Below, one piece after another: positions 1-64,000 of a stretch of 64,000 bases of DNA. How positions within the stretch are numbered: the first letter of the stretch is position 1; every line of letters starts with the position of its first letter. The DNA lies in IMG/VR virus record IMGVR_UViG_3300020459_000007. One strand, 5' to 3'. Source of the DNA: an uncultured virus (IMG/VR IMGVR_UViG_3300020459_000007) (taxonomy: Duplodnaviria; Heunggongvirae; Uroviricota; Caudoviricetes). The position numbers and the translations under genes are program-made. The notes under the pieces were generated by a model. The model made no database searches and was not told where the DNA came from. It saw nothing but the letters and a program-made list of their open reading frames with translations.

Positions 1-791
1 TGGAAGATAAGACGACCAAAGTAACCGTGTGCTGCTACTATGTTGTATGTTTCTTCTTCTTGTCCGAACTTGTAACCATAGTTCTGAGACTCTTGCTCAG
101 TTGTCTCTCTGATTAGAGAAGATGTAACTAGTGAACCGTGCATTGCTGAGAATAAAGATCCTCCGAACATACCTGCAACACCTGCCATGTGGAAAGGATG
201 CATAAGAATGTTGTGCTCTGCTTGGAATACGAACATGAAGTTAAATGTACCTGAGATACCTAAAGGCATTCCGTCTGAGAAAGATCCCTGACCGAAAGGA
301 TACACTAGGAACACAGCGAATGCTGCTGATACAGGTGCTGAATATGCTACACATATCCAAGGTCTCATACCTAGTCTGTATGATAATTCCCATTGTCTTC
401 CCATGTATGCTGAGATACCGATTAGGAAGTGGAAGATTACCAACTGGTAAGGACCACCGTTGTATAACCATTCGTCTACTGTTGCTGCTTCCCAGATTGG
501 GTAGAAGTGTAGACCGATAGCGTTTGATGATGGAACTACAGCACCAGAGATGATGTTGTTACCATATAAGAAAGAACCCGCTACTGGTTCTCTGATTCCG
601 TCGATATCGACTGGAGGAGCTGCTATGAAAGCAACTACGAAACATGCTGCTGCTGCGAGTAAGCATGGGATCATGAGTACACCGAACCATCCAACATAAA
701 TTCTGTTTTCTGTTGATGTCACCCATTCGCAGAACTGAGGCCAGCCTGCTAGTAAACCTTGTTGTTTACCTTGTCTTGAAAGAGTTGTCAT
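1..791 (-). CDS. psbA: Photosystem II D1 protein (5' part; runs off the left edge)
   Basis: Manual translation from ATG at 791: [42 protein letters not shown]...[17 protein letters not shown]...[20 protein letters not shown]; no intron in the visible part. Confidence 0.99.
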
Positions 792-813
792 TGTAATAAG
801 ACGTTTAAATAGG

Positions 814-863
814 GCTTCAAGGGTAGAAGCGATATTTATTTCCAGTAATCCCTCACTACTGGA
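814..863 (-). ncRNA. Two-hairpin psbA leader RNA, PhotoRC-II-like
   Basis: Minus strand: UCCAGUA-GUGAGGGAU-UACUGGA, then GCUUC-UACCCUU-GAAGC; loops AGGG/CCCU are complementary; lies immediately upstream of phage psbA. Confidence 0.7.
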
Positions 864-970
864 TAGAAAGACGAAGTATTATACTGCCTATAGGTCTTGG
901 TTTGAGAGCAGTTACACAAGGGAGGGCGATCCGTTCGAGTCCCATGTATGTGTGGTTTTCACCACCGATT

Positions 971-1004
971 TATTTATATTAACATAACTTTACAAACCTG
1001 TCAA
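971..1004 (-). promoter_or_regulatory. psbA upstream promoters: sigma70-like TTGACA-17-TAATAT overlapping T4-type late promoter TATAAATA
   Basis: -35 at 999-1004, -10 at 976-981, TATAAATA at 971-978; HLR1-like repeat at 979-996. Confidence 0.7.
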
Positions 1005-1636
1005 CCCCCATGGACAGTTTTAAAATTGACATTCCAACTGATGCTGATGCGTGTACTGTTTGTGCGGTTGGTACTGACACCATGTCTCAACCAACCAGGA
1101 AATAGTACCATGAGACCCACTCTAGGTGGGATGTTAAACCTTTCGTTCAATTGTATCCATGCAGGTGTACAACCTGCTTCTGCTACTGGACTTTCAAAGT
1201 AGAGACTACCATCATCTCCACTAGTCTGATAATAATATACCCCAGATATATCTGCTGTAGAATGATGATGGCAGTGAGCATAACTTCCTTCACGGAACTG
1301 ATTGATCCATGACTTTCTTTTGTATGTCAAATTTTCTGGATCATATATGTCAGTTGCAGGAAACCCAGTGTGCTTACAGTACCTTTCTATCGTACCGTTG
1401 AGTGCTGTAATGAAAGAGATACATGCTTTCTCTTTCAACCAGTCACCATCAAATTCTCCTTGACATATGTTATGTCCTAGTTGTTCTGAGAATTTATGTG
1501 AACCTGGTGCGTTGAATGATGTAGTGGTCAACCCTAATCCTATTTCATCTTGTATTAAATCTATATTAGAACTGGGTTCAAACTGTTCGATGTAGATTGG
1601 TGTCTGGAATAAAGGTTGTATTGCAAACTGACCCAT
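1001..1636 (-). CDS. 2OG-Fe(II) oxygenase (TIGR02466-like)
   Basis: WIN...HCHHH..DISGVYY...FPGWLRHGV...RISISWN. Confidence 0.85.
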   Translation of the reverse strand: MGQFAIQPLFQTPIYIEQFEPSSNIDLIQDEIGLGLTTTSFNAPGSHKFSEQLGHNICQGEFDGDWLKEKACISFITALNGTIERYCKHTGFPATDIYDPENLTYKRKSWINQFREGSYAHCHHHSTADISGVYYYQTSGDDGSLYFESPVAEAGCTPAWIQLNERFNIPPRVGLMVLFPGWLRHGVSTNRTNSTRISISWNVNFKTVHGG

Positions 1637-1800
1637 TAATAACTCGGTTCCATTTCTTCTATCTTTTCTTCTTCAAATGCAGCATATGATATCTGCTCTC
1701 CAAAATATGAATGATACATCCTACCCCATATGACTTGGAACTCACTCTCGTTTAAATCTTTGAACAAACACTGTCCGTTCATGTAAATGTGATAGATCAT
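1636..1800 (-). CDS. Small hypothetical protein, 54 aa (MIYHIYMNGQCLFKDLNESEF...EMEPSY)
   Basis: Manual translation; ATGA overlap with the upstream stop and TAATG overlap with the downstream start. Confidence 0.7.
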   Translation of the reverse strand: MIYHIYMNGQCLFKDLNESEFQVIWGRMYHSYFGEQISYAAFEEEKIEEMEPSY

Positions 1801-2060
1801 TGTTTTTGTAACCTCTCTACTACAGTTTCTTTTTGCATGGGTGCTACGTCATTCAATCCGTTAGCATCAAACCATGGTGCTTCTTCCCAATCAAATCCTT
1901 CACCGAATGTATTATCAGGTGCCATGACATACCAGTGACACTTAGCGTCAGGTATATCTACAGCACACACTGCCCAATCATCTGCCCACTGTGGTACTTG
2001 TACGTACATCACAGGTAGATGATTAGCAAACAGTGAAAGTATAAAAGAAAAGATAATCAT
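1797..2060 (-). CDS. Hypothetical protein with hydrophobic N-terminus
   Basis: ORF coupled to both neighbours; signal-like N-terminus, Trp/Cys/Asp-rich body. Confidence 0.7.
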   Translation of the reverse strand: MIIFSFILSLFANHLPVMYVQVPQWADDWAVCAVDIPDAKCHWYVMAPDNTFGEGFDWEEAPWFDANGLNDVAPMQKETVVERLQKQ

Positions 2061-2752
2061 TTTTTACCTGTAATTGCACCTACCATCGTCTGAATAAAGA
2101 CCTTTGCTGCTGAGTTCCATGCGTCCTTAGCAGTTCCACTTAGTTCATCAAACAAATACATGTTCAATCGGAATGCATAGTTTGCTTCCGCTATGATGTC
2201 ATTCATCTTACTAGAATCACTAGTGACTTTATCTAATCCTGATCTGTACTTGACCTTGAACTCTTTCTTGTCATCAATCTCAGGGAAGTCATAGAAGTGT
2301 AGACCCTCACCCTTCGGTAGATCTAATGCCTTCTCTGCTATACCTTTAAGTATCTGCCCACCAGATAAGTCACCAAGATACCTAGTATAATGATGTCCTA
2401 CTAATAGATAGGGGTCTTGCTCTGCTACCTCATGTATCCTCTCAACATACTGTATGCATCCTTCTGATGGTTTGATCTCCATCGACCAGTTAGGACCATA
2501 GTAGTACCTCAAGTCCTTCTTGAGTGCATCCAAACGATTTAATTCTGTGAAGTAGATAGGAGTAAGGAACTCATCGTCCTTCAACCTCTCCATCTCCTCT
2601 TCTATAGCAGAGTAAACAAAGTAAAAGTCTTTTATAAGTGTCCTATAGTTCTCTTCGCTTACGACACCACGCAGAAAAGACCCCACAAACTTAGTGTTCT
2701 CTGCTGCTGTGTGGGATCTCTTTGTACCTGTCTTTAATTCTTTAGCTAGCAT
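2057..2752 (-). CDS. ho1: Heme oxygenase (cyanobacterial Ho1-like)
   Basis: LKTGTKRSHTAAEN (proximal His), HHYTRYLGDLSGGQIL, EANYAFRLN. Confidence 0.95.
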   Translation of the reverse strand: MLAKELKTGTKRSHTAAENTKFVGSFLRGVVSEENYRTLIKDFYFVYSAIEEEMERLKDDEFLTPIYFTELNRLDALKKDLRYYYGPNWSMEIKPSEGCIQYVERIHEVAEQDPYLLVGHHYTRYLGDLSGGQILKGIAEKALDLPKGEGLHFYDFPEIDDKKEFKVKYRSGLDKVTSDSSKMNDIIAEANYAFRLNMYLFDELSGTAKDAWNSAAKVFIQTMVGAITGKK

Positions 2753-2954
2753 TTTTCTTAAAATACTTTTGTATTACATCAATCTGATCCTGATACTTGG
2801 CAATGATATTGAGTTCAGTCTCAATTGCTTCTGTTATATCAGAGTGTTCACCTATACCTGCAGGATTTGTAAGGTATACTTCTACGTTTGCTACATGTTT
2901 CTGGATATCTCCTTGAGCATGTGCCAGTAGTGCTTTAATTAGTTGCTCTCTCAT
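2742..2954 (-). CDS. Hypothetical helical protein (NPAGIGEHSD)
   Basis: ORF directly behind a consensus promoter; overlaps the ho1 start. Confidence 0.75.
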   Translation of the reverse strand: MREQLIKALLAHAQGDIQKHVANVEVYLTNPAGIGEHSDITEAIETELNIIAKYQDQIDVIQKYFKKNAS

Positions 2955-2976
2955 GTTTTACTGTACGCTTCTAATA

Positions 2977-3005
2977 ATTATACAGTATTTAGAATGAGTT
3001 GTCAA
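2977..3005 (-). promoter_or_regulatory. Consensus sigma70 promoter TTGACA-17-TATAAT with an internal CTAAATA late box
   Basis: Minus strand TTGACA ACTCATTCTAAATACTG TATAAT, upstream of the ho1 operon. Confidence 0.85.
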
Positions 3006-3109
3006 TTCTCAGGCATCATCTGTGACATCATTACCATCACGAGTGTGGTAATTACGACTGTTCCTGAGAATATTACGACGAACATCGGTAGTATATGGGT
3101 TAAGTTCAT
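3002..3109 (-). CDS. 35-aa single-TM peptide (MNLTHILPMFVVIFSGTVVITTLVMVMMSQMMPEN)
   Basis: Manual translation; ATGA-coupled to the upstream micro-ORF. Confidence 0.55.
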   Translation of the reverse strand: MNLTHILPMFVVIFSGTVVITTLVMVMMSQMMPEN

Positions 3110-3207
3110 AGTAGACCTAATGAACCTGCTGAAAAACCTACTGCACAGAAGAATGCAAACTCATAAAGAGAGTAGTAGGGACTATTGAAAAACGAATTGA
3201 CCGACAT
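3106..3207 (-). CDS. 33-aa single-TM peptide (MSVNSFFNSPYYSLYEFAFFCAVGFSAGSLGLL)
   Basis: Manual translation; starts inside the upstream micro-ORF and its stop overlaps the next ATG. Confidence 0.55.
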   Translation of the reverse strand: MSVNSFFNSPYYSLYEFAFFCAVGFSAGSLGLL

Positions 3208-3256
3208 TAGTGTAAGTGTAGACTGCTATTGTGATTAAAAAGATTGCTTGATACAT
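3182..3256 (-). CDS. 24-aa hydrophobic peptide (MYQAIFLITIAVYTYTNVGQFVFQ)
   Basis: Manual translation; TAATG coupling with the upstream ORF. Confidence 0.5.
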   Translation of the reverse strand: MYQAIFLITIAVYTYTNVGQFVFQ

Positions 3257-3429
3257 TATGTTCCTTGATATACTGGTGACATTAGTCCACCGCCTTGATC
3301 ATCGTCATCATCTTCACCGTTGATAGCACGTAGAACTAGTTCTAGGAGTACCAAGGCAGCAAATGGATAGAAGCACCAGATAATGGCCGTGAAAGGTGAT
3401 ATTGAATTGTCAGCGACGAGTTCGCTCAT
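3256..3429 (-). CDS. 57-aa membrane peptide with DDDDDQGGGLMSP tail
   Basis: Manual translation MSELVADNSISPFTAIIWCFYPFAALVLLELVLRAINGEDDDDDQGGGLMSPVYQGT; CTAAATA box at 3455-3461 upstream. Confidence 0.7.
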   Translation of the reverse strand: MSELVADNSISPFTAIIWCFYPFAALVLLELVLRAINGEDDDDDQGGGLMSPVYQGT

Positions 3430-3485
3430 GTGTATTAAGATTTGTTACTTTAAATATTTAGTTATGTTAAGTTCTCACTAGGTAA

Positions 3486-3584
3486 TTATACCATTACACC
3501 TGTAGGGATAGCAGAAATAACTGCCACCATAAAGATGTAAGGTACAAACTTAAAGGGAACTGGGTGTCTCTTTATGGAGTTCAT
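3486..3584 (-). CDS. 32-aa hydrophobic peptide (MNSIKRHPVPFKFVPYIFMVAVISAIPTGVMV)
   Basis: Manual translation; TAATG-coupled to the last hli gene. Confidence 0.6.
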   Translation of the reverse strand: MNSIKRHPVPFKFVPYIFMVAVISAIPTGVMV

Positions 3585-3721
3585 TATACGAAACCTGGTA
3601 TGATTTGACCTGTTGTTAGGTAAGCACCTAGACCTGCTATGATACCGAGCATTGCTAGTCTGCCGTTAAGCTTCTCTGCAACTACCTTTTCTTTCTCGAT
3701 TGTTTTTGTTTTGTTTGTCAT
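3584..3721 (-). CDS. hli: High-light-inducible protein
   Basis: MTNKTKTIEKEKVVAEKLNGRLAMLG...TGQIIPGFV (AExxNGRxAMxG motif). Confidence 0.95.
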   Translation of the reverse strand: MTNKTKTIEKEKVVAEKLNGRLAMLGIIAGLGAYLTTGQIIPGFV

Positions 3722-3828
3722 TAGAATATACCTGGTATGATTTGACCTGTTGTTGTGTATGCTCCGACTGCTGCTACGAAACCTAGCATTGCCATCCATC
3801 CGTTAAATCTTTCTGCTTCTGGTGTCAT
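3721..3828 (-). CDS. hli: High-light-inducible protein (35 aa; missed by the ORF track)
   Basis: MTPEAERFNGWMAMLGFVAAVGAYTTTGQIIPGIF; SD-like AAAGGT upstream; alternative in-frame ATG at 3873. Confidence 0.95.
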   Translation of the reverse strand: MTPEAERFNGWMAMLGFVAAVGAYTTTGQIIPGIF

Positions 3829-3876
3829 GATTGAATTACCTTTTTGAATTGTGAATTGTGATTGAAATTTCATCTC

Positions 3877-3993
3877 TTAAAAGAGACCTGGTGCTATCCA
3901 TCCGAATAGACCGTAGTTGATTGTGCCGATTACTAATCCCATCATCGCTAGACGACCGTTGATTAGTTCTGCATTCTTCCAGTAGTTCTGCAT
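3877..3993 (-). CDS. hli: High-light-inducible protein
   Basis: MQNYWKNAELINGRLAMMGLVIGTINYGLFGWIAPGLF. Confidence 0.92.
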   Translation of the reverse strand: MQNYWKNAELINGRLAMMGLVIGTINYGLFGWIAPGLF

Positions 3994-4190
3994 TAGAATA
4001 TACCAGGAATAATTTGACCAGTGGTGATGTATGCACCTAGTAATGCAACGAAACCTATCATAGCCCAACGACCATTAGTCTTCTCTGCATTCTGTGGATA
4101 TCCCTCATATGAGATGCTCTCGTCGATGTAAGGGCGTGTCTCTGATGGGAACATGTTTTGTCTTCCACCGCTTTCTGTTGTAGTAGTCAT
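3993..4190 (-). CDS. hli: High-light-inducible protein with N-terminal extension
   Basis: MTTTTESGGRQNMF...NAEKTNGRWAMIGFVALLGAYITTGQIIPGIF. Confidence 0.95.
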   Translation of the reverse strand: MTTTTESGGRQNMFPSETRPYIDESISYEGYPQNAEKTNGRWAMIGFVALLGAYITTGQIIPGIF

Positions 4191-4216
4191 AAAACTTCAT
4201 TAAGTTATGTTACATT

Positions 4217-4245
4217 ATTATATAGGCTTTGTAAAGTTTTGTCAA
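4217..4245 (-). promoter_or_regulatory. hli operon sigma70 promoter TTGACA-17-TATAAT
   Basis: -35 at 4240-4245, -10 at 4217-4222; HLR1-like TTGACAAA-AC-TTTACAAA overlaps the -35. Confidence 0.85.
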
Positions 4246-4372
4246 GCCCCCCTATGTTTTGAACCCCAAACGTCCATAAGTTGTAGCGATAATGAGTATA
4301 AGTACCGCTTATACTGTTCAATATGCTACAAAATGAAACAGCCTACATATAATCAGGGTAAGTTGTATTCAA

Positions 4373-4957
4373 ATGAAAAAACTTTTATTGATATCAGCAG
4401 TGGTTGGGAGCATGGGGTCTCCTGCATTCGCTGACATCACACATAGAATGCAGTCATCAGTCTCGTTGAGCACAGGTGCAGCTGCAACTCAGGTTGAACG
4501 AATTGGTTCAACGTATAGCGTTTCTGGATCTGGAGTCGATACCAGTTGGCAGAAGTATGGTTCTACTGGAACCAATGACGTTACTGCACACGGTGTTGGT
4601 GGACTAGATTTCCAATCAGTTACTGATCAAGGTGTTACTACACAGAATACTTACAGTAACCTAGGTTCTATGACTGCTACTCAGCAGACAACAACCACAG
4701 GTACTGGTAACGATGCTGTGACTGCAGGTAATGGAACAGCGTTCTCATTCACTCAGTCATACACTCAAGGTGATAGTGTAGTAACTACAGGACCAACCGT
4801 TGGTGCTGTTTCAAACTATTCTAGTCAGGTATCTACTGGTGTAGGAACAGGAACTGGTACAGGTTCTGTCACATCAGGTCATGGTATAACTGTTGGTGGT
4901 GGTGGAAGTGGAACTACATCTATTGGGCAATTCACTACTGAGTTGAACATCAACTAG
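4373..4957 (+). CDS. Putative exported Thr/Gly/Ser-rich protein
   Basis: Classic signal peptide MKKLLLISAVVGSMGSPAFA|D; low-complexity, beta-prone body. Confidence 0.8.
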   Translation: MKKLLLISAVVGSMGSPAFADITHRMQSSVSLSTGAAATQVERIGSTYSVSGSGVDTSWQKYGSTGTNDVTAHGVGGLDFQSVTDQGVTTQNTYSNLGSMTATQQTTTTGTGNDAVTAGNGTAFSFTQSYTQGDSVVTTGPTVGAVSNYSSQVSTGVGTGTGTGSVTSGHGITVGGGGSGTTSIGQFTTELNIN

Positions 4958-4959
4958 AG

Positions 4960-5412
4960 ATGAAGTATAGGCTGCTGCTATGTACGTTATGTACACTGGG
5001 TGCTATAAACCCAGTGATAGCAGTGCCTGTGGTCCCGAATTTTACTCAAGGCTCGATGACGAGTCACACGGAAACGACTTCTACGGTGACGGAGACCATA
5101 AATTCGATGGACTATGCCACTGGCTGGACCTATTCGGTAAGTGGCACAGGGGTAGAGGTAGAAGCAGGTAGTACTAACATAGTACCTGATGCGACAACAA
5201 CACAAACTAATACCGTTAATGGTGTGAACTCAACATGGACTGGACTAGATTTATCAAGCACAAACAAACCAAACTTCGTGCAGACAACGCCAGGAGCAGC
5301 GTTCCAATTTACGGAACATTACGCTGGACCAGGGCTTCAGACGCACACAATAATACAACGAACCCAAACCGTAACAAGCGTCACAGATACAACCTCAATT
5401 TTCCAACAATAG
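4960..5412 (+). CDS. Putative exported Thr-rich protein (VPVVPNF motif)
   Basis: Signal peptide ending VIA|VPVVPNF; 2 nt after the upstream stop. Confidence 0.8.
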   Translation: MKYRLLLCTLCTLGAINPVIAVPVVPNFTQGSMTSHTETTSTVTETINSMDYATGWTYSVSGTGVEVEAGSTNIVPDATTTQTNTVNGVNSTWTGLDLSSTNKPNFVQTTPGAAFQFTEHYAGPGLQTHTIIQRTQTVTSVTDTTSIFQQ

Positions 5413-6125
5413 CGTTGGCACTATTAACATGTGCACCTACATATGCACAGACTGATGTGGGTGGTGTATCTGCTACTGCAAACCCGATTGCCAATTCTTC
5501 AGGCTCAGTGACCAACCAGGCAATACAAGTTTTACAAGGTCCATATGTAACATCATCTTATGGTGATGGTATCTCATGTCAAGGTGCTACCTTCAATTTT
5601 ACGCCATACGCCACTGGAAATTTATCACAACAACATCCTTACGAACCAATTTACCAGGATCCTGTCTACAACAACGTAGATGCCAACGATGACGGAGTAC
5701 CCGACAATCCTGGTGAGATACTATACTACGTTCCTACTCGTACAGGTCAAAAGAATAATCAAACTATATCAATAGGTATGTCTGCTACATGGTCTAAACC
5801 ATTGGATAAAGAACAGGTAGAACTATGCAAAACAGCAGCCACACTGCACAATGAATACCGTGCACAGTTGACTGCTAATAAACGACTTGACTTTGAGATA
5901 GCCAGGTTAAAAAATTGCGGGGAGTTAATGAAAGCTGGTATTATGTTCCATCCAAAGTCTCCTTACCATGCTGTATGTGCTGACGTTGTATTAGTTAACC
6001 CACCTGGTGTGGTAGGTCAGCATACACATAGTATTCCTAAAAATGAACAGAGGGGTGTGAGTTTCAACTTCGGTGATAAGAGTGATGCTAGTGTTCTAAA
6101 TGAAATATCAATAGGTAATCCCTAA
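5235..6125 (+). CDS. Putative exported protein with DANDDGVPD Ca-binding-like loop and Cys residues; start uncertain
   Basis: Long ORF with an internal signal-like segment (IALALLTCAPTYA|Q); no ATG near that segment. Confidence 0.75.
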   Translation: MDWTRFIKHKQTKLRADNARSSVPIYGTLRWTRASDAHNNTTNPNRNKRHRYNLNFPTIALALLTCAPTYAQTDVGGVSATANPIANSSGSVTNQAIQVLQGPYVTSSYGDGISCQGATFNFTPYATGNLSQQHPYEPIYQDPVYNNVDANDDGVPDNPGEILYYVPTRTGQKNNQTISIGMSATWSKPLDKEQVELCKTAATLHNEYRAQLTANKRLDFEIARLKNCGELMKAGIMFHPKSPYHAVCADVVLVNPPGVVGQHTHSIPKNEQRGVSFNFGDKSDASVLNEISIGNP

Positions 6126-6859
6126 CGTTTGATAGGGGGTAGTCCTTTCTTCTCACGATACTTGTCAGTTTGAATATCTTGACGGGATGGTTTAGATACT
6201 TTCTTACCTAACTTCTTTTGTATAAAAGTGGTTAGTTTTTTTATGACTGGTTTTATAACTCTCAATAGTAATGGTGTAGCAGCTGCACCTGCTGTAGCTA
6301 ACACTGCGATTGCCACTGTGGTGGTGGACTGATTGACTGAGGGTAGAAATTTCTCAGCAGCAGTAGTTGGTTCGTACAATGTCACACAGACAGTGCCTTG
6401 TAGTTCATGACCTACAACTTTCTCATCACCTGCCTGTGTTAAGTCACCAACTCTTAGGTTATTAGGACCAGGACATTCAGTCTCTGTAGTGAGGTCACCT
6501 GTAGGTGGTACCTCTGGTGGATCTATCTCTGGTGGTGGATTTACAACAGGTGGTGGTACTTCTCTCTGAATTATTAATTGCTCTGGTGTATAATCCATCG
6601 CATTATATGATGGAACCTCGCCATCACAAAACGTTTGAACCTTTGCGGAATCATCCTCTGGTAAATTCTGTGCATTCCTATCGTCTGGATGTGCTTCTAC
6701 ACAACCTGGTATATCTACGATAGGTCTACCAATATACTCGGTAACACGAGGATGACCTGGTGCTACAGGAGTTGGTAGATCGTAACTAAAGGTATGAATG
6801 TGAGGTACATTTAAGTTCCTTACATTTATATCATTTATTTTTATGAACGGTATAGTCAT
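6122..6859 (-). CDS. Pro-rich protein with C-terminal TM segment and basic tail
   Basis: PPPVVNPPPEIDPPEVPP; TM VAIAVLATAGAAATPLLL; stop overlaps the convergent + strand stop. Confidence 0.75.
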   Translation of the reverse strand: MTIPFIKINDINVRNLNVPHIHTFSYDLPTPVAPGHPRVTEYIGRPIVDIPGCVEAHPDDRNAQNLPEDDSAKVQTFCDGEVPSYNAMDYTPEQLIIQREVPPPVVNPPPEIDPPEVPPTGDLTTETECPGPNNLRVGDLTQAGDEKVVGHELQGTVCVTLYEPTTAAEKFLPSVNQSTTTVAIAVLATAGAAATPLLLRVIKPVIKKLTTFIQKKLGKKVSKPSRQDIQTDKYREKKGLPPIKR

Positions 6860-7043
6860 CGTAATGGACTACTCTCAATGTCTTAAGATATTTCAATACA
6901 TGCTCTCTGATCTCCATGAGATCATCATAGCATCCTTGGTTGTGTGCACAACCTCTAAGTTTATGGTTAGGTTCCATGACTGACTCTTCAAATAGAGTCA
7001 GTGCTCTGTCGTATTTAATCTCTGGGGTTTCCTCACCTATCAT
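6831..7043 (-). CDS. Hypothetical protein (LRGCAHNQGCY)
   Basis: ORF in an operon with overlapping neighbours. Confidence 0.65.
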   Translation of the reverse strand: MIGEETPEIKYDRALTLFEESVMEPNHKLRGCAHNQGCYDDLMEIREHVLKYLKTLRVVHYDDYTVHKNK

Positions 7044-7297
7044 GCTTTTGTTTTTTCAATTAGATACTTTTCTTTTGCTCCTGCTTTTTCAGCAGCATAT
7101 AGTGCAAATGACTTAGTAGCAATCATACCCATAATATGTTTGATGTTGTTGCTGTCATTCTCATCAAGTGGTCCTGCTAGTCCAATCAAAGCACCCATAA
7201 CAATGCCTAGTTCACACAGAACAACAATAAAGATTAACTTTAATGCCCACTGTCCTGTGTTAAAGAACCTTTTGACCTGTTCTCCTGCGAAAGTCAT
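7040..7297 (-). CDS. Small membrane protein
   Basis: Hydrophobic LIFIVVLCELGIVMGALIGLA; ATGA coupling. Confidence 0.7.
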   Translation of the reverse strand: MTFAGEQVKRFFNTGQWALKLIFIVVLCELGIVMGALIGLAGPLDENDSNNIKHIMGMIATKSFALYAAEKAGAKEKYLIEKTKA

Positions 7298-7521
7298 GGT
7301 AAAGAAGGTAGAGTTGGTACGGAAGGTTGTGCAGGTCCAGTTACGTCTGGAACCATGCCACCAAGTGATGAACCAAGTGCACCAGAGACTTGCTCCATGA
7401 CTTGAGACTTGACACTATCAATAATTTTTCCTCGGTTGAGATATACACCGACCCCAGAAGCAACAAGGGCAAGAGATACAACACCAGACGATATTGCGAT
7501 CGCATTTATAATTTTTTGCAT
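7294..7521 (-). CDS. Small membrane protein with Pro-rich tail
   Basis: N-terminal TM segment; operon context. Confidence 0.7.
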   Translation of the reverse strand: MQKIINAIAISSGVVSLALVASGVGVYLNRGKIIDSVKSQVMEQVSGALGSSLGGMVPDVTGPAQPSVPTLPSLP

Positions 7522-7526
7522 GATTT

Positions 7527-7937
7527 TTACTTTGAGTCAGGGACTATTTTGACAGGACCTTGTTCAATCCTGATTGTTTGTGCAGGTGCAGTCTCTGATG
7601 CCTTAGCAATAAGAAACTCCATGTCTTTTTTAGATATGTTTGCACCAGCATCTGCACCATTCTTCTTCTTACCTCCTGCGGAGACACCGAAGGTAGCTAC
7701 GACTCCTGTGAAGACCGAAGCTATGAAGGTCGGATCCATGTCCTGTTTAGGAATTTTTAATGCAGGTGGTAGATCAACGTACGCTAATGTTAAGATTCCG
7801 CCCGACCAAACTAAGATTCCAAGTCGCACGAAGGTAGACAGGATAGCAAGTTGCTCCTCCTTATCCTCTGCATGCTCTTTAATCTTACCTAGGAGACCTT
7901 TCTTTTTAGGTTCCTCTTTTTTAACTTGTTCAGCCAT
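7527..7937 (-). CDS. Two-TM membrane protein (DPTFIASVFTG)
   Basis: Two hydrophobic segments flanked by Lys-rich stretches. Confidence 0.75.
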   Translation of the reverse strand: MAEQVKKEEPKKKGLLGKIKEHAEDKEEQLAILSTFVRLGILVWSGGILTLAYVDLPPALKIPKQDMDPTFIASVFTGVVATFGVSAGGKKKNGADAGANISKKDMEFLIAKASETAPAQTIRIEQGPVKIVPDSK

Positions 7938-7964
7938 TTATCTAATGTGACTGACTCTATGTAG

Positions 7965-8783
7965 CTATTTTACTACGTACTCCTTTAAACTATCAAGAGA
8001 TGTCTTCATAATTCCCTTGAGTTCATCGTAATTTTCATTGAGTGCAGCATTGATACCACCCATGACTATTGCTTCTTGTCCTGGTATGTTCTGTAATTCA
8101 TCATGTACCTTTGTGATCCTATTTCCAAACAGTATTGTCTCATAATTGTCAAAGGTTGCCTTGTTAAACTTAGAGAATACTGAAGGATCCCACTGGTATA
8201 TCATGTTGAAGAACCCACTCTCCTGTTGGTACACTTCACCATTCATTACTATAGTCTGACCATCCCACTTCGTAGCACCACTCGCTTCATTTGAAACATC
8301 TGGTCTGTCCCACTTAGTAATCTCATTCACAAGGTTCATTGCCTTGATAGGTTCTCCACAGAATATAATAGTTTTATCTACTGCAGATAATCTAATTAAA
8401 TTTTTCTCATCTGTGATTGGTTGAGCAGCATAGGTTGGCCATATATATCCACCAAATATTTTACCCTTAGATAATGAGTACCCACTCATGTCAGCATAAA
8501 AAACTGCTGTACCTCTAATGAGGACAACAGGAAGTCTACTACTCTTAACTATAGCGTAGTGTAATCTAGATTGTCTTATCCTTTGATCGTATGCAATAAA
8601 TTTATGTCCCCCTTCAGCACACCACTTCTCACAGAATGTTCTAACAGCAGGTGAAGTACCAACGTAATGAACTACTGCAGTATGCTCTGGAAATCCTTTG
8701 TCGAATGTTTTTAATGCTGACGCAGCCGTTGTAGGAGATGCATCTTCATCTGCCTTGACTACTATGTGTGGTAACCAGTCCAT
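7965..8783 (-). CDS. Hypothetical 272-aa protein
   Basis: Long ORF; ATAAATA late box at 8803-8809 upstream; family not recognised. Confidence 0.75.
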   Translation of the reverse strand: MDWLPHIVVKADEDASPTTAASALKTFDKGFPEHTAVVHYVGTSPAVRTFCEKWCAEGGHKFIAYDQRIRQSRLHYAIVKSSRLPVVLIRGTAVFYADMSGYSLSKGKIFGGYIWPTYAAQPITDEKNLIRLSAVDKTIIFCGEPIKAMNLVNEITKWDRPDVSNEASGATKWDGQTIVMNGEVYQQESGFFNMIYQWDPSVFSKFNKATFDNYETILFGNRITKVHDELQNIPGQEAIVMGGINAALNENYDELKGIMKTSLDSLKEYVVK

Positions 8784-8801
8784 GTCACAATACTTTTTTT
8801 A

Positions 8802-8933
8802 TTATTTATCTTCGTCTTGCGGTTGCCCTAGGGTCTTGTATTCTAATAACTGTTGATAGAATAGAAGTTGCTGTTCCAACTTCTCATTTTCTTTTTCTAA
8901 TATTTCGATGTGTGTTTCGTAGATTGTGTACAT
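8802..8933 (-). CDS. 43-aa coiled-coil peptide (MYTIYETHIEILEKENEKLEQQLLFYQQLLEYKTLGQPQDEDK)
   Basis: Manual translation; TAATG-coupled. Confidence 0.6.
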   Translation of the reverse strand: MYTIYETHIEILEKENEKLEQQLLFYQQLLEYKTLGQPQDEDK

Positions 8934-9103
8934 TAAGCTCCGTCGTCGTGATCCCACATGTGGCTTAGATCGTCTGGTTTTTGAGGTACCATAAGATATT
9001 TGTTACCATCTGGTTTAGTTACCAGTATCGGTTCGCCTTCTTCTGCTAATTTTATGTAGTGATTTTCTTTTTTCTTAAGATCTTCTTCTTTAATTTCAAT
9101 CAT
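8933..9103 (-). CDS. Phd/YefM antitoxin-like small protein
   Basis: MIEIKEEDLKKKENHYIKLAEEGEPILVTKPDGNKYLMVP matches the Phd/YefM pattern (GEPxxVT...xxVP); ATGA-coupled start. Confidence 0.55.
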   Translation of the reverse strand: MIEIKEEDLKKKENHYIKLAEEGEPILVTKPDGNKYLMVPQKPDDLSHMWDHDDGA

Positions 9104-9846
9104 TGGACTAAACTCCAAAAATCTCCGTGGTTGTTTGCATTTTTAGGATGTTTGAATGTCACATGCCTCATCCAATTAGGACCGAACAGTTTGACACTGG
9201 TGTCTACTGTCTCACCCAACCAACTGGTTGGTTCTCTACTCTCTCCTTTAACAAAGAAGTGAGATGACATATCACTTGCCCATGTTCTTTTGTCAACACG
9301 GTTCAAACCCTCAGGTCTATAGTGCCATATATTATACATGAGTGTTATTCTACCTTCGCTATGCGGTAGCACTCCGTGTATATATCTTGGGTTGAAGGTG
9401 AGTACCCTCCCTTCCTCAGGAATTGAAAACACAACCTCAGTAGGTGGTATATTTCGATACTCATTCTGTCGCTCTCCAGTCGAAGTGTCCCAAACGATCG
9501 TTGGTGAATTGTGATTGTTGAGATAAGTGACGGTGGAGAGAAGAGGATATTTCATTTTTCCTTCTTGCTCTCTTCTAACCATTTCATCATGGTCAGAGTG
9601 GAACCCTATCATCTTAGCACAATCCTTTATATAATGAAACCACCATTCAAATCCTGTAACATTTGGGTAGGTGTCCTTGAAGTACATGTCATATGAATCT
9701 AAGACATACTTCTCTATTGCATTCTCTGGAGTGTCATGCAGTCCTATCCAACAGTTACCAGGTAGAGGATCAAACATCTTCACCTCTCTAGTCAATCTGT
9801 ATACGGATGATGAAGTAATAAATCGTGGATACTGTACTACATTCAT
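9100..9846 (-). CDS. 2OG-Fe(II) oxygenase
   Basis: FEWW...FHSDHD...STVTYL...HGV...RITLMYNIW. Confidence 0.8.
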   Translation of the reverse strand: MNVVQYPRFITSSSVYRLTREVKMFDPLPGNCWIGLHDTPENAIEKYVLDSYDMYFKDTYPNVTGFEWWFHYIKDCAKMIGFHSDHDEMVRREQEGKMKYPLLSTVTYLNNHNSPTIVWDTSTGERQNEYRNIPPTEVVFSIPEEGRVLTFNPRYIHGVLPHSEGRITLMYNIWHYRPEGLNRVDKRTWASDMSSHFFVKGESREPTSWLGETVDTSVKLFGPNWMRHVTFKHPKNANNHGDFWSLVQ

Positions 9847-10079
9847 CTAATATCTACATCAATCATTCTAGTTCTTCTTCTCTTCGGTGCTTCTGTCCCT
9901 ACTCTAGGGATCTCTGCTTCCTCTCGTGGTTCAGTCAATGCTACCACATAACTCATATCTTGTCCACCATAGGTCTTACCACAAACATAAGTCTGGTTGT
10001 CGCAACCACACATCCTATAGTCATGCTCATGTTTAGATCTAATAGTGTTATTGCATTTAGTGCAAGTTACCGTTGTCAT
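9843..10079 (-). CDS. Zinc-ribbon protein (CTKC...HEHDYRMCGC)
   Basis: CxxC...CxC pattern. Confidence 0.7.
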   Translation of the reverse strand: MTTVTCTKCNNTIRSKHEHDYRMCGCDNQTYVCGKTYGGQDMSYVVALTEPREEAEIPRVGTEAPKRRRTRMIDVDIR

Positions 10080-10557
10080 CTCGTTTCTCTATGTCTACAA
10101 ATAAAAACATCATGTCATCATCAGATAGATTGTATCCTTCATGGGTGTAATCCATCACATCATATACTTGAGGTTGTCCCTCTTTCCAAATAACTTTTTT
10201 ATGATCCCATATCATATAGCAACATCTGTTACATGGTATGTACAGTGGGATTTGTATTCTCCTGTATGCTTTATCATATACAGGAGGATCTTTATGTGGT
10301 CCTAGTTTAGTTCCAGACTCAAATAAAGATACTGTTGCCATCATAACTTCATCTTGATCTAGGATATCTATTACTCTCTGGTCTTTAACAACAGAACGTC
10401 TTACCCCGCCACCATTTTTGTTCTGTGCTTTCAACCAGCAGAAATATATATCCTTGTTAGAATAACCAACAGCAGTTGGAGCTCTCCGTAAGGGAAAATC
10501 TGTTTCTGTTGCCCATTCATAAAGATACTCTACGTCACTCCTCTTCATCCCACTCAC
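10057..10557 (-). CDS. Aspartyl/asparaginyl beta-hydroxylase-like oxygenase
   Basis: GTKLGPHKD...RIQIPL...WKEG...HEGYN...LFVD. Confidence 0.8.
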   Translation of the reverse strand: MSGMKRSDVEYLYEWATETDFPLRRAPTAVGYSNKDIYFCWLKAQNKNGGGVRRSVVKDQRVIDILDQDEVMMATVSLFESGTKLGPHKDPPVYDKAYRRIQIPLYIPCNRCCYMIWDHKKVIWKEGQPQVYDVMDYTHEGYNLSDDDMMFLFVDIEKRDDNGNLH

Positions 10558-10726
10558 CTATCACCATGAGACTTGGATTATCTTCTTCGATCCACTCATG
10601 CCATTCCATATACAATGCAAACATATCCTCATACTGTTTGTTGAGTACTAGTTCATCACTACGATCTTGCATCCACGCTAGTAGATTATCGCATTGTGTT
10701 CTTAACTTGGGAGGTGTGTCATTCAT
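10535..10726 (-). CDS. Hypothetical protein
   Basis: ORF overlapping both neighbours in an operon. Confidence 0.65.
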   Translation of the reverse strand: MNDTPPKLRTQCDNLLAWMQDRSDELVLNKQYEDMFALYMEWHEWIEEDNPSLMVIGEWDEEE

Positions 10727-11141
10727 TATAGTAATCTTTTTTCATGTAGCGTCCGAGAATATTACTGTTGTAGTAGTTCTCCTTTTCACTTAAGACATTG
10801 TTTAGAAAGAGTTGTTTGGTTTCTGTATAGTTAACCCATCCCTTTGTCTTATGTAGGGATAAGATCTCTCGTTTGAAACATTCGTTTCCAAGAGACTTTC
10901 TATCGGTAGTAAGTTCATCACTACTCCCATAGTATTTTTGCCAGTCACTTTCAGACTTAACTTTCCTAGACTTACCTCTAGGCTTTCGGAACTGGTAGAA
11001 GTATTTACGTCCGATGTATCTTTTACCTGTCTGGAGATTAGTAATCCTGTAGACAAAACCGAAGAAGTCGCCAATGTCGTTAGAAGTAAAAGGTTTACCC
11101 TCATATAACCAGGCGTTTTCGTAAACTCCTCCCTCAACCAT
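10719..11141 (-). CDS. denA: GIY-YIG endonuclease II-like protein
   Basis: GFVYRITNLQTGKRYIGRKYF...ESDWQKYYGSS...FKREIL...YYNSNI. Confidence 0.85.
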   Translation of the reverse strand: MVEGGVYENAWLYEGKPFTSNDIGDFFGFVYRITNLQTGKRYIGRKYFYQFRKPRGKSRKVKSESDWQKYYGSSDELTTDRKSLGNECFKREILSLHKTKGWVNYTETKQLFLNNVLSEKENYYNSNILGRYMKKDYYNE

Positions 11142-11151
11142 TTCATAATTT

Positions 11152-12315
11152 TCATTCTCCTTTATATAGGGTCATGCCCTCATGCCAATTTTTAAAACTC
11201 ATCAGAGGCCATACAGAATAAGCAAGACTTGTTTCTCTATACCCATCACCCTTCCAAGTAACACCACTGTTATAGTCACTGTAAGTTACCTCTTCACACT
11301 GCTCTAACTTTAATGATGTAGCCATATCAAGGTACTTATCAAAGAGAGGGTCATGAAAGAGAATATTCTTAGCATGTTCCCAGAAAGGTGTGTCATACTT
11401 AGATCCAAATTGATAATGCCATAGAATAAAGTTCTGAATTTGTTTTATATACTTCTTCATCCCCTTGACAGCATCCTCTTTGGTGAGTTCTCCTTCTATT
11501 ATAACACGAAACGTACGACGTGCCCACTCCAAGTAAGTTTCTGTTGCAGTAGACTCCATTGGTTCTAAAAAGAATAGTCTGTTACCCTGAAGTATTACCC
11601 TATCATCAATAGGATTCATATGCATATAATTTTTAAAAGTCTTCTGTCGTTTGACCTCTACGTCAAAAATTTGCTCGAAATTTTTTTTAGCATCCTCTGT
11701 TTTTGTAATCTTATTATTGTATAGGTAACCAACAGCACCATTGTGTGATGGAGAACTCTCCTCCATAGGTATAACAAAAGCCCAACCATCAGGAGTTGCA
11801 ACATGCCTACTCCATAACTCTTTACTATCCCACTTGGGTTTACCTAAGAGAGCAGAGTTGATAGGACTTTTAAGTTTAGTATATCCAGTAAAATTTTTGG
11901 GTGTACCTCTGCAATCAAAAACATAATCAGCATCAACATTATATGGACTATCCACATTACTCTCTACGACATTAAAGCGACCTGATTCTAATGCAAACTT
12001 CTGCACCTCACAGGGACAGTAGTGCATTGCTAATGTGTTAGCAGGGAAAGCATGTATAAATTTCTCATTTACTTTACCAAAACCTTCATATAATATACCT
12101 GTCTTCGGGGTAGCATGTATATGATTATCGTAGTAGTTAAATCCTGCACCTAGTAACTCAGGTGCACCTAGTAATGTTGCTTGTCCTACCTCTTCGGGTG
12201 GTATGTTTGGATCATGTATTAATTCTACCTCAAGATCTTTCTTTCTACCGTACCATGAGTAATAGAGTGCTGTGAATATGCCTGCGTTACCTGCTCCAAC
12301 AATACTAACTTTCAA
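11152..12315 (-). CDS. Flavin-dependent halogenase (tryptophan halogenase/PrnA-like)
   Basis: GAGNAG FAD motif, VGQAT, ATPKTGI (catalytic Lys position), DCRG, GWAFVIP, FLEPMEST, DTPFW; TTG start overlaps the upstream TGA. Confidence 0.85.
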   Translation of the reverse strand: MKVSIVGAGNAGIFTALYYSWYGRKKDLEVELIHDPNIPPEEVGQATLLGAPELLGAGFNYYDNHIHATPKTGILYEGFGKVNEKFIHAFPANTLAMHYCPCEVQKFALESGRFNVVESNVDSPYNVDADYVFDCRGTPKNFTGYTKLKSPINSALLGKPKWDSKELWSRHVATPDGWAFVIPMEESSPSHNGAVGYLYNNKITKTEDAKKNFEQIFDVEVKRQKTFKNYMHMNPIDDRVILQGNRLFFLEPMESTATETYLEWARRTFRVIIEGELTKEDAVKGMKKYIKQIQNFILWHYQFGSKYDTPFWEHAKNILFHDPLFDKYLDMATSLKLEQCEEVTYSDYNSGVTWKGDGYRETSLAYSVWPLMSFKNWHEGMTLYKGE

Positions 12316-12464
12316 TCTGCGTATCCGTCATCGTCATCACCACTATACCATTGTGCACCATCACTGTCAATATATGCGTCCTTGTCTGCGTAAACTTCTG
12401 CCTTCAGTTCTGTAAGAAGGTCTTCTAGGTCTGTTATCAACGTCTTTAATCTACTTCTTTGCAT
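12312..12464 (-). CDS. 50-aa acidic peptide (MQRSRLKTLITDLEDLLTELKAEVYADKDAY...DDDDGYAD)
   Basis: Manual translation; stop overlaps the halogenase start. Confidence 0.65.
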   Translation of the reverse strand: MQRSRLKTLITDLEDLLTELKAEVYADKDAYIDSDGAQWYSGDDDDGYAD

Positions 12465-12498
12465 AAAAAAATCCCCGATTACATTATGTAGTCGGGGA
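12465..12498 (-). terminator. Rho-independent terminator
   Basis: Minus strand TCCCCGACTACATAATGTAATCGGGGA followed by a T7 run. Confidence 0.75.
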
Positions 12499-12503
12499 GA
12501 GAT

Positions 12504-12590
12504 TTAAGCATCCTTATAAAGGATTAAAGTCTCAGCGTAGATAATGGTTAGGAAGACTGCTGAAGCAGCAGTGATCCATAGTACTTCCAT
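12504..12590 (-). CDS. 28-aa hydrophobic peptide (MEVLWITAASAVFLTIIYAETLILYKDA)
   Basis: TAATG-coupled to the DUF4278-like gene. Confidence 0.55.
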   Translation of the reverse strand: MEVLWITAASAVFLTIIYAETLILYKDA

Positions 12591-12715
12591 TACTTCGCAA
12601 CTGTAAGATCTTTATTTAGTTTTACACCACGGTAAACTAGATCGACCTTGTTTGATTGCTGAGTCTTGCTTCTGTTAGTGTCATACTTGACACCACGGTA
12701 TGTGACGTTAGCCAT
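12590..12715 (-). CDS. DUF4278-family peptide (two YRGV motifs)
   Basis: MANVTYRGVKYDTNRSKTQQSNKVDLVYRGVKLNKDLTVAK; SD AGGAG; lies downstream of the riboswitch. Confidence 0.85.
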   Translation of the reverse strand: MANVTYRGVKYDTNRSKTQQSNKVDLVYRGVKLNKDLTVAK

Positions 12716-12750
12716 TTGCTTTTGCTCCTGTTGGAATGAGGTGGATTAGA

Positions 12751-12940
12751 CCGTTCCTTCAGTCAACTTGTGCGTCCTCAAAACATACTGGATCAGTATG
12801 TGCAATAATCACCTTTACCATCTCCAACCTTTGAGGATCAAAGGGTCTAATTAAAGATAGTAACTCATTAGCATCTGCACAATTAAGTGGTGCTCCGAGT
12901 ACTATTAACATGGAAAGAATGTTATACATGAGGATGAACG
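12751..12940 (-). ncRNA. Glutamine-II (Downstream-peptide) riboswitch, copy 2, with a ~150-nt expanded loop
   Basis: CGUUCA-UCCUCA...[insert]...UGAGGA-CGCACAAGUUGACUGAAGGAACGG; same core as copy 1. Confidence 0.75.
12759..12929 (-). CDS. 56-aa ORF nested in the riboswitch loop (MYNILSMLIVLGAPLNCADANELLSLIRPFDPQRLEMVKVIIAHTDPVCFEDAQVD)
   Basis: Manual translation; hydrophobic N-terminus, two Cys; no obvious SD. Confidence 0.55.
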   Translation of the reverse strand: MYNILSMLIVLGAPLNCADANELLSLIRPFDPQRLEMVKVIIAHTDPVCFEDAQVD

Positions 12941-12943
12941 AAC

Positions 12944-12988
12944 CCGTTCCGAGTCGGCTTACTTGCGTCCCCCTTTTGGGGATGAACG
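12944..12988 (-). ncRNA. Glutamine-II (Downstream-peptide) riboswitch, copy 1
   Basis: CGUUCA-UCCCC-AAAAG-GGGGA-CGCAAGUAAGCCGACUCGGAACGG; CGUUC/GAACG closing stem; upstream of the DUF4278 gene. Confidence 0.8.
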
Positions 12989-12993
12989 TAAAG

Positions 12994-13021
12994 GTATGTT
13001 AGCATACCCATATCTATTTAG
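12994..13021 (-). promoter_or_regulatory. Late promoter box CTAAATA followed by an NtcA-like palindrome GTA-N8-TAC
   Basis: CTAAATA at 13015-13021; GTATGCTAACATAC at 12994-13007. Confidence 0.55.
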
Positions 13022-13275
13022 TCAAGTTTGTTGTATTTCTTGATACTTTTTTCCCAGTTTTGTAGGGATGACCGTAGTTGTCCTGTGTTTTCTTCTGGGT
13101 ATTCATCCTTGATCCCCTTCATCTTCTTGTAGTCGTTGTGCATCGCTCCCAGTAACCATGCTTGTGCTAGTTGATGAGGACCCTCTTTCAACAACTGGAT
13201 TTGAAATTTCGAGAGACCAGCTTTCATCTCCAAATACTCCTTTCTCCATGATGTCTGGCCATCGTTCTTTGTCAT
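13018..13275 (-). CDS. Hypothetical protein (SWRKEYLEMK...AWLLGAMH)
   Basis: ORF; overlaps the upstream ORF by 173 nt. Confidence 0.65.
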   Translation of the reverse strand: MTKNDGQTSWRKEYLEMKAGLSKFQIQLLKEGPHQLAQAWLLGAMHNDYKKMKGIKDEYPEENTGQLRSSLQNWEKSIKKYNKLD

Positions 13276-13501
13276 CTTTCTCCCACTGGTCTAAAATATC
13301 TATTGCCTGACGGTCTACATCACGCATTGTGTTCTCTATCTTAACATCAATCCACCACTTTTTCAAGTATGCTATGAAACCAAGAGAGAAATACTTAACA
13401 AACTGATTGGGTTGTCTGTTAGCCCATCTCTCTGCCTTCTGATACCATGCAATTTTACCTGATCCTACAAGTAAAGTCTTTTCAAATTTAATCTTAGGCA
13501 T
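13103..13501 (-). CDS. Hypothetical protein
   Basis: TAATG-coupled start with an AGGAGG SD. Confidence 0.7.
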   Translation of the reverse strand: MPKIKFEKTLLVGSGKIAWYQKAERWANRQPNQFVKYFSLGFIAYLKKWWIDVKIENTMRDVDRQAIDILDQWEKDDKERWPDIMEKGVFGDESWSLEISNPVVERGSSSTSTSMVTGSDAQRLQEDEGDQG

Positions 13502-13629
13502 TATCCTCCTGCCATATCCTCATAGTTAATGTCTTCTGCATCAATGATTGCTTGCATCATCTCTGCTATCTCCTCCTCTGGTCTAGGATTCTCAAAGAGA
13601 AAATCCTTTGAAGGTTTCTTTGGTGACAT
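13501..13629 (-). CDS. 42-aa acidic peptide (MSPKKPSKDFLFENPRPEEEIAEMMQAIIDAEDINYEDMAGG)
   Basis: Manual translation; fills the gap after nrdB; stop coupled to the next ATG. Confidence 0.45.
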   Translation of the reverse strand: MSPKKPSKDFLFENPRPEEEIAEMMQAIIDAEDINYEDMAGG

Positions 13630-14785
13630 CTTGTTTGATTCCTCCGACGACATAAGATTCGATCTCCGTTTCTTGTGGTGCGTTCTGCTGTCCCTTACTA
13701 TTTAACCAGTACTGTGTCCATGGTAAAGGATTGTTTCTAATACCAATGTCATACAATGGATCGAAACCAAGAGCACGTAGTCTTCTGTTAGCAGTGAACT
13801 CTACGTACTGTGATAATAATTTTTCATTTAGTCCTATCATACTACCGTTTTTGAAGAGGTATGATGCCCATGCCTTCTCTTCTTCAACAGCGTTCTTAAA
13901 CATGTCTATGATGTTGGATTTTTCTTCTGCAGCGATGACCACCATTTCTTCATCGTCACCATTTTGCCACGCTTTGATGATCTGTTGAGTAAGGACAAGA
14001 TGTTGGCTTTCATCTCTGGCGATAAGAGAGATAATCTTAGCGGATCCTTCCATAATTTTGAGTTCACCAAACGCAAACGAGCAAGCGAAGGAGACATAGA
14101 ACCTAATGCCTTCAAGAATATTGACGTTGAGGACTGCTCGGTAGAGTTTCCTTTTGAGTTCTTTCCTGTCATATGCTCCTGATGGGTGTCCTTCAGCGGC
14201 CATCCTCCAGATGTTACCGCTATCGTATTCGTGTGCATGATTTATAAGTTCGTTATACGATGAAGTTACTGAGCTTGCACGACTGAGTATCTTTTCATCA
14301 CCAAGTATAGTATCGAACACTTCACTTGGATGAGGGTATACGTTTTTAATTATGTATGTGTATGATCTACTATGAATCATCTCCATGAGTTGCCATACAT
14401 TCATTGCTCCCTCCAATTCTGGAAGAGAACAATAGGGCATGAATGCCATGCCAGGTGCTCGACCTTGTACACTGTCAAGCATGATCTGATATTTCAGATT
14501 TGAAGTATATATGTGCTTTTGTTCTGGTGTCAGTAACTTATAATCTGCTCTGTCCTTTTGGAGTGATACCTCCTCTGGTCTCCAGAAATATCCTAACTGT
14601 TGTGTAGTTAGTTTATCGAATACAGGATACTTATACTCATCATATCTTTGGAGACCAAGAGGTTGTCCAAAGAACATGGGTTGTGACTTACTGTCAACAG
14701 GGTTGGTATTAAATACCGTTACCCCATCAAACTTTTTCTCGTTAGAGTATCCGTTCCAGTCATTTGTCATTAACGTTTGTTCCAT
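13592..14785 (-). CDS. nrdB: Ribonucleotide reductase class Ia beta subunit
   Basis: FWRPEEVSL, EMIHSRSY, LEGIRFYVSF, IARDESQH, PQETEIESY. Confidence 0.98.
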   Translation of the reverse strand: MEQTLMTNDWNGYSNEKKFDGVTVFNTNPVDSKSQPMFFGQPLGLQRYDEYKYPVFDKLTTQQLGYFWRPEEVSLQKDRADYKLLTPEQKHIYTSNLKYQIMLDSVQGRAPGMAFMPYCSLPELEGAMNVWQLMEMIHSRSYTYIIKNVYPHPSEVFDTILGDEKILSRASSVTSSYNELINHAHEYDSGNIWRMAAEGHPSGAYDRKELKRKLYRAVLNVNILEGIRFYVSFACSFAFGELKIMEGSAKIISLIARDESQHLVLTQQIIKAWQNGDDEEMVVIAAEEKSNIIDMFKNAVEEEKAWASYLFKNGSMIGLNEKLLSQYVEFTANRRLRALGFDPLYDIGIRNNPLPWTQYWLNSKGQQNAPQETEIESYVVGGIKQDVTKETFKGFSL

Positions 14786-17088
14786 TAGAGTTTACATGAT
14801 TCGCAGTCTTCATCTGCTGTTTCCATTTCTGCTAGTAAACTTTCTAGTTTACTTTTCTTCTCTTCTATGACCTCATCACCATCTTTCTTAGCATCATATG
14901 TATTCTGGTAGTAAGAAGTCTTCCAACCATATTTGTATGTGGTTAGTAGGTCAGTTGCCATGACAGAGGTTGGCACTTCACCATTAGGATAGTTCTCTGG
15001 ATTGTAACTCCAGTTGCCTGAGATTGCTTGATCAAAGAACTTCTGTATGACTGCTGTAACTTTTATGTATCCATCGTTGCTTTGCATATCCCACAACAAC
15101 GTGTAGTTGTTCTTTAGATACGGATAGCCTGGAACAATCTGCTTAAGAGGTCCTTTCTTGGACTTTTTAATGGACAGATAATCTCTTGGTGGTTCGATTC
15201 CATTGGTGGCATTTGACACAACGGAACTGCTTTCTGATGGCATCTGTGCGGACAGTGTGCTGTGTCTGAGCCCGTAAGCGAGTATGTTCTCCCGTAAATT
15301 TCCCCAATCAAGTGAAAGGTCATTTGGTGTAATGTCATCTACATCCTTTTTATAAGTATCTATCGGAAGTATACCGTCAGAGTACTTGGTGTGAAAGAAA
15401 CCTTCACATGCACCCTTCTCTTTTGCTATGGTGTTAGATGCTTTTAACAAATAGTATTGGAAATGCTCAGTCAAATCATGTACTAACTTCCATGCTTCTG
15501 GTGAATCATACTTAACTTTGTTCTTAGCAAGGTAGTGTGCTAGTCCTATGTAACCTACACCTAATGATCTACGTGACTTTGTACTGATTTCAGCAGCACG
15601 AACTGGATACTCTTGGTAGTCAATCAGTTCTTCTAGTCCACGTACAACAAGGTCACTAAGTTCTTCCATGTCTTCTAACTTAGTGAGTTTACCCACGTTG
15701 ATAGCAGATAGAATACACAATGCTATCTCTCCTTTACTGTCATCTATATGATCTATAGGTTCAGTAGGTAGAGTTATCTCTTGACATAGGTTACTCATGT
15801 TCACCTTGTCTTTGAATGATGAGTGATCATTACAGTGGTCTATGTTCATGATGTAGACACGACCTGTCTCTGCTCTCTCTTTAAGTATTGCTAGGATTAA
15901 ATCCTGTGCATTGACCTTACCCTTAGGTATATTAGGATCATTCTCATACTGAACATACATTTCATCGAATGCATCAGTACCAAAGGCATCATATAAACCT
16001 GGTACATCATGTGGTGAGAAGAGACTGATGTCTCTGTTAGCAATGAACCTCTCATAGAATAGTTTAGAGAACTGTATACTGTAATCAAGTTTCCTTACTC
16101 TGTTGTCTTCGGTTCCTTTGTTGTTCTTAAGAACAATTATATCTTCTATTTCTTGGTGCCAGATTGGGAAGTGGACAGTTGCTGATCCACCACGCACGCC
16201 ATTTTGTGTGCAGCATCTGACAGTTGATTCAAACTTTTTGAGAAACGGGACAACACCTGTGTGCTGCACTTCTCCACCCCTGATTTTAGAGTTGATCCCA
16301 CGGATCCTACCTGCGTTGATGCCGATACCTGCCCTTTGTGCAACATACTTACCAATAGCCATATCGCTGCTGAAGATGCTATCCAAGGTGTCATCACAAT
16401 CAACCAGAACGCAAGACGCAAACTGCCTGATTGGGGTTCTGACTCCTGCCATGACTGGTGTTGGGATGTTGATCTTGTGCTTTGAGATTGCGTTGTAGTA
16501 TCTTCTGACATAATCGAGTCTCTTTTCTTGTGGATAATTTGCAAATAATACAGCAGCGATCATAATATACATCTGCTGTGGGGTTTCGTACTTCTCTCCT
16601 GTACTTCTATCTTGAACTAAGTACTTGTCAAAGACTTGTCTTAGACCTGCATAGGTAAAGAGGAAGTCACGGTCGTAGTCTATGTAACTATCTATTTCCT
16701 TCCACTCATCTGCACTATACTTTGTGATGATATTAGGATCATACACACCTTGCTTAATACATTTTTCTATATGCTCACTGAGTGGTGGTGCTGTGTCTGG
16801 GTGTCCATGAACAGACTTCTCTAGTCCAAACAGTAACAGTCTAGCAGCGACGTACTGATAGTTGGGGTGATCTAAATCTATTAGATCTGATGCAGACTTC
16901 ACTAAGATCTCTTGGATCTCGGAACTCTTGATACCATCGAAAAACTGAAGACCACTACTTATTTCTACTTGTGATGCTGCTACATTTGCCAGTCCATCAC
17001 AGGCAAACTCAACCATTCTATGTACTTTCTCTAGGTTGATCTGTTCCTCAGTGCCATCTCTCTTGATGACTTTAATTCCGTTGCTCAT
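14785..17088 (-). CDS. nrdA: Ribonucleotide reductase class Ia alpha subunit
   Basis: ATP-cone VIKRDG, QFASCVL, SNLCQEI, KTSYY, C-terminal CESCKL; no intein or intron evident. Confidence 0.98.
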   Translation of the reverse strand: MSNGIKVIKRDGTEEQINLEKVHRMVEFACDGLANVAASQVEISSGLQFFDGIKSSEIQEILVKSASDLIDLDHPNYQYVAARLLLFGLEKSVHGHPDTAPPLSEHIEKCIKQGVYDPNIITKYSADEWKEIDSYIDYDRDFLFTYAGLRQVFDKYLVQDRSTGEKYETPQQMYIMIAAVLFANYPQEKRLDYVRRYYNAISKHKINIPTPVMAGVRTPIRQFASCVLVDCDDTLDSIFSSDMAIGKYVAQRAGIGINAGRIRGINSKIRGGEVQHTGVVPFLKKFESTVRCCTQNGVRGGSATVHFPIWHQEIEDIIVLKNNKGTEDNRVRKLDYSIQFSKLFYERFIANRDISLFSPHDVPGLYDAFGTDAFDEMYVQYENDPNIPKGKVNAQDLILAILKERAETGRVYIMNIDHCNDHSSFKDKVNMSNLCQEITLPTEPIDHIDDSKGEIALCILSAINVGKLTKLEDMEELSDLVVRGLEELIDYQEYPVRAAEISTKSRRSLGVGYIGLAHYLAKNKVKYDSPEAWKLVHDLTEHFQYYLLKASNTIAKEKGACEGFFHTKYSDGILPIDTYKKDVDDITPNDLSLDWGNLRENILAYGLRHSTLSAQMPSESSSVVSNATNGIEPPRDYLSIKKSKKGPLKQIVPGYPYLKNNYTLLWDMQSNDGYIKVTAVIQKFFDQAISGNWSYNPENYPNGEVPTSVMATDLLTTYKYGWKTSYYQNTYDAKKDGDEVIEEKKSKLESLLAEMETADEDCESCKL

Positions 17089-18077
17089 ATTTTCCAATTT
17101 GATAGTTGTAACTTTGCTTTTAATCCTTGGTACACGTTAGATTGTACCACACTTTTTACATTAACACCACTATTAGCCATGTCATTGAGGTCTTTCTCCT
17201 CTATATGACTTGGCCAAATGACTACTTTATCTCCACTGTCGATTGACTTGGAGAGTTTGTCGGTGATTTGTTTGCTCCTAGGTTCATTATCATAAACCCA
17301 AATATAATCGCTCCAATTAAACGACCGAATATCAACATCGGAACCGCACATAGCAACCGAGTTCTCCAAGAAGAAGGAGTCGAAAGGTCCTTCGACAATG
17401 TAGATTGTTTCATTTTTGTTTATGTGATCTAGTCCGTATAGTTTGGGTGCATCCTCATCGAGCATGACCGTGATGTATCTCATCTTTGCATTTGGAGACA
17501 AAGATCTACCTTGAAAACCTATAAGATTTCCATCAGTATCATTCAGTGGTATAATAATTCTCGCTTCATCGTTAGTGGTATCAGGGAATGTCTGCTTCTG
17601 TGTGTTACTCCATTCCTTAAACTTAGGACAGTAGTACAATCGGTCTAATTTGTTCTCTGGGATACCTCTATCGAGGATATATTTTTTCGCTAGGTGAAAA
17701 TTATTTAGACAAGAAAGAGGTTCCAGATCTACGGTTCGTTTCTTGAACTTTGGTTTGGAAACAAACTGTGACAGATCTGGTTTAGAAACGTTACCACCTA
17801 TGGTTCCCTCCTTGTATCTCTCCATTACATACTGGTCATACACATGAGGAGCATTGTCCTTTAAGAAGTTAGAAAAAGACCTTGTGACACCACAGTTGTG
17901 GCATTTAAACACATGGTCTCCCTTGACTGAGAAGATATATCCTCTAGTTTTGTTTCTATGTTTCTTACTGTCACCACAGTAGGGACATCTGAATGTCCAC
18001 ACACCTGGTTTTAGTTTCTTATACTTCTGCAGTGTTGCAGATGCCAGATTGAGATATTTTGTATCAATATAACTCAT
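17085..18077 (-). CDS. gp61: DNA primase (T4 gp61)
   Basis: CPYCGDS...CHNC zinc finger; TOPRIM VEGPFDS, YDNEPR, KDLND. Confidence 0.95.
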   Translation of the reverse strand: MSYIDTKYLNLASATLQKYKKLKPGVWTFRCPYCGDSKKHRNKTRGYIFSVKGDHVFKCHNCGVTRSFSNFLKDNAPHVYDQYVMERYKEGTIGGNVSKPDLSQFVSKPKFKKRTVDLEPLSCLNNFHLAKKYILDRGIPENKLDRLYYCPKFKEWSNTQKQTFPDTTNDEARIIIPLNDTDGNLIGFQGRSLSPNAKMRYITVMLDEDAPKLYGLDHINKNETIYIVEGPFDSFFLENSVAMCGSDVDIRSFNWSDYIWVYDNEPRSKQITDKLSKSIDSGDKVVIWPSHIEEKDLNDMANSGVNVKSVVQSNVYQGLKAKLQLSNWKI

Positions 18078-18625
18078 ACTTCAAACTTAGGCATGCTAGT
18101 AGTAGGAGTATACCATCCTGTCAAGATATACTTGTCTCCACTAAGAGGAGGGTTGCCCCTATGAACATGATCCCATGAACCTGGCCACAGTAATGCAGTA
18201 TTTCTGGTAGGTTTGAACCTCTTCCTTTGATATAAGAACTCTGTCTCTCCACCTTCATCTACATCGTTGAGGTAGATCATCCATGCTATTGCTCTATTAT
18301 TGTTAACCCAACCCATACTCTCACAGTGCCACTCATGGTATCCTTCACATGATGAAGTCTTCTGAAGCAATGTGTTCGCACTCGTCCACTCAGGATGCCT
18401 TGAGAGATATGGATGTCTCTCTAAGTAATCCTTTAGGGTAGCACTCAGTAAACTTTGGTTCACTTGTGCTGCTAAGTCAGGCCAAAAGGGTTCTAAGGAC
18501 AGTTGTTTGTCCTGTTGAGTAGTATTAGACCTCACATTATATTGTATGTTCTGATCTATTAGAGAGAGTAAACTCCCTATAAGATCCTCAGGCAGTACAT
18601 CAGAGTACTGTTGAATAAAATTCAT
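18074..18625 (-). CDS. 2OG-Fe(II) oxygenase (prolyl-hydroxylase-like)
   Basis: GYHEWHCE...MIYLNDVDEGGETEF...HRGNPP...KYILTGW. Confidence 0.88.
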   Translation of the reverse strand: MNFIQQYSDVLPEDLIGSLLSLIDQNIQYNVRSNTTQQDKQLSLEPFWPDLAAQVNQSLLSATLKDYLERHPYLSRHPEWTSANTLLQKTSSCEGYHEWHCESMGWVNNNRAIAWMIYLNDVDEGGETEFLYQRKRFKPTRNTALLWPGSWDHVHRGNPPLSGDKYILTGWYTPTTSMPKFEV

Positions 18626-19016
18626 TCACTACAGGTCTTGCATTTAGTACTGTAGCAGACGCTGATCCGTTTGTCAAGATGGGTTTAATTATTTTTTGTC
18701 CGACTGGACTAACCAAGAAAGATATAATAGCAAGACCACCAAAGATAGACCACATTTTCTTTTCCATCGTCCTAAGACGGTCATCGACTTTTCTGATGTC
18801 TCTCTCGCATCCTTTTTTGATTTCATCTGTCTTGCGGGTGACTTCTCGGTGGACACTATCTACTTTCTCAAATAATACTGCGTCAATCCTATCCTGTTTG
18901 TCTAGCTTCTCATTATGCACAGCAAGAAGTTGACCCATCTTCACAGAGTTCTCTTGGAGTTTATGCACTACCTTCTCCAGTCGTTCTATTATTGCTGCGT
19001 TGATGTTCTCTGCCAT
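18600..19016 (-). CDS. Coiled-coil protein with C-terminal TM segment
   Basis: LAVHNEKL coiled coil, WSIFGGLAIISFLV; ATAAATA late box at 19042-19048. Confidence 0.75.
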   Translation of the reverse strand: MAENINAAIIERLEKVVHKLQENSVKMGQLLAVHNEKLDKQDRIDAVLFEKVDSVHREVTRKTDEIKKGCERDIRKVDDRLRTMEKKMWSIFGGLAIISFLVSPVGQKIIKPILTNGSASATVLNARPVVNEFYSTVL

Positions 19017-19040
19017 CTTACAATAGGTATTTCCACTGAA

Positions 19041-19778
19041 TTATTTATTACGGAGTGTGTCTTTAGGTACCAAAACGTCCAAGAGTATACAATATCGAGG
19101 GTGTTTCAACCTGTTTACTACATGATGGGGAACTCTGCTGTAAAAAAATAGGTCAACACCTGTCCTGATGTCATGCTTATCCTCATGCTTAGGAGTTCCG
19201 ATACCAATGTAACACTCTTCATCAAACCCCACTCGTACATCTAAACCAATCAACCCTCTGATCAACATAGTATCCTTAGTCTCTGGGTCTTTATCCACAT
19301 GCCATGCCAAACCAGTAGTCGGATCAGTCACACTGATAGCTGTTCTACTAGTGATACCTGCATCACGTAGATGCTTAGTCAACTTAGGTAGCACCAAACA
19401 GTTCTTTGTATATCCTATACCATTCTCATCAACTCTATCCAGTAAGATATCATCTGTCCCTGTACATTGATACACCCCTTTAGGATCCTCTTTAGTCCCA
19501 TGATCATCTGTATATCCTAGGTTACCCCAGTCGATAGATGGATGTTTCTCTGCATATAGACCTGCAACCTCCCAACCCTCGTATGCTTTGTATACCCAGT
19601 CCTTCTGGTATCTCTTAAGTCCATAGTTCCATGAGTTCCATACAAGTTTGTCCTTATTGTCAAGGAACTCTTGTCTTATCGCATCAAAATCATCTAAAAG
19701 ATACTTAAGTCTGGGACAGATGTCCTCATGTGTCCAGAATTTATCAAACCAAGTCCTACTCACCACCAAAGCCTCCAC
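19041..19778 (-). CDS. Aspartyl/asparaginyl beta-hydroxylase-like oxygenase
   Basis: FDAIRQEF...WHVD...HHVVN...RYCILLD. Confidence 0.75.
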   Translation of the reverse strand: MEALVVSRTWFDKFWTHEDICPRLKYLLDDFDAIRQEFLDNKDKLVWNSWNYGLKRYQKDWVYKAYEGWEVAGLYAEKHPSIDWGNLGYTDDHGTKEDPKGVYQCTGTDDILLDRVDENGIGYTKNCLVLPKLTKHLRDAGITSRTAISVTDPTTGLAWHVDKDPETKDTMLIRGLIGLDVRVGFDEECYIGIGTPKHEDKHDIRTGVDLFFYSRVPHHVVNRLKHPRYCILLDVLVPKDTLRNK

Positions 19779-20641
19779 TTACCATCACACTTAAGTCCAT
19801 GTCCTTGGAATGTAATCCTATAATCACCCTTCTTAAACTTATCTCCTAGTATCATCTGATGCATAATCATACCAGAGTACCAGAATGAATGCCCTTCTAG
19901 ATGTGGGATGACATGTGGTATGAAAGGATCTAGATCACCATCACCATAAAAGAGTTCGTCATACTTCCATGGTTCCTCAAGGTTCTTTAGTTGCTTTATC
20001 TCCTTGACGTATTGTACGTTCTCATATCTTTTTATTATATCCTCACCATTCTTGAGAGCATTTGCCTTATCATTAAACTCTTTAGGTAAATTCCACATAG
20101 CAATACCTGCACCACTGTGGGGTAACTTGATACTAAATGTATAACTCAACTGGTTTTTGAAGTCTACCTTTTTAAATTTCTCCTGAAAAAACTTCCTAGC
20201 ATACCACCACTGTCCATCATAGTGGAGACATCTATGGTGTTTTATATCACTGGTTGCATCATCAAACTCATAGATGTGAAAACCAGGTAAACCAAGTCCT
20301 TCAGTGTATTCTGCCTCTCCTATTTCTTTTTGTATTTCTACTAGAAACTTATCATATAACCACCCTAGACGCTTCCACAAGACACGGTTATACATTTTAT
20401 ATAACTTAGTATAGAAGTCCCAACCCTTATCTCTAGCATCCATATAGAGGGCAGCACCCAGAGTATAGTAGTGCACGTATGATTCTATATCATTGTCAGA
20501 TCCTGTGATTTCAAATGCAGGATGCCAGTTAGTCCTAGGCAACCAGAGTTTCCTCATGGATATGAGCTCATTAAATACGTCCCCAGTCTCCTCAGGTGTT
20601 AGGACTTGTATTCTATTAAAGTCTAAAAGTATATTTTCCAT
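19760..20641 (-). CDS. 2OG-Fe(II) oxygenase-like protein
   Basis: PGFHIY...LHYD...HQM...RITFQGHG; paralog of 20623..21456. Confidence 0.78.
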   Translation of the reverse strand: MENILLDFNRIQVLTPEETGDVFNELISMRKLWLPRTNWHPAFEITGSDNDIESYVHYYTLGAALYMDARDKGWDFYTKLYKMYNRVLWKRLGWLYDKFLVEIQKEIGEAEYTEGLGLPGFHIYEFDDATSDIKHHRCLHYDGQWWYARKFFQEKFKKVDFKNQLSYTFSIKLPHSGAGIAMWNLPKEFNDKANALKNGEDIIKRYENVQYVKEIKQLKNLEEPWKYDELFYGDGDLDPFIPHVIPHLEGHSFWYSGMIMHQMILGDKFKKGDYRITFQGHGLKCDGKWRLWW

Positions 20642-21456
20642 ATGCCATCACACTTAATCCCATGTCCCTGTAAAGTAATTCGTCTGTCACCTGGTTGTAA
20701 TTTATATCCAGGAATAATTTGATGTAAGATATGTCCGACATGATAGAATAATTTACCTACTGTGTACGGTACTACCATAGGTTTCGTGTCGTATATAGGA
20801 TTGTATTCAAACGGTAGAGATCCATTCTCCCAGAACTCCTTACTCTCTCTGGGATCAATATCTTTCATGTGTTGTTTGATATATGTATCCTTATTCTCAT
20901 CACCTTGGAAATTGAAGTTGTCAATCTGTTCTGTATCCAACTTCAACCAATCCCATAACCATAGTCCACCACCATGTGTGGGTAACTCTATAGGTAAAGT
21001 AAATGATAATTGATCCTCTAAGTCAAACTCATCATATGTTGTCCAGTAATTCATGTGTTCTTTGTACTGTATGTCCACATGAAGAGATGCTAATGGTTTC
21101 TCAAACCTCCTAGCACACTCAGGATCTGATACCTGACCTGGTTTATGTCCGAAGATATGAAAACCAGGATGACCTAGTTCATCTACGATCTCACAAGGAC
21201 CGAACTGCGTAGCTAACTTGTCTAGTAATATATCATACAACCATGTAAAATGCTTCTTCAATACAGGGTTCATGACTTTCCTGTGACGGTGGTACTTTTT
21301 AATACTCTCACAACCTTCCATGTATGTACATGCACCGACAGTAAAAAAATCCATAGGGTCAGGTGCCCTACGGATCCATACTTTTTCTAGTTTCTCGACT
21401 AAGTTTATTGTTTGTTTGGTTTGATCTTCACTTAATACATTAATATACCCAAGCAT
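20623..21456 (-). CDS. 2OG-Fe(II) oxygenase-like protein
   Basis: PGFHIF...LHVD...HQI...RITLQGHG. Confidence 0.78.
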   Translation of the reverse strand: MLGYINVLSEDQTKQTINLVEKLEKVWIRRAPDPMDFFTVGACTYMEGCESIKKYHRHRKVMNPVLKKHFTWLYDILLDKLATQFGPCEIVDELGHPGFHIFGHKPGQVSDPECARRFEKPLASLHVDIQYKEHMNYWTTYDEFDLEDQLSFTLPIELPTHGGGLWLWDWLKLDTEQIDNFNFQGDENKDTYIKQHMKDIDPRESKEFWENGSLPFEYNPIYDTKPMVVPYTVGKLFYHVGHILHQIIPGYKLQPGDRRITLQGHGIKCDGIWKIYF

Positions 21457-22160
21457 TACATAGACATAAACGTGGTCATTATCTCTTTACTATCGGGAAG
21501 CATCTTAGCAAATGCATCCTTATGATCTTCAGATAACTGATTGAACCTATCTATTATAACAGTTGCTTCTGCCTGTGTCAACTCCATTTCAGTCTCATCA
21601 TAGAAGAAATAGGTTGTTGGGTTAGTATTATTACTCTCAATCTGTTCACATAATGACTCTAGGTACACTAGACCATCACCAAACTCTTCTTTCTTCAACT
21701 GAGTTGATAACTTCTTCTGTCTATCCTTTGCTTTCTTCTGGTAGTCAGATGATTTGGCACGAGATATCATTTGAATTTCTTGCTTACGTCCAGCAGCACG
21801 CTTCTCACGCTCTTGCTTCTTCTGAACCTTACGTTTCTGTGAAATAAATTTGTAAGCCTGCTTGGTGTTCTCACCGCCACTGCTAGTCTTTTCTTCTTCG
21901 CGAAGTACTGTTTCCTCAGCCATTTTCTTTTTCTTAGTTAGACGTTTAATAAGTTTTCGAGCCTGTTTACTCCTACCATCTATGTAGGTTGGATCCGCTT
22001 TCCGATGCTCCCACTGTTTACCAGCAGACTCCATCTTCTTCCTCTTCTTCACTGCTCTCCTATGGAGTTTCATGATAGGATCAAAGCCCGCAATAGCACC
22101 TTGTCCTGTAGTAGGTGTATTAATAGGACCTTTATTAGTGATACCCATTGCACCCATCAT
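21456..22160 (-). CDS. Highly charged hypothetical protein (possible internal virion protein)
   Basis: AGFDP and DGRSK motifs; alternating basic/acidic blocks; late operon. Confidence 0.7.
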   Translation of the reverse strand: MMGAMGITNKGPINTPTTGQGAIAGFDPIMKLHRRAVKKRKKMESAGKQWEHRKADPTYIDGRSKQARKLIKRLTKKKKMAEETVLREEEKTSSGGENTKQAYKFISQKRKVQKKQEREKRAAGRKQEIQMISRAKSSDYQKKAKDRQKKLSTQLKKEEFGDGLVYLESLCEQIESNNTNPTTYFFYDETEMELTQAEATVIIDRFNQLSEDHKDAFAKMLPDSKEIMTTFMSM

Positions 22161-22528
22161 ATCTGTTTAAGCTCCTCTAAGATACACTCATTAACTGCAA
22201 TCTCATGGAGACTGCTTGTTTCTAGTTCAGGGTACTTGTTTAAAAATACCATGATTGCCTTTATATCTGACCAGTAATCTCTCTCCATTTTATAGAAGAG
22301 TAGTAGTGGTGCAGCGTCACCAAAGACGTTGTATATAATTATGATATGGTTCAAAAGAAGATTGAGTTTGACCTCAGTTCCTTTGTGGTATTTCTTGAGG
22401 AGACGTTTAATATATTTAAAACGTCTCATGTCCTCAAAGAAATCTTCCTTTGTAGCAGCCTGTGGATTATCATAATGTTTAATAGCAAAGAGGACGTAGT
22501 TGTCCTCGTTCAATTCATCAAATCTCAT
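22157..22528 (-). CDS. Conserved T4-like cyanophage hypothetical protein
   Basis: FAIKHYDNPQ...RFKYIKRLL...LLLNHIIIIYNVFG. Confidence 0.8.
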   Translation of the reverse strand: MRFDELNEDNYVLFAIKHYDNPQAATKEDFFEDMRRFKYIKRLLKKYHKGTEVKLNLLLNHIIIIYNVFGDAAPLLLFYKMERDYWSDIKAIMVFLNKYPELETSSLHEIAVNECILEELKQI

Positions 22529-22531
22529 ACA

Positions 22532-23395
22532 TTATGCTCTGTCTGTAACAGTTAGAGTTCCTACTGTACTGGTCTTTGTAACACCACCGATGCTGTTGTT
22601 AACAACACATCTGTATTGTGCTCCATTGTCAGCAGCAACTGTAAGTCCTGTAAGGGATCCAGTGTTTGCTGAAGTCTTGCCAGCCAAGTCTTGGAAGTTG
22701 GTTGAACCAGACTCTGCTCTCTGCCATTGGTATGTAAGAGATGCACCTGAACCTGTAGATGATGCTCCACTCAATGTGAATGTAGCAGCAGCTGTTGCAG
22801 CAACAGTGACTGTAAGAACAACAGCAGCACCGCCACCACCACCAAGTGATGCGTCAGCAATTGTTATTGTCTCGTTGTCAGCGTAACCTGTACCACCAGA
22901 TGTCTGTGTGACTGTAGGTGTTCCGTTTGCAGCAACTACGACTGAGAAGTCAGCACCTGTTCCAGATGCGTTACCTGCAGCGTTAGTTACAGTGTATGTT
23001 CCAGCTGTTCTTGAACCATCAGCAGCACCGTTAGATGTAAACGTTGCAACAGCACCCGCAGGAGCGAATGTTGTGATAGATGCAACTGTACCTGGTGTGA
23101 TTACGGATGTAATATCTGCTCCGATCGTATCATCAGCTTGTGTCTCACTTGCGTTTGCCTCAGGACCTGCAATAGAAACTAACATCTCTGATTTAGTACG
23201 GGTCTTACCGTGCATGTCAGTATATGTGTAGAAACTATGCCAACCTGGTGAACTAACACCACGTGCTTTGTTCTCAGCTAGTTGTGCTTCTGTGTCATCA
23301 ATGAAGACGATTGTTTTTGTGTTTGAACTTGCAGCTACACCAATACCCGCTTTGGTTTTATTGGCGTTACTGTCGTCCTTACCATAAAGCGACAT
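22532..23395 (-). CDS. Virion structural protein with C-terminal Ig-like domain
   Basis: MSLYG...PGW N-terminus, GTGY repeat-like segment, LTYQWQ...YRCVV Ig signature; ATAAATA late box at 23431-23437. Confidence 0.75.
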   Translation of the reverse strand: MSLYGKDDSNANKTKAGIGVAASSNTKTIVFIDDTEAQLAENKARGVSSPGWHSFYTYTDMHGKTRTKSEMLVSIAGPEANASETQADDTIGADITSVITPGTVASITTFAPAGAVATFTSNGAADGSRTAGTYTVTNAAGNASGTGADFSVVVAANGTPTVTQTSGGTGYADNETITIADASLGGGGGAAVVLTVTVAATAAATFTLSGASSTGSGASLTYQWQRAESGSTNFQDLAGKTSANTGSLTGLTVAADNGAQYRCVVNNSIGGVTKTSTVGTLTVTDRA

Positions 23396-23433
23396 GGCAA
23401 TCTCCGATTTTTTAAAAGTTGTCTATATTTTAT

Positions 23434-23619
23434 TTATTCAAGCAGTGCTTTCTCTAGTGCTGCGACTAGTTGATCATCTACTTTGTTGCCCGATTTAGCA
23501 GCAGCTTTTTTAAGGATGCCGATAACGAACTTCTTAAGTGTCTCTTCTAGATCCTCTGGGATCTTATCTACCGCTTTGTTTATTACGTTGATTGCGATAG
23601 GTAGTAGGAATTTAGTCAT
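23434..23619 (-). CDS. Small amphipathic helical protein (NKVDD)
   Basis: ORF in the late region. Confidence 0.7.
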   Translation of the reverse strand: MTKFLLPIAINVINKAVDKIPEDLEETLKKFVIGILKKAAAKSGNKVDDQLVAALEKALLE

Positions 23620-23640
23620 AATTAAATTGCAATTGTTACA

Positions 23641-24342
23641 TTATATAGCCAGTTCTTCCTCCCATTTCTCTATAAATATACCCCTTTCCTCTAGTTGAGA
23701 CAGTGCATAGTCCATAATCACCACAATTCTGTCGTGTTTACCGTTATGTTGTGCCCAATGCTTGTCATGATCATGGAATGCAAAGAGTTCTCCTACCTTC
23801 CATGTTCTTTTACGTCCACGTACACTCAACCATGCACCATCATCTTCAATGATAGGGTAGTGGAGTCGTAAAGAATCTATGTCACCGCTATGTGGATTGA
23901 TCTTTGTACCTGGCGATAGCTTACTTATAGTACATGACTTAAGTAACTGTCCATCTACATCTTCTTTGATAGCATTGTAGAATGTAGGACACAATTGTTC
24001 CATACTCTCAGTCAATTTCGGTAGTACTTCTTGTACCTTTTCTATCGTAGTATTAAATAACTCAACGAATGATACCATCTCGCTGAGTTCAAAGTCTTCT
24101 TCTGTTGCTGTAGTACCTACAGGATTAAGTGGCATAGGGATCACTGTCCATGACCCATCCCATAGTTGTACTCTACCCATATTTCTATCTTCTACCCACT
24201 TGTCAAGCACCCACTCGTTTAAGATGGGTTGATTGACCTCCACAAATTTTATGATCTCTGGAATGATCTGTCTATATTGATTTTTGAGATTACGAAATGA
24301 GGATAGATCAGAGATCACATCCTCTTGCCAAATTTTTCTCAT
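23641..24342 (-). CDS. Aspartyl/asparaginyl beta-hydroxylase-like oxygenase
   Basis: SKLSPGTKINPHSG...LRLHYP...WKVGELFAFHD...H...RIVVIMD. Confidence 0.85.
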   Translation of the reverse strand: MRKIWQEDVISDLSSFRNLKNQYRQIIPEIIKFVEVNQPILNEWVLDKWVEDRNMGRVQLWDGSWTVIPMPLNPVGTTATEEDFELSEMVSFVELFNTTIEKVQEVLPKLTESMEQLCPTFYNAIKEDVDGQLLKSCTISKLSPGTKINPHSGDIDSLRLHYPIIEDDGAWLSVRGRKRTWKVGELFAFHDHDKHWAQHNGKHDRIVVIMDYALSQLEERGIFIEKWEEELAI

Positions 24343-24345
24343 ACT

Positions 24346-24540
24346 CTAAACGTTTATTATATTCGGACAACCTTTACTTCCGTGTACTGGACATTCTACA
24401 CCTTCTTTGGTGTGATTGCAAGTCATCTTCTTTACCTTCCCAGTCTTCTCGTCAACCTTAGGTGCTGGTTCATTACCATGTTTACGACCATCGGGATCCT
24501 CCATCGTAGGCATCACCTCGACAGTCCCACTTACTTTTTT
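24346..24540 (-). other. Probable -1 programmed frameshift site and 62-codon extension frame (VSGTVEV...CNHTKEGVECPVHGSKGCPNIINV)
   Basis: GAA AAA AAG TAA puts the slippery A_AAA_AAG (24540-24534) at the stop of the upstream gene; hairpin at 24528-24493; open -1 frame to TAG at 24346. Confidence 0.65.
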
Positions 24541-25724
24541 TCAGCAATACTCCTGAATGCTGCGAAAGATAATGATTCTTTCTTAGCTGTCTTCGCTGAA
24601 TCTTTAAAGTCCTTCTCACTTGGTGCACCTTTGTCACCCTTACTACGCATTTTCTCACCACGCTTTCTCTTAGCATGGATGTTAGCATAGAGACCCTTAC
24701 CTTCTTCAACAGTCTCTTCTTTCTTTACGTCATCCTTTTCGTACCACTTACCATCACCATCAGAGTCTTGCCAGAACTTACCCTTGCCTTTCTTTTTCTT
24801 CTCTTCACCAACGACTTCGGATCTTTCTTCCTGTGCCTTCTTCTTCTTACTACCTTTACCGTATCCTTCTGACTTGATTGCAGGTTCTACGAAAGTCTGT
24901 CCGTGTGGTCCTGCAGGTAGATCAGTGTTTACTTCTTCTTGATCTATGTTACCTTCTGGTCTAGTAACATGCTCATGAACTGCTTCTTTAGTAATAGTAA
25001 TGTCTTCAACAGCGACATTTTTCTCTAGTCCATGCTCAAACATAACATCATAGTGTGTTACAGTTCCATCTTCTAGAAGAGTATGCTCTCCTGATAGACA
25101 GTTACCTGTGCCCCACTCTGCATGCTCTACCTTAGTAGCACATGAATGCTTTACCTTTTTTATTTCTGGTTTACCTTCTTCACCCTTTGGTTCTGCAAGT
25201 TTCATACCTGGTGCATCACCACCACCTACACCATCAGCACCCTTGCCTTTAATGTCTGTGTTACCTATGGTTGCGGAGTAATCATATCTCCATGTCTCTT
25301 TAACACTCTTGAACTTAGTGTTTAAACTTGTCTCAGCAGCTAATTGTGCTAGTGACTTCTTTTCCTCGTGATGGCTCATCTTATCTTTTTTAGGGTCTGT
25401 TGGAATAACTTGTTTAACTGCAACTGTACCTGAAGGTTTCTGTACCTTCTGACCAGGCGTTAATGACATAACATACTCACGATACGCATCAGTTCCAATC
25501 TCGAATACTTCTTTGATGTCTGTAATCCAAGTGCGGAAGGTTGTTTCTTCAGCAGTAAGACACAGCACATAGTTAGGACCTCGACGTAAAATCTTACCTA
25601 CCTGACCAGCTTCAGTTAAAACCCACTCTCCTTTTTTATAGACTTCGTTCTTATAGAACTTGTCACGAGTGATGTTTTTTTCCGCGGCTTGCGTTTTCTT
25701 TGCAAAGTCAGAGAAAGATTTCAT
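24531..25724 (-). CDS. Modular late protein, probable internal virion/polyprotein
   Basis: Start MKSFSDF resembles the T4 capsid-targeting sequence; SH3-like segments; multiple xxE|K sites; TATAAATA at 25749-25756. Confidence 0.8.
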   Translation of the reverse strand: MKSFSDFAKKTQAAEKNITRDKFYKNEVYKKGEWVLTEAGQVGKILRRGPNYVLCLTAEETTFRTWITDIKEVFEIGTDAYREYVMSLTPGQKVQKPSGTVAVKQVIPTDPKKDKMSHHEEKKSLAQLAAETSLNTKFKSVKETWRYDYSATIGNTDIKGKGADGVGGGDAPGMKLAEPKGEEGKPEIKKVKHSCATKVEHAEWGTGNCLSGEHTLLEDGTVTHYDVMFEHGLEKNVAVEDITITKEAVHEHVTRPEGNIDQEEVNTDLPAGPHGQTFVEPAIKSEGYGKGSKKKKAQEERSEVVGEEKKKKGKGKFWQDSDGDGKWYEKDDVKKEETVEEGKGLYANIHAKRKRGEKMRSKGDKGAPSEKDFKDSAKTAKKESLSFAAFRSIAEKK

Positions 25725-25748
25725 TAATATAGATGTACATATCAAACT

Positions 25749-25756
25749 TATTTATA
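25749..25756 (-). promoter_or_regulatory. T4 late promoter TATAAATA
   Basis: Exact consensus, 25 nt upstream of the likely ATG. Confidence 0.75.
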
Positions 25757-26303
25757 AGCCCATACCCTCTCTAACCTTTGCCATGAGCTCTAGTTTATCT
25801 TCAGCACTCATAGTATCTGGTATTCCACTCATAAAATCTACTGTTTTTACATCTTTTGCTGCTGCTCTCATCTTACTTGCAGACATTCCACTGGCACCTT
25901 CCGCGTCTGGATCTCTCTCACCAGCAGATACAACTTGAATAGTACTAAATGAGAAGTCTACCCTATTATATTTCTGTAGTATCTTATCAAAGTCAGTTAC
26001 CCTATCAGAACCCACCACCATTATGAGGTCACTATAGTCTTTCATCATTAAATGCTGTGCAACTTTAATAATAGTATTGCAACATGCCTTTTCATCAATA
26101 TGATCTGCAGCAAACGGAAACATCTTCTGCATTACGGAAACCTTATACTCATATGGCAATGGATTATCTGGTTTTTTGTGTGTCTGTGATGGAAAGATCA
26201 ACCAGTCACTAGAACCCGCTTCTTTCTCCACTGCCTTGATAAGTTTTTCGTGTCCTATGGTGGGTGGATTGAACCTACCAAATGTGAAATAACATGTGCT
26301 CAT
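25752..26303 (-). CDS. HIGH-superfamily nucleotidyltransferase (cytidylyltransferase-like)
   Basis: FGRFNPPTIGHEKL, NPL, VVGSDR, GMSASKMR. Confidence 0.85.
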   Translation of the reverse strand: MSTCYFTFGRFNPPTIGHEKLIKAVEKEAGSSDWLIFPSQTHKKPDNPLPYEYKVSVMQKMFPFAADHIDEKACCNTIIKVAQHLMMKDYSDLIMVVGSDRVTDFDKILQKYNRVDFSFSTIQVVSAGERDPDAEGASGMSASKMRAAAKDVKTVDFMSGIPDTMSAEDKLELMAKVREGMGL

Positions 26304-27511
26304 TTACTATCTCCTGCGACCCAGTTCTTTTCTACATTGAAGTTGGCAACACTAAAGGTGAGACGATCAACCAGTTTAACTGCCTTAGATCCCTCTTGGA
26401 TAGCAACATATCCCTCTGGTGCAGTGATCTTGTACCCATTCTCTGTCCTGAGATATGTACCAAACCTTTCACCCTTCTCTAGTTTACGAATGAACATCTC
26501 CTTTGCCAACTGGAGGTTCTTATATAGATCAATCGTCTTGGTTAAGTCACTCTCATGCTTCTTGATAAGATCTTGACCATCATATAACTTAGCAAGTTTA
26601 CCTGCCTTACCTTTTGGTGACTTCAATTTGTCTGCTGCCTTCCTACACTCATCCTCAAAGTACTTTTTAAATTCTTTTACAACTGTAACGGATGATCCCA
26701 TCTTTTTACCCTCTCTAACATACTTGTTAAAGAAGATCTTTAGTCTAGTTCCAACAGCTAACTGATCTTTACCTGCATTATGCTCTGCCATGGTGTCTAG
26801 GAACGTACCTGCTACCAGACTAGCACTCTTAGTCCTTATTGATACCAGTTCATTCTTCTCAGAACTATCAAGTAAGATGTCATTACCTAGTTGTTCTGTC
26901 TCAGCACTAAGAACTAACACATCTTTACTGTTGTTTAGTTGGTTAACGTTGTATCCAAACGATGCTTTCAACCCTTGGATAGTACTACCACTATAACTGG
27001 TATGAAATACTATACCAAGTTTTGCTTTGAGTGCCTTTTCATATAGTTCATCCTCTGAAGGGATACAATAGGTGATAGTATTGGGTTGAAATATAAGACA
27101 GTCCTGTCCATCAATTTTTTTCTTTTCTTTATCATCAGTAAAGAGTAAGTCACCCTGTGCTATACCCTTAATGCCTAGATCAGGGAGGTAAGTCAGACAA
27201 TCTTTCAACTTAGTAGCAAGACCAGGTGACCCACCATGGTATGCATCTACATCTGAGTGTGTAAAATTGATCTTGGCATCCTTATTGAAGATAGATTTAC
27301 TACCAACAAAAAATCTATTGGTGCCAGGATATGTGCCACAGAATACAGCAGGTGCACCGTCCCATTTAGTAGTAATTTTTAAGTTATTATTACCACCAGC
27401 ACTAAAAGTCTTAGCAAGTTCATCCAAGAACACAAAAGCATCTGTAGCACCCTCTTTACCATCAAGGAGGATGCTATCTTCTAAGTGTTCGAGGTGTGTG
27501 TTCTTACTCAT
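26300..27511 (-). CDS. Conserved hypothetical protein (DUF6267-like) with ligase/capping-enzyme-like motifs
   Basis: KNTHLEHLED; TTKWDGAP (KxDG), QGDLLF, PEGYVA, VKLVDR. Confidence 0.75.
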   Translation of the reverse strand: MSKNTHLEHLEDSILLDGKEGATDAFVFLDELAKTFSAGGNNNLKITTKWDGAPAVFCGTYPGTNRFFVGSKSIFNKDAKINFTHSDVDAYHGGSPGLATKLKDCLTYLPDLGIKGIAQGDLLFTDDKEKKKIDGQDCLIFQPNTITYCIPSEDELYEKALKAKLGIVFHTSYSGSTIQGLKASFGYNVNQLNNSKDVLVLSAETEQLGNDILLDSSEKNELVSIRTKSASLVAGTFLDTMAEHNAGKDQLAVGTRLKIFFNKYVREGKKMGSSVTVVKEFKKYFEDECRKAADKLKSPKGKAGKLAKLYDGQDLIKKHESDLTKTIDLYKNLQLAKEMFIRKLEKGERFGTYLRTENGYKITAPEGYVAIQEGSKAVKLVDRLTFSVANFNVEKNWVAGDSK

Positions 27512-29046
27512 TAGTATATTTTAGCAAATGCACCGTACTTTCGTCCTTCTTTTTTGGCAAGAAATACCATGTCAGTTCCAAACTGATCTCTATCTTCATC
27601 ACTGAGTGATAGGTACTCAGATAACCATTTGATCTGTTGGCATTTGGAGTTAGCAACATGAGGTTTTGTACCAAATACAAATAGTAAATTATTATATGCT
27701 GTATCCACATCAGGAACATCAATATCTACACCTGCTTTATCCAAAACCTCTATCAGTTCTTTCCACTTGCCATTTTTATTGGCAAGAAACTGGGCAGCAT
27801 CCATTGGATATGCTTCATTACTTTTTTGGAAACTCAAACTGTAGTCTTTTAACAGTTGTTCTACCAGTTCCACAGTTGCTTTACCTAATCTAGCAGCAGT
27901 AGCACCTGATGAGGTGGGTTCATATTTTAAATTAGAATACCCAGTGCTGTTGTTGCCTTTGATTTGAAAATTATATGTATTACCACCATCTTTTATGTAC
28001 AATCTAGTGTCCTGAGTGGATAAAGTTATAGAACCTTCCTTGTCTTTCTTCTGTCCCATCTTACAATCAGCTTTCTCATACTCAAAATGCAACTGATCCA
28101 ACTTGGTAAAGAACTCACTCTTATCATTCACAAATTGTATTCGTGCATCCTGTCCTGCAGCTACCTTTTTGAGAGAAATACCAAACACTTGTCTAGCTTT
28201 GAATAACATTCTCATTATAGCATTTAATTCGGTAATTGACTTTGCTTTTGAACGTCCTCTTCTACCAGAATTTACCGCAGCACCTATCATATTTGTCCAC
28301 TTAGTCTCATCCTGTATCAACCATATGTCTGCAGGGTTCCAGTTGTCCTTAGCACTGATATCAAAATTGTCTTTGACTATCTTAGTAATAAATTCCATGA
28401 ACCCACCGTCACGATTGAACTCTGTGAACGCAGGTTTGCCTATCTTAGCAAGCAATGTCTTCTGTTGCTTATAGAAATTGTCTATCCAAGTGTCATCAAC
28501 TTCATCTACCTTACCAATCCTCTTCCATATATCCTTGATACCTTTCATAGTATCGTCATCGCTCTTTAATGCTTCTGCATCCTTCCACGTTGCGTTCTCT
28601 GCTATAGCTCTTTTGAATACAAAGGCAGAACCTAGTTCTTGCATCCTTGTCATGGTCGCTTCACTGACCGCTTTACCAGTAGAGTCAGTAAGTTTACCTG
28701 TTGCTTGGAATTTTATTTTCTGAGTACCAACGTACAGTGAGATGTATGGTTTAACTCCAGTATCATAGTCTTTAGAACTACCTTTCAGTGCAGTTATGTA
28801 ACTATTTTTATACCGTGCGATCAATCTTCTGACAGCACTCTCACTAGTTTTTATAGAGATCCAACTATCTGTAGGTTCAGTGCCAAATGTTGATTTACCA
28901 TCCCATTTACCATAGTTTATGTTGGGATCATGTCTCCAAACAGAGTCCTGACCTGCAACATCCATTATATTTTCCATCTCTTCCTTTACAGGACGACCCT
29001 TGATTGCTCTTAGTAAATCTCTTCTATCAATGTTCTGGTATGCCAT
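27511..29046 (-). CDS. Large hypothetical protein with a PD-(D/E)xK-like core
   Basis: MQE...KDNWNPADIW...GISLKK; nuclease fold is an inference. Confidence 0.7.
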   Translation of the reverse strand: MAYQNIDRRDLLRAIKGRPVKEEMENIMDVAGQDSVWRHDPNINYGKWDGKSTFGTEPTDSWISIKTSESAVRRLIARYKNSYITALKGSSKDYDTGVKPYISLYVGTQKIKFQATGKLTDSTGKAVSEATMTRMQELGSAFVFKRAIAENATWKDAEALKSDDDTMKGIKDIWKRIGKVDEVDDTWIDNFYKQQKTLLAKIGKPAFTEFNRDGGFMEFITKIVKDNFDISAKDNWNPADIWLIQDETKWTNMIGAAVNSGRRGRSKAKSITELNAIMRMLFKARQVFGISLKKVAAGQDARIQFVNDKSEFFTKLDQLHFEYEKADCKMGQKKDKEGSITLSTQDTRLYIKDGGNTYNFQIKGNNSTGYSNLKYEPTSSGATAARLGKATVELVEQLLKDYSLSFQKSNEAYPMDAAQFLANKNGKWKELIEVLDKAGVDIDVPDVDTAYNNLLFVFGTKPHVANSKCQQIKWLSEYLSLSDEDRDQFGTDMVFLAKKEGRKYGAFAKIY

Positions 29047-29051
29047 TATTA

Positions 29052-29720
29052 TCAGAAGCTTTTCCAATATTTAGGAGGAAGCAACCCCGATTCTGTATCC
29101 GTTCTATGTTTTAGAGTTAGAAGGATGTCACCAGCAAGACTAATTCGTCTATGTTCTCTGGGTTGAGAAGTAGTATAGTGTTCAAGATGACCAGGAAACA
29201 TAATAAGGTGCTGAGCCTGTGGGGTGATAGCATATCCATCACCATTGTTAAATCTATTTTCTTTAATGAGTTTAAATGCATCTCCAAACCATTCGTTAGG
29301 GTTCTTTTTATGTAAAATTAAGGGGTCACCAGGTGTCTGTATATAGTATACCCATGATATGTGTGCACATGAGTGATAGTGACATGGGAAGTGCTGACCA
29401 GGATCACAGATAGTAAACCAAGACTTAACAAAATTTACCTCGTAGGTAGATTTGTCTATGGCAAACTGATCCATGTACTCTACAGCACACTTTTTCACAG
29501 CTCTAAAAAATGGTTCTAGTCTTAAGTCCTGATGGACTAGAACCTTACCATTTAATTCCCCTGTTATTTTACCTGTGCTGTTGTCAAATTTAGCATCGTC
29601 AAATCCTTGGTACAATACGTTCAAGAAACCAGTAAGTTCCTTCTCATATATTAATAAAGGGAATGCTTGGTGAAATTTAGAGGTCGTCTTCTGCACGAAC
29701 TTCGGAGTAATTGATATCAA
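29052..29720 (-). CDS. 2OG-Fe(II) oxygenase (TIGR02466-like)
   Basis: KSWF...HYH...ISWVYY...FPGHLEH...RISLAGD; true start may be the downstream GTG. Confidence 0.82.
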   Translation of the reverse strand: MISITPKFVQKTTSKFHQAFPLLIYEKELTGFLNVLYQGFDDAKFDNSTGKITGELNGKVLVHQDLRLEPFFRAVKKCAVEYMDQFAIDKSTYEVNFVKSWFTICDPGQHFPCHYHSCAHISWVYYIQTPGDPLILHKKNPNEWFGDAFKLIKENRFNNGDGYAITPQAQHLIMFPGHLEHYTTSQPREHRRISLAGDILLTLKHRTDTESGLLPPKYWKSF

Positions 29721-30081
29721 ACTTACCGCCAGGATATCTCTTCTCTAATTTCTTAATATTACCTTCAATTACCTCATCAAAACTGATGTCCAGAGCCATG
29801 CAAGCTTGTGCCACGTACCACATAACGTCACCCAACTCAATAATAAGATGCTTTCTATTATCATCGTTCCATGGCTTTCCTTGGAAGACCATCTTCTTAA
29901 CGATCTCCAAGAACTCTCCAGACTCAGCAGCAAGCCCAACGCCAGCAGTGGTAAGGCGTTCAATATTGGCACCCTTTTGGTCAAGTTCAACCAAACGATC
30001 AGCAAGATAGACAAAATCTTTAGAACTATCGCTTGTGACAGTATCCACGAAATGACTGTACTTATCAAAATCTATTGTCAT
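29677..30081 (-). CDS. mazG: MazG-family nucleotide pyrophosphohydrolase
   Basis: GLAAESGEFLEIVKK...ELGDVMWY...KLEKRYP. Confidence 0.92.
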   Translation of the reverse strand: MTIDFDKYSHFVDTVTSDSSKDFVYLADRLVELDQKGANIERLTTAGVGLAAESGEFLEIVKKMVFQGKPWNDDNRKHLIIELGDVMWYVAQACMALDISFDEVIEGNIKKLEKRYPGGKFDINYSEVRAEDDL

Positions 30082-30107
30082 AGTAAATTCTTTATCAAAT
30101 GTATGTA

Positions 30108-31481
30108 TTATACTTTCAGACTGGCAAATTTCTTAGATAAATTCTCTTGAACTTTCTCCATGTCCTCTTGTCCAGAGTCGGACAAGTTTTGTTGAGCACT
30201 TTGCTCTACATCATACAACCTCATCTTAGCTCTGTCAATACCCACCACGAAACGTTTGTTCACAGTAGGATCATTGTATCTATTTTTCAATTGCTTAACC
30301 ATTATCTGTCCTAATCCTTCCAACTCTTCGGAAGAGATAAGAGCAAACATAAGGTCAGCAGTAGCAGGTAAACCAAATGACTCACTTGTATCGGTGAGAT
30401 CAATATCACTACTAGCAAAACCAGAACGAGTGGTCTGAGTAGCAGATACGATAGGTAAGTTTGCTTCGACTGCAAGTCCTCTAAGTTCTTCTGCGATTGC
30501 CTTGATGTAGGAATACGAGTTGACATTACTTGCTGCTCGATACCTTGATGATGAGCATATATTGAGGTAGTCTATGAATATTATATCAGGTTTGAATGAT
30601 TTTTTCAAGGCTAACTCATTGAGTAATGACTTGAAATGACCACAATGTGCTGATGCTGTAGGATATTCCTTAACGATCAACTTACCTTCAGTTTTCTTAC
30701 TCAATGCTGTAATCTTATTGTCGAACATCAACTTGGGTAGTTGGTTCAAGTTCTGTATATCACAGTTTAGAAGGTTACTATCTATTCTTTCTGCTATTTT
30801 TTCCTCTGCCATCTCAAGAGTGATGTACAGGACATCTTTACCTTGGAGAAGAGCAGCACTAGCAACATGGCACATGAACAAAGACTTCCCCACACCAGTG
30901 CCTGCAAGAGCAATGTTGAGAGTTTTATTAGGTAGACCACCTTTCGTAATCTTGTTGAAGAATTCCAGATCGAAAGGTATCTTATCTTCAGTTTTATGGT
31001 AGAACTCGTATCGTTCTTCGTAATCTTGTAGGTAATCATGTCCTATGTGGTTGTCGAAACTAACCCCTAAGGCTTCAGAAAGTATACTAGGTATAGCAGT
31101 GGGACTTTGTTTGTCATCATTGCCTTCTGCTATCTTAATACTCTCCATTAGTGCAAGATAAATTGCACGTTCTTTGCACCATTTCTCTGTGGTGTCTACA
31201 ATCCAGTCAGGATCAGATTTTTCATCATCTATATCCCTAATTAATTTTACAATATTTTGATGCTGCTCATCAGATATACTATCTAACTGACCAACTTCAA
31301 TTTCTAGTGCTTCCTTAGTAGGTAAAGCGTTGTACTGTGAGAAGTATTTAGATATAATATCAAATAAGTTCTTCTCTAATAAGTCAGCAAAATACTCTCC
31401 CTTAATAAAAGGTAATGCCTTACGGACATAGACCTCATCAAGCAGTAGGTTCTTTAATATTAGATTCTCTACCTTGTTCAT
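30108..31481 (-). CDS. gp41: Replicative DNA helicase (T4 gp41)
   Basis: AGTGVGKS, TLEM, IFIDYLNI, SATQTTR, KQLKNRY. Confidence 0.97.
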   Translation of the reverse strand: MNKVENLILKNLLLDEVYVRKALPFIKGEYFADLLEKNLFDIISKYFSQYNALPTKEALEIEVGQLDSISDEQHQNIVKLIRDIDDEKSDPDWIVDTTEKWCKERAIYLALMESIKIAEGNDDKQSPTAIPSILSEALGVSFDNHIGHDYLQDYEERYEFYHKTEDKIPFDLEFFNKITKGGLPNKTLNIALAGTGVGKSLFMCHVASAALLQGKDVLYITLEMAEEKIAERIDSNLLNCDIQNLNQLPKLMFDNKITALSKKTEGKLIVKEYPTASAHCGHFKSLLNELALKKSFKPDIIFIDYLNICSSSRYRAASNVNSYSYIKAIAEELRGLAVEANLPIVSATQTTRSGFASSDIDLTDTSESFGLPATADLMFALISSEELEGLGQIMVKQLKNRYNDPTVNKRFVVGIDRAKMRLYDVEQSAQQNLSDSGQEDMEKVQENLSKKFASLKV

Positions 31482-32016
31482 TCAGTTTTAGTATTAGTGG
31501 GACTGTGATTGTCATTCTAGTTTCCTTCTGGACAGGAGAACTATGCTCCATGAAGGATGGATATATTATAGCATCACCTTTATTAATATACAACCCTGCT
31601 GCATCTTGCCATTCATCAATGTGTGCTGGCTTGAATGCATTCATTGGTTGTCTTGCAGGATGATGTAGTGTGTCTGATGCTCCACCGTCAACCACATCAA
31701 CGTAATGTATTAGAGTATAGTGACTGGGTAGGGTATCAAATCTATCAGTACTCTCCCCCTTCTCTAACACCTTAAGTATAATTGCATCCATAGTAATTGA
31801 ATGCGTGTCAAAACACTCAATATCAGTAAGAAATTGCTCTAATAGGTCAGTGTATATCTGAGTTAGGTTGTACCCAAATTCTCTGACACTAAACAAGAAA
31901 GGAGAAGGTACTCTTAACCTCTCTTCCTTCCATATATTAGAGACATAATCAATAAACTGTTGATTATTGTCAACGTTATATTTTCTAACAGGGATGGCAA
32001 ATAAATCGTCTCTCAT
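31438..32016 (-). CDS. Degenerate TIGR02466-like oxygenase
   Basis: LFAIPV N-terminus and GDAIIYPSFMEH...RMTI present, but HxH is replaced by RFD. Confidence 0.7.
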   Translation of the reverse strand: MRDDLFAIPVRKYNVDNNQQFIDYVSNIWKEERLRVPSPFLFSVREFGYNLTQIYTDLLEQFLTDIECFDTHSITMDAIILKVLEKGESTDRFDTLPSHYTLIHYVDVVDGGASDTLHHPARQPMNAFKPAHIDEWQDAAGLYINKGDAIIYPSFMEHSSPVQKETRMTITVPLILKLNEQGRESNIKEPTA

Positions 32017-32663
32017 GCTTGCACCAAATTACAGTTAAATGCGACAGATATCCTATCTTCCTTAGAATTATTCACGTGTACACCATGTCTGAGGTAAGAT
32101 GGGAACAATAATATCTCACCATCTTGAGGTGCAAAATCATATGCAGGAAATATATCTGTATTTTCTATCAATTCATTAGAATAACCTGCTATGTTAGGAT
32201 GACTATAGTAATTTGGATTTTCAAATTCTATCTTGCCACACTCAGGTTGAGATTTAATCCACATAACACCCGAAAGATCACAATTGGGATGAGTATGTCC
32301 ATTATTAAGTGAACCTGGTGGATTAATATTGATCCACATACCTGTCATCTTCAAACCAAATCCATCTCTAAATCCACCAATGCTAGATAGACCTCTTGCT
32401 AGTACATCTAGGAGAGTTGATTGCTTTTCGTGGTAATTATTTTTAGATTGCCAACCATTTATATTAGTTGCTGATGCACCTTCTGGATCTCTACCTCTTT
32501 CCCCATAAGAATACCCAATTAGTTCATCTTGGATAGGTTCAAATCCCTCTACCTTTGCTTGGAATACGAGAGAAGGAAATAGTACTTTAATATCTGAACT
32601 CTTTTTTACAGTCTTCTTATAATCATTGATGTCAAGAGAGGGTGGTTCTAATCCTGGAAACAT
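32013..32663 (-). CDS. 2OG-Fe(II) oxygenase (TIGR02466-like)
   Basis: GWQS...WININ...HTHP..DLSGV...FPSYLRHGV...RISVAFN. Confidence 0.9.
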   Translation of the reverse strand: MFPGLEPPSLDINDYKKTVKKSSDIKVLFPSLVFQAKVEGFEPIQDELIGYSYGERGRDPEGASATNINGWQSKNNYHEKQSTLLDVLARGLSSIGGFRDGFGLKMTGMWININPPGSLNNGHTHPNCDLSGVMWIKSQPECGKIEFENPNYYSHPNIAGYSNELIENTDIFPAYDFAPQDGEILLFPSYLRHGVHVNNSKEDRISVAFNCNLVQA

Positions 32664-33688
32664 TATACTTTCTCCTTGCCATATAAAAACTCTTGACCTG
32701 CTGCCCAGTCAAGTTTCTCCATTATTTCTCCTGTGAAGTACTTGTCAGGATCCTTGAGAATAGCAGAAGGATAGACGCTAGACTCCCCAACAACAACACG
32801 GTTTCCCTTACGTTCAAAAACTCCATACTTCTCACCCAGTTCCAGTAACCCGTAATATTTGTCAAGTCCACGTGCATCAAAATATAACCTCGTCTCTACT
32901 ATTGAATTCTCTACAGTTAGACGCGACTTAGCAGCCTTTGCTTTGACAATGTTTCCAATAACTTCCTTTCCATCTTTCTCCTTTTTCTTTGATAAGTATA
33001 TGATTGTACTCGCAGCGTATTTAAGTCCACTACCTCCACCCATTTCTTTAGTTGGAACATAGGCACCAACGACATCGTATGTGTGATTTGTAACCAGTAA
33101 GGGGACATTTGCTTTTCCTAATTTTAAAGTGAGAATTCTGAATATTGCCTTAACAACTTGTGCTCTAGTCATGTCACGAGTGTCTTTACCCTCGGCACTG
33201 TCTGCTAGTTCTTTAGATGTTGAAAGCATTCCTAAAGAATCTAACACAAACATCATAGGTTTGCGATCCTTTATGTCTAATGCAAGATATTTATCTAAGA
33301 TCTGGATTGCTTGTGTTCTAAACTCTTGAACTGTGGTGACAGGAACTAGTATCATACGTTGTCCATCTATACCACGTTCATCAATCATCTGTTTAGTGAC
33401 TGCAGCCTCACTCTCAAAGTAAACTACACCTGCATCTGGATTATCTTTTAGATAACTCTGGACTACACCAAGACAAAAGAATGTTTTACCTGTACCACTC
33501 TCACCTGCTAGTGCAGTAATTTTATTACTTGGCACACCACCATAGATGCTACCACTACAAAGAGCATTAAAAATATATGATCCTGTGTCTACAAAAGATT
33601 CAATGTCACCGACACCACCTTCTGATAATAATCCTGCGTATTCATTGTCAATCTCTTTGACAATGCTTTTTAAAAATGATGAAGTCAT
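32663..33688 (-). CDS. uvsX: RecA-like recombinase
   Basis: [28 protein letters not shown]. Confidence 0.95.
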
Positions 33689-36174
33689 GCAAATAAAAAT
33701 TCAAGGTTAGATACTTTCTCTGTTTCCCATCCTATCACATTTGTGATGATACGTAAAGGGTCTAGGAAAGCTTTTTTAAATTGGGCATCACGATCTATCT
33801 GCCCTTCCACTCCCAGTTCACGAGGGAATGTATTAAGGAAAGAGATTACGTTCTCATTACTGATTTTGTTTGGTCTGCGTAGGTAAAGGTATTTTATTTT
33901 CTCACCCTCTTGTACGAGGGGGTACTTGTATTCGAGCTTGTTCTTTGCGATATAAAAATTATAAAGCAAAGTTCCACGAACATGTAAAGGGGTGCCCTTT
34001 GTATACACGGTTCCTGACGCTTTGAATTTGCGTAGTCCATTGACCGACCTAGGAAATGCTATATCTTCAGGTGGTAATAAATTGAATTCAGTCTTGAAAG
34101 TATCTATAAACGATATTAAATCCTTTTCTGTACCACTCATCATGATATTAATGGCATCTTTAATAGCAGTTCGGCATGGTGCAGGTGTAGAAGATTTAAC
34201 AGCTTCGATACCCATCATCTTAAGCTTAGGTTTGTTGTATCGTACACCTTCACTGTCCCATACGTTGAGCATATATCTTTTCTTTGCTGTCCAGATACCT
34301 GATGATGCAATGTTCTCTCGTTTCATGATCATCTTCTGCTCATACGCACTTACGTACTCTGCCAATTCTTTGTAAGCACCCTCAATATAAGGTTCAAGTT
34401 CCATTTCACTGACCTTATTAAGGAACGTGACAACGCTCTCATCAGTTTTTTCTCTTCCCTTGTATACAGTCTCGACCAGAGGACCCATATTGAGGTAGAT
34501 ACTATCAGTGTCACTAGCAATAACATAATCTTCTCCTTCAGTTTTCAATACCTTGTTAAGGTATATGTTCATTTTGTTTTCAATCCAACGAATGCTGAAC
34601 TGACCACCATAAGTAATCGCTTCAGCATTACGTAGATTATAATATCTGAAGTATTGATTTCCAATGGCACCATAGGCACTATTCAATTGGATCTTACGTG
34701 CCATTTGTATGTTATTAAATTTACTAATATCCTTTTCTAATTTGGCAGATGGGTTTCTTTCATACTCATCCTTTGCCTGTATCATTTTCTTCTTATAAAC
34801 GACACGTTCAGTATAGATCTTCTCCATAATTTCTGGTAGAAAACCATGTATATCTTTACGATACTGTGCACCATTAGGTGCTACAGAATATTTCCCATCT
34901 ATTTCGCAACGCTTCCCCAGTAACCCCTCAACGCTTGCCGATGGATGTCTGCTCTCACAGAGAGTTTCGGGTGAGATATTATACTGCATAATAAGATGAG
35001 GATACAGACTGTTGAGGTCAAAATTGACCACCCAATTATAGCGTCCTGGTTTCGGTTCTTTAACATATGCACCTTCGTACTTTTCATTCTTGTTTGATCG
35101 CTTTGCAGGTGGTACAACTACACCTTTCTCTTTGAGAAAATTATAGATGATGGTGTCCCACATCCTCACCTGATAATATACATCTCTTATATTTACCTTA
35201 GCATCATATGCGAGAGCAATGGCAAGTTCTATCAACTTCATCTTATCTTCTAAACGTGTCACAAGTTCCACGTCAAGGATGTTGTAGTCAATAAACTTTT
35301 GCCAGTCCTTCGTGTAGAAGTCCTTGAAGTTTTCAAACTCATTGTGGTCTAATTTTCTTTGACCCAATTCAACAAAGGCAATGTGGTCTAGACGATATGA
35401 TTCTTGATTTGTATAAGTAAATTTCTTATAGAGATCAAGATAATCTACGACATTAATTCCATACATGTTGTACAGTATTTGTTGACGACCTTTTATTTCC
35501 ATCTCTTCTCTGTGCACGATACCCCATGGAGATATCTGCTTCATTTCTTTCTCACCGAAGAGACGTTCTAGTCTACCACATATGTAAGGTACGTCATAAA
35601 GTTCTACGTTCCACCCCGTAAGAATATCTGGGAAATTAGTAGTCCAATAGTGAAGAAAACCACGGAGAAGATGTTCTTCACCGTCACACAATATGTACTC
35701 AACGTCATCTCTATTATTTGTATACGGTTTGGTACCCCATACTTTGATCTTACGACTGATATGGTCTTGTACTGTAATGCTAAGAAGAGGTTGCGAGCAT
35801 TCCTGCACGTTAGGAAAGCCATTTTCACATGCCACCTCGATATCAAGAGATGTAATCTTAAGACTTTTAAGGTCGTAATCAATTTCTTTCGGAAACTCTT
35901 TCGAGATGAATTGATAGAGATACCTGTCATAACCATGAACCTCGAAATTTTCTACATCAGCATACTTCTCTCGGAAAGCACGAGCTTCCCTGATAGACCC
36001 AAACTGTATAGGTTTGGCATACCTACCATCCAAAGTTTTATGCTTTGTCTTTTTTTCTGTGACAATAAAAAGTGTTGGAGAAAACTTAAACTTCCTTTGG
36101 ATACGTTGTCCATTCTCGTACCCCAAGTATAGTAAGTTGTCGCCAACCATTTGAACGTTTGTATAGAAACTCAT
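33685..36174 (-). CDS. gp43: Family B DNA polymerase (T4 gp43)
   Basis: DIE exo [27 protein letters not shown]. Confidence 0.98.
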
Positions 36175-36416
36175 TTAGTAACGATCTCGTATTTCTTTTT
36201 GATTTCGTTTGTAGGTTCTACTATTGTAGCAAGAGTTTCAGAATAAAGCAACACGTCTGTATCTGTTGTGTAACGTGGCCAAGGTTCCAAAGTGCCATCA
36301 TCCTTAATAAGATAAGGATCTTCTAGATGACAATTAGGTTCCTCGTCAAGTTGTTCCACTTTGGATATCAGGTGTATTCCCGATCTCAGGATCACTACCA
36401 TCACTTCCATCATCAT
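36171..36416 (-). CDS. Small beta-barrel (Sm-like) hypothetical protein
   Basis: LRSG...P...LEPWP...IVEP; paralogous to the two upstream ORFs. Confidence 0.7.
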   Translation of the reverse strand: MMMEVMVVILRSGIHLISKVEQLDEEPNCHLEDPYLIKDDGTLEPWPRYTTDTDVLLYSETLATIVEPTNEIKKKYEIVTK

Positions 36417-36828
36417 CCTCCAATAATTTTTCTGCTTCTTTAAAGATGTCTTCCATGTCTAAGTCATCATCAAATCCACCTGCAATGGCATCTTCATGTT
36501 TCTTGAAGTTTTCATTGTAGATTTCTTCTTTAATAGCATTGACATACTGTTCAGCAATACTATCCAATGGATCATATGCTGTCAATACATGGTAACCAGG
36601 TAGAAAAAAATCTCTATCCTTACTTAAGGGTGCCCATGGAAACCATGATACCTGATAACCTTTAGTTCTGTCAAGTACAATACCACCCTCAGCATCAGAT
36701 ACAATATCTAATCTAAAAGGTTTGTGCAATTTAAACCCAACAGGTTCTTTAGTCTCAGGATCAAAGACCTCTTGTACTTCAGTTATGACCTCTTCACCTG
36801 ACTTTAATAATAAAAGCTTTACGCTCAT
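36346..36828 (-). CDS. Small beta-barrel (Sm-like) hypothetical protein
   Basis: VKLLLLKSGEEVI...KP...FPWAPLSKD...YDP. Confidence 0.78.
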   Translation of the reverse strand: MSVKLLLLKSGEEVITEVQEVFDPETKEPVGFKLHKPFRLDIVSDAEGGIVLDRTKGYQVSWFPWAPLSKDRDFFLPGYHVLTAYDPLDSIAEQYVNAIKEEIYNENFKKHEDAIAGGFDDDLDMEDIFKEAEKLLEDDDGSDGSDPEIGNTPDIQSGTT

Positions 36829-37217
36829 GCTATTGAACCACCCATCTGACGTACATTCGTCATATAGGTTTCTCTAAGACTTGGTACTGGTTCTAAAATA
36901 GTTACAACCATATTATGATTGATTGCAATTTTAGTCTCTGTTGATAGAGGACACCATGGAGAGTAATGCACTTTTACCTCTGGGTCTTCTATCAGACCAG
37001 TAGTTCCCTTAGTACTAGGTCTCTCATATTCAACCTTGTAAGGGAAATTAAAAATATATGCTTGACGTACGTTACTAGTTTTATCGACTGCTTCTTGTAA
37101 GTCTGTAATCACATTGTCACCATTAAACAAAACAACAATCTTAATCCTATCAGGATTAATCAAAGTATTGTTCTCTCCTTGTGGAGTTACGTTAATGGGG
37201 TCTTTCTTCTTTGCCAT
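36825..37217 (-). CDS. Small beta-barrel (Sm-like) hypothetical protein
   Basis: IKIVVLFNGDNVI...FP...SPWCPLS...ILEP. Confidence 0.78.
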   Translation of the reverse strand: MAKKKDPINVTPQGENNTLINPDRIKIVVLFNGDNVITDLQEAVDKTSNVRQAYIFNFPYKVEYERPSTKGTTGLIEDPEVKVHYSPWCPLSTETKIAINHNMVVTILEPVPSLRETYMTNVRQMGGSIA

Positions 37218-37238
37218 TTCAAATACACTTATGTAAAT

Positions 37239-37274
37239 ATTATAAAGGAGGGATAGACATTTGTCAACCCCTCC
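37239..37274 (-). promoter_or_regulatory. Sigma70 promoter TTGACA-17-TATAAT embedded in a terminator-like hairpin
   Basis: Minus strand GGAGGGG-TTGACAAATGTCTA-TCCCTCC-TTTATAAT. Confidence 0.75.
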
Positions 37275-37281
37275 TATGTAG

Positions 37282-37716
37282 TTAGATGTAATCTACTCTT
37301 TTATGATGGTCTGGAACTACCTTTCCCAATACAATGGTAAGGAGTCCGTCGTCAAAGCTGACGGATCTAACCTCTGTATCGTTGGAGATCGTCCAGTTCC
37401 GTTTAAAGCTACGTCTGGCCAATCCTTTATGGACAAACTCTCCAGCATCTTCTTGTTTTTCTTTGCTGCCTTGGACATGTAATTCTCCAAACTCCGTATA
37501 GACTTTGATGTCATCTTTTTTGAAGCCAGCGGCTGCGATTTCCAATCTTGATTCTTCATTGCTAATTTCAATAATGTTATATGGTGGATAGTTTGATGTA
37601 GTATCTACTCCATCCCAGAATCGATTGAGGTATTCATCCATGCCGATGCTGTTGCGTGTAATCTTCTCCATTAGTTCTGGAAGATTTGCAGCATGGTATC
37701 TTGCTAAATTTCGCAT
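37282..37716 (-). CDS. hsp20: Small heat-shock protein (Hsp20/IbpA-like)
   Basis: NYPPYNI...EIAAAGF...HKGLARRSF...DGLLTI. Confidence 0.95.
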   Translation of the reverse strand: MRNLARYHAANLPELMEKITRNSIGMDEYLNRFWDGVDTTSNYPPYNIIEISNEESRLEIAAAGFKKDDIKVYTEFGELHVQGSKEKQEDAGEFVHKGLARRSFKRNWTISNDTEVRSVSFDDGLLTIVLGKVVPDHHKRVDYI

Positions 37717-37804
37717 AATAGTTCTCCTTAAATAAGCGAGTGTGTTTTCGTACCCGAAGCGTACACTATTATTTAAACACGAACCATAAAAAAAGGTAAT
37801 GGTA

Positions 37805-37830
37805 TTAACCGAAAATATAAGTTCGGTTAA
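37805..37830. terminator. Inverted repeat at the end of regA (possible terminator)
   Basis: TTAACCGAA-8nt-TTCGGTTAA; a T-run follows about 10 nt later on the minus strand. Confidence 0.4.
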
Positions 37831-38249
37831 TCCTCCTTCTTCTTGCCAATGTTATACTTACTCTCTAATGTCCATTCTCCCTTCTCTTTATATGCAAGAA
37901 CTTTGATCTGACTTAGAGGTGCTACGTCTGCTATAACTTCTTTAGCGTTGATAGATACTAATCCCCAATCGCTGAGTAACTGTACTATACGGTTTCTACG
38001 TTGCACATCATTAATACTCAAGTTTGCTTTCTTTCCATCAAGAGCAAACAGTTCTTTAAAATGTACAATATAGTATCTACCCTGTTTGTGAAGGATGTGA
38101 CACGATTGATATAACTTCTTTTCTTTGCGTGAAGCTACTCCAATACGTGTTAATGTTTCTCTAACTTTAAGGAAGTCATCAGGTTCCTTCAACCCGACTT
38201 CTACCATACTCTCAGCAGTCCACTGGACTTCTTCGGTAATTGCACTCAT
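37827..38249 (-). CDS. regA: Translational repressor
   Basis: DDFLKVRETLTRIG...LYQSCHILHKQGRYYIVHFKELF. Confidence 0.97.
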   Translation of the reverse strand: MSAITEEVQWTAESMVEVGLKEPDDFLKVRETLTRIGVASRKEKKLYQSCHILHKQGRYYIVHFKELFALDGKKANLSINDVQRRNRIVQLLSDWGLVSINAKEVIADVAPLSQIKVLAYKEKGEWTLESKYNIGKKKED

Positions 38250-38638
38250 CTTCTTCCTCCCATGTCATGTGTGTTACGAATTTTTTCAATTTGGGTTTTG
38301 GTGAGAAGAGTTAATGCGACCTTTGCTTTCTCGTTACTATAACCATAGTGTTTTTTGACCAGATCCAAGTCATCGACTTGTTCTTTCTTCAACCAAGGGG
38401 AAAACCTTTTCCGTTTCCTCAAAGTATATAGGAAGAAAGAGTATTGCATATCCTTATCAAGATGTGCATTCAAATTCATCTCGTTTGCAAACAGAATGGT
38501 ATCCATAGTACCAGACAAACATCTATTAACTATGTAAGGAGGATAAGAAGATATCGCTGTAGGATCATCAGCAAGGAGATCCTTTTTATTGAAGTTAACA
38601 GAGTTTAACCAGTCCTTAAGTTCATGTTTCATTACCAT
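38246..38638 (-). CDS. gp62: Clamp loader small subunit (T4 gp62)
   Basis: YPPYIVNRCLS...ANEMN...RKRFSPW...YGYSNEKA. Confidence 0.92.
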   Translation of the reverse strand: MVMKHELKDWLNSVNFNKKDLLADDPTAISSYPPYIVNRCLSGTMDTILFANEMNLNAHLDKDMQYSFFLYTLRKRKRFSPWLKKEQVDDLDLVKKHYGYSNEKAKVALTLLTKTQIEKIRNTHDMGGRR

Positions 38639-38841
38639 ACCCTGATAGGTCCTACAACACCTGTCTCAGAATTATTGATTCTGTAGATCATTGTCCTACC
38701 TTGTTTTGTATTGCAGTGGATCTCACCACCTTGTATAATTGCTGTCATTATATCATTACCGAATGTAGAGTATGCACCTCTACGTGTATGATATAGTTGT
38801 GCCTTACCACTTGGCAGTACACGAACCCCCAAACTTCCCAT
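38632..38841 (-). CDS. Hypothetical protein
   Basis: ORF between dam and gp62, overlapping both. Confidence 0.55.
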   Translation of the reverse strand: MGSLGVRVLPSGKAQLYHTRRGAYSTFGNDIMTAIIQGGEIHCNTKQGRTMIYRINNSETGVVGPIRVW

Positions 38842-39658
38842 AATTTGTTAATACTAATTCACGACGGTCTTGTTGATCTGACATGTAAGTGCCTGTAGAT
38901 CTCATTGTATAAGTATGATCATAGTCATACTGGCACCACTCAAGAAATCTCATAATAATATCAGGGTGGTTGTTATAGGATATCATAACATTACATAGAC
39001 ACTTGTCCATGCTATCAGCAAATGCTGCATGATTAAATCCTCTATGCTTATCTCCTTTGTGTCCATACAAAGCATCCTTAATATCATAAGGAGGATCAGA
39101 GTAGATGAACGTTAAGGTCTCATCGGAGTTGAGTTCCTCGTAGGAGAGGTTAGTAATTCTCCATCGCTTGATGAGTTTACTGTACTCTGGCAACCTGTCG
39201 ATCCCCCTAATGGAGAAGTTAGATTGGGATGCTGCCTTTGAGAATGAACTGCTCTCAGTGAGACCAGAGAAAGAACACTTATTAATGATATAAAAATCAA
39301 CTGCTCTATCTTCTTGACATCTTTCACTGTCATTAAGTTTCTCCTTTGCGTCTAAAAATAATTCTCTTGAACTCTCTTCATCTGGATGAGAGTTCTTTGC
39401 CTTTGTAAGTTCACTGTGAAGATAGTCACTGTTATCTCTTAACTGAACCCAGAAATTATATAAAGGTTCATAAAGATCATTGACCCAGATGGGTACATCT
39501 TCTGGTAGTCTCTTGGTCATTTCCAATGCCATACTACCACCACCTAGAAAGGGTTCACGATATTCTGTGATCTCTCGACTAGGCAACCACTGACACAATT
39601 TAGTAACTGCTCTAGACTTACCACCAGGATATCTGAGTGGTGTCTTAAGTTGCTTCAT
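38804..39658 (-). CDS. dam: DNA adenine methyltransferase (Dam/D12 class)
   Basis: LRYPGGKS, EPFLGGGS, DPPY; target specificity not determinable from sequence alone. Confidence 0.9.
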   Translation of the reverse strand: MKQLKTPLRYPGGKSRAVTKLCQWLPSREITEYREPFLGGGSMALEMTKRLPEDVPIWVNDLYEPLYNFWVQLRDNSDYLHSELTKAKNSHPDEESSRELFLDAKEKLNDSERCQEDRAVDFYIINKCSFSGLTESSSFSKAASQSNFSIRGIDRLPEYSKLIKRWRITNLSYEELNSDETLTFIYSDPPYDIKDALYGHKGDKHRGFNHAAFADSMDKCLCNVMISYNNHPDIIMRFLEWCQYDYDHTYTMRSTGTYMSDQQDRRELVLTNYGKFGGSCTAKW

Positions 39659-39941
39659 CTAACCAAATAATGTTTAAATCAGTTAGGTCTAGATCGTCAC
39701 GAAAGTCACCCATTGGAGGTGGAACTAAAGGAAGGTATCTTCCAGTAGGAGGACGAAGAGGTTCTTGTAGCATTTGAACAGTCTCTTCAAACCATCTGTT
39801 CATGGACTTTGCCATAACACGATATGATGTGCCAACATATAGTTGTCCACTTACAACAGCAACAGTTGCTGCACCCCAGAACATATAATAAAATCTAGAT
39901 TTCATTTGTGCTCTGATCTTCTCACGTTTTTTAAAAGTCAT
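39645..39941 (-). CDS. Hypothetical membrane-anchored protein
   Basis: YYMFWGAATVAVVSGQLYVG. Confidence 0.65.
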   Translation of the reverse strand: MTFKKREKIRAQMKSRFYYMFWGAATVAVVSGQLYVGTSYRVMAKSMNRWFEETVQMLQEPLRPPTGRYLPLVPPPMGDFRDDLDLTDLNIIWLDEAT

Positions 39942-40189
39942 TAGACATTCCTGTAATAATCAATAGCAGACCCAAGTCTTTCTACGAAGGAAGGAGATTT
40001 AATCTCTTCTACTACTTCTAGGTCTTTTGCTTTTGCCCATTTCTTATAGGCAATCTCAGTTAGTTTTTGAGATGATTGTTTTCTTGCCTTGATTAGTTTT
40101 CTATTCTTGGCATATGCAGAAGCCATTCGTACAGATTGTTCTGCTCTAAATGCTTCGCGTTCTTCTAAGAAGTTTTCTAGATTAGTCAT
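39941..40189 (-). CDS. Hypothetical helical protein
   Basis: ATGA/TAATG-coupled ORF. Confidence 0.65.
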   Translation of the reverse strand: MTNLENFLEEREAFRAEQSVRMASAYAKNRKLIKARKQSSQKLTEIAYKKWAKAKDLEVVEEIKSPSFVERLGSAIDYYRNV

Positions 40190-41130
40190 TTGAATTCACA
40201 TTCTACCATAATTTCAGTTAGTGCTGCTAAGAGATTAATCTCTTGGTCAGCGACAAATGCAGATTGGTATTGATACTTGGAGATAATCAAAACCGCTTGA
40301 GGTATACTCTGTGGTTTCAATGCATCATACAAGTTATCATATACTGTCCGCAGTATAGCATTTGGATCATTGTCCAAATTACTATTGACCCACTTGCGTG
40401 CGACGGAGAACTCTTTGTTCTTCAGTGACGATAATAATTCGCCAAGTTTGACATTATTTAATACCGCCAGAATGCCAGTGTCGATATTCCCTGTGGAGGA
40501 ATACCTTTGGAGTTCGTTGAGTGTCCTTCGGAAGTCTGGGAAGTACTTCTGGACGACCTCAGCGACCACCGCATTATCAAACTGTACATTTTCTGCGGTA
40601 AGTATTCCACGACACCGTTCAAAAAATTGAGCAGCGATTTGTTGTTTGTCCTTTCCTCTGACATTGCATTCAATAACAGTGGTTCTAGAATGTAGTGGTT
40701 CAATAATTTTGTTCTTGAAATTACAGGTAAAGATAAACCTACAATTTCTTTGGAACTCTTCTATCGAAGCACGTAACAATAACTGCACGTCATGTGTAGT
40801 GTTATCTGCTTCATCTATAATGATGACCTTATGCTTAGATGATGAGGTCAACGATACTGTTGAAGCAAACTGTTTAGCACTGTTACGTACAGTGTCTAAG
40901 AAACGACCCTCGTCTGATCCATTGATCAAATAAGAATCAACTCCTAGTTCATGGCATAATGCTTTTGCAATAGTGGTCTTACCGATACCAGCAGTACCAC
41001 ACAGGAGTAAGTTAGGAACTTCTCCATTGGAAACAAAAGCTTGAAATGTATTCTTAATGTCGGATGGGAGAATACATTGCTCAATAGTTTTGGGACGATA
41101 CTTTTCGACCCAAAGAAAATCATCCTTCAT
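40186..41130 (-). CDS. gp44: Clamp loader large subunit (T4 gp44)
   Basis: LWVEKYRP, GTAGIGKTT, IIDEAD, PLHSR, PDFRR. Confidence 0.97.
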   Translation of the reverse strand: MKDDFLWVEKYRPKTIEQCILPSDIKNTFQAFVSNGEVPNLLLCGTAGIGKTTIAKALCHELGVDSYLINGSDEGRFLDTVRNSAKQFASTVSLTSSSKHKVIIIDEADNTTHDVQLLLRASIEEFQRNCRFIFTCNFKNKIIEPLHSRTTVIECNVRGKDKQQIAAQFFERCRGILTAENVQFDNAVVAEVVQKYFPDFRRTLNELQRYSSTGNIDTGILAVLNNVKLGELLSSLKNKEFSVARKWVNSNLDNDPNAILRTVYDNLYDALKPQSIPQAVLIISKYQYQSAFVADQEINLLAALTEIMVECEFK

Positions 41131-41788
41131 ACTTACTATCAGGTTCTAGTGCGATGAGATACTCAAGATCTCTTTTACTATCTCTGAATAGAGATGCGTT
41201 CTGTTTACTAATAGTAACCTCATAATCACCAGGTAGCAACTTGAGGTTTTCAACTTTAAAGTTGAAACAAAATTCTTTGTCGGTAATCCCTACCTTGACA
41301 GCGTAACTGTTAGAGGTATCGTTCTTCTTGTCACGTACGACAAGTTTAACACTAGCACCATCACCAACAACTGCTAGATCTTCAATCTGATAGATTGCTG
41401 CTGCCTTGATGATGTTAGAGATATCACTCCATGCTACAGTAAAGCACACATCCTTACTAGGAAGTTCCACCTTGTTCTCAGGTGGTTGTACAATTGTAGA
41501 TGGATCTGCAAAGAAATATCTTGACTGACATTTACTATCTTTGATCATAACAAAGTTGTCATTGTCAAAAGTAAAGTCAGGATTTTCAAAAAGTGATAGT
41601 CCAGATAGGAACTCACTTAGATCATAGATTGCAAATGTCCTTGGGAACTTCTCTTCAATCACCGCACGTGATAATATATTCTTCTGTATGGATAGAGTTG
41701 ATAACTCTGTACCTTCTTTGAAGCAGATTGATTGGTTGATGTTAGAGAAGTTCTTGAGGATATCAAGAGTACCTTTTGAAAGTTTCAT
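41120..41788 (-). CDS. gp45: Sliding clamp (T4 gp45)
   Basis: MKLSKGTLDILKNFSNINQSI...IYDLSEFL...YLIALE. Confidence 0.95.
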   Translation of the reverse strand: MKLSKGTLDILKNFSNINQSICFKEGTELSTLSIQKNILSRAVIEEKFPRTFAIYDLSEFLSGLSLFENPDFTFDNDNFVMIKDSKCQSRYFFADPSTIVQPPENKVELPSKDVCFTVAWSDISNIIKAAAIYQIEDLAVVGDGASVKLVVRDKKNDTSNSYAVKVGITDKEFCFNFKVENLKLLPGDYEVTISKQNASLFRDSKRDLEYLIALEPDSKYEG

Positions 41789-42213
41789 TTACTAAAATAA
41801 TATAATAATACACAATAGTGTATTGCTTTAAGAATGTCGTCTTGGGGACGACCTTTTTTGTCGTACCGACTAAGGTACTTGATTGCATTAGATCTACAGA
41901 ATGCTTCTGCGTCTCCAATACTTTCTATTAGATCAAGGGTCTGAATTTTACCACTGGCATAATGCTGAGAGTAAGTCTCTTTGATGTACTCATTCGCTAT
42001 CTCCAATGTTAGATCTTCATCATACTTACAGACCCTATCTTCATCTATAACGATGTTACGATCCCCTGTTATAGGGTGTACGTCACTTTCCTTAAAGGAA
42101 GTGTCGTAGTATTCGTAAGGATCAAGTTCTTCCATAGACCTCTGTTTGATGGGATATTCTTCGTCGAGGGTTCCACTTAAAATAGAACCCGCTAAACTCC
42201 ATGCATTTATCAT
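41785..42213 (-). CDS. DUF3310/SaV-like protein
   Basis: TYSQHY...FCRSNAIKYLSRYDKKG...DILKAIHY; start set to MINAW just after the upstream stop. Confidence 0.75.
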   Translation of the reverse strand: MINAWSLAGSILSGTLDEEYPIKQRSMEELDPYEYYDTSFKESDVHPITGDRNIVIDEDRVCKYDEDLTLEIANEYIKETYSQHYASGKIQTLDLIESIGDAEAFCRSNAIKYLSRYDKKGRPQDDILKAIHYCVLLYYFSK

Positions 42214-42214
42214 A

Positions 42215-43291
42215 TCAAACTTTTTCCTCAAAGTCAACATCTGCATCCACCTTGTCATATAACTCTTGGAATGCTTGCTTTGTCTCATCGTCAAACCTAC
42301 TGATACAAGTGGTGATTGCCTTAGCACGGTTACCAAAGATCTGGTATGCTTTAACGATGTGCACAAGTCTACGTGTGCTGATAACCTCATCAATACCACC
42401 ATCGTAGAATGTCTTACGGATGATGTCTGCCCAGTCAACTAACTTCTTATTGAAGTCATCCTGAGGATTGATGATGTCAAGCATCTTCTGCTCACTTACA
42501 GTTGATGGGTATGACTGCTCAAAAGTAACAGGGAACCTTTCTAGGAATGCTTCGTTGAGTACGTTAGTACCTACGAACCTACCATCTTCTGAACCCTTAC
42601 CCTTAGTGTTAGCAGTAGCAACAACTGTAAAACCTGGTGAAGGTTGTACGAACTTACCTATCTTCTTAAGGAAGACACCCTTACCTTCAAGGATAGACTG
42701 TAGACATAGGATCTTGTTAGATGCTAGGTCGATCTCGTCAAGTAATAGAACTGCACCTCTTTCAAGTGCTTCGATGACAGGACCGTTGTGCCATACTGTG
42801 TTGCCATCAACAAGTCTGAAACCACCGATGAGATCATCTTCGTCTGTCTCGATAGAGATGTTAACTCTGATGAGTTCTCTCTTTGCCTGAGCACATGCTT
42901 GCTCTACAGAGAATGTCTTACCGTTGCCAGATAAACCTGTAATGAATGCAGGATAGAATAACTTAGAAGAAATAATTTTCTTAACGTCAGTAAAATTACC
43001 AAACTTAACGAAGGTGCTATCTATAGAAGGAACTAGGTTTCTCTCTGCTGAGGGCAATACAGAGGGTGCTGAGAGTGATTTCTCTAGGATCTCTCTACCT
43101 TCAGCGATAGTTAGTTTCCATGCACCCTTCTTAACTTTGTAACCTAGTTTAGTTAACTTGCCACCTACTGTAGCATATGTGCAGTTCTGTGATGCTGCAT
43201 ACTTCTTAACATGAGATGCGTCTATCTCACTACCATACTGTTCACGTAGTTCTTCAACGAAGTTGACGGATAGTTTTCTCTCGAAGGTCAT
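42215..43291 (-). CDS. cobS: MoxR/CobS-like AAA+ ATPase
   Basis: GLSGNGKT, LLLDEID, ATANTKGKG, AFLERF, ISTRRL; start set to MTFERK downstream of the promoter. Confidence 0.88.
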   Translation of the reverse strand: MTFERKLSVNFVEELREQYGSEIDASHVKKYAASQNCTYATVGGKLTKLGYKVKKGAWKLTIAEGREILEKSLSAPSVLPSAERNLVPSIDSTFVKFGNFTDVKKIISSKLFYPAFITGLSGNGKTFSVEQACAQAKRELIRVNISIETDEDDLIGGFRLVDGNTVWHNGPVIEALERGAVLLLDEIDLASNKILCLQSILEGKGVFLKKIGKFVQPSPGFTVVATANTKGKGSEDGRFVGTNVLNEAFLERFPVTFEQSYPSTVSEQKMLDIINPQDDFNKKLVDWADIIRKTFYDGGIDEVISTRRLVHIVKAYQIFGNRAKAITTCISRFDDETKQAFQELYDKVDADVDFEEKV

Positions 43292-43325
43292 GATGTAAAA
43301 ATTGGAATTGCGTTTGTATATATTA

Positions 43326-43382
43326 ATAATACCAATAAAAAAGACCCCTGTGTAGGGGTCGTGTGCCACTTTGTCAAGTGGT
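43326..43382 (-). promoter_or_regulatory. Cyanomyovirus early-type promoter (palindrome + GC hairpin + extended -10)
   Basis: CCACTT-GACA-AAGTGG CACAC GACCCCT-ACAC-AGGGGTC TTTTTT ATTGG TATTAT. Confidence 0.65.
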
Positions 43383-43384
43383 TT

Positions 43385-45586
43385 TTATGCGATACGTGAG
43401 ATGAAGGATGATAGGATCTTCTTGTTCATCTTCTTACCTTTAAGAGACTTAGTGAATGCTCTCTTGATGTCTGCCTTGGTGTAATCCTCTTTCTCGATCT
43501 CAAACTCAGCATCATTGTTGAGTGCAGAGACTGCCATAGCATACTGTACGGTGTATGCAGAAGATAAGCATATGAAAGATCTAGTCTTCTTCCACTCTCT
43601 GTCTGCTTCTGCCCATGCTTGATCGTTACCTTCACCATACTCATAACCTAAGCAACCACGCTTAAATCTGTACCAGTCATTACCTGCAACAAGACGGATG
43701 TTCATGAACTCACACTGAGGAAATCTGTCACGTAGTTGGTAGATGAATGTGTCTGTCTGGTTGTACTGGTCATTAGTAAATGAATACTGTTTACCAGTTT
43801 GACGGTCACGTAGTCTGGTTGATGCGTTGCAGTTTCTACCGATGAATGATACTGAACCATCATATTGTGAAACAACCTTCTTACCAAACTTTAGTGTGAA
43901 ACCTTCGCCATCAGTTAGATTGATAACGTGAACTTTTTGTGAACCAGTTCTCTTTTGGAACTCAGGAATGATATGGTTTAGAGCAACAGTTGCTTCATTC
44001 AATGGAGTACCACCTAAGTTTAGTCCGTGAGGAATACCACAACTGTAGTACCCTCTGAAACTACTTGCAAGACGGAATAAGTTGTGTGCCTGTTTGTCAT
44101 GAGATCTATTGTTGCTGCTACTTGTAAGTACATTAAGCATACGGAAGTCACGTAGGATAACCTTACCCTCAGTGCTTGGATCTTCATGATACTTATGCTG
44201 ATCCTTCTCAAAGTTATCGGAGAAGAGGTATACATCATAAGCAATACCAACCTTACGACAGAATGATACTAGTGTAAGTACTTGCTTGATTGTATCAAGG
44301 ATACAGTTGGACATAGAACCAGACCAATCAACATTAAAGATTAATCCGTGGTTCTTACCATCAGGTACAGTAGTTACTTTTCTGAAAAGATCATCGTTGT
44401 ACTTGTAGGTATGAAGTTTTGCTGTATTAAGAACACCAGTTCTAGAAACAGTAGCACGAGCATAACTGTCTGCTGACTTCTTCATCTCAAACTCTTTAAC
44501 CATGTAGTTGACTTCTTTGTTTTGTGACATTTTGAATTTTCTGAAGTCAGCATCTGCTTCGCTTAAGTTTTTAGTGTACTCTCTTGCCATGTGCATGTCA
44601 TACTGATCTGCAAAGTCTTTTTGATTTGCAAGGTTTTCTTTCTCTACGTAGAAATTATTTGCAATGTCACTAACTTCTTTGTTAGATATGAAGTACTTAC
44701 TGCTGATAGTCTTAGGTAACTCTACGTAGTCATATTCCTGTGCTTCAGTATTAGCAAGATTTTTAAGTGCATCATTCAAAGCATCCATAGTTTCTACAGT
44801 TGGATCGAACTCTGTTGGTTCACCTGAGTTTCTACCTGCATCTACAGCACCACCTGTATTCTCAGGAGTATCAGATGCAGATGGATTTGCTGCAGTACCT
44901 TCTCCCTCTCCTTCTTCTTCTGACTTAGGTTGACCTTTACCTGTAGATAGATCTTCTAAAGGATTGCCTTCCTCAAGACCATTACCTTCTCCAGATGGAA
45001 CTGCTACTGGATCACCCTCACCCTCAGTCTGTTGCTGCTGTTGCTTATCAAACTGATCTTTCATGTAAGCATGTATCTCTTTAGCAAGTGCAACTGCATC
45101 GTCAAATGTTTCTAGTGCATCACACTTAGGAAGGAATACACTCTCCTCATCTGAGAAAGAAACATCAGTGAAGTTACCTACCTTGTACTGTATGTTTAAT
45201 CTGTCTACAAGACTTAGACTATCAACACCACGCTCATTGATCTGGAAGAAGTCATCTGCTGCAAGTTGCTTGTAACCTTGAAAGAATGTCTTAGCAATAC
45301 CCTCGTATCTACGCTTCATCAACTTCTCAATACGAATGTCCTCACACAAATTAACATAAGGCATTGGAACCTCCTCAAGGAAAGACCAGTCATTAGGAGT
45401 GTATAGTGCATGACCTACCTCATGTGCAATCAATGCATCTATGACCTGAGTTTTGTCATGCTCCCAGTTAGGTAAGGTTAGTATTCTATTCTCTACGTCA
45501 AACTGTGCAGTGTCAACACTTCTAGTCTCAACGATAAGGTCTTCTGTAGCGAGTAGTTTAGCGAGTGATTCTTTAACGAGGTTCAT
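43385..45586 (-). CDS. HExxH metallopeptidase-like + acidic linker + VWA protein (CobT-like partner of the AAA ATPase)
   Basis: AHEVGHALYT...EDIRIE; Glu/Gly linker; MIDAS DWSGS, GGTP, TDGE. Confidence 0.85.
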   Translation of the reverse strand: MNLVKESLAKLLATEDLIVETRSVDTAQFDVENRILTLPNWEHDKTQVIDALIAHEVGHALYTPNDWSFLEEVPMPYVNLCEDIRIEKLMKRRYEGIAKTFFQGYKQLAADDFFQINERGVDSLSLVDRLNIQYKVGNFTDVSFSDEESVFLPKCDALETFDDAVALAKEIHAYMKDQFDKQQQQQTEGEGDPVAVPSGEGNGLEEGNPLEDLSTGKGQPKSEEEGEGEGTAANPSASDTPENTGGAVDAGRNSGEPTEFDPTVETMDALNDALKNLANTEAQEYDYVELPKTISSKYFISNKEVSDIANNFYVEKENLANQKDFADQYDMHMAREYTKNLSEADADFRKFKMSQNKEVNYMVKEFEMKKSADSYARATVSRTGVLNTAKLHTYKYNDDLFRKVTTVPDGKNHGLIFNVDWSGSMSNCILDTIKQVLTLVSFCRKVGIAYDVYLFSDNFEKDQHKYHEDPSTEGKVILRDFRMLNVLTSSSNNRSHDKQAHNLFRLASSFRGYYSCGIPHGLNLGGTPLNEATVALNHIIPEFQKRTGSQKVHVINLTDGEGFTLKFGKKVVSQYDGSVSFIGRNCNASTRLRDRQTGKQYSFTNDQYNQTDTFIYQLRDRFPQCEFMNIRLVAGNDWYRFKRGCLGYEYGEGNDQAWAEADREWKKTRSFICLSSAYTVQYAMAVSALNNDAEFEIEKEDYTKADIKRAFTKSLKGKKMNKKILSSFISRIA

Positions 45587-45756
45587 GTCAGTTGTGTGTC
45601 TATACTATTAATTATACTAAAAAACCGCCCCTTGGGACGGTTGAGTAGACACTTTGTCAACTGGTTTCTTCTGGCACGTGCTTGTCGCAATGCTTGTGGT
45701 TTTAGATGGCGTTTCTTTTCCTTCTTGGAATGATGCTGCCAATTAGGTACCTTCAT
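45583..45756 (-). CDS. 57-aa basic peptide (MKVPNWQHHSKKEKKRHLKPQALRQARARR...)
   Basis: Manual translation; ATGA overlaps at both ends. Confidence 0.6.
   Translation of the reverse strand: MKVPNWQHHSKKEKKRHLKPQALRQARARRNQLTKCLLNRPKGRFFSIINSIDTQLT
45611..45664 (-). promoter_or_regulatory. Cyanomyovirus early-type promoter (second copy)
   Basis: CCAGTTGACAAAGTGTCTAC TC AACCGTCCC-AAG-GGGCGGTT TTTTAG TATAAT. Confidence 0.65.
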
Positions 45757-46364
45757 AGGATCAATCCAAATACTATAGAGTATCTATACATATACTCTTT
45801 TGTGGGACCTAGTCCTCTATGTGGATAGTGTGATGGAAAGACTATGATCCTACCAGGAACATATTCATACTCCTCTAGCATTTCTGATCTGTCCTCAGAA
45901 AAGATTTGGAATTTACCACCCCATTCTTTTTCCCATATCGGGTTCGGCATTACCATTATAGTATGCTGAGAGCGATCTGTGGGACCATTGCTGTCAATAT
46001 GTAACGTTCCGTCACATCCACTGTGTTGGAGGTTTACATCTATCCTGTTCAGATATACACGTGTGCTGTCAAGATTTTTTATTCTACAGAGAAACTCAAA
46101 CATCTTAAAGAAGGTAGGAGCATTCTCGTTATCCAAATATGATATGATATTGGGATGATGTCTTGCAAAGATTGTAGATCCAAATAATCTATGACTACCT
46201 TCCTGATGGTATGGCCATGTGGTTGCATTAGCAACGTTACATGCTCTATATCTTAACTTACCTTGAAGGGTAGCAAAGATATCATGGAGATATTTTGGAT
46301 CGAATTTATTATCGTATACTTCAGCAAGCACTATCTTTCTTAAATGTAATCTGGTTGCCACCAC
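45753..46364 (-). CDS. 2OG-Fe(II) oxygenase (prolyl-hydroxylase-like)
   Basis: GTLHID...WEKEWGG...PGRIIVFPSHYPHRG...RYSIVF; true start may be GTG at 46331. Confidence 0.85.
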   Translation of the reverse strand: MVATRLHLRKIVLAEVYDNKFDPKYLHDIFATLQGKLRYRACNVANATTWPYHQEGSHRLFGSTIFARHHPNIISYLDNENAPTFFKMFEFLCRIKNLDSTRVYLNRIDVNLQHSGCDGTLHIDSNGPTDRSQHTIMVMPNPIWEKEWGGKFQIFSEDRSEMLEEYEYVPGRIIVFPSHYPHRGLGPTKEYMYRYSIVFGLIL

Positions 46365-46749
46365 CTAGATTAGCAGTCCATGTTGTATTGTGATGGAAGT
46401 GTTCTAAGATGTGATCTAACTTATGGTTGATTGCATCTATCTTACCAATCATATCAAGTCTATCCTGTCTTGCCCAGTCATGCTCTGCATAAGTATCAGG
46501 ATGAAGTCCACCATTTAAACTAACGTGACCAGTCATCCCATTTTGAAGTGGAGCTCCTTGATAGTTCATTGGAGGTTTGGATGGATTATCCCCTAGACCT
46601 GACTCAAATAAATGCTGTTGATCTTCGGGTACATCTGTACCTGTTGTCTGTGCTGTTTCAGATTCGGATGTGATATCTTTACCAGGCACCGCACCTGATG
46701 ATGTCATTACGTGTTTTCCTCCATGAGGAACGTCGTTGTAAACTGTCAT
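46321..46749 (-). CDS. Hypothetical protein
   Basis: ORF starts 2 nt after the gp46 stop. Confidence 0.65.
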   Translation of the reverse strand: MTVYNDVPHGGKHVMTSSGAVPGKDITSESETAQTTGTDVPEDQQHLFESGLGDNPSKPPMNYQGAPLQNGMTGHVSLNGGLHPDTYAEHDWARQDRLDMIGKIDAINHKLDHILEHFHHNTTWTANLGGGNQITFKKDSAC

Positions 46750-46750
46750 G

Positions 46751-48466
46751 TTATTCTTCCTTTGAAATTACTGAGAAGTTTTGTTTCTTCTCAACCTTTA
46801 GAGTTGCTGCAAATCTGTCTTGTAATGATTCTGTTTTATGAGAGATCACAAAGACATTAGTACTGTCGGATACAGTATGTAGTATCTTGAGAAAATCATC
46901 TGTACCTGATGTATCTAAACTACTGTCAAAGATCTCATCTAAGATCAGCAGATTAGTATTAGCACTGTTCTTCATCTTGGCAATAGTTCTCCAAGTGAAT
47001 AGTAGAGCAAGGTCAATCCTCATCTTCTCCCCTTCAGAAAAAGAAGAGTAAGTAAACTCATCTCTAAACCTTGACTTGATAGTCTCCTCAAAGTTTTCAT
47101 TGAGATCAAATGATACGTAGAAATCTAATTCTTTAAGATACCTGTTGACCAACTGGTTCATGACTGGGAGATACTTCTTGATGATGACTGATTTGATACC
47201 ACTATCCCTGAGCATATTAGAAACGACATCGTAGTCATCTCTTTGTTTCTTAGTGTCAAGTAGGGATTCCCCTACCTTCATACCATCAGCAGCAATTTCT
47301 TTTAATCTTTCTTTCTCTTTCTTAAGACTACCAGATGCACCTGTGTCAATTTTATCTTCTATTTGTTTTATCTGTTTCTTCTTCCATTGTATTTCTTTAT
47401 TGCAACTACTAATTCTCTCATTGATTTCTCTGAGTTCATTCATTACAATATTTCTTTCACTGACCTTCTCTAGTATGATGTCCAGTTTCTGTTGAAGTGC
47501 TGCGGATGCATCATCTAATTCTTTTAGAGAAACGTTTATAACTTTCTTCTTGTCGTGTTTTAATTCTTCTGTAATTGCTTGGCGACATGTAGGACAGGTA
47601 TCATTCTTATCAAAGAACTTATACTCTTTATCAAAAGCTTTCTTCTTAGTTTTAAATCTGTCTTGGAATACAAGGAGTTCTGTTTGCTCCTTATCTAGAT
47701 CACCATATGCTTCTAAGCTTTTTTCTTTAGACGAGAGTTCTCCCAATCCCTTTGTAACTGCATCATTTGTGCTAGAGATTTCTCCTTCAAGATCTTTGAT
47801 CTCTCCTTTTCGTCTGGAGGTATTTGCATTTGATTGCTCCTGTAAATTAGCAATAAGGTTTTGTTGCATCTCAACCTTGTTCTTAGCAAGGTCAACTTTG
47901 TACTCACATTCTCTAAGTGATTCTCTTACAACTTTTGCCTTCTCCCTCAGTAAAGAATTCATAGTAGAGAAGATACGAATATCTAGGAGATCTTCAATAA
48001 CCTCTCTACGGTTGGGGGGTGTAAGTTGCATGAAAGGAACAAAGCAAGATGATCCTAAGATCACCACCTGAGTAAATGATTTATAATTCAACCTCAGTAT
48101 ACTCTGCTCCAGATGCTTTTGCTGCTCGTTCATCGCTGCTTCTTGTGAAAGCATTTTACCATTGAGATAGATTTCAAACACCGTAGGTTTAAATCCACGA
48201 CGTATCATATAGTCACGAGAACCAATACTAAATTCTATCTCGACGAGCAGATCCTTTTCGTTGACTGCGTTAACCAGTTGCGTTTTGGTTATCTTACGAA
48301 AAGGTTTGTTGAATAAACCAAAACAGATAGCATCCAAGAATGTGGATTTACCTGCACCGTTTGATCCAACTATCAGAGTAGCAGGACTTGCATCAAGTCT
48401 TATTTCACTATAAACATTACCAGTTGAAAGAAAGTTCTTCCAACGTACAGACTTAAACAAAATCAT
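46751..48466 (-). CDS. gp46: Recombination endonuclease ATPase subunit (T4 gp46, Rad50/SbcC-like)
   Basis: GSNGAGKS, CPTC hook, FSEGE, LILDEIFD, ISH. Confidence 0.97.
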   Translation of the reverse strand: MILFKSVRWKNFLSTGNVYSEIRLDASPATLIVGSNGAGKSTFLDAICFGLFNKPFRKITKTQLVNAVNEKDLLVEIEFSIGSRDYMIRRGFKPTVFEIYLNGKMLSQEAAMNEQQKHLEQSILRLNYKSFTQVVILGSSCFVPFMQLTPPNRREVIEDLLDIRIFSTMNSLLREKAKVVRESLRECEYKVDLAKNKVEMQQNLIANLQEQSNANTSRRKGEIKDLEGEISSTNDAVTKGLGELSSKEKSLEAYGDLDKEQTELLVFQDRFKTKKKAFDKEYKFFDKNDTCPTCRQAITEELKHDKKKVINVSLKELDDASAALQQKLDIILEKVSERNIVMNELREINERISSCNKEIQWKKKQIKQIEDKIDTGASGSLKKEKERLKEIAADGMKVGESLLDTKKQRDDYDVVSNMLRDSGIKSVIIKKYLPVMNQLVNRYLKELDFYVSFDLNENFEETIKSRFRDEFTYSSFSEGEKMRIDLALLFTWRTIAKMKNSANTNLLILDEIFDSSLDTSGTDDFLKILHTVSDSTNVFVISHKTESLQDRFAATLKVEKKQNFSVISKEE

Positions 48467-48475
48467 TTAGACAAA

Positions 48476-48733
48476 TTATTCCCTAGGGGGTACTACTATA
48501 TCATCAGGAGTGACAACATAATATTCATGACCGCTAGTGACACAAGCTTGAATAATCTCACGATCATCCACCTCTACCACTGACATATCTGGAAAGTTAT
48601 CAGCTTCCAGAAGTCCAGCATAGCGTACTGCGTCGTCTTTGTCAAGGAACATGTAAACTAATTGGTTACTTTCACCTTTAACAGAGTAGGCACCTTCCTT
48701 TTCTTTGCCTGTCACTGCTAGAATATACATCAA
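48476..48733 (-). CDS. Conserved hypothetical protein
   Basis: EGAY...DDAVRYAGLLEA...TPDDIVVPP, between gp47 and gp46. Confidence 0.75.
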   Translation of the reverse strand: MMYILAVTGKEKEGAYSVKGESNQLVYMFLDKDDAVRYAGLLEADNFPDMSVVEVDDREIIQACVTSGHEYYVVTPDDIVVPPRE

Positions 48734-49776
48734 ACGATCTCCAGTGCTTCCACATATAAGGTTTTAAGAATGGATTTAAGTGCAGGTTTGTCTTTATACT
48801 CTATCTCATCAACATATTTGTCAAGGATAGTAAGGGTATCTTCCTTTTCAATATCAATCTCTTCACTTAGATCTTGCTCAAAGGATGGATCCTCGATGAC
48901 TTTGATCTCATGTACACCAGCAGCATATAGTTGACTGATGAAGAACTCAAATTTATCTGTGTCCTTTTTCTTTTCTACAATGATCTTGACAAAATTTTCT
49001 GTGTAATCTGTATACTTAAACTTGCTACTATTTAACTGATCTTCATTGTAGTATATTTTCTGATAGACGCTATAAGGGTTCGGTATAAACTCCAATTCTT
49101 TAGTTTCAGTATCAAATATATGGAAACCACGTTTACAATTGTAGTCATTCCAATAGATCTGGTATGGATTACCTAGGTATGTTATGTTTTCTCTGGTGCT
49201 TCTTTGGTGATAGTGACCTGAGAATACCTTTTCAAATTTTCTATAGGGAGAAGTAGCAGCACCATGATCCATGATGTAACCTCTGTGTGCTTCAAATCCA
49301 TTGAGTTCTAGGTGTCCCATTGCTACTGGACACTTACTCTTTGCTATTAGATCATATGTCTCATCATGATTCTCTTCATTGATCCAAGGTATGAATAGAA
49401 TAGGTAGTCCACCTATCTCTACCTCAGTTGCTTTACTGTATATTGTTACGTTATCATACTCTCCAACTGTAGTTACGAGAGTGTTTACTAGATTAGTATT
49501 CTTAAAATATGCTGTGTGGTTTCCTACTAAGGCATGAACTTGTACTCCCATGTCCTTTAGTACATCAAAATAATTATGGGTTGCCCACTGTGCTGCCCAT
49601 ATATCTAAGTTCCTACGGTTATCAAATGTATCTCCTAGGTCTAGAACCGTGTCGATGCCACGTTTTTTTAGGGTAGGAAAGAATACATTTCTATAGAATT
49701 TTTTAAAGAAGTCATGAAATATTCGACTAGACTTCCTTGCACCGAAGTGCTGATCTGTTATTATAGCAATCTTCAC
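48730..49776 (-). CDS. gp47: Recombination endonuclease nuclease subunit (T4 gp47, Mre11-like)
   Basis: TDQHFG, LGDTFD, VGNH, SGHYH. Confidence 0.96.
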   Translation of the reverse strand: MKIAIITDQHFGARKSSRIFHDFFKKFYRNVFFPTLKKRGIDTVLDLGDTFDNRRNLDIWAAQWATHNYFDVLKDMGVQVHALVGNHTAYFKNTNLVNTLVTTVGEYDNVTIYSKATEVEIGGLPILFIPWINEENHDETYDLIAKSKCPVAMGHLELNGFEAHRGYIMDHGAATSPYRKFEKVFSGHYHQRSTRENITYLGNPYQIYWNDYNCKRGFHIFDTETKELEFIPNPYSVYQKIYYNEDQLNSSKFKYTDYTENFVKIIVEKKKDTDKFEFFISQLYAAGVHEIKVIEDPSFEQDLSEEIDIEKEDTLTILDKYVDEIEYKDKPALKSILKTLYVEALEIV

Positions 49777-50861
49777 TTTAGTTGTTGCTCCAGTACATCG
49801 TAGTACTCTTCAGTTGCATCAATGGGAATGGTATACATTCCTCTGTGTTCACGTTCAATCTCAATTATGGTTCCAAACTGTCCTTTCACAGTATACCCTA
49901 AGTTTTGGAATAGGTCAACCGCCCTTACTACTATGTCTCTATGCTTCTTCATAAGGAGTTCATCTTCTAAGATTTTAATGTATGCAAGACAACTTAAGAT
50001 ACCTGGTAAACTGAAACTGTAAGTAAATCCATGCTCCCACTCAAACCTTCTAGGTAGTGCGTCATGTATCGTGTCATTATATAATGCAATACTTAATGGG
50101 AAGTATCCTCCTGTGATTGCTTTACCCATTGTGAAGATGTCAGGTTCAATTGGGAGTTTCTTCCATCCCACAAAGTTACCTGTCTTCCCTCCTCCTGTCA
50201 TGATGTCATCTACTATTAGTACAACACCCTTCTTCTGTATCTGTAAGATATTATTCCAGAACCTTTCACTATGAGGTTTGATGCCATTGGCATAGGGACA
50301 ACTCTCTACCACTACACACATAACATTATCCCAGTTGTAATGATCCACATAGAAGTCAACTGGTAGTCTTAGTATATGCTGATATGGTTTCATGGTATAT
50401 GGATCATTTAACATACTATCACCCATACTCTGAGTGAGCAGAGTTGATCCATGGTAACTATCTTTAAATGTAACTATACCATTACGTTGAGGTTGACCTA
50501 TTTGCTTCTGATATGCACTAGCAAGTTTGACTGCTCCTTCCATTGCGTCACTACCACTCAAGGAGAATATACTTCTATATCCTGTAATACCCTTGAGCAT
50601 CTTTGCTAGTTTCCATGTAGCATTGTTCAACTTAATAGGTTGAGCATCAAAGAAGTTCTCAGCTACCTCTGGTTTAATGCACATATTATTATGCACATAG
50701 TTCATGATCTCCATACGACCATACCCTAATGTATAGCAACCAAGATTTAACATAGGGTCTATGGACTTCTTACCATCTATGGACATTCTTCCATAGTCCC
50801 AACCATACTCTTGCTCGCCCACGTTTTTTTGGGGACCTGTTATTAATCCTGGATATCTCAT
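49773..50861 (-). CDS. Class III PLP-dependent aminotransferase
   Basis: SGSDAMEGAVK, SYHGST, DDIMTGGGKTG, PDIFTMGKAITGGYFPLS, HGFTYS. Confidence 0.9.
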   Translation of the reverse strand: MRYPGLITGPQKNVGEQEYGWDYGRMSIDGKKSIDPMLNLGCYTLGYGRMEIMNYVHNNMCIKPEVAENFFDAQPIKLNNATWKLAKMLKGITGYRSIFSLSGSDAMEGAVKLASAYQKQIGQPQRNGIVTFKDSYHGSTLLTQSMGDSMLNDPYTMKPYQHILRLPVDFYVDHYNWDNVMCVVVESCPYANGIKPHSERFWNNILQIQKKGVVLIVDDIMTGGGKTGNFVGWKKLPIEPDIFTMGKAITGGYFPLSIALYNDTIHDALPRRFEWEHGFTYSFSLPGILSCLAYIKILEDELLMKKHRDIVVRAVDLFQNLGYTVKGQFGTIIEIEREHRGMYTIPIDATEEYYDVLEQQLK

Positions 50862-51511
50862 CTCGACCTCTGTAGTGGTGGGATCTTACCTGTCATCCCC
50901 ATACCAAAAAAGTTTAAAGTTAGACGTTCCTTAGTGCCAAATGTCTTAACACCATGGTGGGTCTTGTTATTGAACAGGACAAATCTATTATAAACATTCG
51001 TTACCATCACAGACTCCTCGTACTGTTGATGTGCATTCTCCCATGCTGCTTTATATTCTTCCACATCTATATCCTCACCTCTATAGTGAGCTTCCTTCAT
51101 CTTAATTTCTTTAGGGTATTGCCATCCATACCCATTCTTTGCTTTATAAAGTGACGTTCCTGTGTCTGGATCAGGATCTTTTGTCAAGTATACTATACCA
51201 CCGTAGTGTGTATCAATGTCTTGATGAACCCATCCTCTATTAAGTGGACTGTACTGGTCTTCTGAAAATGGTTGTATCTTCTGAAAATGCAGTTGCATAT
51301 TCCAGTACTCAGGTACGTTCTCGTAGAAAAGGAGATGTAACTTCTCACCGAAGTAATTAAAAAACCTCTCGTTCACTAGGTGAAGGAGCTTAGTTCTTTC
51401 ACCTGGCCAGTTACCACGGTCAGGTGGATAGTACTTTAGTTCATTAGCCATTGCTACAATGGCATCAGGATCCTCAAAGAAATCATCAACAATTACAATT
51501 GGATATGTCAC
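50858..51511 (-). CDS. 2OG-Fe(II) oxygenase (DUF6445-like)
   Basis: IVDDFF.DP...WPGERT...GWVHQD...YL...GTSLY...YNR...HHG...RLTLNFF. Confidence 0.82.
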   Translation of the reverse strand: MTYPIVIVDDFFEDPDAIVAMANELKYYPPDRGNWPGERTKLLHLVNERFFNYFGEKLHLLFYENVPEYWNMQLHFQKIQPFSEDQYSPLNRGWVHQDIDTHYGGIVYLTKDPDPDTGTSLYKAKNGYGWQYPKEIKMKEAHYRGEDIDVEEYKAAWENAHQQYEESVMVTNVYNRFVLFNNKTHHGVKTFGTKERLTLNFFGMGMTGKIPPLQRSR

Positions 51512-51981
51512 TTAATTCTTATTTCTACGTTCTCCTTAATGGTATTATAGTCTGAATGTGCTGTCTTGTCATCCGTATGGAAGACCTGATCGTATCCTGA
51601 CTTAGTTAGTATCTTGTTCTTTATCTCCAACTGTCTCTTCTCTTTCTGTATGCGTCTTAGGAAGGCATAGTAAATGATCTGAGTGAAGTAAGCAAAGGGG
51701 TTCTTAGATTTCTCTGGATTAAAGTTCTCTATGTATTGTACACAGTTTTCAATGCCATCACAGATCATGTCCTCACGGAACATGTAGTTGACAAAGTTTG
51801 GTTTGTATGATAGGTGTGTAGCGATCTTTAAAAAACATCCTCCAATGTAGTTGCTGATTTGAGGACGCTGTTCGCCCTTCTCCTTTGCAACAGCACACTT
51901 GTCCTTAAAAACAATGAGTGCTTCAAGGAACTCTTTATTGTTTACGTAATGCTCACTCTGTACCTTCCTTCTGACGGCCAT
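51508..51981 (-). CDS. gp55: Late transcription sigma factor (T4 gp55)
   Basis: HYVNNKEF...NFVNY...DMICDG...NPFAYFTQI; AGGAG SD before MAVRR. Confidence 0.96.
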   Translation of the reverse strand: MAVRRKVQSEHYVNNKEFLEALIVFKDKCAVAKEKGEQRPQISNYIGGCFLKIATHLSYKPNFVNYMFREDMICDGIENCVQYIENFNPEKSKNPFAYFTQIIYYAFLRRIQKEKRQLEIKNKILTKSGYDQVFHTDDKTAHSDYNTIKENVEIRIK

Positions 51982-52002
51982 ATTATATCTCCTTATGTAT
52001 AC

Positions 52003-52031
52003 ATTGTATACCATTTTGACCCAAATAGCAA
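52003..52031 (-). promoter_or_regulatory. Sigma70-like promoter for gp55 (TTGCTA-17-TACAAT)
   Basis: -35 at 52026-52031, -10 at 52003-52008. Confidence 0.6.
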
Positions 52032-52038
52032 GGGGGGC

Positions 52039-52067
52039 TTGACAAGTGTTTCATTTTTGTGTACACT
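52039..52067 (+). promoter_or_regulatory. Divergent (antisense) sigma70-like promoter TTGACA-17-TACACT
   Basis: Exact -35, 17-nt spacer, TG extended element; no + strand gene downstream. Confidence 0.5.
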
Positions 52068-52093
52068 ACGAGTGTGCGAGTTCAAGGGATGCT

Positions 52094-52474
52094 TTAGCTA
52101 TTGAATATATTATCCAGTTTAATACGAGCTTCCTCTACAGTAGACAGTCTACCAGAAGCATCTGATATAGTATCACCATTGAGTCTCCTTAGAGACATGG
52201 CATAGAATATCTGAACCTCTGTATCAACTTCTACCACGGTGATTACCTTATCCTTAGGGATGAGAAATTCCTCCTCGCGTGAAAATTTCATCCAAGGCGA
52301 CACCTTTGCACCTGCTTTATTCCCTGTCAAGACGACTTCTTCGATCTCGATAGGGTTTTGTACTATCATGTAATCCCCATTCTCATCATGTACATGCTCA
52401 GTCACTGCAAGAATTTCTTCTCCTGATACCAATTTGATTGCTGCGAGGAATTCGACCTTCTTTTGTTCTTCCAT
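52094..52474 (-). CDS. Conserved hypothetical protein (Sm-like; IKLVSGEEI...PWM)
   Basis: Motif pattern and position between uvsW and gp55. Confidence 0.78.
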   Translation of the reverse strand: MEEQKKVEFLAAIKLVSGEEILAVTEHVHDENGDYMIVQNPIEIEEVVLTGNKAGAKVSPWMKFSREEEFLIPKDKVITVVEVDTEVQIFYAMSLRRLNGDTISDASGRLSTVEEARIKLDNIFNS

Positions 52475-52475
52475 G

Positions 52476-53945
52476 TTAGTCTCTGATTCGGACATCAATG
52501 AATTCATAGTTAAAATTTTCTTCATTATATATTTTAACACGTTCTGTTAAATGATTTAAAGTGTAGTTTCTTTGGGTGGCAGTTGAGATGTCATCTGCTA
52601 TGTCGTATAGAACTGCTTTCGTCTTGTGGTCTCCTTTTCTCAAGACCCTACCGATCGACTGGAGGTTCCTGATCTTCGATTTTGATGGCGAAGCAAAGAC
52701 AACGTTATGTAAGTTCCGAATATTAATCCCAGTGCTAAAAGTCCCATACGATGCCACTATAATACTATCATGTGTAGTCTCAGCAATCCCTCTTGCCTTC
52801 TCTCTATCCTCTGTATCGACCCCACCGTGGACTAAAAAGACTAAGCGATCTTCTCCTACCTTATTATTTATGAGATCAAAAAGGGGCATACCATGCCGTT
52901 CAACGTAGTTGAACAGGACGAGAGTGTTACCAGACAGGTCACAAACTAGGTTGCGAATGAACTTACTGCGACCTTGGTGGTCAACGAGGTAGTCCATCTC
53001 CTCTTGGTATGTGTCAAAAGTCCTCTTATCATGCTTAAGGATGAGTACTTTGATTTCAAACTCAGAGAGATGACCCTTTTTAATAAGGGTTTCTGTCTTA
53101 GTTATCTTATCTACACTACCAAATACACCTTCGAGTACCAAGCGATTTGTCTCAGTACCATCTAAAGTACCAGTAAACCCTACACGATACTTACAATCAT
53201 AGAGCTTATTCATGATACTGGTTAAGGATTTTGCCTTAAACAGGTGTGCTTCATCTCCTATTATAGCACCAAAATTCTCAAAGTAAACTTTTGGTAGCTT
53301 GTATACTGACTGCCATGTGGTAATTATCACGTCTTTGTCAGACCTAGGATCATTACCTGCATATACTTTATGGCAGTGCTCCTTTGCATTCCACCCATAG
53401 TCCTCAAAGTCTTTGTACATCTGCTCTACCAGAGATGTCGTAGGAACTACTATGAGTGTTTGTAAATTCTTTGCTGCCCAGAACCTAGACAGAGCATAGA
53501 TCATTAGAGACTTACCACTGCCTGTAGGTGATAGTAGTAGCTTACGTTTGTTACGTAGTGCTTCGTATATACCCTTGTACTGGTAGTCTCTGACCTTATG
53601 TGGTAGGTTAAGGGTCTTTACCCAATCACCTATTCCTTGGGGAGTAACGAATTCATCCACTTCTGATGGAAGTCCATAAAATTCGTTGTCCCTATGGATA
53701 ACTTCATACCCCTTCTCTTCGCAAAACGAAGTAATGTAAGGGAGAAGGCCAACATAAATCTCGCCTGTACCTGGGGAGAATAGTTTGATTTTTCCATCCC
53801 AATACCTTTTCTTGTACGCTGACATGAACTTGGCTTGAGGCACCTCGAAAGTAAACTGATCTGCTAGCTCGTAACCTACATGAGGTTCACACTCTACAGT
53901 AAGATATACTTCGTTCTTCTTCTGAATGTAGACATTAGATTTCAT
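52476..53945 (-). CDS. uvsW: SF2 DNA helicase
   Basis: SPTGSGKS, GDEAH, TGT, QSIGRVLR. Confidence 0.96.
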   Translation of the reverse strand: MKSNVYIQKKNEVYLTVECEPHVGYELADQFTFEVPQAKFMSAYKKRYWDGKIKLFSPGTGEIYVGLLPYITSFCEEKGYEVIHRDNEFYGLPSEVDEFVTPQGIGDWVKTLNLPHKVRDYQYKGIYEALRNKRKLLLSPTGSGKSLMIYALSRFWAAKNLQTLIVVPTTSLVEQMYKDFEDYGWNAKEHCHKVYAGNDPRSDKDVIITTWQSVYKLPKVYFENFGAIIGDEAHLFKAKSLTSIMNKLYDCKYRVGFTGTLDGTETNRLVLEGVFGSVDKITKTETLIKKGHLSEFEIKVLILKHDKRTFDTYQEEMDYLVDHQGRSKFIRNLVCDLSGNTLVLFNYVERHGMPLFDLINNKVGEDRLVFLVHGGVDTEDREKARGIAETTHDSIIVASYGTFSTGINIRNLHNVVFASPSKSKIRNLQSIGRVLRKGDHKTKAVLYDIADDISTATQRNYTLNHLTERVKIYNEENFNYEFIDVRIRD

Positions 53946-54348
53946 AACCTTTCAGGAACTTAGCGAACTCTATCGCATTCTTAATATAGAAGGATCGGTT
54001 ATTGATCGCCTGCATAATAGCTTTCAATGCCTCAACCATCTGGTTATAGTACTTCAGTTTAAGAACGGACTTATTGTATACTTCATCAGCTTCCAGATAT
54101 ATTGGGACATCTGTCTTGATGAGTTTTAAAGGAAATGGTTTCTCCGCTTTGCCAGTATAGTACTCCCACCTATTCTTATAGGTGCGTTTGACTTCCATCT
54201 CCTGTTGATCCTTTAAGGTATTAAAGGAGTTGTAAAGTCTTAAATATTTAGCATGTAACTTGGGGATTGCTAAACTGTCATGATCTAATTTTTCATCATT
54301 TAGTTGTGAGTCCTTCTCCCACATGTCATTCAAAGTGTCTAGGTTCAT
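53935..54348 (-). CDS. uvsY: Recombination mediator
   Basis: IPKLHAKYL...YYTGKA...RSFYIKNAIE. Confidence 0.92.
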   Translation of the reverse strand: MNLDTLNDMWEKDSQLNDEKLDHDSLAIPKLHAKYLRLYNSFNTLKDQQEMEVKRTYKNRWEYYTGKAEKPFPLKLIKTDVPIYLEADEVYNKSVLKLKYYNQMVEALKAIMQAINNRSFYIKNAIEFAKFLKGYEI

Positions 54349-54896
54349 ACTTTATTATTATTCTTATCCGTTATCTCATACAGAGTATACTTGAAATTAA
54401 CGTCGGCCGTGAGGTAGTTGACATCAGTTGCTGATGAGTCAAACTCTAGTGTTGTCAACGATGTTGGGAAGATGTTAAAGAAGTTTACGGTAGAGATGCT
54501 TTGGTAGTTGCTGTTTAAAATAAGTAAACGAGCATCACTCATCATCTTATCGAACTCCTCAGGTCTACCCTTCTCGTCTACACTAGCAAGGTACTTCTGA
54601 AAATTCTTTTGATGTAAAGGGTTAGTAAGACCCTTAAGCCACTTGTAGATTTCATAGTAATTGTCCAAGTCTTCATTGACTAAGAACCTGAGGTTTAGAT
54701 CACCAAAGGTCATCTTATCGCCAGGTAGTGAGTAGTCTTTGACTGGTGTTGATATCTCCCTTACACCTATCTCTACTTGAGGTACAGCAGCAGACTGACA
54801 AAAATAGTCTACGTTAGGTGTCCTACCAATAATAAATTTAAAACCTATTGGTGATAGAAAATTTTGATTAGAGGGAGAAAAAAGATTTGGTTCCAT
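54345..54896 (-). CDS. gp3: Tail completion / tube terminator (T4 gp3)
   Basis: NFLSPIGFKF...PGDK...FLVNEDLDNY.EIYKW...FPTSL; ATAAATA at 54920-54926. Confidence 0.9.
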   Translation of the reverse strand: MEPNLFSPSNQNFLSPIGFKFIIGRTPNVDYFCQSAAVPQVEIGVREISTPVKDYSLPGDKMTFGDLNLRFLVNEDLDNYYEIYKWLKGLTNPLHQKNFQKYLASVDEKGRPEEFDKMMSDARLLILNSNYQSISTVNFFNIFPTSLTTLEFDSSATDVNYLTADVNFKYTLYEITDKNNNKV

Positions 54897-54922
54897 TAGT
54901 TCACGCAGGTCTCCAGTAGTAT

Positions 54923-55528
54923 TTATCCAAGCCAGAAAACGTCTGGATCTCTGATCTTATCGTGGATTTGAAATCGAAAATCTTTAAAGTCTGGTTTGTT
55001 AGTTTCGTTATGTGCAGCATCTATCCATGACAACTCAGCGTTCTTACCTCTGCTACTCTGCCCTTCTACATCATCAATGTTATACTCACCGACATAGTTC
55101 TCACCCACTGTACTAGGTGTGACACCGTTCTGCCAGTGCTGTACTGACATGAATATAGATCTACCATCACCCATGAATGCACCATGTATATCATCATGGT
55201 ATACCTTGAGGGTAAAGAAATCAGATCGCATCTTACATATCTTCTCTTGCTCTGGGTGACTGTCTATCCAATACCCACCATGACTAAAACTTATCTTACC
55301 ACGTATGTACACTTCATACGAATCTATATCTGGGTGTCTATGCTCAGGTATGATAGCATGTGGTGGCCAGTTTAAGCATTCAACTTGGTACTGTCCTTCC
55401 TTGTACATAACCTTCCTATGAAAGTTAGGTACACCAAAGAAATTTCTATTCCAACCTTCTGGTTTAGCTATCTCGCGAGGATCGAACGTATTCAAATACT
55501 CATCAACGAAACCTGTGATGGCATCCAT
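54923..55528 (-). CDS. Cupin-like hypothetical protein
   Basis: IPEHRHPDIDSYE...HGA metal-binding-like pattern. Confidence 0.65.
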   Translation of the reverse strand: MDAITGFVDEYLNTFDPREIAKPEGWNRNFFGVPNFHRKVMYKEGQYQVECLNWPPHAIIPEHRHPDIDSYEVYIRGKISFSHGGYWIDSHPEQEKICKMRSDFFTLKVYHDDIHGAFMGDGRSIFMSVQHWQNGVTPSTVGENYVGEYNIDDVEGQSSRGKNAELSWIDAAHNETNKPDFKDFRFQIHDKIRDPDVFWLG

Positions 55529-55532
55529 GCAT

Positions 55533-55564
55533 AAAAAAAGAGGTCTAATTATTTAGACCCCTTT
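55533..55564 (-). terminator. Hairpin terminator containing a CTAAATA late box
   Basis: Minus strand GGGGTCTAA-ATAA-TTAGACCTC followed by a T7 run. Confidence 0.6.
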
Positions 55565-55588
55565 CAATTAAGTTTTTAGTGCATGGGG

Positions 55589-55753
55589 TTACTCCAACAT
55601 GACTTTGCATATTCTTCGACACGAATTCGGTAAGTCTGTACACTCTATTAGGCAGTCAAAGTAATCGTCGATCTGGTTTAATTCTTTATTACTGTTGTTA
55701 TCGACACTTACACTCCAACCACTCAATTGATTTTTACTTACTAGATTGTGCAT
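55589..55753 (-). CDS. 54-aa Cys-rich microprotein (DDYFDCLIECTDLPNSCRRICKVMLE)
   Basis: Manual translation; GAGGA SD; bounded by terminators on both sides. Confidence 0.75.
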   Translation of the reverse strand: MHNLVSKNQLSGWSVSVDNNSNKELNQIDDYFDCLIECTDLPNSCRRICKVMLE

Positions 55754-55797
55754 TAATGTTCCTCGCTAAGTCTACTATTATGTATGCAAATCCACAC

Positions 55798-55813
55798 TGT
55801 ATTTACGGTTACA
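55798..55813. promoter_or_regulatory. NtcA-like box TGTA-N8-TACA
   Basis: TGTATTTACGGTTACA, 45 nt upstream of the microprotein ATG. Confidence 0.45.
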
Positions 55814-55852
55814 ATTTAACAAAAAGAAATGCCTACGAGTTTATACCTAGAC

Positions 55853-55878
55853 AAAAAAAGAGACCCCTTAGGGTCTCT
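55853..55878 (-). terminator. Rho-independent terminator after gp23
   Basis: Minus strand GAGACCC-TAAG-GGGTCTC followed by a T7 run. Confidence 0.85.
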
Positions 55879-55901
55879 CTGAGGTGTATGTAACACGAAG
55901 T

Positions 55902-57272
55902 TTACATTAGGTTTGCAACCTTTACTCTTCTGTAGTAAGCGTTAGCGTTTAAGTTACCAGCAGCTTGTGGATCTGAATCAGATAAAGCAGCGAGTCCCTT
56001 AGCAAATGGGTTAAGAACCATTCCGTAACGAGTCTTAAACCCGATACGTGGTTGGAATGAATCCTGACCGATCGCTCTGTACATTTGGAGAGGAACGTAA
56101 GGACAGTAGAATAGTCCTGCATCGTATGCATTAGAACCTTTGTATCCAACAACGTAGTACTGATCAGAACTAACGTTAGCTGAATAAGGGTCGATGTATA
56201 CTTTGAAACGTCCGTTCAATGTACCAACGAAAGTGTTACCTGTGTCATCGACTTCGCCGATACCACCAACAGCACCATTGATACCTGAATCGTAATCAAG
56301 AACACCACTCATAGCAAGAGCAGAAGCTACATCAGCACTAGTGATGATGATGTTACCCTTCCCTCTACGAGTTTCCTGTGCGATTGCGTTGGCATCTCTT
56401 TCGATCTGGAATAATAGTCCCTTGAATTTCTCAACTGACCATCTACCATTACTGTCTACGTCTAAGTCAAACACACCAGCGTTAGCTACGTTTGCTTGAG
56501 CACCAGGTTTTGCACCCCTGTATACAGTACGAACAACCTCACGGTTGATTTCAGCAAGTATCTCTGTTGAAAGAATGTTTGCTAGTTCAGACTCGGCATC
56601 TAATCCGTGGATTGCTTTCAAGTCTTGTGCTAGTTCAACTGAGTAGTCTGCTCTTAACGCTCTACCTTTAGCTTCAACAGCAATTCTGTCGATGCTAAAC
56701 GCCATTTCCATGAATGCGTTAGATGCTTGACCATCTCCTAGTCCTTCTAGATCGCTTGTACCGAACTTGCTTGAAGCAAGGTCATAGTTAGTAGCAGTTG
56801 TACCACCACCAGAAGCGTCGTTGATAAGACCTGGGTTCTTCTCAGTAGTAGCTGTAGGAGGAGTTCCACCTTTAGTACCAGAGAACTGTGCATCTGGCTC
56901 ATCGAAGAATGCTTCGTTACCAGTTTGATTTGTATATCTACTTCTCATCGCGAAGATAAGACCAGTAGGACCAGACATAGGTTGTACGCCTGCGATGTCA
57001 TAAGCAATAAGCTTAGGCATAGCACGACGGATTAAGCTGATAAGTATAGGGTCGAAACCATATACAGCACCTGCTCCAGTTGTCTGTGTGTTGATAGGAC
57101 CAACGTTTGTTGGTGCCTCTGTTAGAACGTTACGCTCTTCTTGTAGAGCACGCTCTTGGTTTTCCAAGAGAATTGCGGTAACAGACTTACGATAGTTGTC
57201 CTTGATTTCAGGAAGACCATCATGGTTAAGTACTGGTGCCCACTTCTCTTGGAGATTTTCTGCATTAAACAT
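55902..57272 (-). CDS. gp23: Major capsid protein (T4 gp23)
   Basis: EKWAPVL, GVQPMSGPTGLIFAMR, ELAQDLKAIHGLDAE, YCPYVPL, FQPRIGFKTRYG. Confidence 0.99.
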   Translation of the reverse strand: MFNAENLQEKWAPVLNHDGLPEIKDNYRKSVTAILLENQERALQEERNVLTEAPTNVGPINTQTTGAGAVYGFDPILISLIRRAMPKLIAYDIAGVQPMSGPTGLIFAMRSRYTNQTGNEAFFDEPDAQFSGTKGGTPPTATTEKNPGLINDASGGGTTATNYDLASSKFGTSDLEGLGDGQASNAFMEMAFSIDRIAVEAKGRALRADYSVELAQDLKAIHGLDAESELANILSTEILAEINREVVRTVYRGAKPGAQANVANAGVFDLDVDSNGRWSVEKFKGLLFQIERDANAIAQETRRGKGNIIITSADVASALAMSGVLDYDSGINGAVGGIGEVDDTGNTFVGTLNGRFKVYIDPYSANVSSDQYYVVGYKGSNAYDAGLFYCPYVPLQMYRAIGQDSFQPRIGFKTRYGMVLNPFAKGLAALSDSDPQAAGNLNANAYYRRVKVANLM

Positions 57273-57311
57273 GCTAGATTTACTCCGTTCTTGAGTTAGT
57301 GTTTACAGTCG

Positions 57312-58370
57312 TTATAGCCTTTTAGCTAGCTGTTCGACATACGAAGACATGCTTTCGCTAATGGCTTCAACTTTAGCTTTGGGTTCTTCAGAAGAGATTT
57401 CTTCTGCTACCTCAGGTGCTTTCGCTCCGAAGTAACTCTCTTTGATTTGTCCAAGCTTTTCACGATACGACTCTTCGTTTTTGAATTCGACTGCTTCAGC
57501 TAGAGAGGTAAACTTATCCTTCTGAACTTCTGCAAGTCCTCTGGATAGTTCTGTCAAAATCTCATTCTTTCTGTAGGTTGCTACCTTCTCATGCAGTCCA
57601 ATGTTTTTCTCAACTTGATCGTTGAGTCGGGTCTCCATTTCATCTAATTTATTGCTCATGTCTGCAACCGCATCTAGACTCTCGTCTGGAAGATTGATGT
57701 TGCTTTCAATGAACAAATTCTTTAATCCACCCATAAATGCTTCGGTGACTTCAGCACGTAGACCTGCTTCGATAGCAAGTTCGTTCTCAGTCATCCACTC
57801 TTCACAAGCATATGAGAGGAAATTCTCTATACGACCAGCAAATTCCTCTTTAATTCCTTCGAGTTCTTCGCCAATCCTGCGTTCTGCAGTTTCCTTAAGT
57901 GCTTCAACTTTGTCTGATACCTTTGCAGATACAGCAGCTTCAAATACAGTTGTTGCTTTCTTAGTGAATTCTTCGTCAAGATCCGCACCAGACAGTATTG
58001 CCTTGATGTCTTCGTTGACTCCTTCTTCGGAGATTGTCTCTCCTTCTTTCTCTACATCATCAAAGATCTTAGCAGAAAGTCCACCAGGCATTGCTGATGA
58101 AGCTCCACTTGGCTTCGTCTTGAGTGTAGAATCTTTTGTAGCACCCACAGGAGCAGCTGCTTTCGCACCTACGTTGTCAGGTCCTTCTGGTTTCTCCTTT
58201 GTAGAACCGCCTACTTCAATAGCATCGTTCTTAAGGTCAGATTGTTGTGCTGGAACCGCACCTTTTTTGATGGCTGCGTCGCCAACTGCTGCGTCTTCCT
58301 TAATAGTTCCTTCAGGAGATGCTTTCTTGTCAGCGATCACCTTTTGGAATTTTTCATCAATAGTAGACAT
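57312..58370 (-). CDS. gp22: Prohead core scaffold (T4 gp22)
   Basis: FEAAV...EEWMTENELAIE.G...KESYF; TATAAATA at 58418-58425. Confidence 0.93.
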   Translation of the reverse strand: MSTIDEKFQKVIADKKASPEGTIKEDAAVGDAAIKKGAVPAQQSDLKNDAIEVGGSTKEKPEGPDNVGAKAAAPVGATKDSTLKTKPSGASSAMPGGLSAKIFDDVEKEGETISEEGVNEDIKAILSGADLDEEFTKKATTVFEAAVSAKVSDKVEALKETAERRIGEELEGIKEEFAGRIENFLSYACEEWMTENELAIEAGLRAEVTEAFMGGLKNLFIESNINLPDESLDAVADMSNKLDEMETRLNDQVEKNIGLHEKVATYRKNEILTELSRGLAEVQKDKFTSLAEAVEFKNEESYREKLGQIKESYFGAKAPEVAEEISSEEPKAKVEAISESMSSYVEQLAKRL

Positions 58371-58427
58371 TACTTGTACTCCTACGGGATTTTAAACTAG
58401 TGTATAAATCTATAATTTATTTATAAA

Positions 58428-59078
58428 TCACAAACTTCTGAGAAATGCGTCGAACGCGGCGACCTTCCTCTCAGCAAGTTCTTGGGGTGAGGGTGCATTA
58501 TCAAGGGATGCCTTGATAGCCTCGATTTGTGCTTCTTTAATCTTACCATCGACTAAAGCCCATTCTTTACCTTCCATAATACCTTCAACAAAAGCATCAG
58601 GTGCGGAGGGGTCTGCTACTATATCAGCAGCAGTAGAAAGAATGAAGTCATCGGCGACTATACTGGTTGTGCCCTCTTTTTTAAGAGAACCTAACCCGCG
58701 TGAAGAAACACCGAGTTGTACCCCTTCCTCAAGCAAGTTCTTTGCGATCTTACCCATAGGGGTTTCTAACAACTTTGCCTTACCTATGAAGTTTCTACCT
58801 TCAGGGTAAAGTTCAACGATCTTGTGTGAAACACGATCTAAGTTAACGGTAGGACCTTCTGGATGACCTAACTCACCAAGTGCTCTCCCGCGTTGGATGA
58901 ACTCTTCGTTGTACTTTCCCACCTCACGGTTCATGGTATCGAACTTGTACATTCTACCATTACGGTTGGTGATCTCAGTCTGTAGGAAGATACCTTTGAT
59001 ATAAGTTGACTTCTTACCGTCTTTGTCTTCGGTAAGAACTTCTATATCATTGTTCTGTTCCGTTATCAGTCTCATCAT
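58428..59078 (-). CDS. gp21: Prohead protease (T4 gp21)
   Basis: NRNGRMY, GELGHP, GVSSRGLGS, DIVADPSAPDAFV. Confidence 0.96.
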   Translation of the reverse strand: MMRLITEQNNDIEVLTEDKDGKKSTYIKGIFLQTEITNRNGRMYKFDTMNREVGKYNEEFIQRGRALGELGHPEGPTVNLDRVSHKIVELYPEGRNFIGKAKLLETPMGKIAKNLLEEGVQLGVSSRGLGSLKKEGTTSIVADDFILSTAADIVADPSAPDAFVEGIMEGKEWALVDGKIKEAQIEAIKASLDNAPSPQELAERKVAAFDAFLRSL

Positions 59079-59337
59079 CGTTTTCCTCTGATTCGTTTTC
59101 AGCATTGCGGTTGATTACTTCCGCAGTTTCATCTTCTGATGCTTCTCCCTCTGGAGGTAATCCAGTTGGTTTGCCATCATCAGGGACGTGCGGAAACATT
59201 TTGTTCGCAATGTCCAATTTACTTGTGTCCACTGCAGCAGCAGCTTTCACTTGTAGCATATCTTTGAGTTTGTCTAAGGCATCTGCCCTATCATTGTCCC
59301 AAAGTAAATCAACGATTTCTCGTTCTTGTGTTGCCAT
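59047..59337 (-). CDS. Small acidic prohead-core-like protein (gp67/68 position)
   Basis: Between gp20 and gp21; acidic tail; ATAAATA at 59359-59365. Confidence 0.7.
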   Translation of the reverse strand: MATQEREIVDLLWDNDRADALDKLKDMLQVKAAAAVDTSKLDIANKMFPHVPDDGKPTGLPPEGEASEDETAEVINRNAENESEENDDETDNGTEQ

Positions 59338-59357
59338 AATGTAACGTTGTCTGTAAT

Positions 59358-60992
59358 TTATTTATCAGCTTTAGGTTTTGGAGCAACAGATTTCTGTTGA
59401 TCGGCCGCGGCTTTTGATTTTTGACTAGCAATTTGAGCTTTCTTAACTTCCTGATCGAGCTCTATATTATCAGTCTCTGCATCTAACTGCTGTTGATCTG
59501 CAGATACTAGATCTGTTGGATTGATTGCTCTACCTGATTCTATATCATCTGCGATCTGAAGATCCATGTCTTCAATTTGTCTCTCGGTTTGACCAAGAAC
59601 ATTCTGACGAATATAATCTATAGAGAAGTACTTACCAACATAAGGATCCATAAGACCAATGACATTGAGTTGCTCTGTCATCATCTCTAGGTTCTTTAGC
59701 TCCGTGAAATGATTATCATAGAGATAGTCATACTGGATATGCTCCTTCATCTCATCCCAGTCTTCAGGAGTGATGACACTCTTCAGGATTAACTGGGTCT
59801 TTAGAGTATCATTAAAGATATCACTAAACTTCTTGCGGAGTTTACCCACAAACTTAGTGAACTTCAATTCATCTCTAGTGATCTCAGATGACCTTCCAAT
59901 GTTAAATGCTTGCCCTGATTCCAAACGACCAGCTGGAACATTTAACGCTTTGTAAAGTTTTGTTTGGAAATATTGCACGTCTGTAAGCTCTCCAAGGTTC
60001 TGACCACCAGGAAGTGTAGTAATTTCAGTACCTCTACCCCCTTCTCTACGTGGTAACCAGAAATCTTCCATCATTGACATGTATTTTCTGTCGTCTCTGA
60101 TCTCTCCAGTGGCAGCATCGTATACTAATTTGTTACGATACCTTCCCATAACTTCACGTAAGTATTGTTCTGCCTTAACTTTAGGTAGGTTACCTACGTC
60201 AATATAAAATATTCTACGCTCTGGTGCTCTTGATATTCTGTATATAACTAGACTGTCCTCGATCATTCTAAGTTGATTGAGTACTTTAATTCCTTTGTGC
60301 AAATAGGACAATACAATATTTCTATTGGTGTCCATGATACCACTTGTCACGTAAGTGATAGCATCTTTGGCAATCTTGATACCACTATTCGCGGAAGTAT
60401 TGTTCAATCCTTTTGGATTGTATATGAAATATTCCTCAGATGATCCGAAGTCATACTTCATAAATTCATCTGCTGTCTTGGGTTTTGTTATCTGTCTTAC
60501 TTTCTTAATCTTTGATGGATCAATATATCTGACTTCTTTAATACCGTCTTGTGGTGCATCTAAATCAATGACCTTATGATAGTACAAACGCCCATCAATG
60601 TACCATCTGCGGAACATCTCATGGGCTTTGCCATCAAATCCAAATAAGTTTTTAATATAATCGAACTCGTCACGTATCATTCCTTTTACAGAATCACTAA
60701 CCTCAAGGTTATCAAGGTTAACTTCTACAGGACTATCATTTTGATCAGCAACTATTGCTTCATGTATAATATCTTCGATGGCGGAATCCACTTCTGGATG
60801 CATCGCCATTTCCCGATACTTCTTCACCATGTCATATTCAGTTTTGAAGTTACCGTCTAGGTCAAGATATTGACCATAGTAACCTCCTGCAATATAACTA
60901 GTAGCTCCGTCCTCGCTAGAAGGTTGGATAGGAGACGGGGCACGCTCCTTAATCTTTTGCTTCTTAAACGAGAAACCGAATAACTCTGCCAT
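59358..60992 (-). CDS. gp20: Portal protein (T4 gp20)
   Basis: YRISRAPERRIFYIDVGNLPK, EDFWLPRREGGRGTEI; CTAAATA at 61017-61023. Confidence 0.98.
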   Translation of the reverse strand: MAELFGFSFKKQKIKERAPSPIQPSSEDGATSYIAGGYYGQYLDLDGNFKTEYDMVKKYREMAMHPEVDSAIEDIIHEAIVADQNDSPVEVNLDNLEVSDSVKGMIRDEFDYIKNLFGFDGKAHEMFRRWYIDGRLYYHKVIDLDAPQDGIKEVRYIDPSKIKKVRQITKPKTADEFMKYDFGSSEEYFIYNPKGLNNTSANSGIKIAKDAITYVTSGIMDTNRNIVLSYLHKGIKVLNQLRMIEDSLVIYRISRAPERRIFYIDVGNLPKVKAEQYLREVMGRYRNKLVYDAATGEIRDDRKYMSMMEDFWLPRREGGRGTEITTLPGGQNLGELTDVQYFQTKLYKALNVPAGRLESGQAFNIGRSSEITRDELKFTKFVGKLRKKFSDIFNDTLKTQLILKSVITPEDWDEMKEHIQYDYLYDNHFTELKNLEMMTEQLNVIGLMDPYVGKYFSIDYIRQNVLGQTERQIEDMDLQIADDIESGRAINPTDLVSADQQQLDAETDNIELDQEVKKAQIASQKSKAAADQQKSVAPKPKADK

Positions 60993-61031
60993 AATATTTG
61001 GGTTTCTTTACCTGACTATTTAGTTGACTTT

Positions 61032-61637
61032 CTAAACGACGTTATTCTTGTTTTTGCCACCAGAACTTGTATGGTACTGATAAGCAAACTCAACATCAAA
61101 CTCTTCGTATGAATCGTTGTTGTCGTATGCAAGTGATACTTGTGATACACTTACAGGCCAAGCACTGACTAAATTGTACTGTCTTAATTCTGTTAGTTTT
61201 CCATCTGCAGCACCGTCACCACCAAACTTGTCTAGTTGTGTGACTTGGATGTCTACCCATGTGTCCACAATATCAGAGTTTGCAGTGTTAGCTTCAACGT
61301 CATTAGTAAGTTGGATCCACTTCTCATAAGCACTTCTTAGTGCGAATGCATCATCCATATAGAATGTACCTGTCCATGTTTCATAAGTTCTGTCGCCAGG
61401 AACTTTAATAACACGTCCACGGAAGGGAAGTTCAACTGTTCCAACGTTGGTTGCTGGTAAAGCAGCAGACTTACACATGTATGTAACAGCAGATCCTTTG
61501 GATGCTGCTACTCCGTCGATGACGGGTTCTGATAAAGCTGTGCCTTGTGGCCAAGCGTGGGCTACTGAGAAGAGGTTAGGTCGTACACCACCTCTAATCG
61601 CTCTTTGGAATTCTAAAATACCTAGTGGGGTTGCCAT
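61032..61637 (-). CDS. gp19: Tail tube protein (T4 gp19)
   Basis: GGVRPNLF...LP...FRGRVIKVPGDRTY..W...EEFDVEFAY. Confidence 0.95.
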   Translation of the reverse strand: MATPLGILEFQRAIRGGVRPNLFSVAHAWPQGTALSEPVIDGVAASKGSAVTYMCKSAALPATNVGTVELPFRGRVIKVPGDRTYETWTGTFYMDDAFALRSAYEKWIQLTNDVEANTANSDIVDTWVDIQVTQLDKFGGDGAADGKLTELRQYNLVSAWPVSVSQVSLAYDNNDSYEEFDVEFAYQYHTSSGGKNKNNVV

Positions 61638-61656
61638 TGTTAATGTGCTCCGTTAA

Positions 61657-63642
61657 TTATCTGCGGGGGATGACTTCTTCAAAACTAACGCCAGTGCGTG
61701 TAGCAATGAATGTCAATGTGATAAAGTTGATTGAACGTGCAGGCTTGATATAGAAATCTGCCTTAAATTCGTTCGCGTCAATGACTGAACCAGGATTATT
61801 GGTGTCATCACATACAACTAAGAAATCTGTGATACCTCTTTCGGCTTGTACACCTCTAAGGTATGGTTCAACAACATTCTTAAAGTTGTTTCTAGTGAAT
61901 TCGTCATTAAGTTCAAAGAGTACTCCCTTCGCAGCGTTGCCGATTGTCTTCTCTATCACGTTGAAAAGACGACGAACGTTGATGCGATCAAATGCAGATG
62001 GTGAAGCGAGAGCTGTTTTGTCACCGAATAGAACTATGCCTTGACCAGGTAGACTGGTTATAGGATTAATTCTCTTCTGATACAATGAATCTCTTTCGGA
62101 TTTGGTTGGTGAGTATGCTAGTTTAACAGCATTCTTAATTGCACCACGGTTTAAACCTGCTGGTGAGAACCAAGGTAATCCGTTTGCTGTAGTAGCAGCA
62201 CATAATCCTGCAACGTCTCCGTTACATGGAATGTATCTATACTTGTCAGCAAATCTGTCGTAGACATACTTCCATGTATTATCAAACACACCGAATGATG
62301 TTGCTTGCATACCTGAGTAGTAGTCAACTACGTTTTGTGTTTGTGTCATGGAGCTTGTAACTCCAACAACGTCTCCTCTGAAAGGAGATAAGAAACCAAC
62401 ACAATCCTTTCTGTTTGAAGTGATTGTTAATACTGCAGCACCGATTGCCTGAGTATTGGTTTTGCTTGCTGCGTCACCAGGACCAGCAATTAGATAATCT
62501 ATTGAAACTGTTTCAGTATCAGCGAACTCTTGAAGTCCAGTGATAATTTCTCCAGAAGATGCACTTCCAGTTTCAGCACCTTTCGCCATAGTGTAGCTAG
62601 TAGGACCAGAGAACAAGTCAAATGTTGTTGTACTTGGACTACCTGCATTACCAGTACCTGCGATGTTACCACCAGTAGCTGCTTGGTTACCACTTACATC
62701 ATATACTGATGTTTCGTGAGCACCCCAGTAAACAAATGCACTCTTGTCAAGTACAACCTGTGGGTAATAGTTACCTGCACCTTGAGTTGTTTTAGCATTG
62801 TTTGCTTTAGAAACATATGTAAACTTCTCAAGTAAAGTGTTTGGTGAACCAGTGATAGCACCAGTAGCATCCCAAACTGCAACATGCATTTCATCACTTG
62901 AACCGCCACGTGCTGCGACGTAAGGTGAAGTGCCAGGTCTAGGAGCAATAGAAGACCACTTAAGTCCTGTAAATACATCCTGTCCATCATACCAGTCAGA
63001 AACTGTTGTGATGTTTAAGTCACTTACACCATTCTCAACGATGTCTGCTGTTGTCCATGTGTCAGAAGAAATTAGTGAAACTGTATTCGTGCCACCATCC
63101 CACGCATAGATGTAACCCGATTTAGTTCCAGCTGTATTCTGTACTTGTGTACCAACTGTAGCAGTGCCTAAAGCACCATCTAGTTTTAAGGAAACGTCTG
63201 CTCCCTTATCAATTACCCCAACCCTTATTGCATTTCCGTCTGCACCAACATCTCTTGCTGCGTAGTGGAATGGGTTTGCTGCTGCTGTGAAATATGTTGC
63301 TTCGTATACTTCTTTAGTAGTAATAGAAAGAAGATATGGAGATGTTGCACTGTCGTCTGATGCACTTAACTGTCCAGATGTTGCACAACGAACTACGTCA
63401 AGTACTCCACCGTAAGATAGGAAACTTGCTGCAGTCCACCATGTTTCTGCGTTAGAGTCAGATGGTTCTCCAAAGATTTCAATGAGTTGAGATTCGTTTG
63501 ATATACGAACGGGTGTAAGAACAGGTCCTTTTGCAAATGATCCTGCTATTGCCCCAACGTTTACTTCAACCGTCTCAATCGACCCAACAGTCAGATCCCT
63601 TTCCTGGATCTCAACTCCTGGCGATAGAAGCGTGCTAGCCAT
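61657..63642 (-). CDS. gp18: Tail sheath protein (T4 gp18)
   Basis: LSPGVEIQE, WFSPAGLNRG, FDRINVRRLF, KPARSINFI; CTAAATA at 63682-63688. Confidence 0.97.
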   Translation of the reverse strand: MASTLLSPGVEIQERDLTVGSIETVEVNVGAIAGSFAKGPVLTPVRISNESQLIEIFGEPSDSNAETWWTAASFLSYGGVLDVVRCATSGQLSASDDSATSPYLLSITTKEVYEATYFTAAANPFHYAARDVGADGNAIRVGVIDKGADVSLKLDGALGTATVGTQVQNTAGTKSGYIYAWDGGTNTVSLISSDTWTTADIVENGVSDLNITTVSDWYDGQDVFTGLKWSSIAPRPGTSPYVAARGGSSDEMHVAVWDATGAITGSPNTLLEKFTYVSKANNAKTTQGAGNYYPQVVLDKSAFVYWGAHETSVYDVSGNQAATGGNIAGTGNAGSPSTTTFDLFSGPTSYTMAKGAETGSASSGEIITGLQEFADTETVSIDYLIAGPGDAASKTNTQAIGAAVLTITSNRKDCVGFLSPFRGDVVGVTSSMTQTQNVVDYYSGMQATSFGVFDNTWKYVYDRFADKYRYIPCNGDVAGLCAATTANGLPWFSPAGLNRGAIKNAVKLAYSPTKSERDSLYQKRINPITSLPGQGIVLFGDKTALASPSAFDRINVRRLFNVIEKTIGNAAKGVLFELNDEFTRNNFKNVVEPYLRGVQAERGITDFLVVCDDTNNPGSVIDANEFKADFYIKPARSINFITLTFIATRTGVSFEEVIPRR

Positions 63643-63702
63643 GCGTGTACTCCTGATGATAAATCAATTTTTGTCTATAGTTATTTAGAAATTGGAGCTC
63701 TT

Positions 63703-64000
63703 TCAGCGATAGTCCCACATGAATGCCCTATCACCATACTCGTCTAAGGTGTATTCTTTCTCATTCATATCAATAGTCCAGATATTTCCCTCGCTGTCTT
63801 TGATCATCTCATCTTCCAATCCATCGTCTATAAAACCAAATGGTGCCATGTCTTGTTCTATCTGGTTCTTCTGTTCTTCGTATATTCTACGACGGATGTC
63901 CTGATCCGTCATTTCTTTAAAGTATTCTTGCTGCACTAACCATGAGAAGATGACTAAACACATAACAAGGTCATCATGATATCCTTCGTCTGCTTCAAAT
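63703..64000 (-). CDS. gp17: Terminase large subunit, C-terminal end (runs off the right edge)
   Basis: FEADEGYHDDLVMCLVIFSW...DMAPFGFIDDG; position upstream of gp18. Confidence 0.9.
   Translation of the reverse strand, partial: FEADEGYHDDLVMCLVIFSWLVQQEYFKEMTDQDIRRRIYEEQKNQIEQDMAPFGFIDDGLEDEMIKDSEGNIWTIDMNEKEYTLDEYGDRAFMWDYR

Follow-up and report, generated by a model that had tools for sequence, protein, structure and literature searches.

In E. coli dnaX and in IS3-family elements such as IS911, ribosomes shift into the -1 frame at the heptamer A_AAA_AAG, stimulated by a Shine-Dalgarno sequence 9-14 nt upstream (PMC5009743) and by a hairpin 5-8 nt downstream (PMC4066793). The slip mechanism itself is textbook knowledge. 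In the tail chaperone shift of phage lambda (G/GT) and in the capsid and tail extensions of T7, T3, A2 and A118, a minority of the ribosomes reading a late gene extends its product by a C-terminal domain. In the carboxysome gene csoS2, shifting governs the proportion of two forms of a modular protein that presumably lies within an icosahedral shell (PMC5009743). The available text of PMC5009743 gives the G-T shift as absent from T4 and makes no mention of cyanophages; that of PMC10885494 contains no cyanophages and refers to a paper on the lack of a shift in T4-like tail chaperones. The word “frameshift” was absent from the main text of PMC3037559 and PMC5082946, and the literature searched yielded no description of a programmed -1 shift in T4-like marine cyanophages and no report of the site analysed here, which cluster tables of genome-wide frameshift surveys could list. 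At the end of a late gene of such a phage, termed gene A below, the heptamer, Shine-Dalgarno sequence, stem-loop and conserved -1 frame of the dnaX/IS3 cassette were all found. The locus differs from dnaX and IS3 in being a late gene of a T4-like phage. Its shift would extend the product past the zero-frame stop, like the minority arrangement of Chlorobium dnaX (PMC5009743), and the extension differs from the lambda/T7-type cases in being a Cys/His knuckle instead of an Ig-like domain. The csoS2 case is more distant, since the protein is unrelated, the shift truncates it, and no upstream Shine-Dalgarno sequence is involved (PMC5009743).

The window, which is the whole 64,000-nt stretch of DNA analysed, belongs to a T4-type cyanophage resembling P-HM1 and P-HM2. 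It encodes replication, head and tail genes of T4 type; no tRNA genes were found in it, and a search of the genome collection gave a single match that was judged to be chance. Gene A (24531-25724, on the minus strand like all features of the locus given below) encodes a Lys/Glu/Gly-rich modular late protein of 397 aa and 44 kDa. It showed 61% identity over 93% of its length to the genes of P-HM1 (PHM1_163), P-HM2 and MED4-213, and its neighbours in these Prochlorococcus phages were the same as in the window. The Pfam search matched no domain in gene A, the PHROG match was phrog_22379, and ESM Atlas returned only the protein's own unnamed clusters. The first 130 residues matched the cytidylyltransferase family of cyanophages in its C-terminal part, with residues 24-134 matching only positions 214-326 of phrog_395. 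The name “possible cytitidyltransferase” in the P-HM1 and P-HM2 annotation was rejected for gene A because the CTP_transf_like domain (PF01467) sits in the upstream gene (26303-25752). The cytidylyltransferase of the window was split into this catalytic part and a C-terminal part (25724-25330) that starts gene A and has its own late promoter and leader, whereas the two are fused in most cyanophages and lie within one 1021-aa frame in S-RIM2. The rest of gene A consisted of short Lys/Glu-rich modules that were shuffled between homologs, whose lengths ranged from 317 to 500 aa. Identification as a tail chaperone, capsid or tail-tube gene was also rejected, because there was no such Pfam or PHROG match and those genes lie at 55.9-63.6 kb.

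The likely start of gene A is the ATG at 25724, 25 nt 3' of TATAAATA, which matches the T4-type late promoter motif (25749-25756). The window contained 4 such matches versus 4.3 expected by chance, so the match in the window alone was not significant. Among 56 distinct homologs with a start and upstream DNA, however, 52 carried TATAAATA within 60 nt upstream of the start; 10 of 67 rows with an unmatched start pattern were left out of this count and of the N-terminal tree below. During infection by P-HM2, the gene A ortholog PHM2_164 and the following PHM2_165 were classed as late and the next two genes as middle (PMC5082946). The late character assigned to the gene in an earlier sequence-only reading of this DNA was thus supported by the promoter motif and by the transcript classes. 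Scans for sigma-70 promoters and terminators stayed at chance level.

Gene A ended in GAA AAA AAG TAA, which placed the slippery heptamer A_AAA_AAG (24534-24540) in phase and directly before the zero-frame stop TAA (24531-24533); in homologs the stop was TAG or lay one codon later. The -1 frame (24346-24534; phrog_32143), referred to here as the tail, ran for 62 sense codons to a TAG (24348-24346) located 3 nt before the ATG of the next gene at 24342. It contained a Cys/His knuckle of the pattern C-x8-C-x2-H-x4-C (24367-24420), a putative metal site whose C, C, H and C were invariant in 16 aligned tails. The gene end, the phase of the heptamer, and the length, end point and Cys/His stretch of the -1 frame agreed with the sequence-only reading, which had proposed a programmed -1 shift at this place. 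Just upstream of the heptamer the -1 frame was closed by TGA (24543-24541), so that the only ways into it are the heptamer and an internal start. Within the window, 4 of 61 stop-to-stop frames of at least 150 codons contained an in-frame A_AAA_AAG, and only that of gene A combined a gene end, an upstream GGAG and a -1 frame of more than 7 codons. Among the homologs of gene A, 11 further heptamers were seen inside the gene; they opened -1 frames of 2-8 codons and were taken as chance. An A8 run caused by misassembly, raised earlier as a possible objection, was excluded: the run was A7, one bridging contig from each of four runs (2 DNA and 2 RNA libraries, with contigs that drop rare variants) crossed it without an indel, and the homologs were concordant. 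The tail was listed as a separate CDS in P-HM1 (PHM1_164) and P-HM2 (PHM2_165), and its frame was intact yet unannotated in MED4-213 (L294:301-465); the nearest record carried one copy of the tail.

Directly after the tail lay an Asp/Asn beta-hydroxylase gene (24342-23641). Hydroxylase-like genes were numerous in the window (21456-18074, 12315-11152 and 32663-29052), with several frames resembling 2OG-Fe(II) oxygenases and a tryptophan-halogenase-like gene. A virion structural protein (phrog_613; 23395-22532) had a weak C-terminal Ig-like match that was in frame without a shift.

The arrangement at the end of gene A was conserved in three scans. In the gene-first scan (the best 80 of 240 relatives), 24 of the 80 contigs ended before the stop; 55 of the remaining 56 ended in GAA AAA AAG-stop, L055 did likewise after an unrelated internal break, and the heptamer and the -1 register were present at all 56 gene ends. 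The break in L055 (~2810) lies inside the gene A homolog, is absent from close relatives and is probably an assembly error. In the tail-first scan (the best 80 of 88 relatives, many on contigs of the gene-first scan), the heptamer was in the -1 register in 80/80 viral loci, followed by an immediate stop in 76 and by TCG TAG in 4. Of the best 80 of 88 metagenome relatives, 73 fitted the search pattern and all of these carried the heptamer: 65 with an immediate stop and GGAG, 5 with CAG TAG and GGAG, and 3 with an immediate stop and AGGAC. The other seven comprised one with the heptamer, one cut by the contig end, and five in which the knuckle only was found, in frame in longer proteins; metagenome loci with the full tail and upstream DNA had the heptamer and the -1 register in 74/74 cases. 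When pooled, 102 distinct contexts (-45 to +75) carried GAA AAA AAG in 102/102, always with the tail in the -1 frame, a count of related sequences and not of independent events. Heptamer conservation, named in the sequence-only reading as a check, was accordingly borne out, and extended to P-HM1, MED4-213 and P-HM2. By codon usage, GAA AAA AAG is expected for 13% of Glu-Lys-Lys, and 4 of 17 internal Glu-Lys-Lys used it.

The informative facts of conservation among these sequences were the moving stop, the indels of three and the codon pattern. In 9 loci, and likewise in P-HM2 (CAA TAG), the stop had moved by one codon with the heptamer unchanged, while P-HM1 and MED4-213 had TAG directly after it. 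An ATG within the tail followed the heptamer at 20 nt in 73, at 23 nt in 26 and at 17 nt in 3 of the 102 contexts, so that the spacer indels were multiples of 3. In the -1-frame codons 4, 5 and 7, which precede this ATG, the second position was invariant and the third variable. This comparison of homologs demonstrated that the -1 frame is under purifying selection, starting at the heptamer. In ten reference loci of cyanophages from other clades, no A_AAA_AAG cassette was seen at the gene end, and the signal thus looks limited to the P-HM1/P-HM2-like clade. No protein with gene A and tail joined in frame over their full length turned up in the tail-first and metagenome scans or in the search for longer proteins containing the tail, a weak test in which none of 7 candidates reached an E value of 0.01 or better.

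Upstream of the heptamer, a Shine-Dalgarno-like AGGAG (24550-24554) was located at a distance of 9 nt. The sequence-only reading had described the signal as a heptamer with a 3' hairpin and had overlooked this element. GGAG was found 8, 9, 12 or 15 nt upstream in 67/67 distinct contexts from viral contigs, versus 3.6% elsewhere in the gene, and was kept in three codon registers. The spacing was 9 or 12 nt in 54 of these contexts and 8 or 15 nt, just outside the 9-14 nt range of known stimulators, in 13. The Phe-Arg-Ser class, to which the window belongs, had GGAG in 18/18 cases where codon usage predicts less than 1%; the Trp-Arg classes carry little weight, since their amino acids alone would give GGAG about half the time. 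On a tree built from the 125 N-terminal residues in 57 rows, the spacing or register class had to change 6 times, which may reflect module swapping. In three metagenome loci (L250-L252), AGGAC replaced AGGAG, and no other hairpins observed were as strong as theirs (-24 to -26 kcal/mol), which might point to compensation between the two stimulators.

Downstream, a conserved hairpin (24486-24526) began 7 nt after the heptamer, with an outer stem formed by 24526-24519 and 24493-24486. The hairpin at 24528-24493 proposed earlier can form, but it is a minor fold: the pair probability was 0.12 for its GGGA/UCCC stem versus 0.88 for the outer stem of the other fold, which is the one kept in homologs. 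Taken alone, the hairpin of the window was modest (z -1.9 and -1.55), and 32 of 39 distinct sequences folded downstream with z below -1.5. Across 20 loci, folding peaked at the site, with a mean of -18.1 kcal/mol (z -3.4) versus -4.8 to -10.0 at 22 other offsets. When a structure of 17 pairs derived from these folds was applied to the homologs, 84.7% of the cells were paired versus 32-55% when it was slid, and 43 cells were two-sided versus 16.8 in shuffles. Two-sided changes occurred in 4 of the 17 pairs, a count that 85 of 500 shuffles also reached, and RNAalifold kept 8 pairs, one of them with a two-sided change. Covariation in these alignments is thus present and modest, with stem and coding constraint entangled. 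Rfam gave no match over 24200-24800 at E up to 1.

The proposal of a programmed -1 frameshift was supported by the conserved heptamer, the register of the tail and the two stimulators, and dnaX/IS3-type programmed -1 frameshifting at the end of gene A is, on these grounds, very probable. Ribosomes on the late mRNA of gene A would pair with AGGAG through their anti-Shine-Dalgarno sequence and pause both beside the stop and at the 3' hairpin, and some of them would slip from AAA AAG to AAA AAA. The unshifted product would be the protein of 397 aa and 44 kDa, and the shifted product a protein of 459 aa and 51 kDa ending in the Cys/His knuckle. The anatomy of the signal and its conservation can be read directly from the aligned homologs, whereas the occurrence of shifting and its rate are what we infer from them.

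The main rival concerns the internal ATG (24511-24513), from which the tail could be translated as a separate small gene by reinitiation or coupling, the heptamer being merely the end of gene A. The ATG was invariant in 73/73 contexts with the 20-nt spacer and a GAG codon stood two codons before it in 72/73, the usual context being GAG-GTN or GAG-ATN. Gene callers use this ATG, databases list the tail as a protein of 49-56 aa (annotated in P-HM1 and P-HM2), and PHM2_164 and PHM2_165 fell into different late sub-clusters, E and D (PMC5082946). Such a gene leaves much unaccounted for, however: the invariant GAA AAA AAG, the 3-nt indels of the spacer, the codon pattern before the ATG, the upstream GGAG, and the constancy of the heptamer under a moving stop. 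Seven -1-frame residues precede the internal Met, and the tail peptide of the window that begins with them, after the two Lys, is VSGTVEVMPTMEDPDGR. As a ribosome-binding site, the GAGG is too close to the ATG (0-3 nt), mostly paired within the hairpin, reduced to GAGA in 20/73 and not present in P-HM2. In place of the window's second ATG, other sequences have CTG, TTG, CTA, TTA or ATC. Independent translation, which the sequence-only reading had raised against itself, is therefore disfavoured by the -1 codon pattern and the 3-nt indels, while the invariant ATG speaks for it; as the sole explanation it is very unlikely. A combination of both, with the long form produced by frameshifting and some free tail peptide started at the internal ATG, is somewhat less improbable and is partly counted within frameshifting itself. 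Several IS3-family elements make OrfB besides OrfAB. In the window's hairpin the ATG lies in an internal loop and is unpaired with a probability of ~0.8, which together with the GAG(G) before it would suit initiation, but pairs of the hairpin (35-57 and 40-52, kept in 39/39), and possibly the protein, also hold the ATG and the GAG constant.

The long form could also arise if the polymerase, and not the ribosome, slipped on the run of seven A. All 102 contexts read G-A7-G, which is one constraint beyond the strict need of the heptamer and would fit such slippage, yet efficient slippage of bacterial polymerase has been described for runs of 9 (PMC5009743), the Shine-Dalgarno-like element and the hairpin stand at ribosomal distances, and the run was A7 in the two RNA-library contigs, which do drop rare variants. 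We regard transcriptional slippage as even less probable than a separate gene. Least credible of all is that the tail is a relic, left by a fused domain in decay, or a product of misassembly; the internal frame break of L055 could be cited for this, whereas the same arrangement recurred in three cultured phages and 102 contexts with an open, conserved tail and without an indel in four runs.

The knuckle of the tail may bind metal. The AlphaFold model of the tail had a pLDDT of 60, a pTM of 0.21 and no regular structure; Foldseek of this model against the PDB gave 0 matches, and ESM Atlas gave no usable match for the tail. In S-SM2, Bellamy and many other records, the knuckle also forms an in-frame part of larger proteins. 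The proteins P0015-P0032, which are large, phage-like and acidic or basic, often contain two copies, and the knuckle frequently follows a Glu directly. The gp186-like gene at the syntenic position in S-RIM12, S-CAM8, S-RIM2, P-SSM7 and 33 viral loci started with MLSFKALSE-(K/R)K-TKVKINP, followed by the knuckle in several of them. When this single-frame start was compared by hhalign with the zero-frame end and -1 start of gene A, the alignment crossed the junction with a probability of 69-73% and a junction score of 19.4, whereas none of the 32 control windows scored above 11.9; in hmmsearch, the single-frame genes were matched over the knuckle only and not across the junction. These comparisons are only suggestive that the single-frame genes of other cyanophages share the junction and knuckle. 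The gp186-like genes and the T4-GC119 proteins occupy the same locus as gene A and its tail or have the same modules (a leader-like start, Glu-Lys-Lys, a short beta-like stretch and the Cys knuckle), but carry them in one frame and, in the 10 reference loci, without an end-of-gene heptamer. The gp186-like genes usually overlapped the upstream stop as TRATG (L082:4007, L085:3929, L086:6274 and L172-L208) and so stood in -1 register to the gene ahead of them, with the frame change falling before the leader and not after it. In a divergent lineage (L156, L157, L160 and L162, ~2500), the heptamer was kept with the stop one codon later and GGAG at 15 nt, and the -1 frame comprised 170-180 residues with 10 Cys and, at its end, a T4-GC119 module of 56-68% identity to PSSM7_194. 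T4-GC119, T4-GC190 and T4-GC537, families that neighbour gene A or share modules with it, are given as detected in virions (Table S8 of PMC3037559, where S-SM1 is named for T4-GC190); P-HM1 and P-HM2 were not among the virion proteomes given in the available text of that study.

A possible role of the shift is suggested by a likeness to the T4 internal head proteins IPI/II/III, Alt and the prohead core proteins, which consists of the late promoter, a leader resembling the capsid-targeting sequence, an L/I-X-E motif and the gp21 encoded in the window (58428-59105); it is a likeness of motifs and not of demonstrated sequence homology. To our knowledge, no frameshift occurs in the T4 genes for IPI/II/III, Alt or the prohead core. 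The leader MKSFSDFAKK (25695-25724) resembles T4 (NC_000866) ipI MKTFKEFTST and ipII/III MKTYQEFIAE over 10 residues only. Targeting in T4 rests on residues 4 and 7, and gp21 cuts after L/I-X-E (PMC9026906); hydrophobic residues occupy these two positions in the leader, with F/L in 57/57 gene A homolog starts found, and the Glu of the leader is at residue 15 instead of 10. At the other end, Ile-Ala-Glu (24540-24548) forms a gp21-type motif and candidate cleavage site directly before the two Lys codons, and I/L/V-x-Glu(GAA) stood there in 102/102 contexts. The slip site does not explain this Glu, since the heptamer needs only the last A of its codon. Against head cargo, the density of [ILV]-x-E in the sequence of gene A (10 in 397, or 2.5 per 100 residues) exceeds that of non-structural controls (1.1-2.2) only slightly and is half as high as in gp22. 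Gene A would, in this tentative reading, which on present evidence is less likely than not, be a modular internal head protein that enters the head by means of its leader and is then a substrate of the gp21-type protease. A cut at the Glu before the slip site would free the tail as a 64-residue peptide, so that only shifted molecules would release the knuckle peptide, or in one lineage a piece of 170-180 residues with a known virion module, and the number of tail peptides released by gp21 would be set by the shift rate. Other cyanophages have the same module in a stand-alone gene with its own leader, and recoding would therefore, if gene A is head cargo, have replaced a separate gene for stoichiometry.

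If programmed frameshifting at the end of gene A is true, a complete three-part bacterial -1 cassette operates in T4-like marine cyanophages, and internal Shine-Dalgarno stimulation works on the ribosomes of their hosts. The annotation would be corrected, with PHM1_163/164 and PHM2_164/165 each becoming one gene with two products. The shift is directly testable in P-HM2-infected Prochlorococcus MED4, and it would offer a starting point for explaining the modular late proteins that cyanophages encode.
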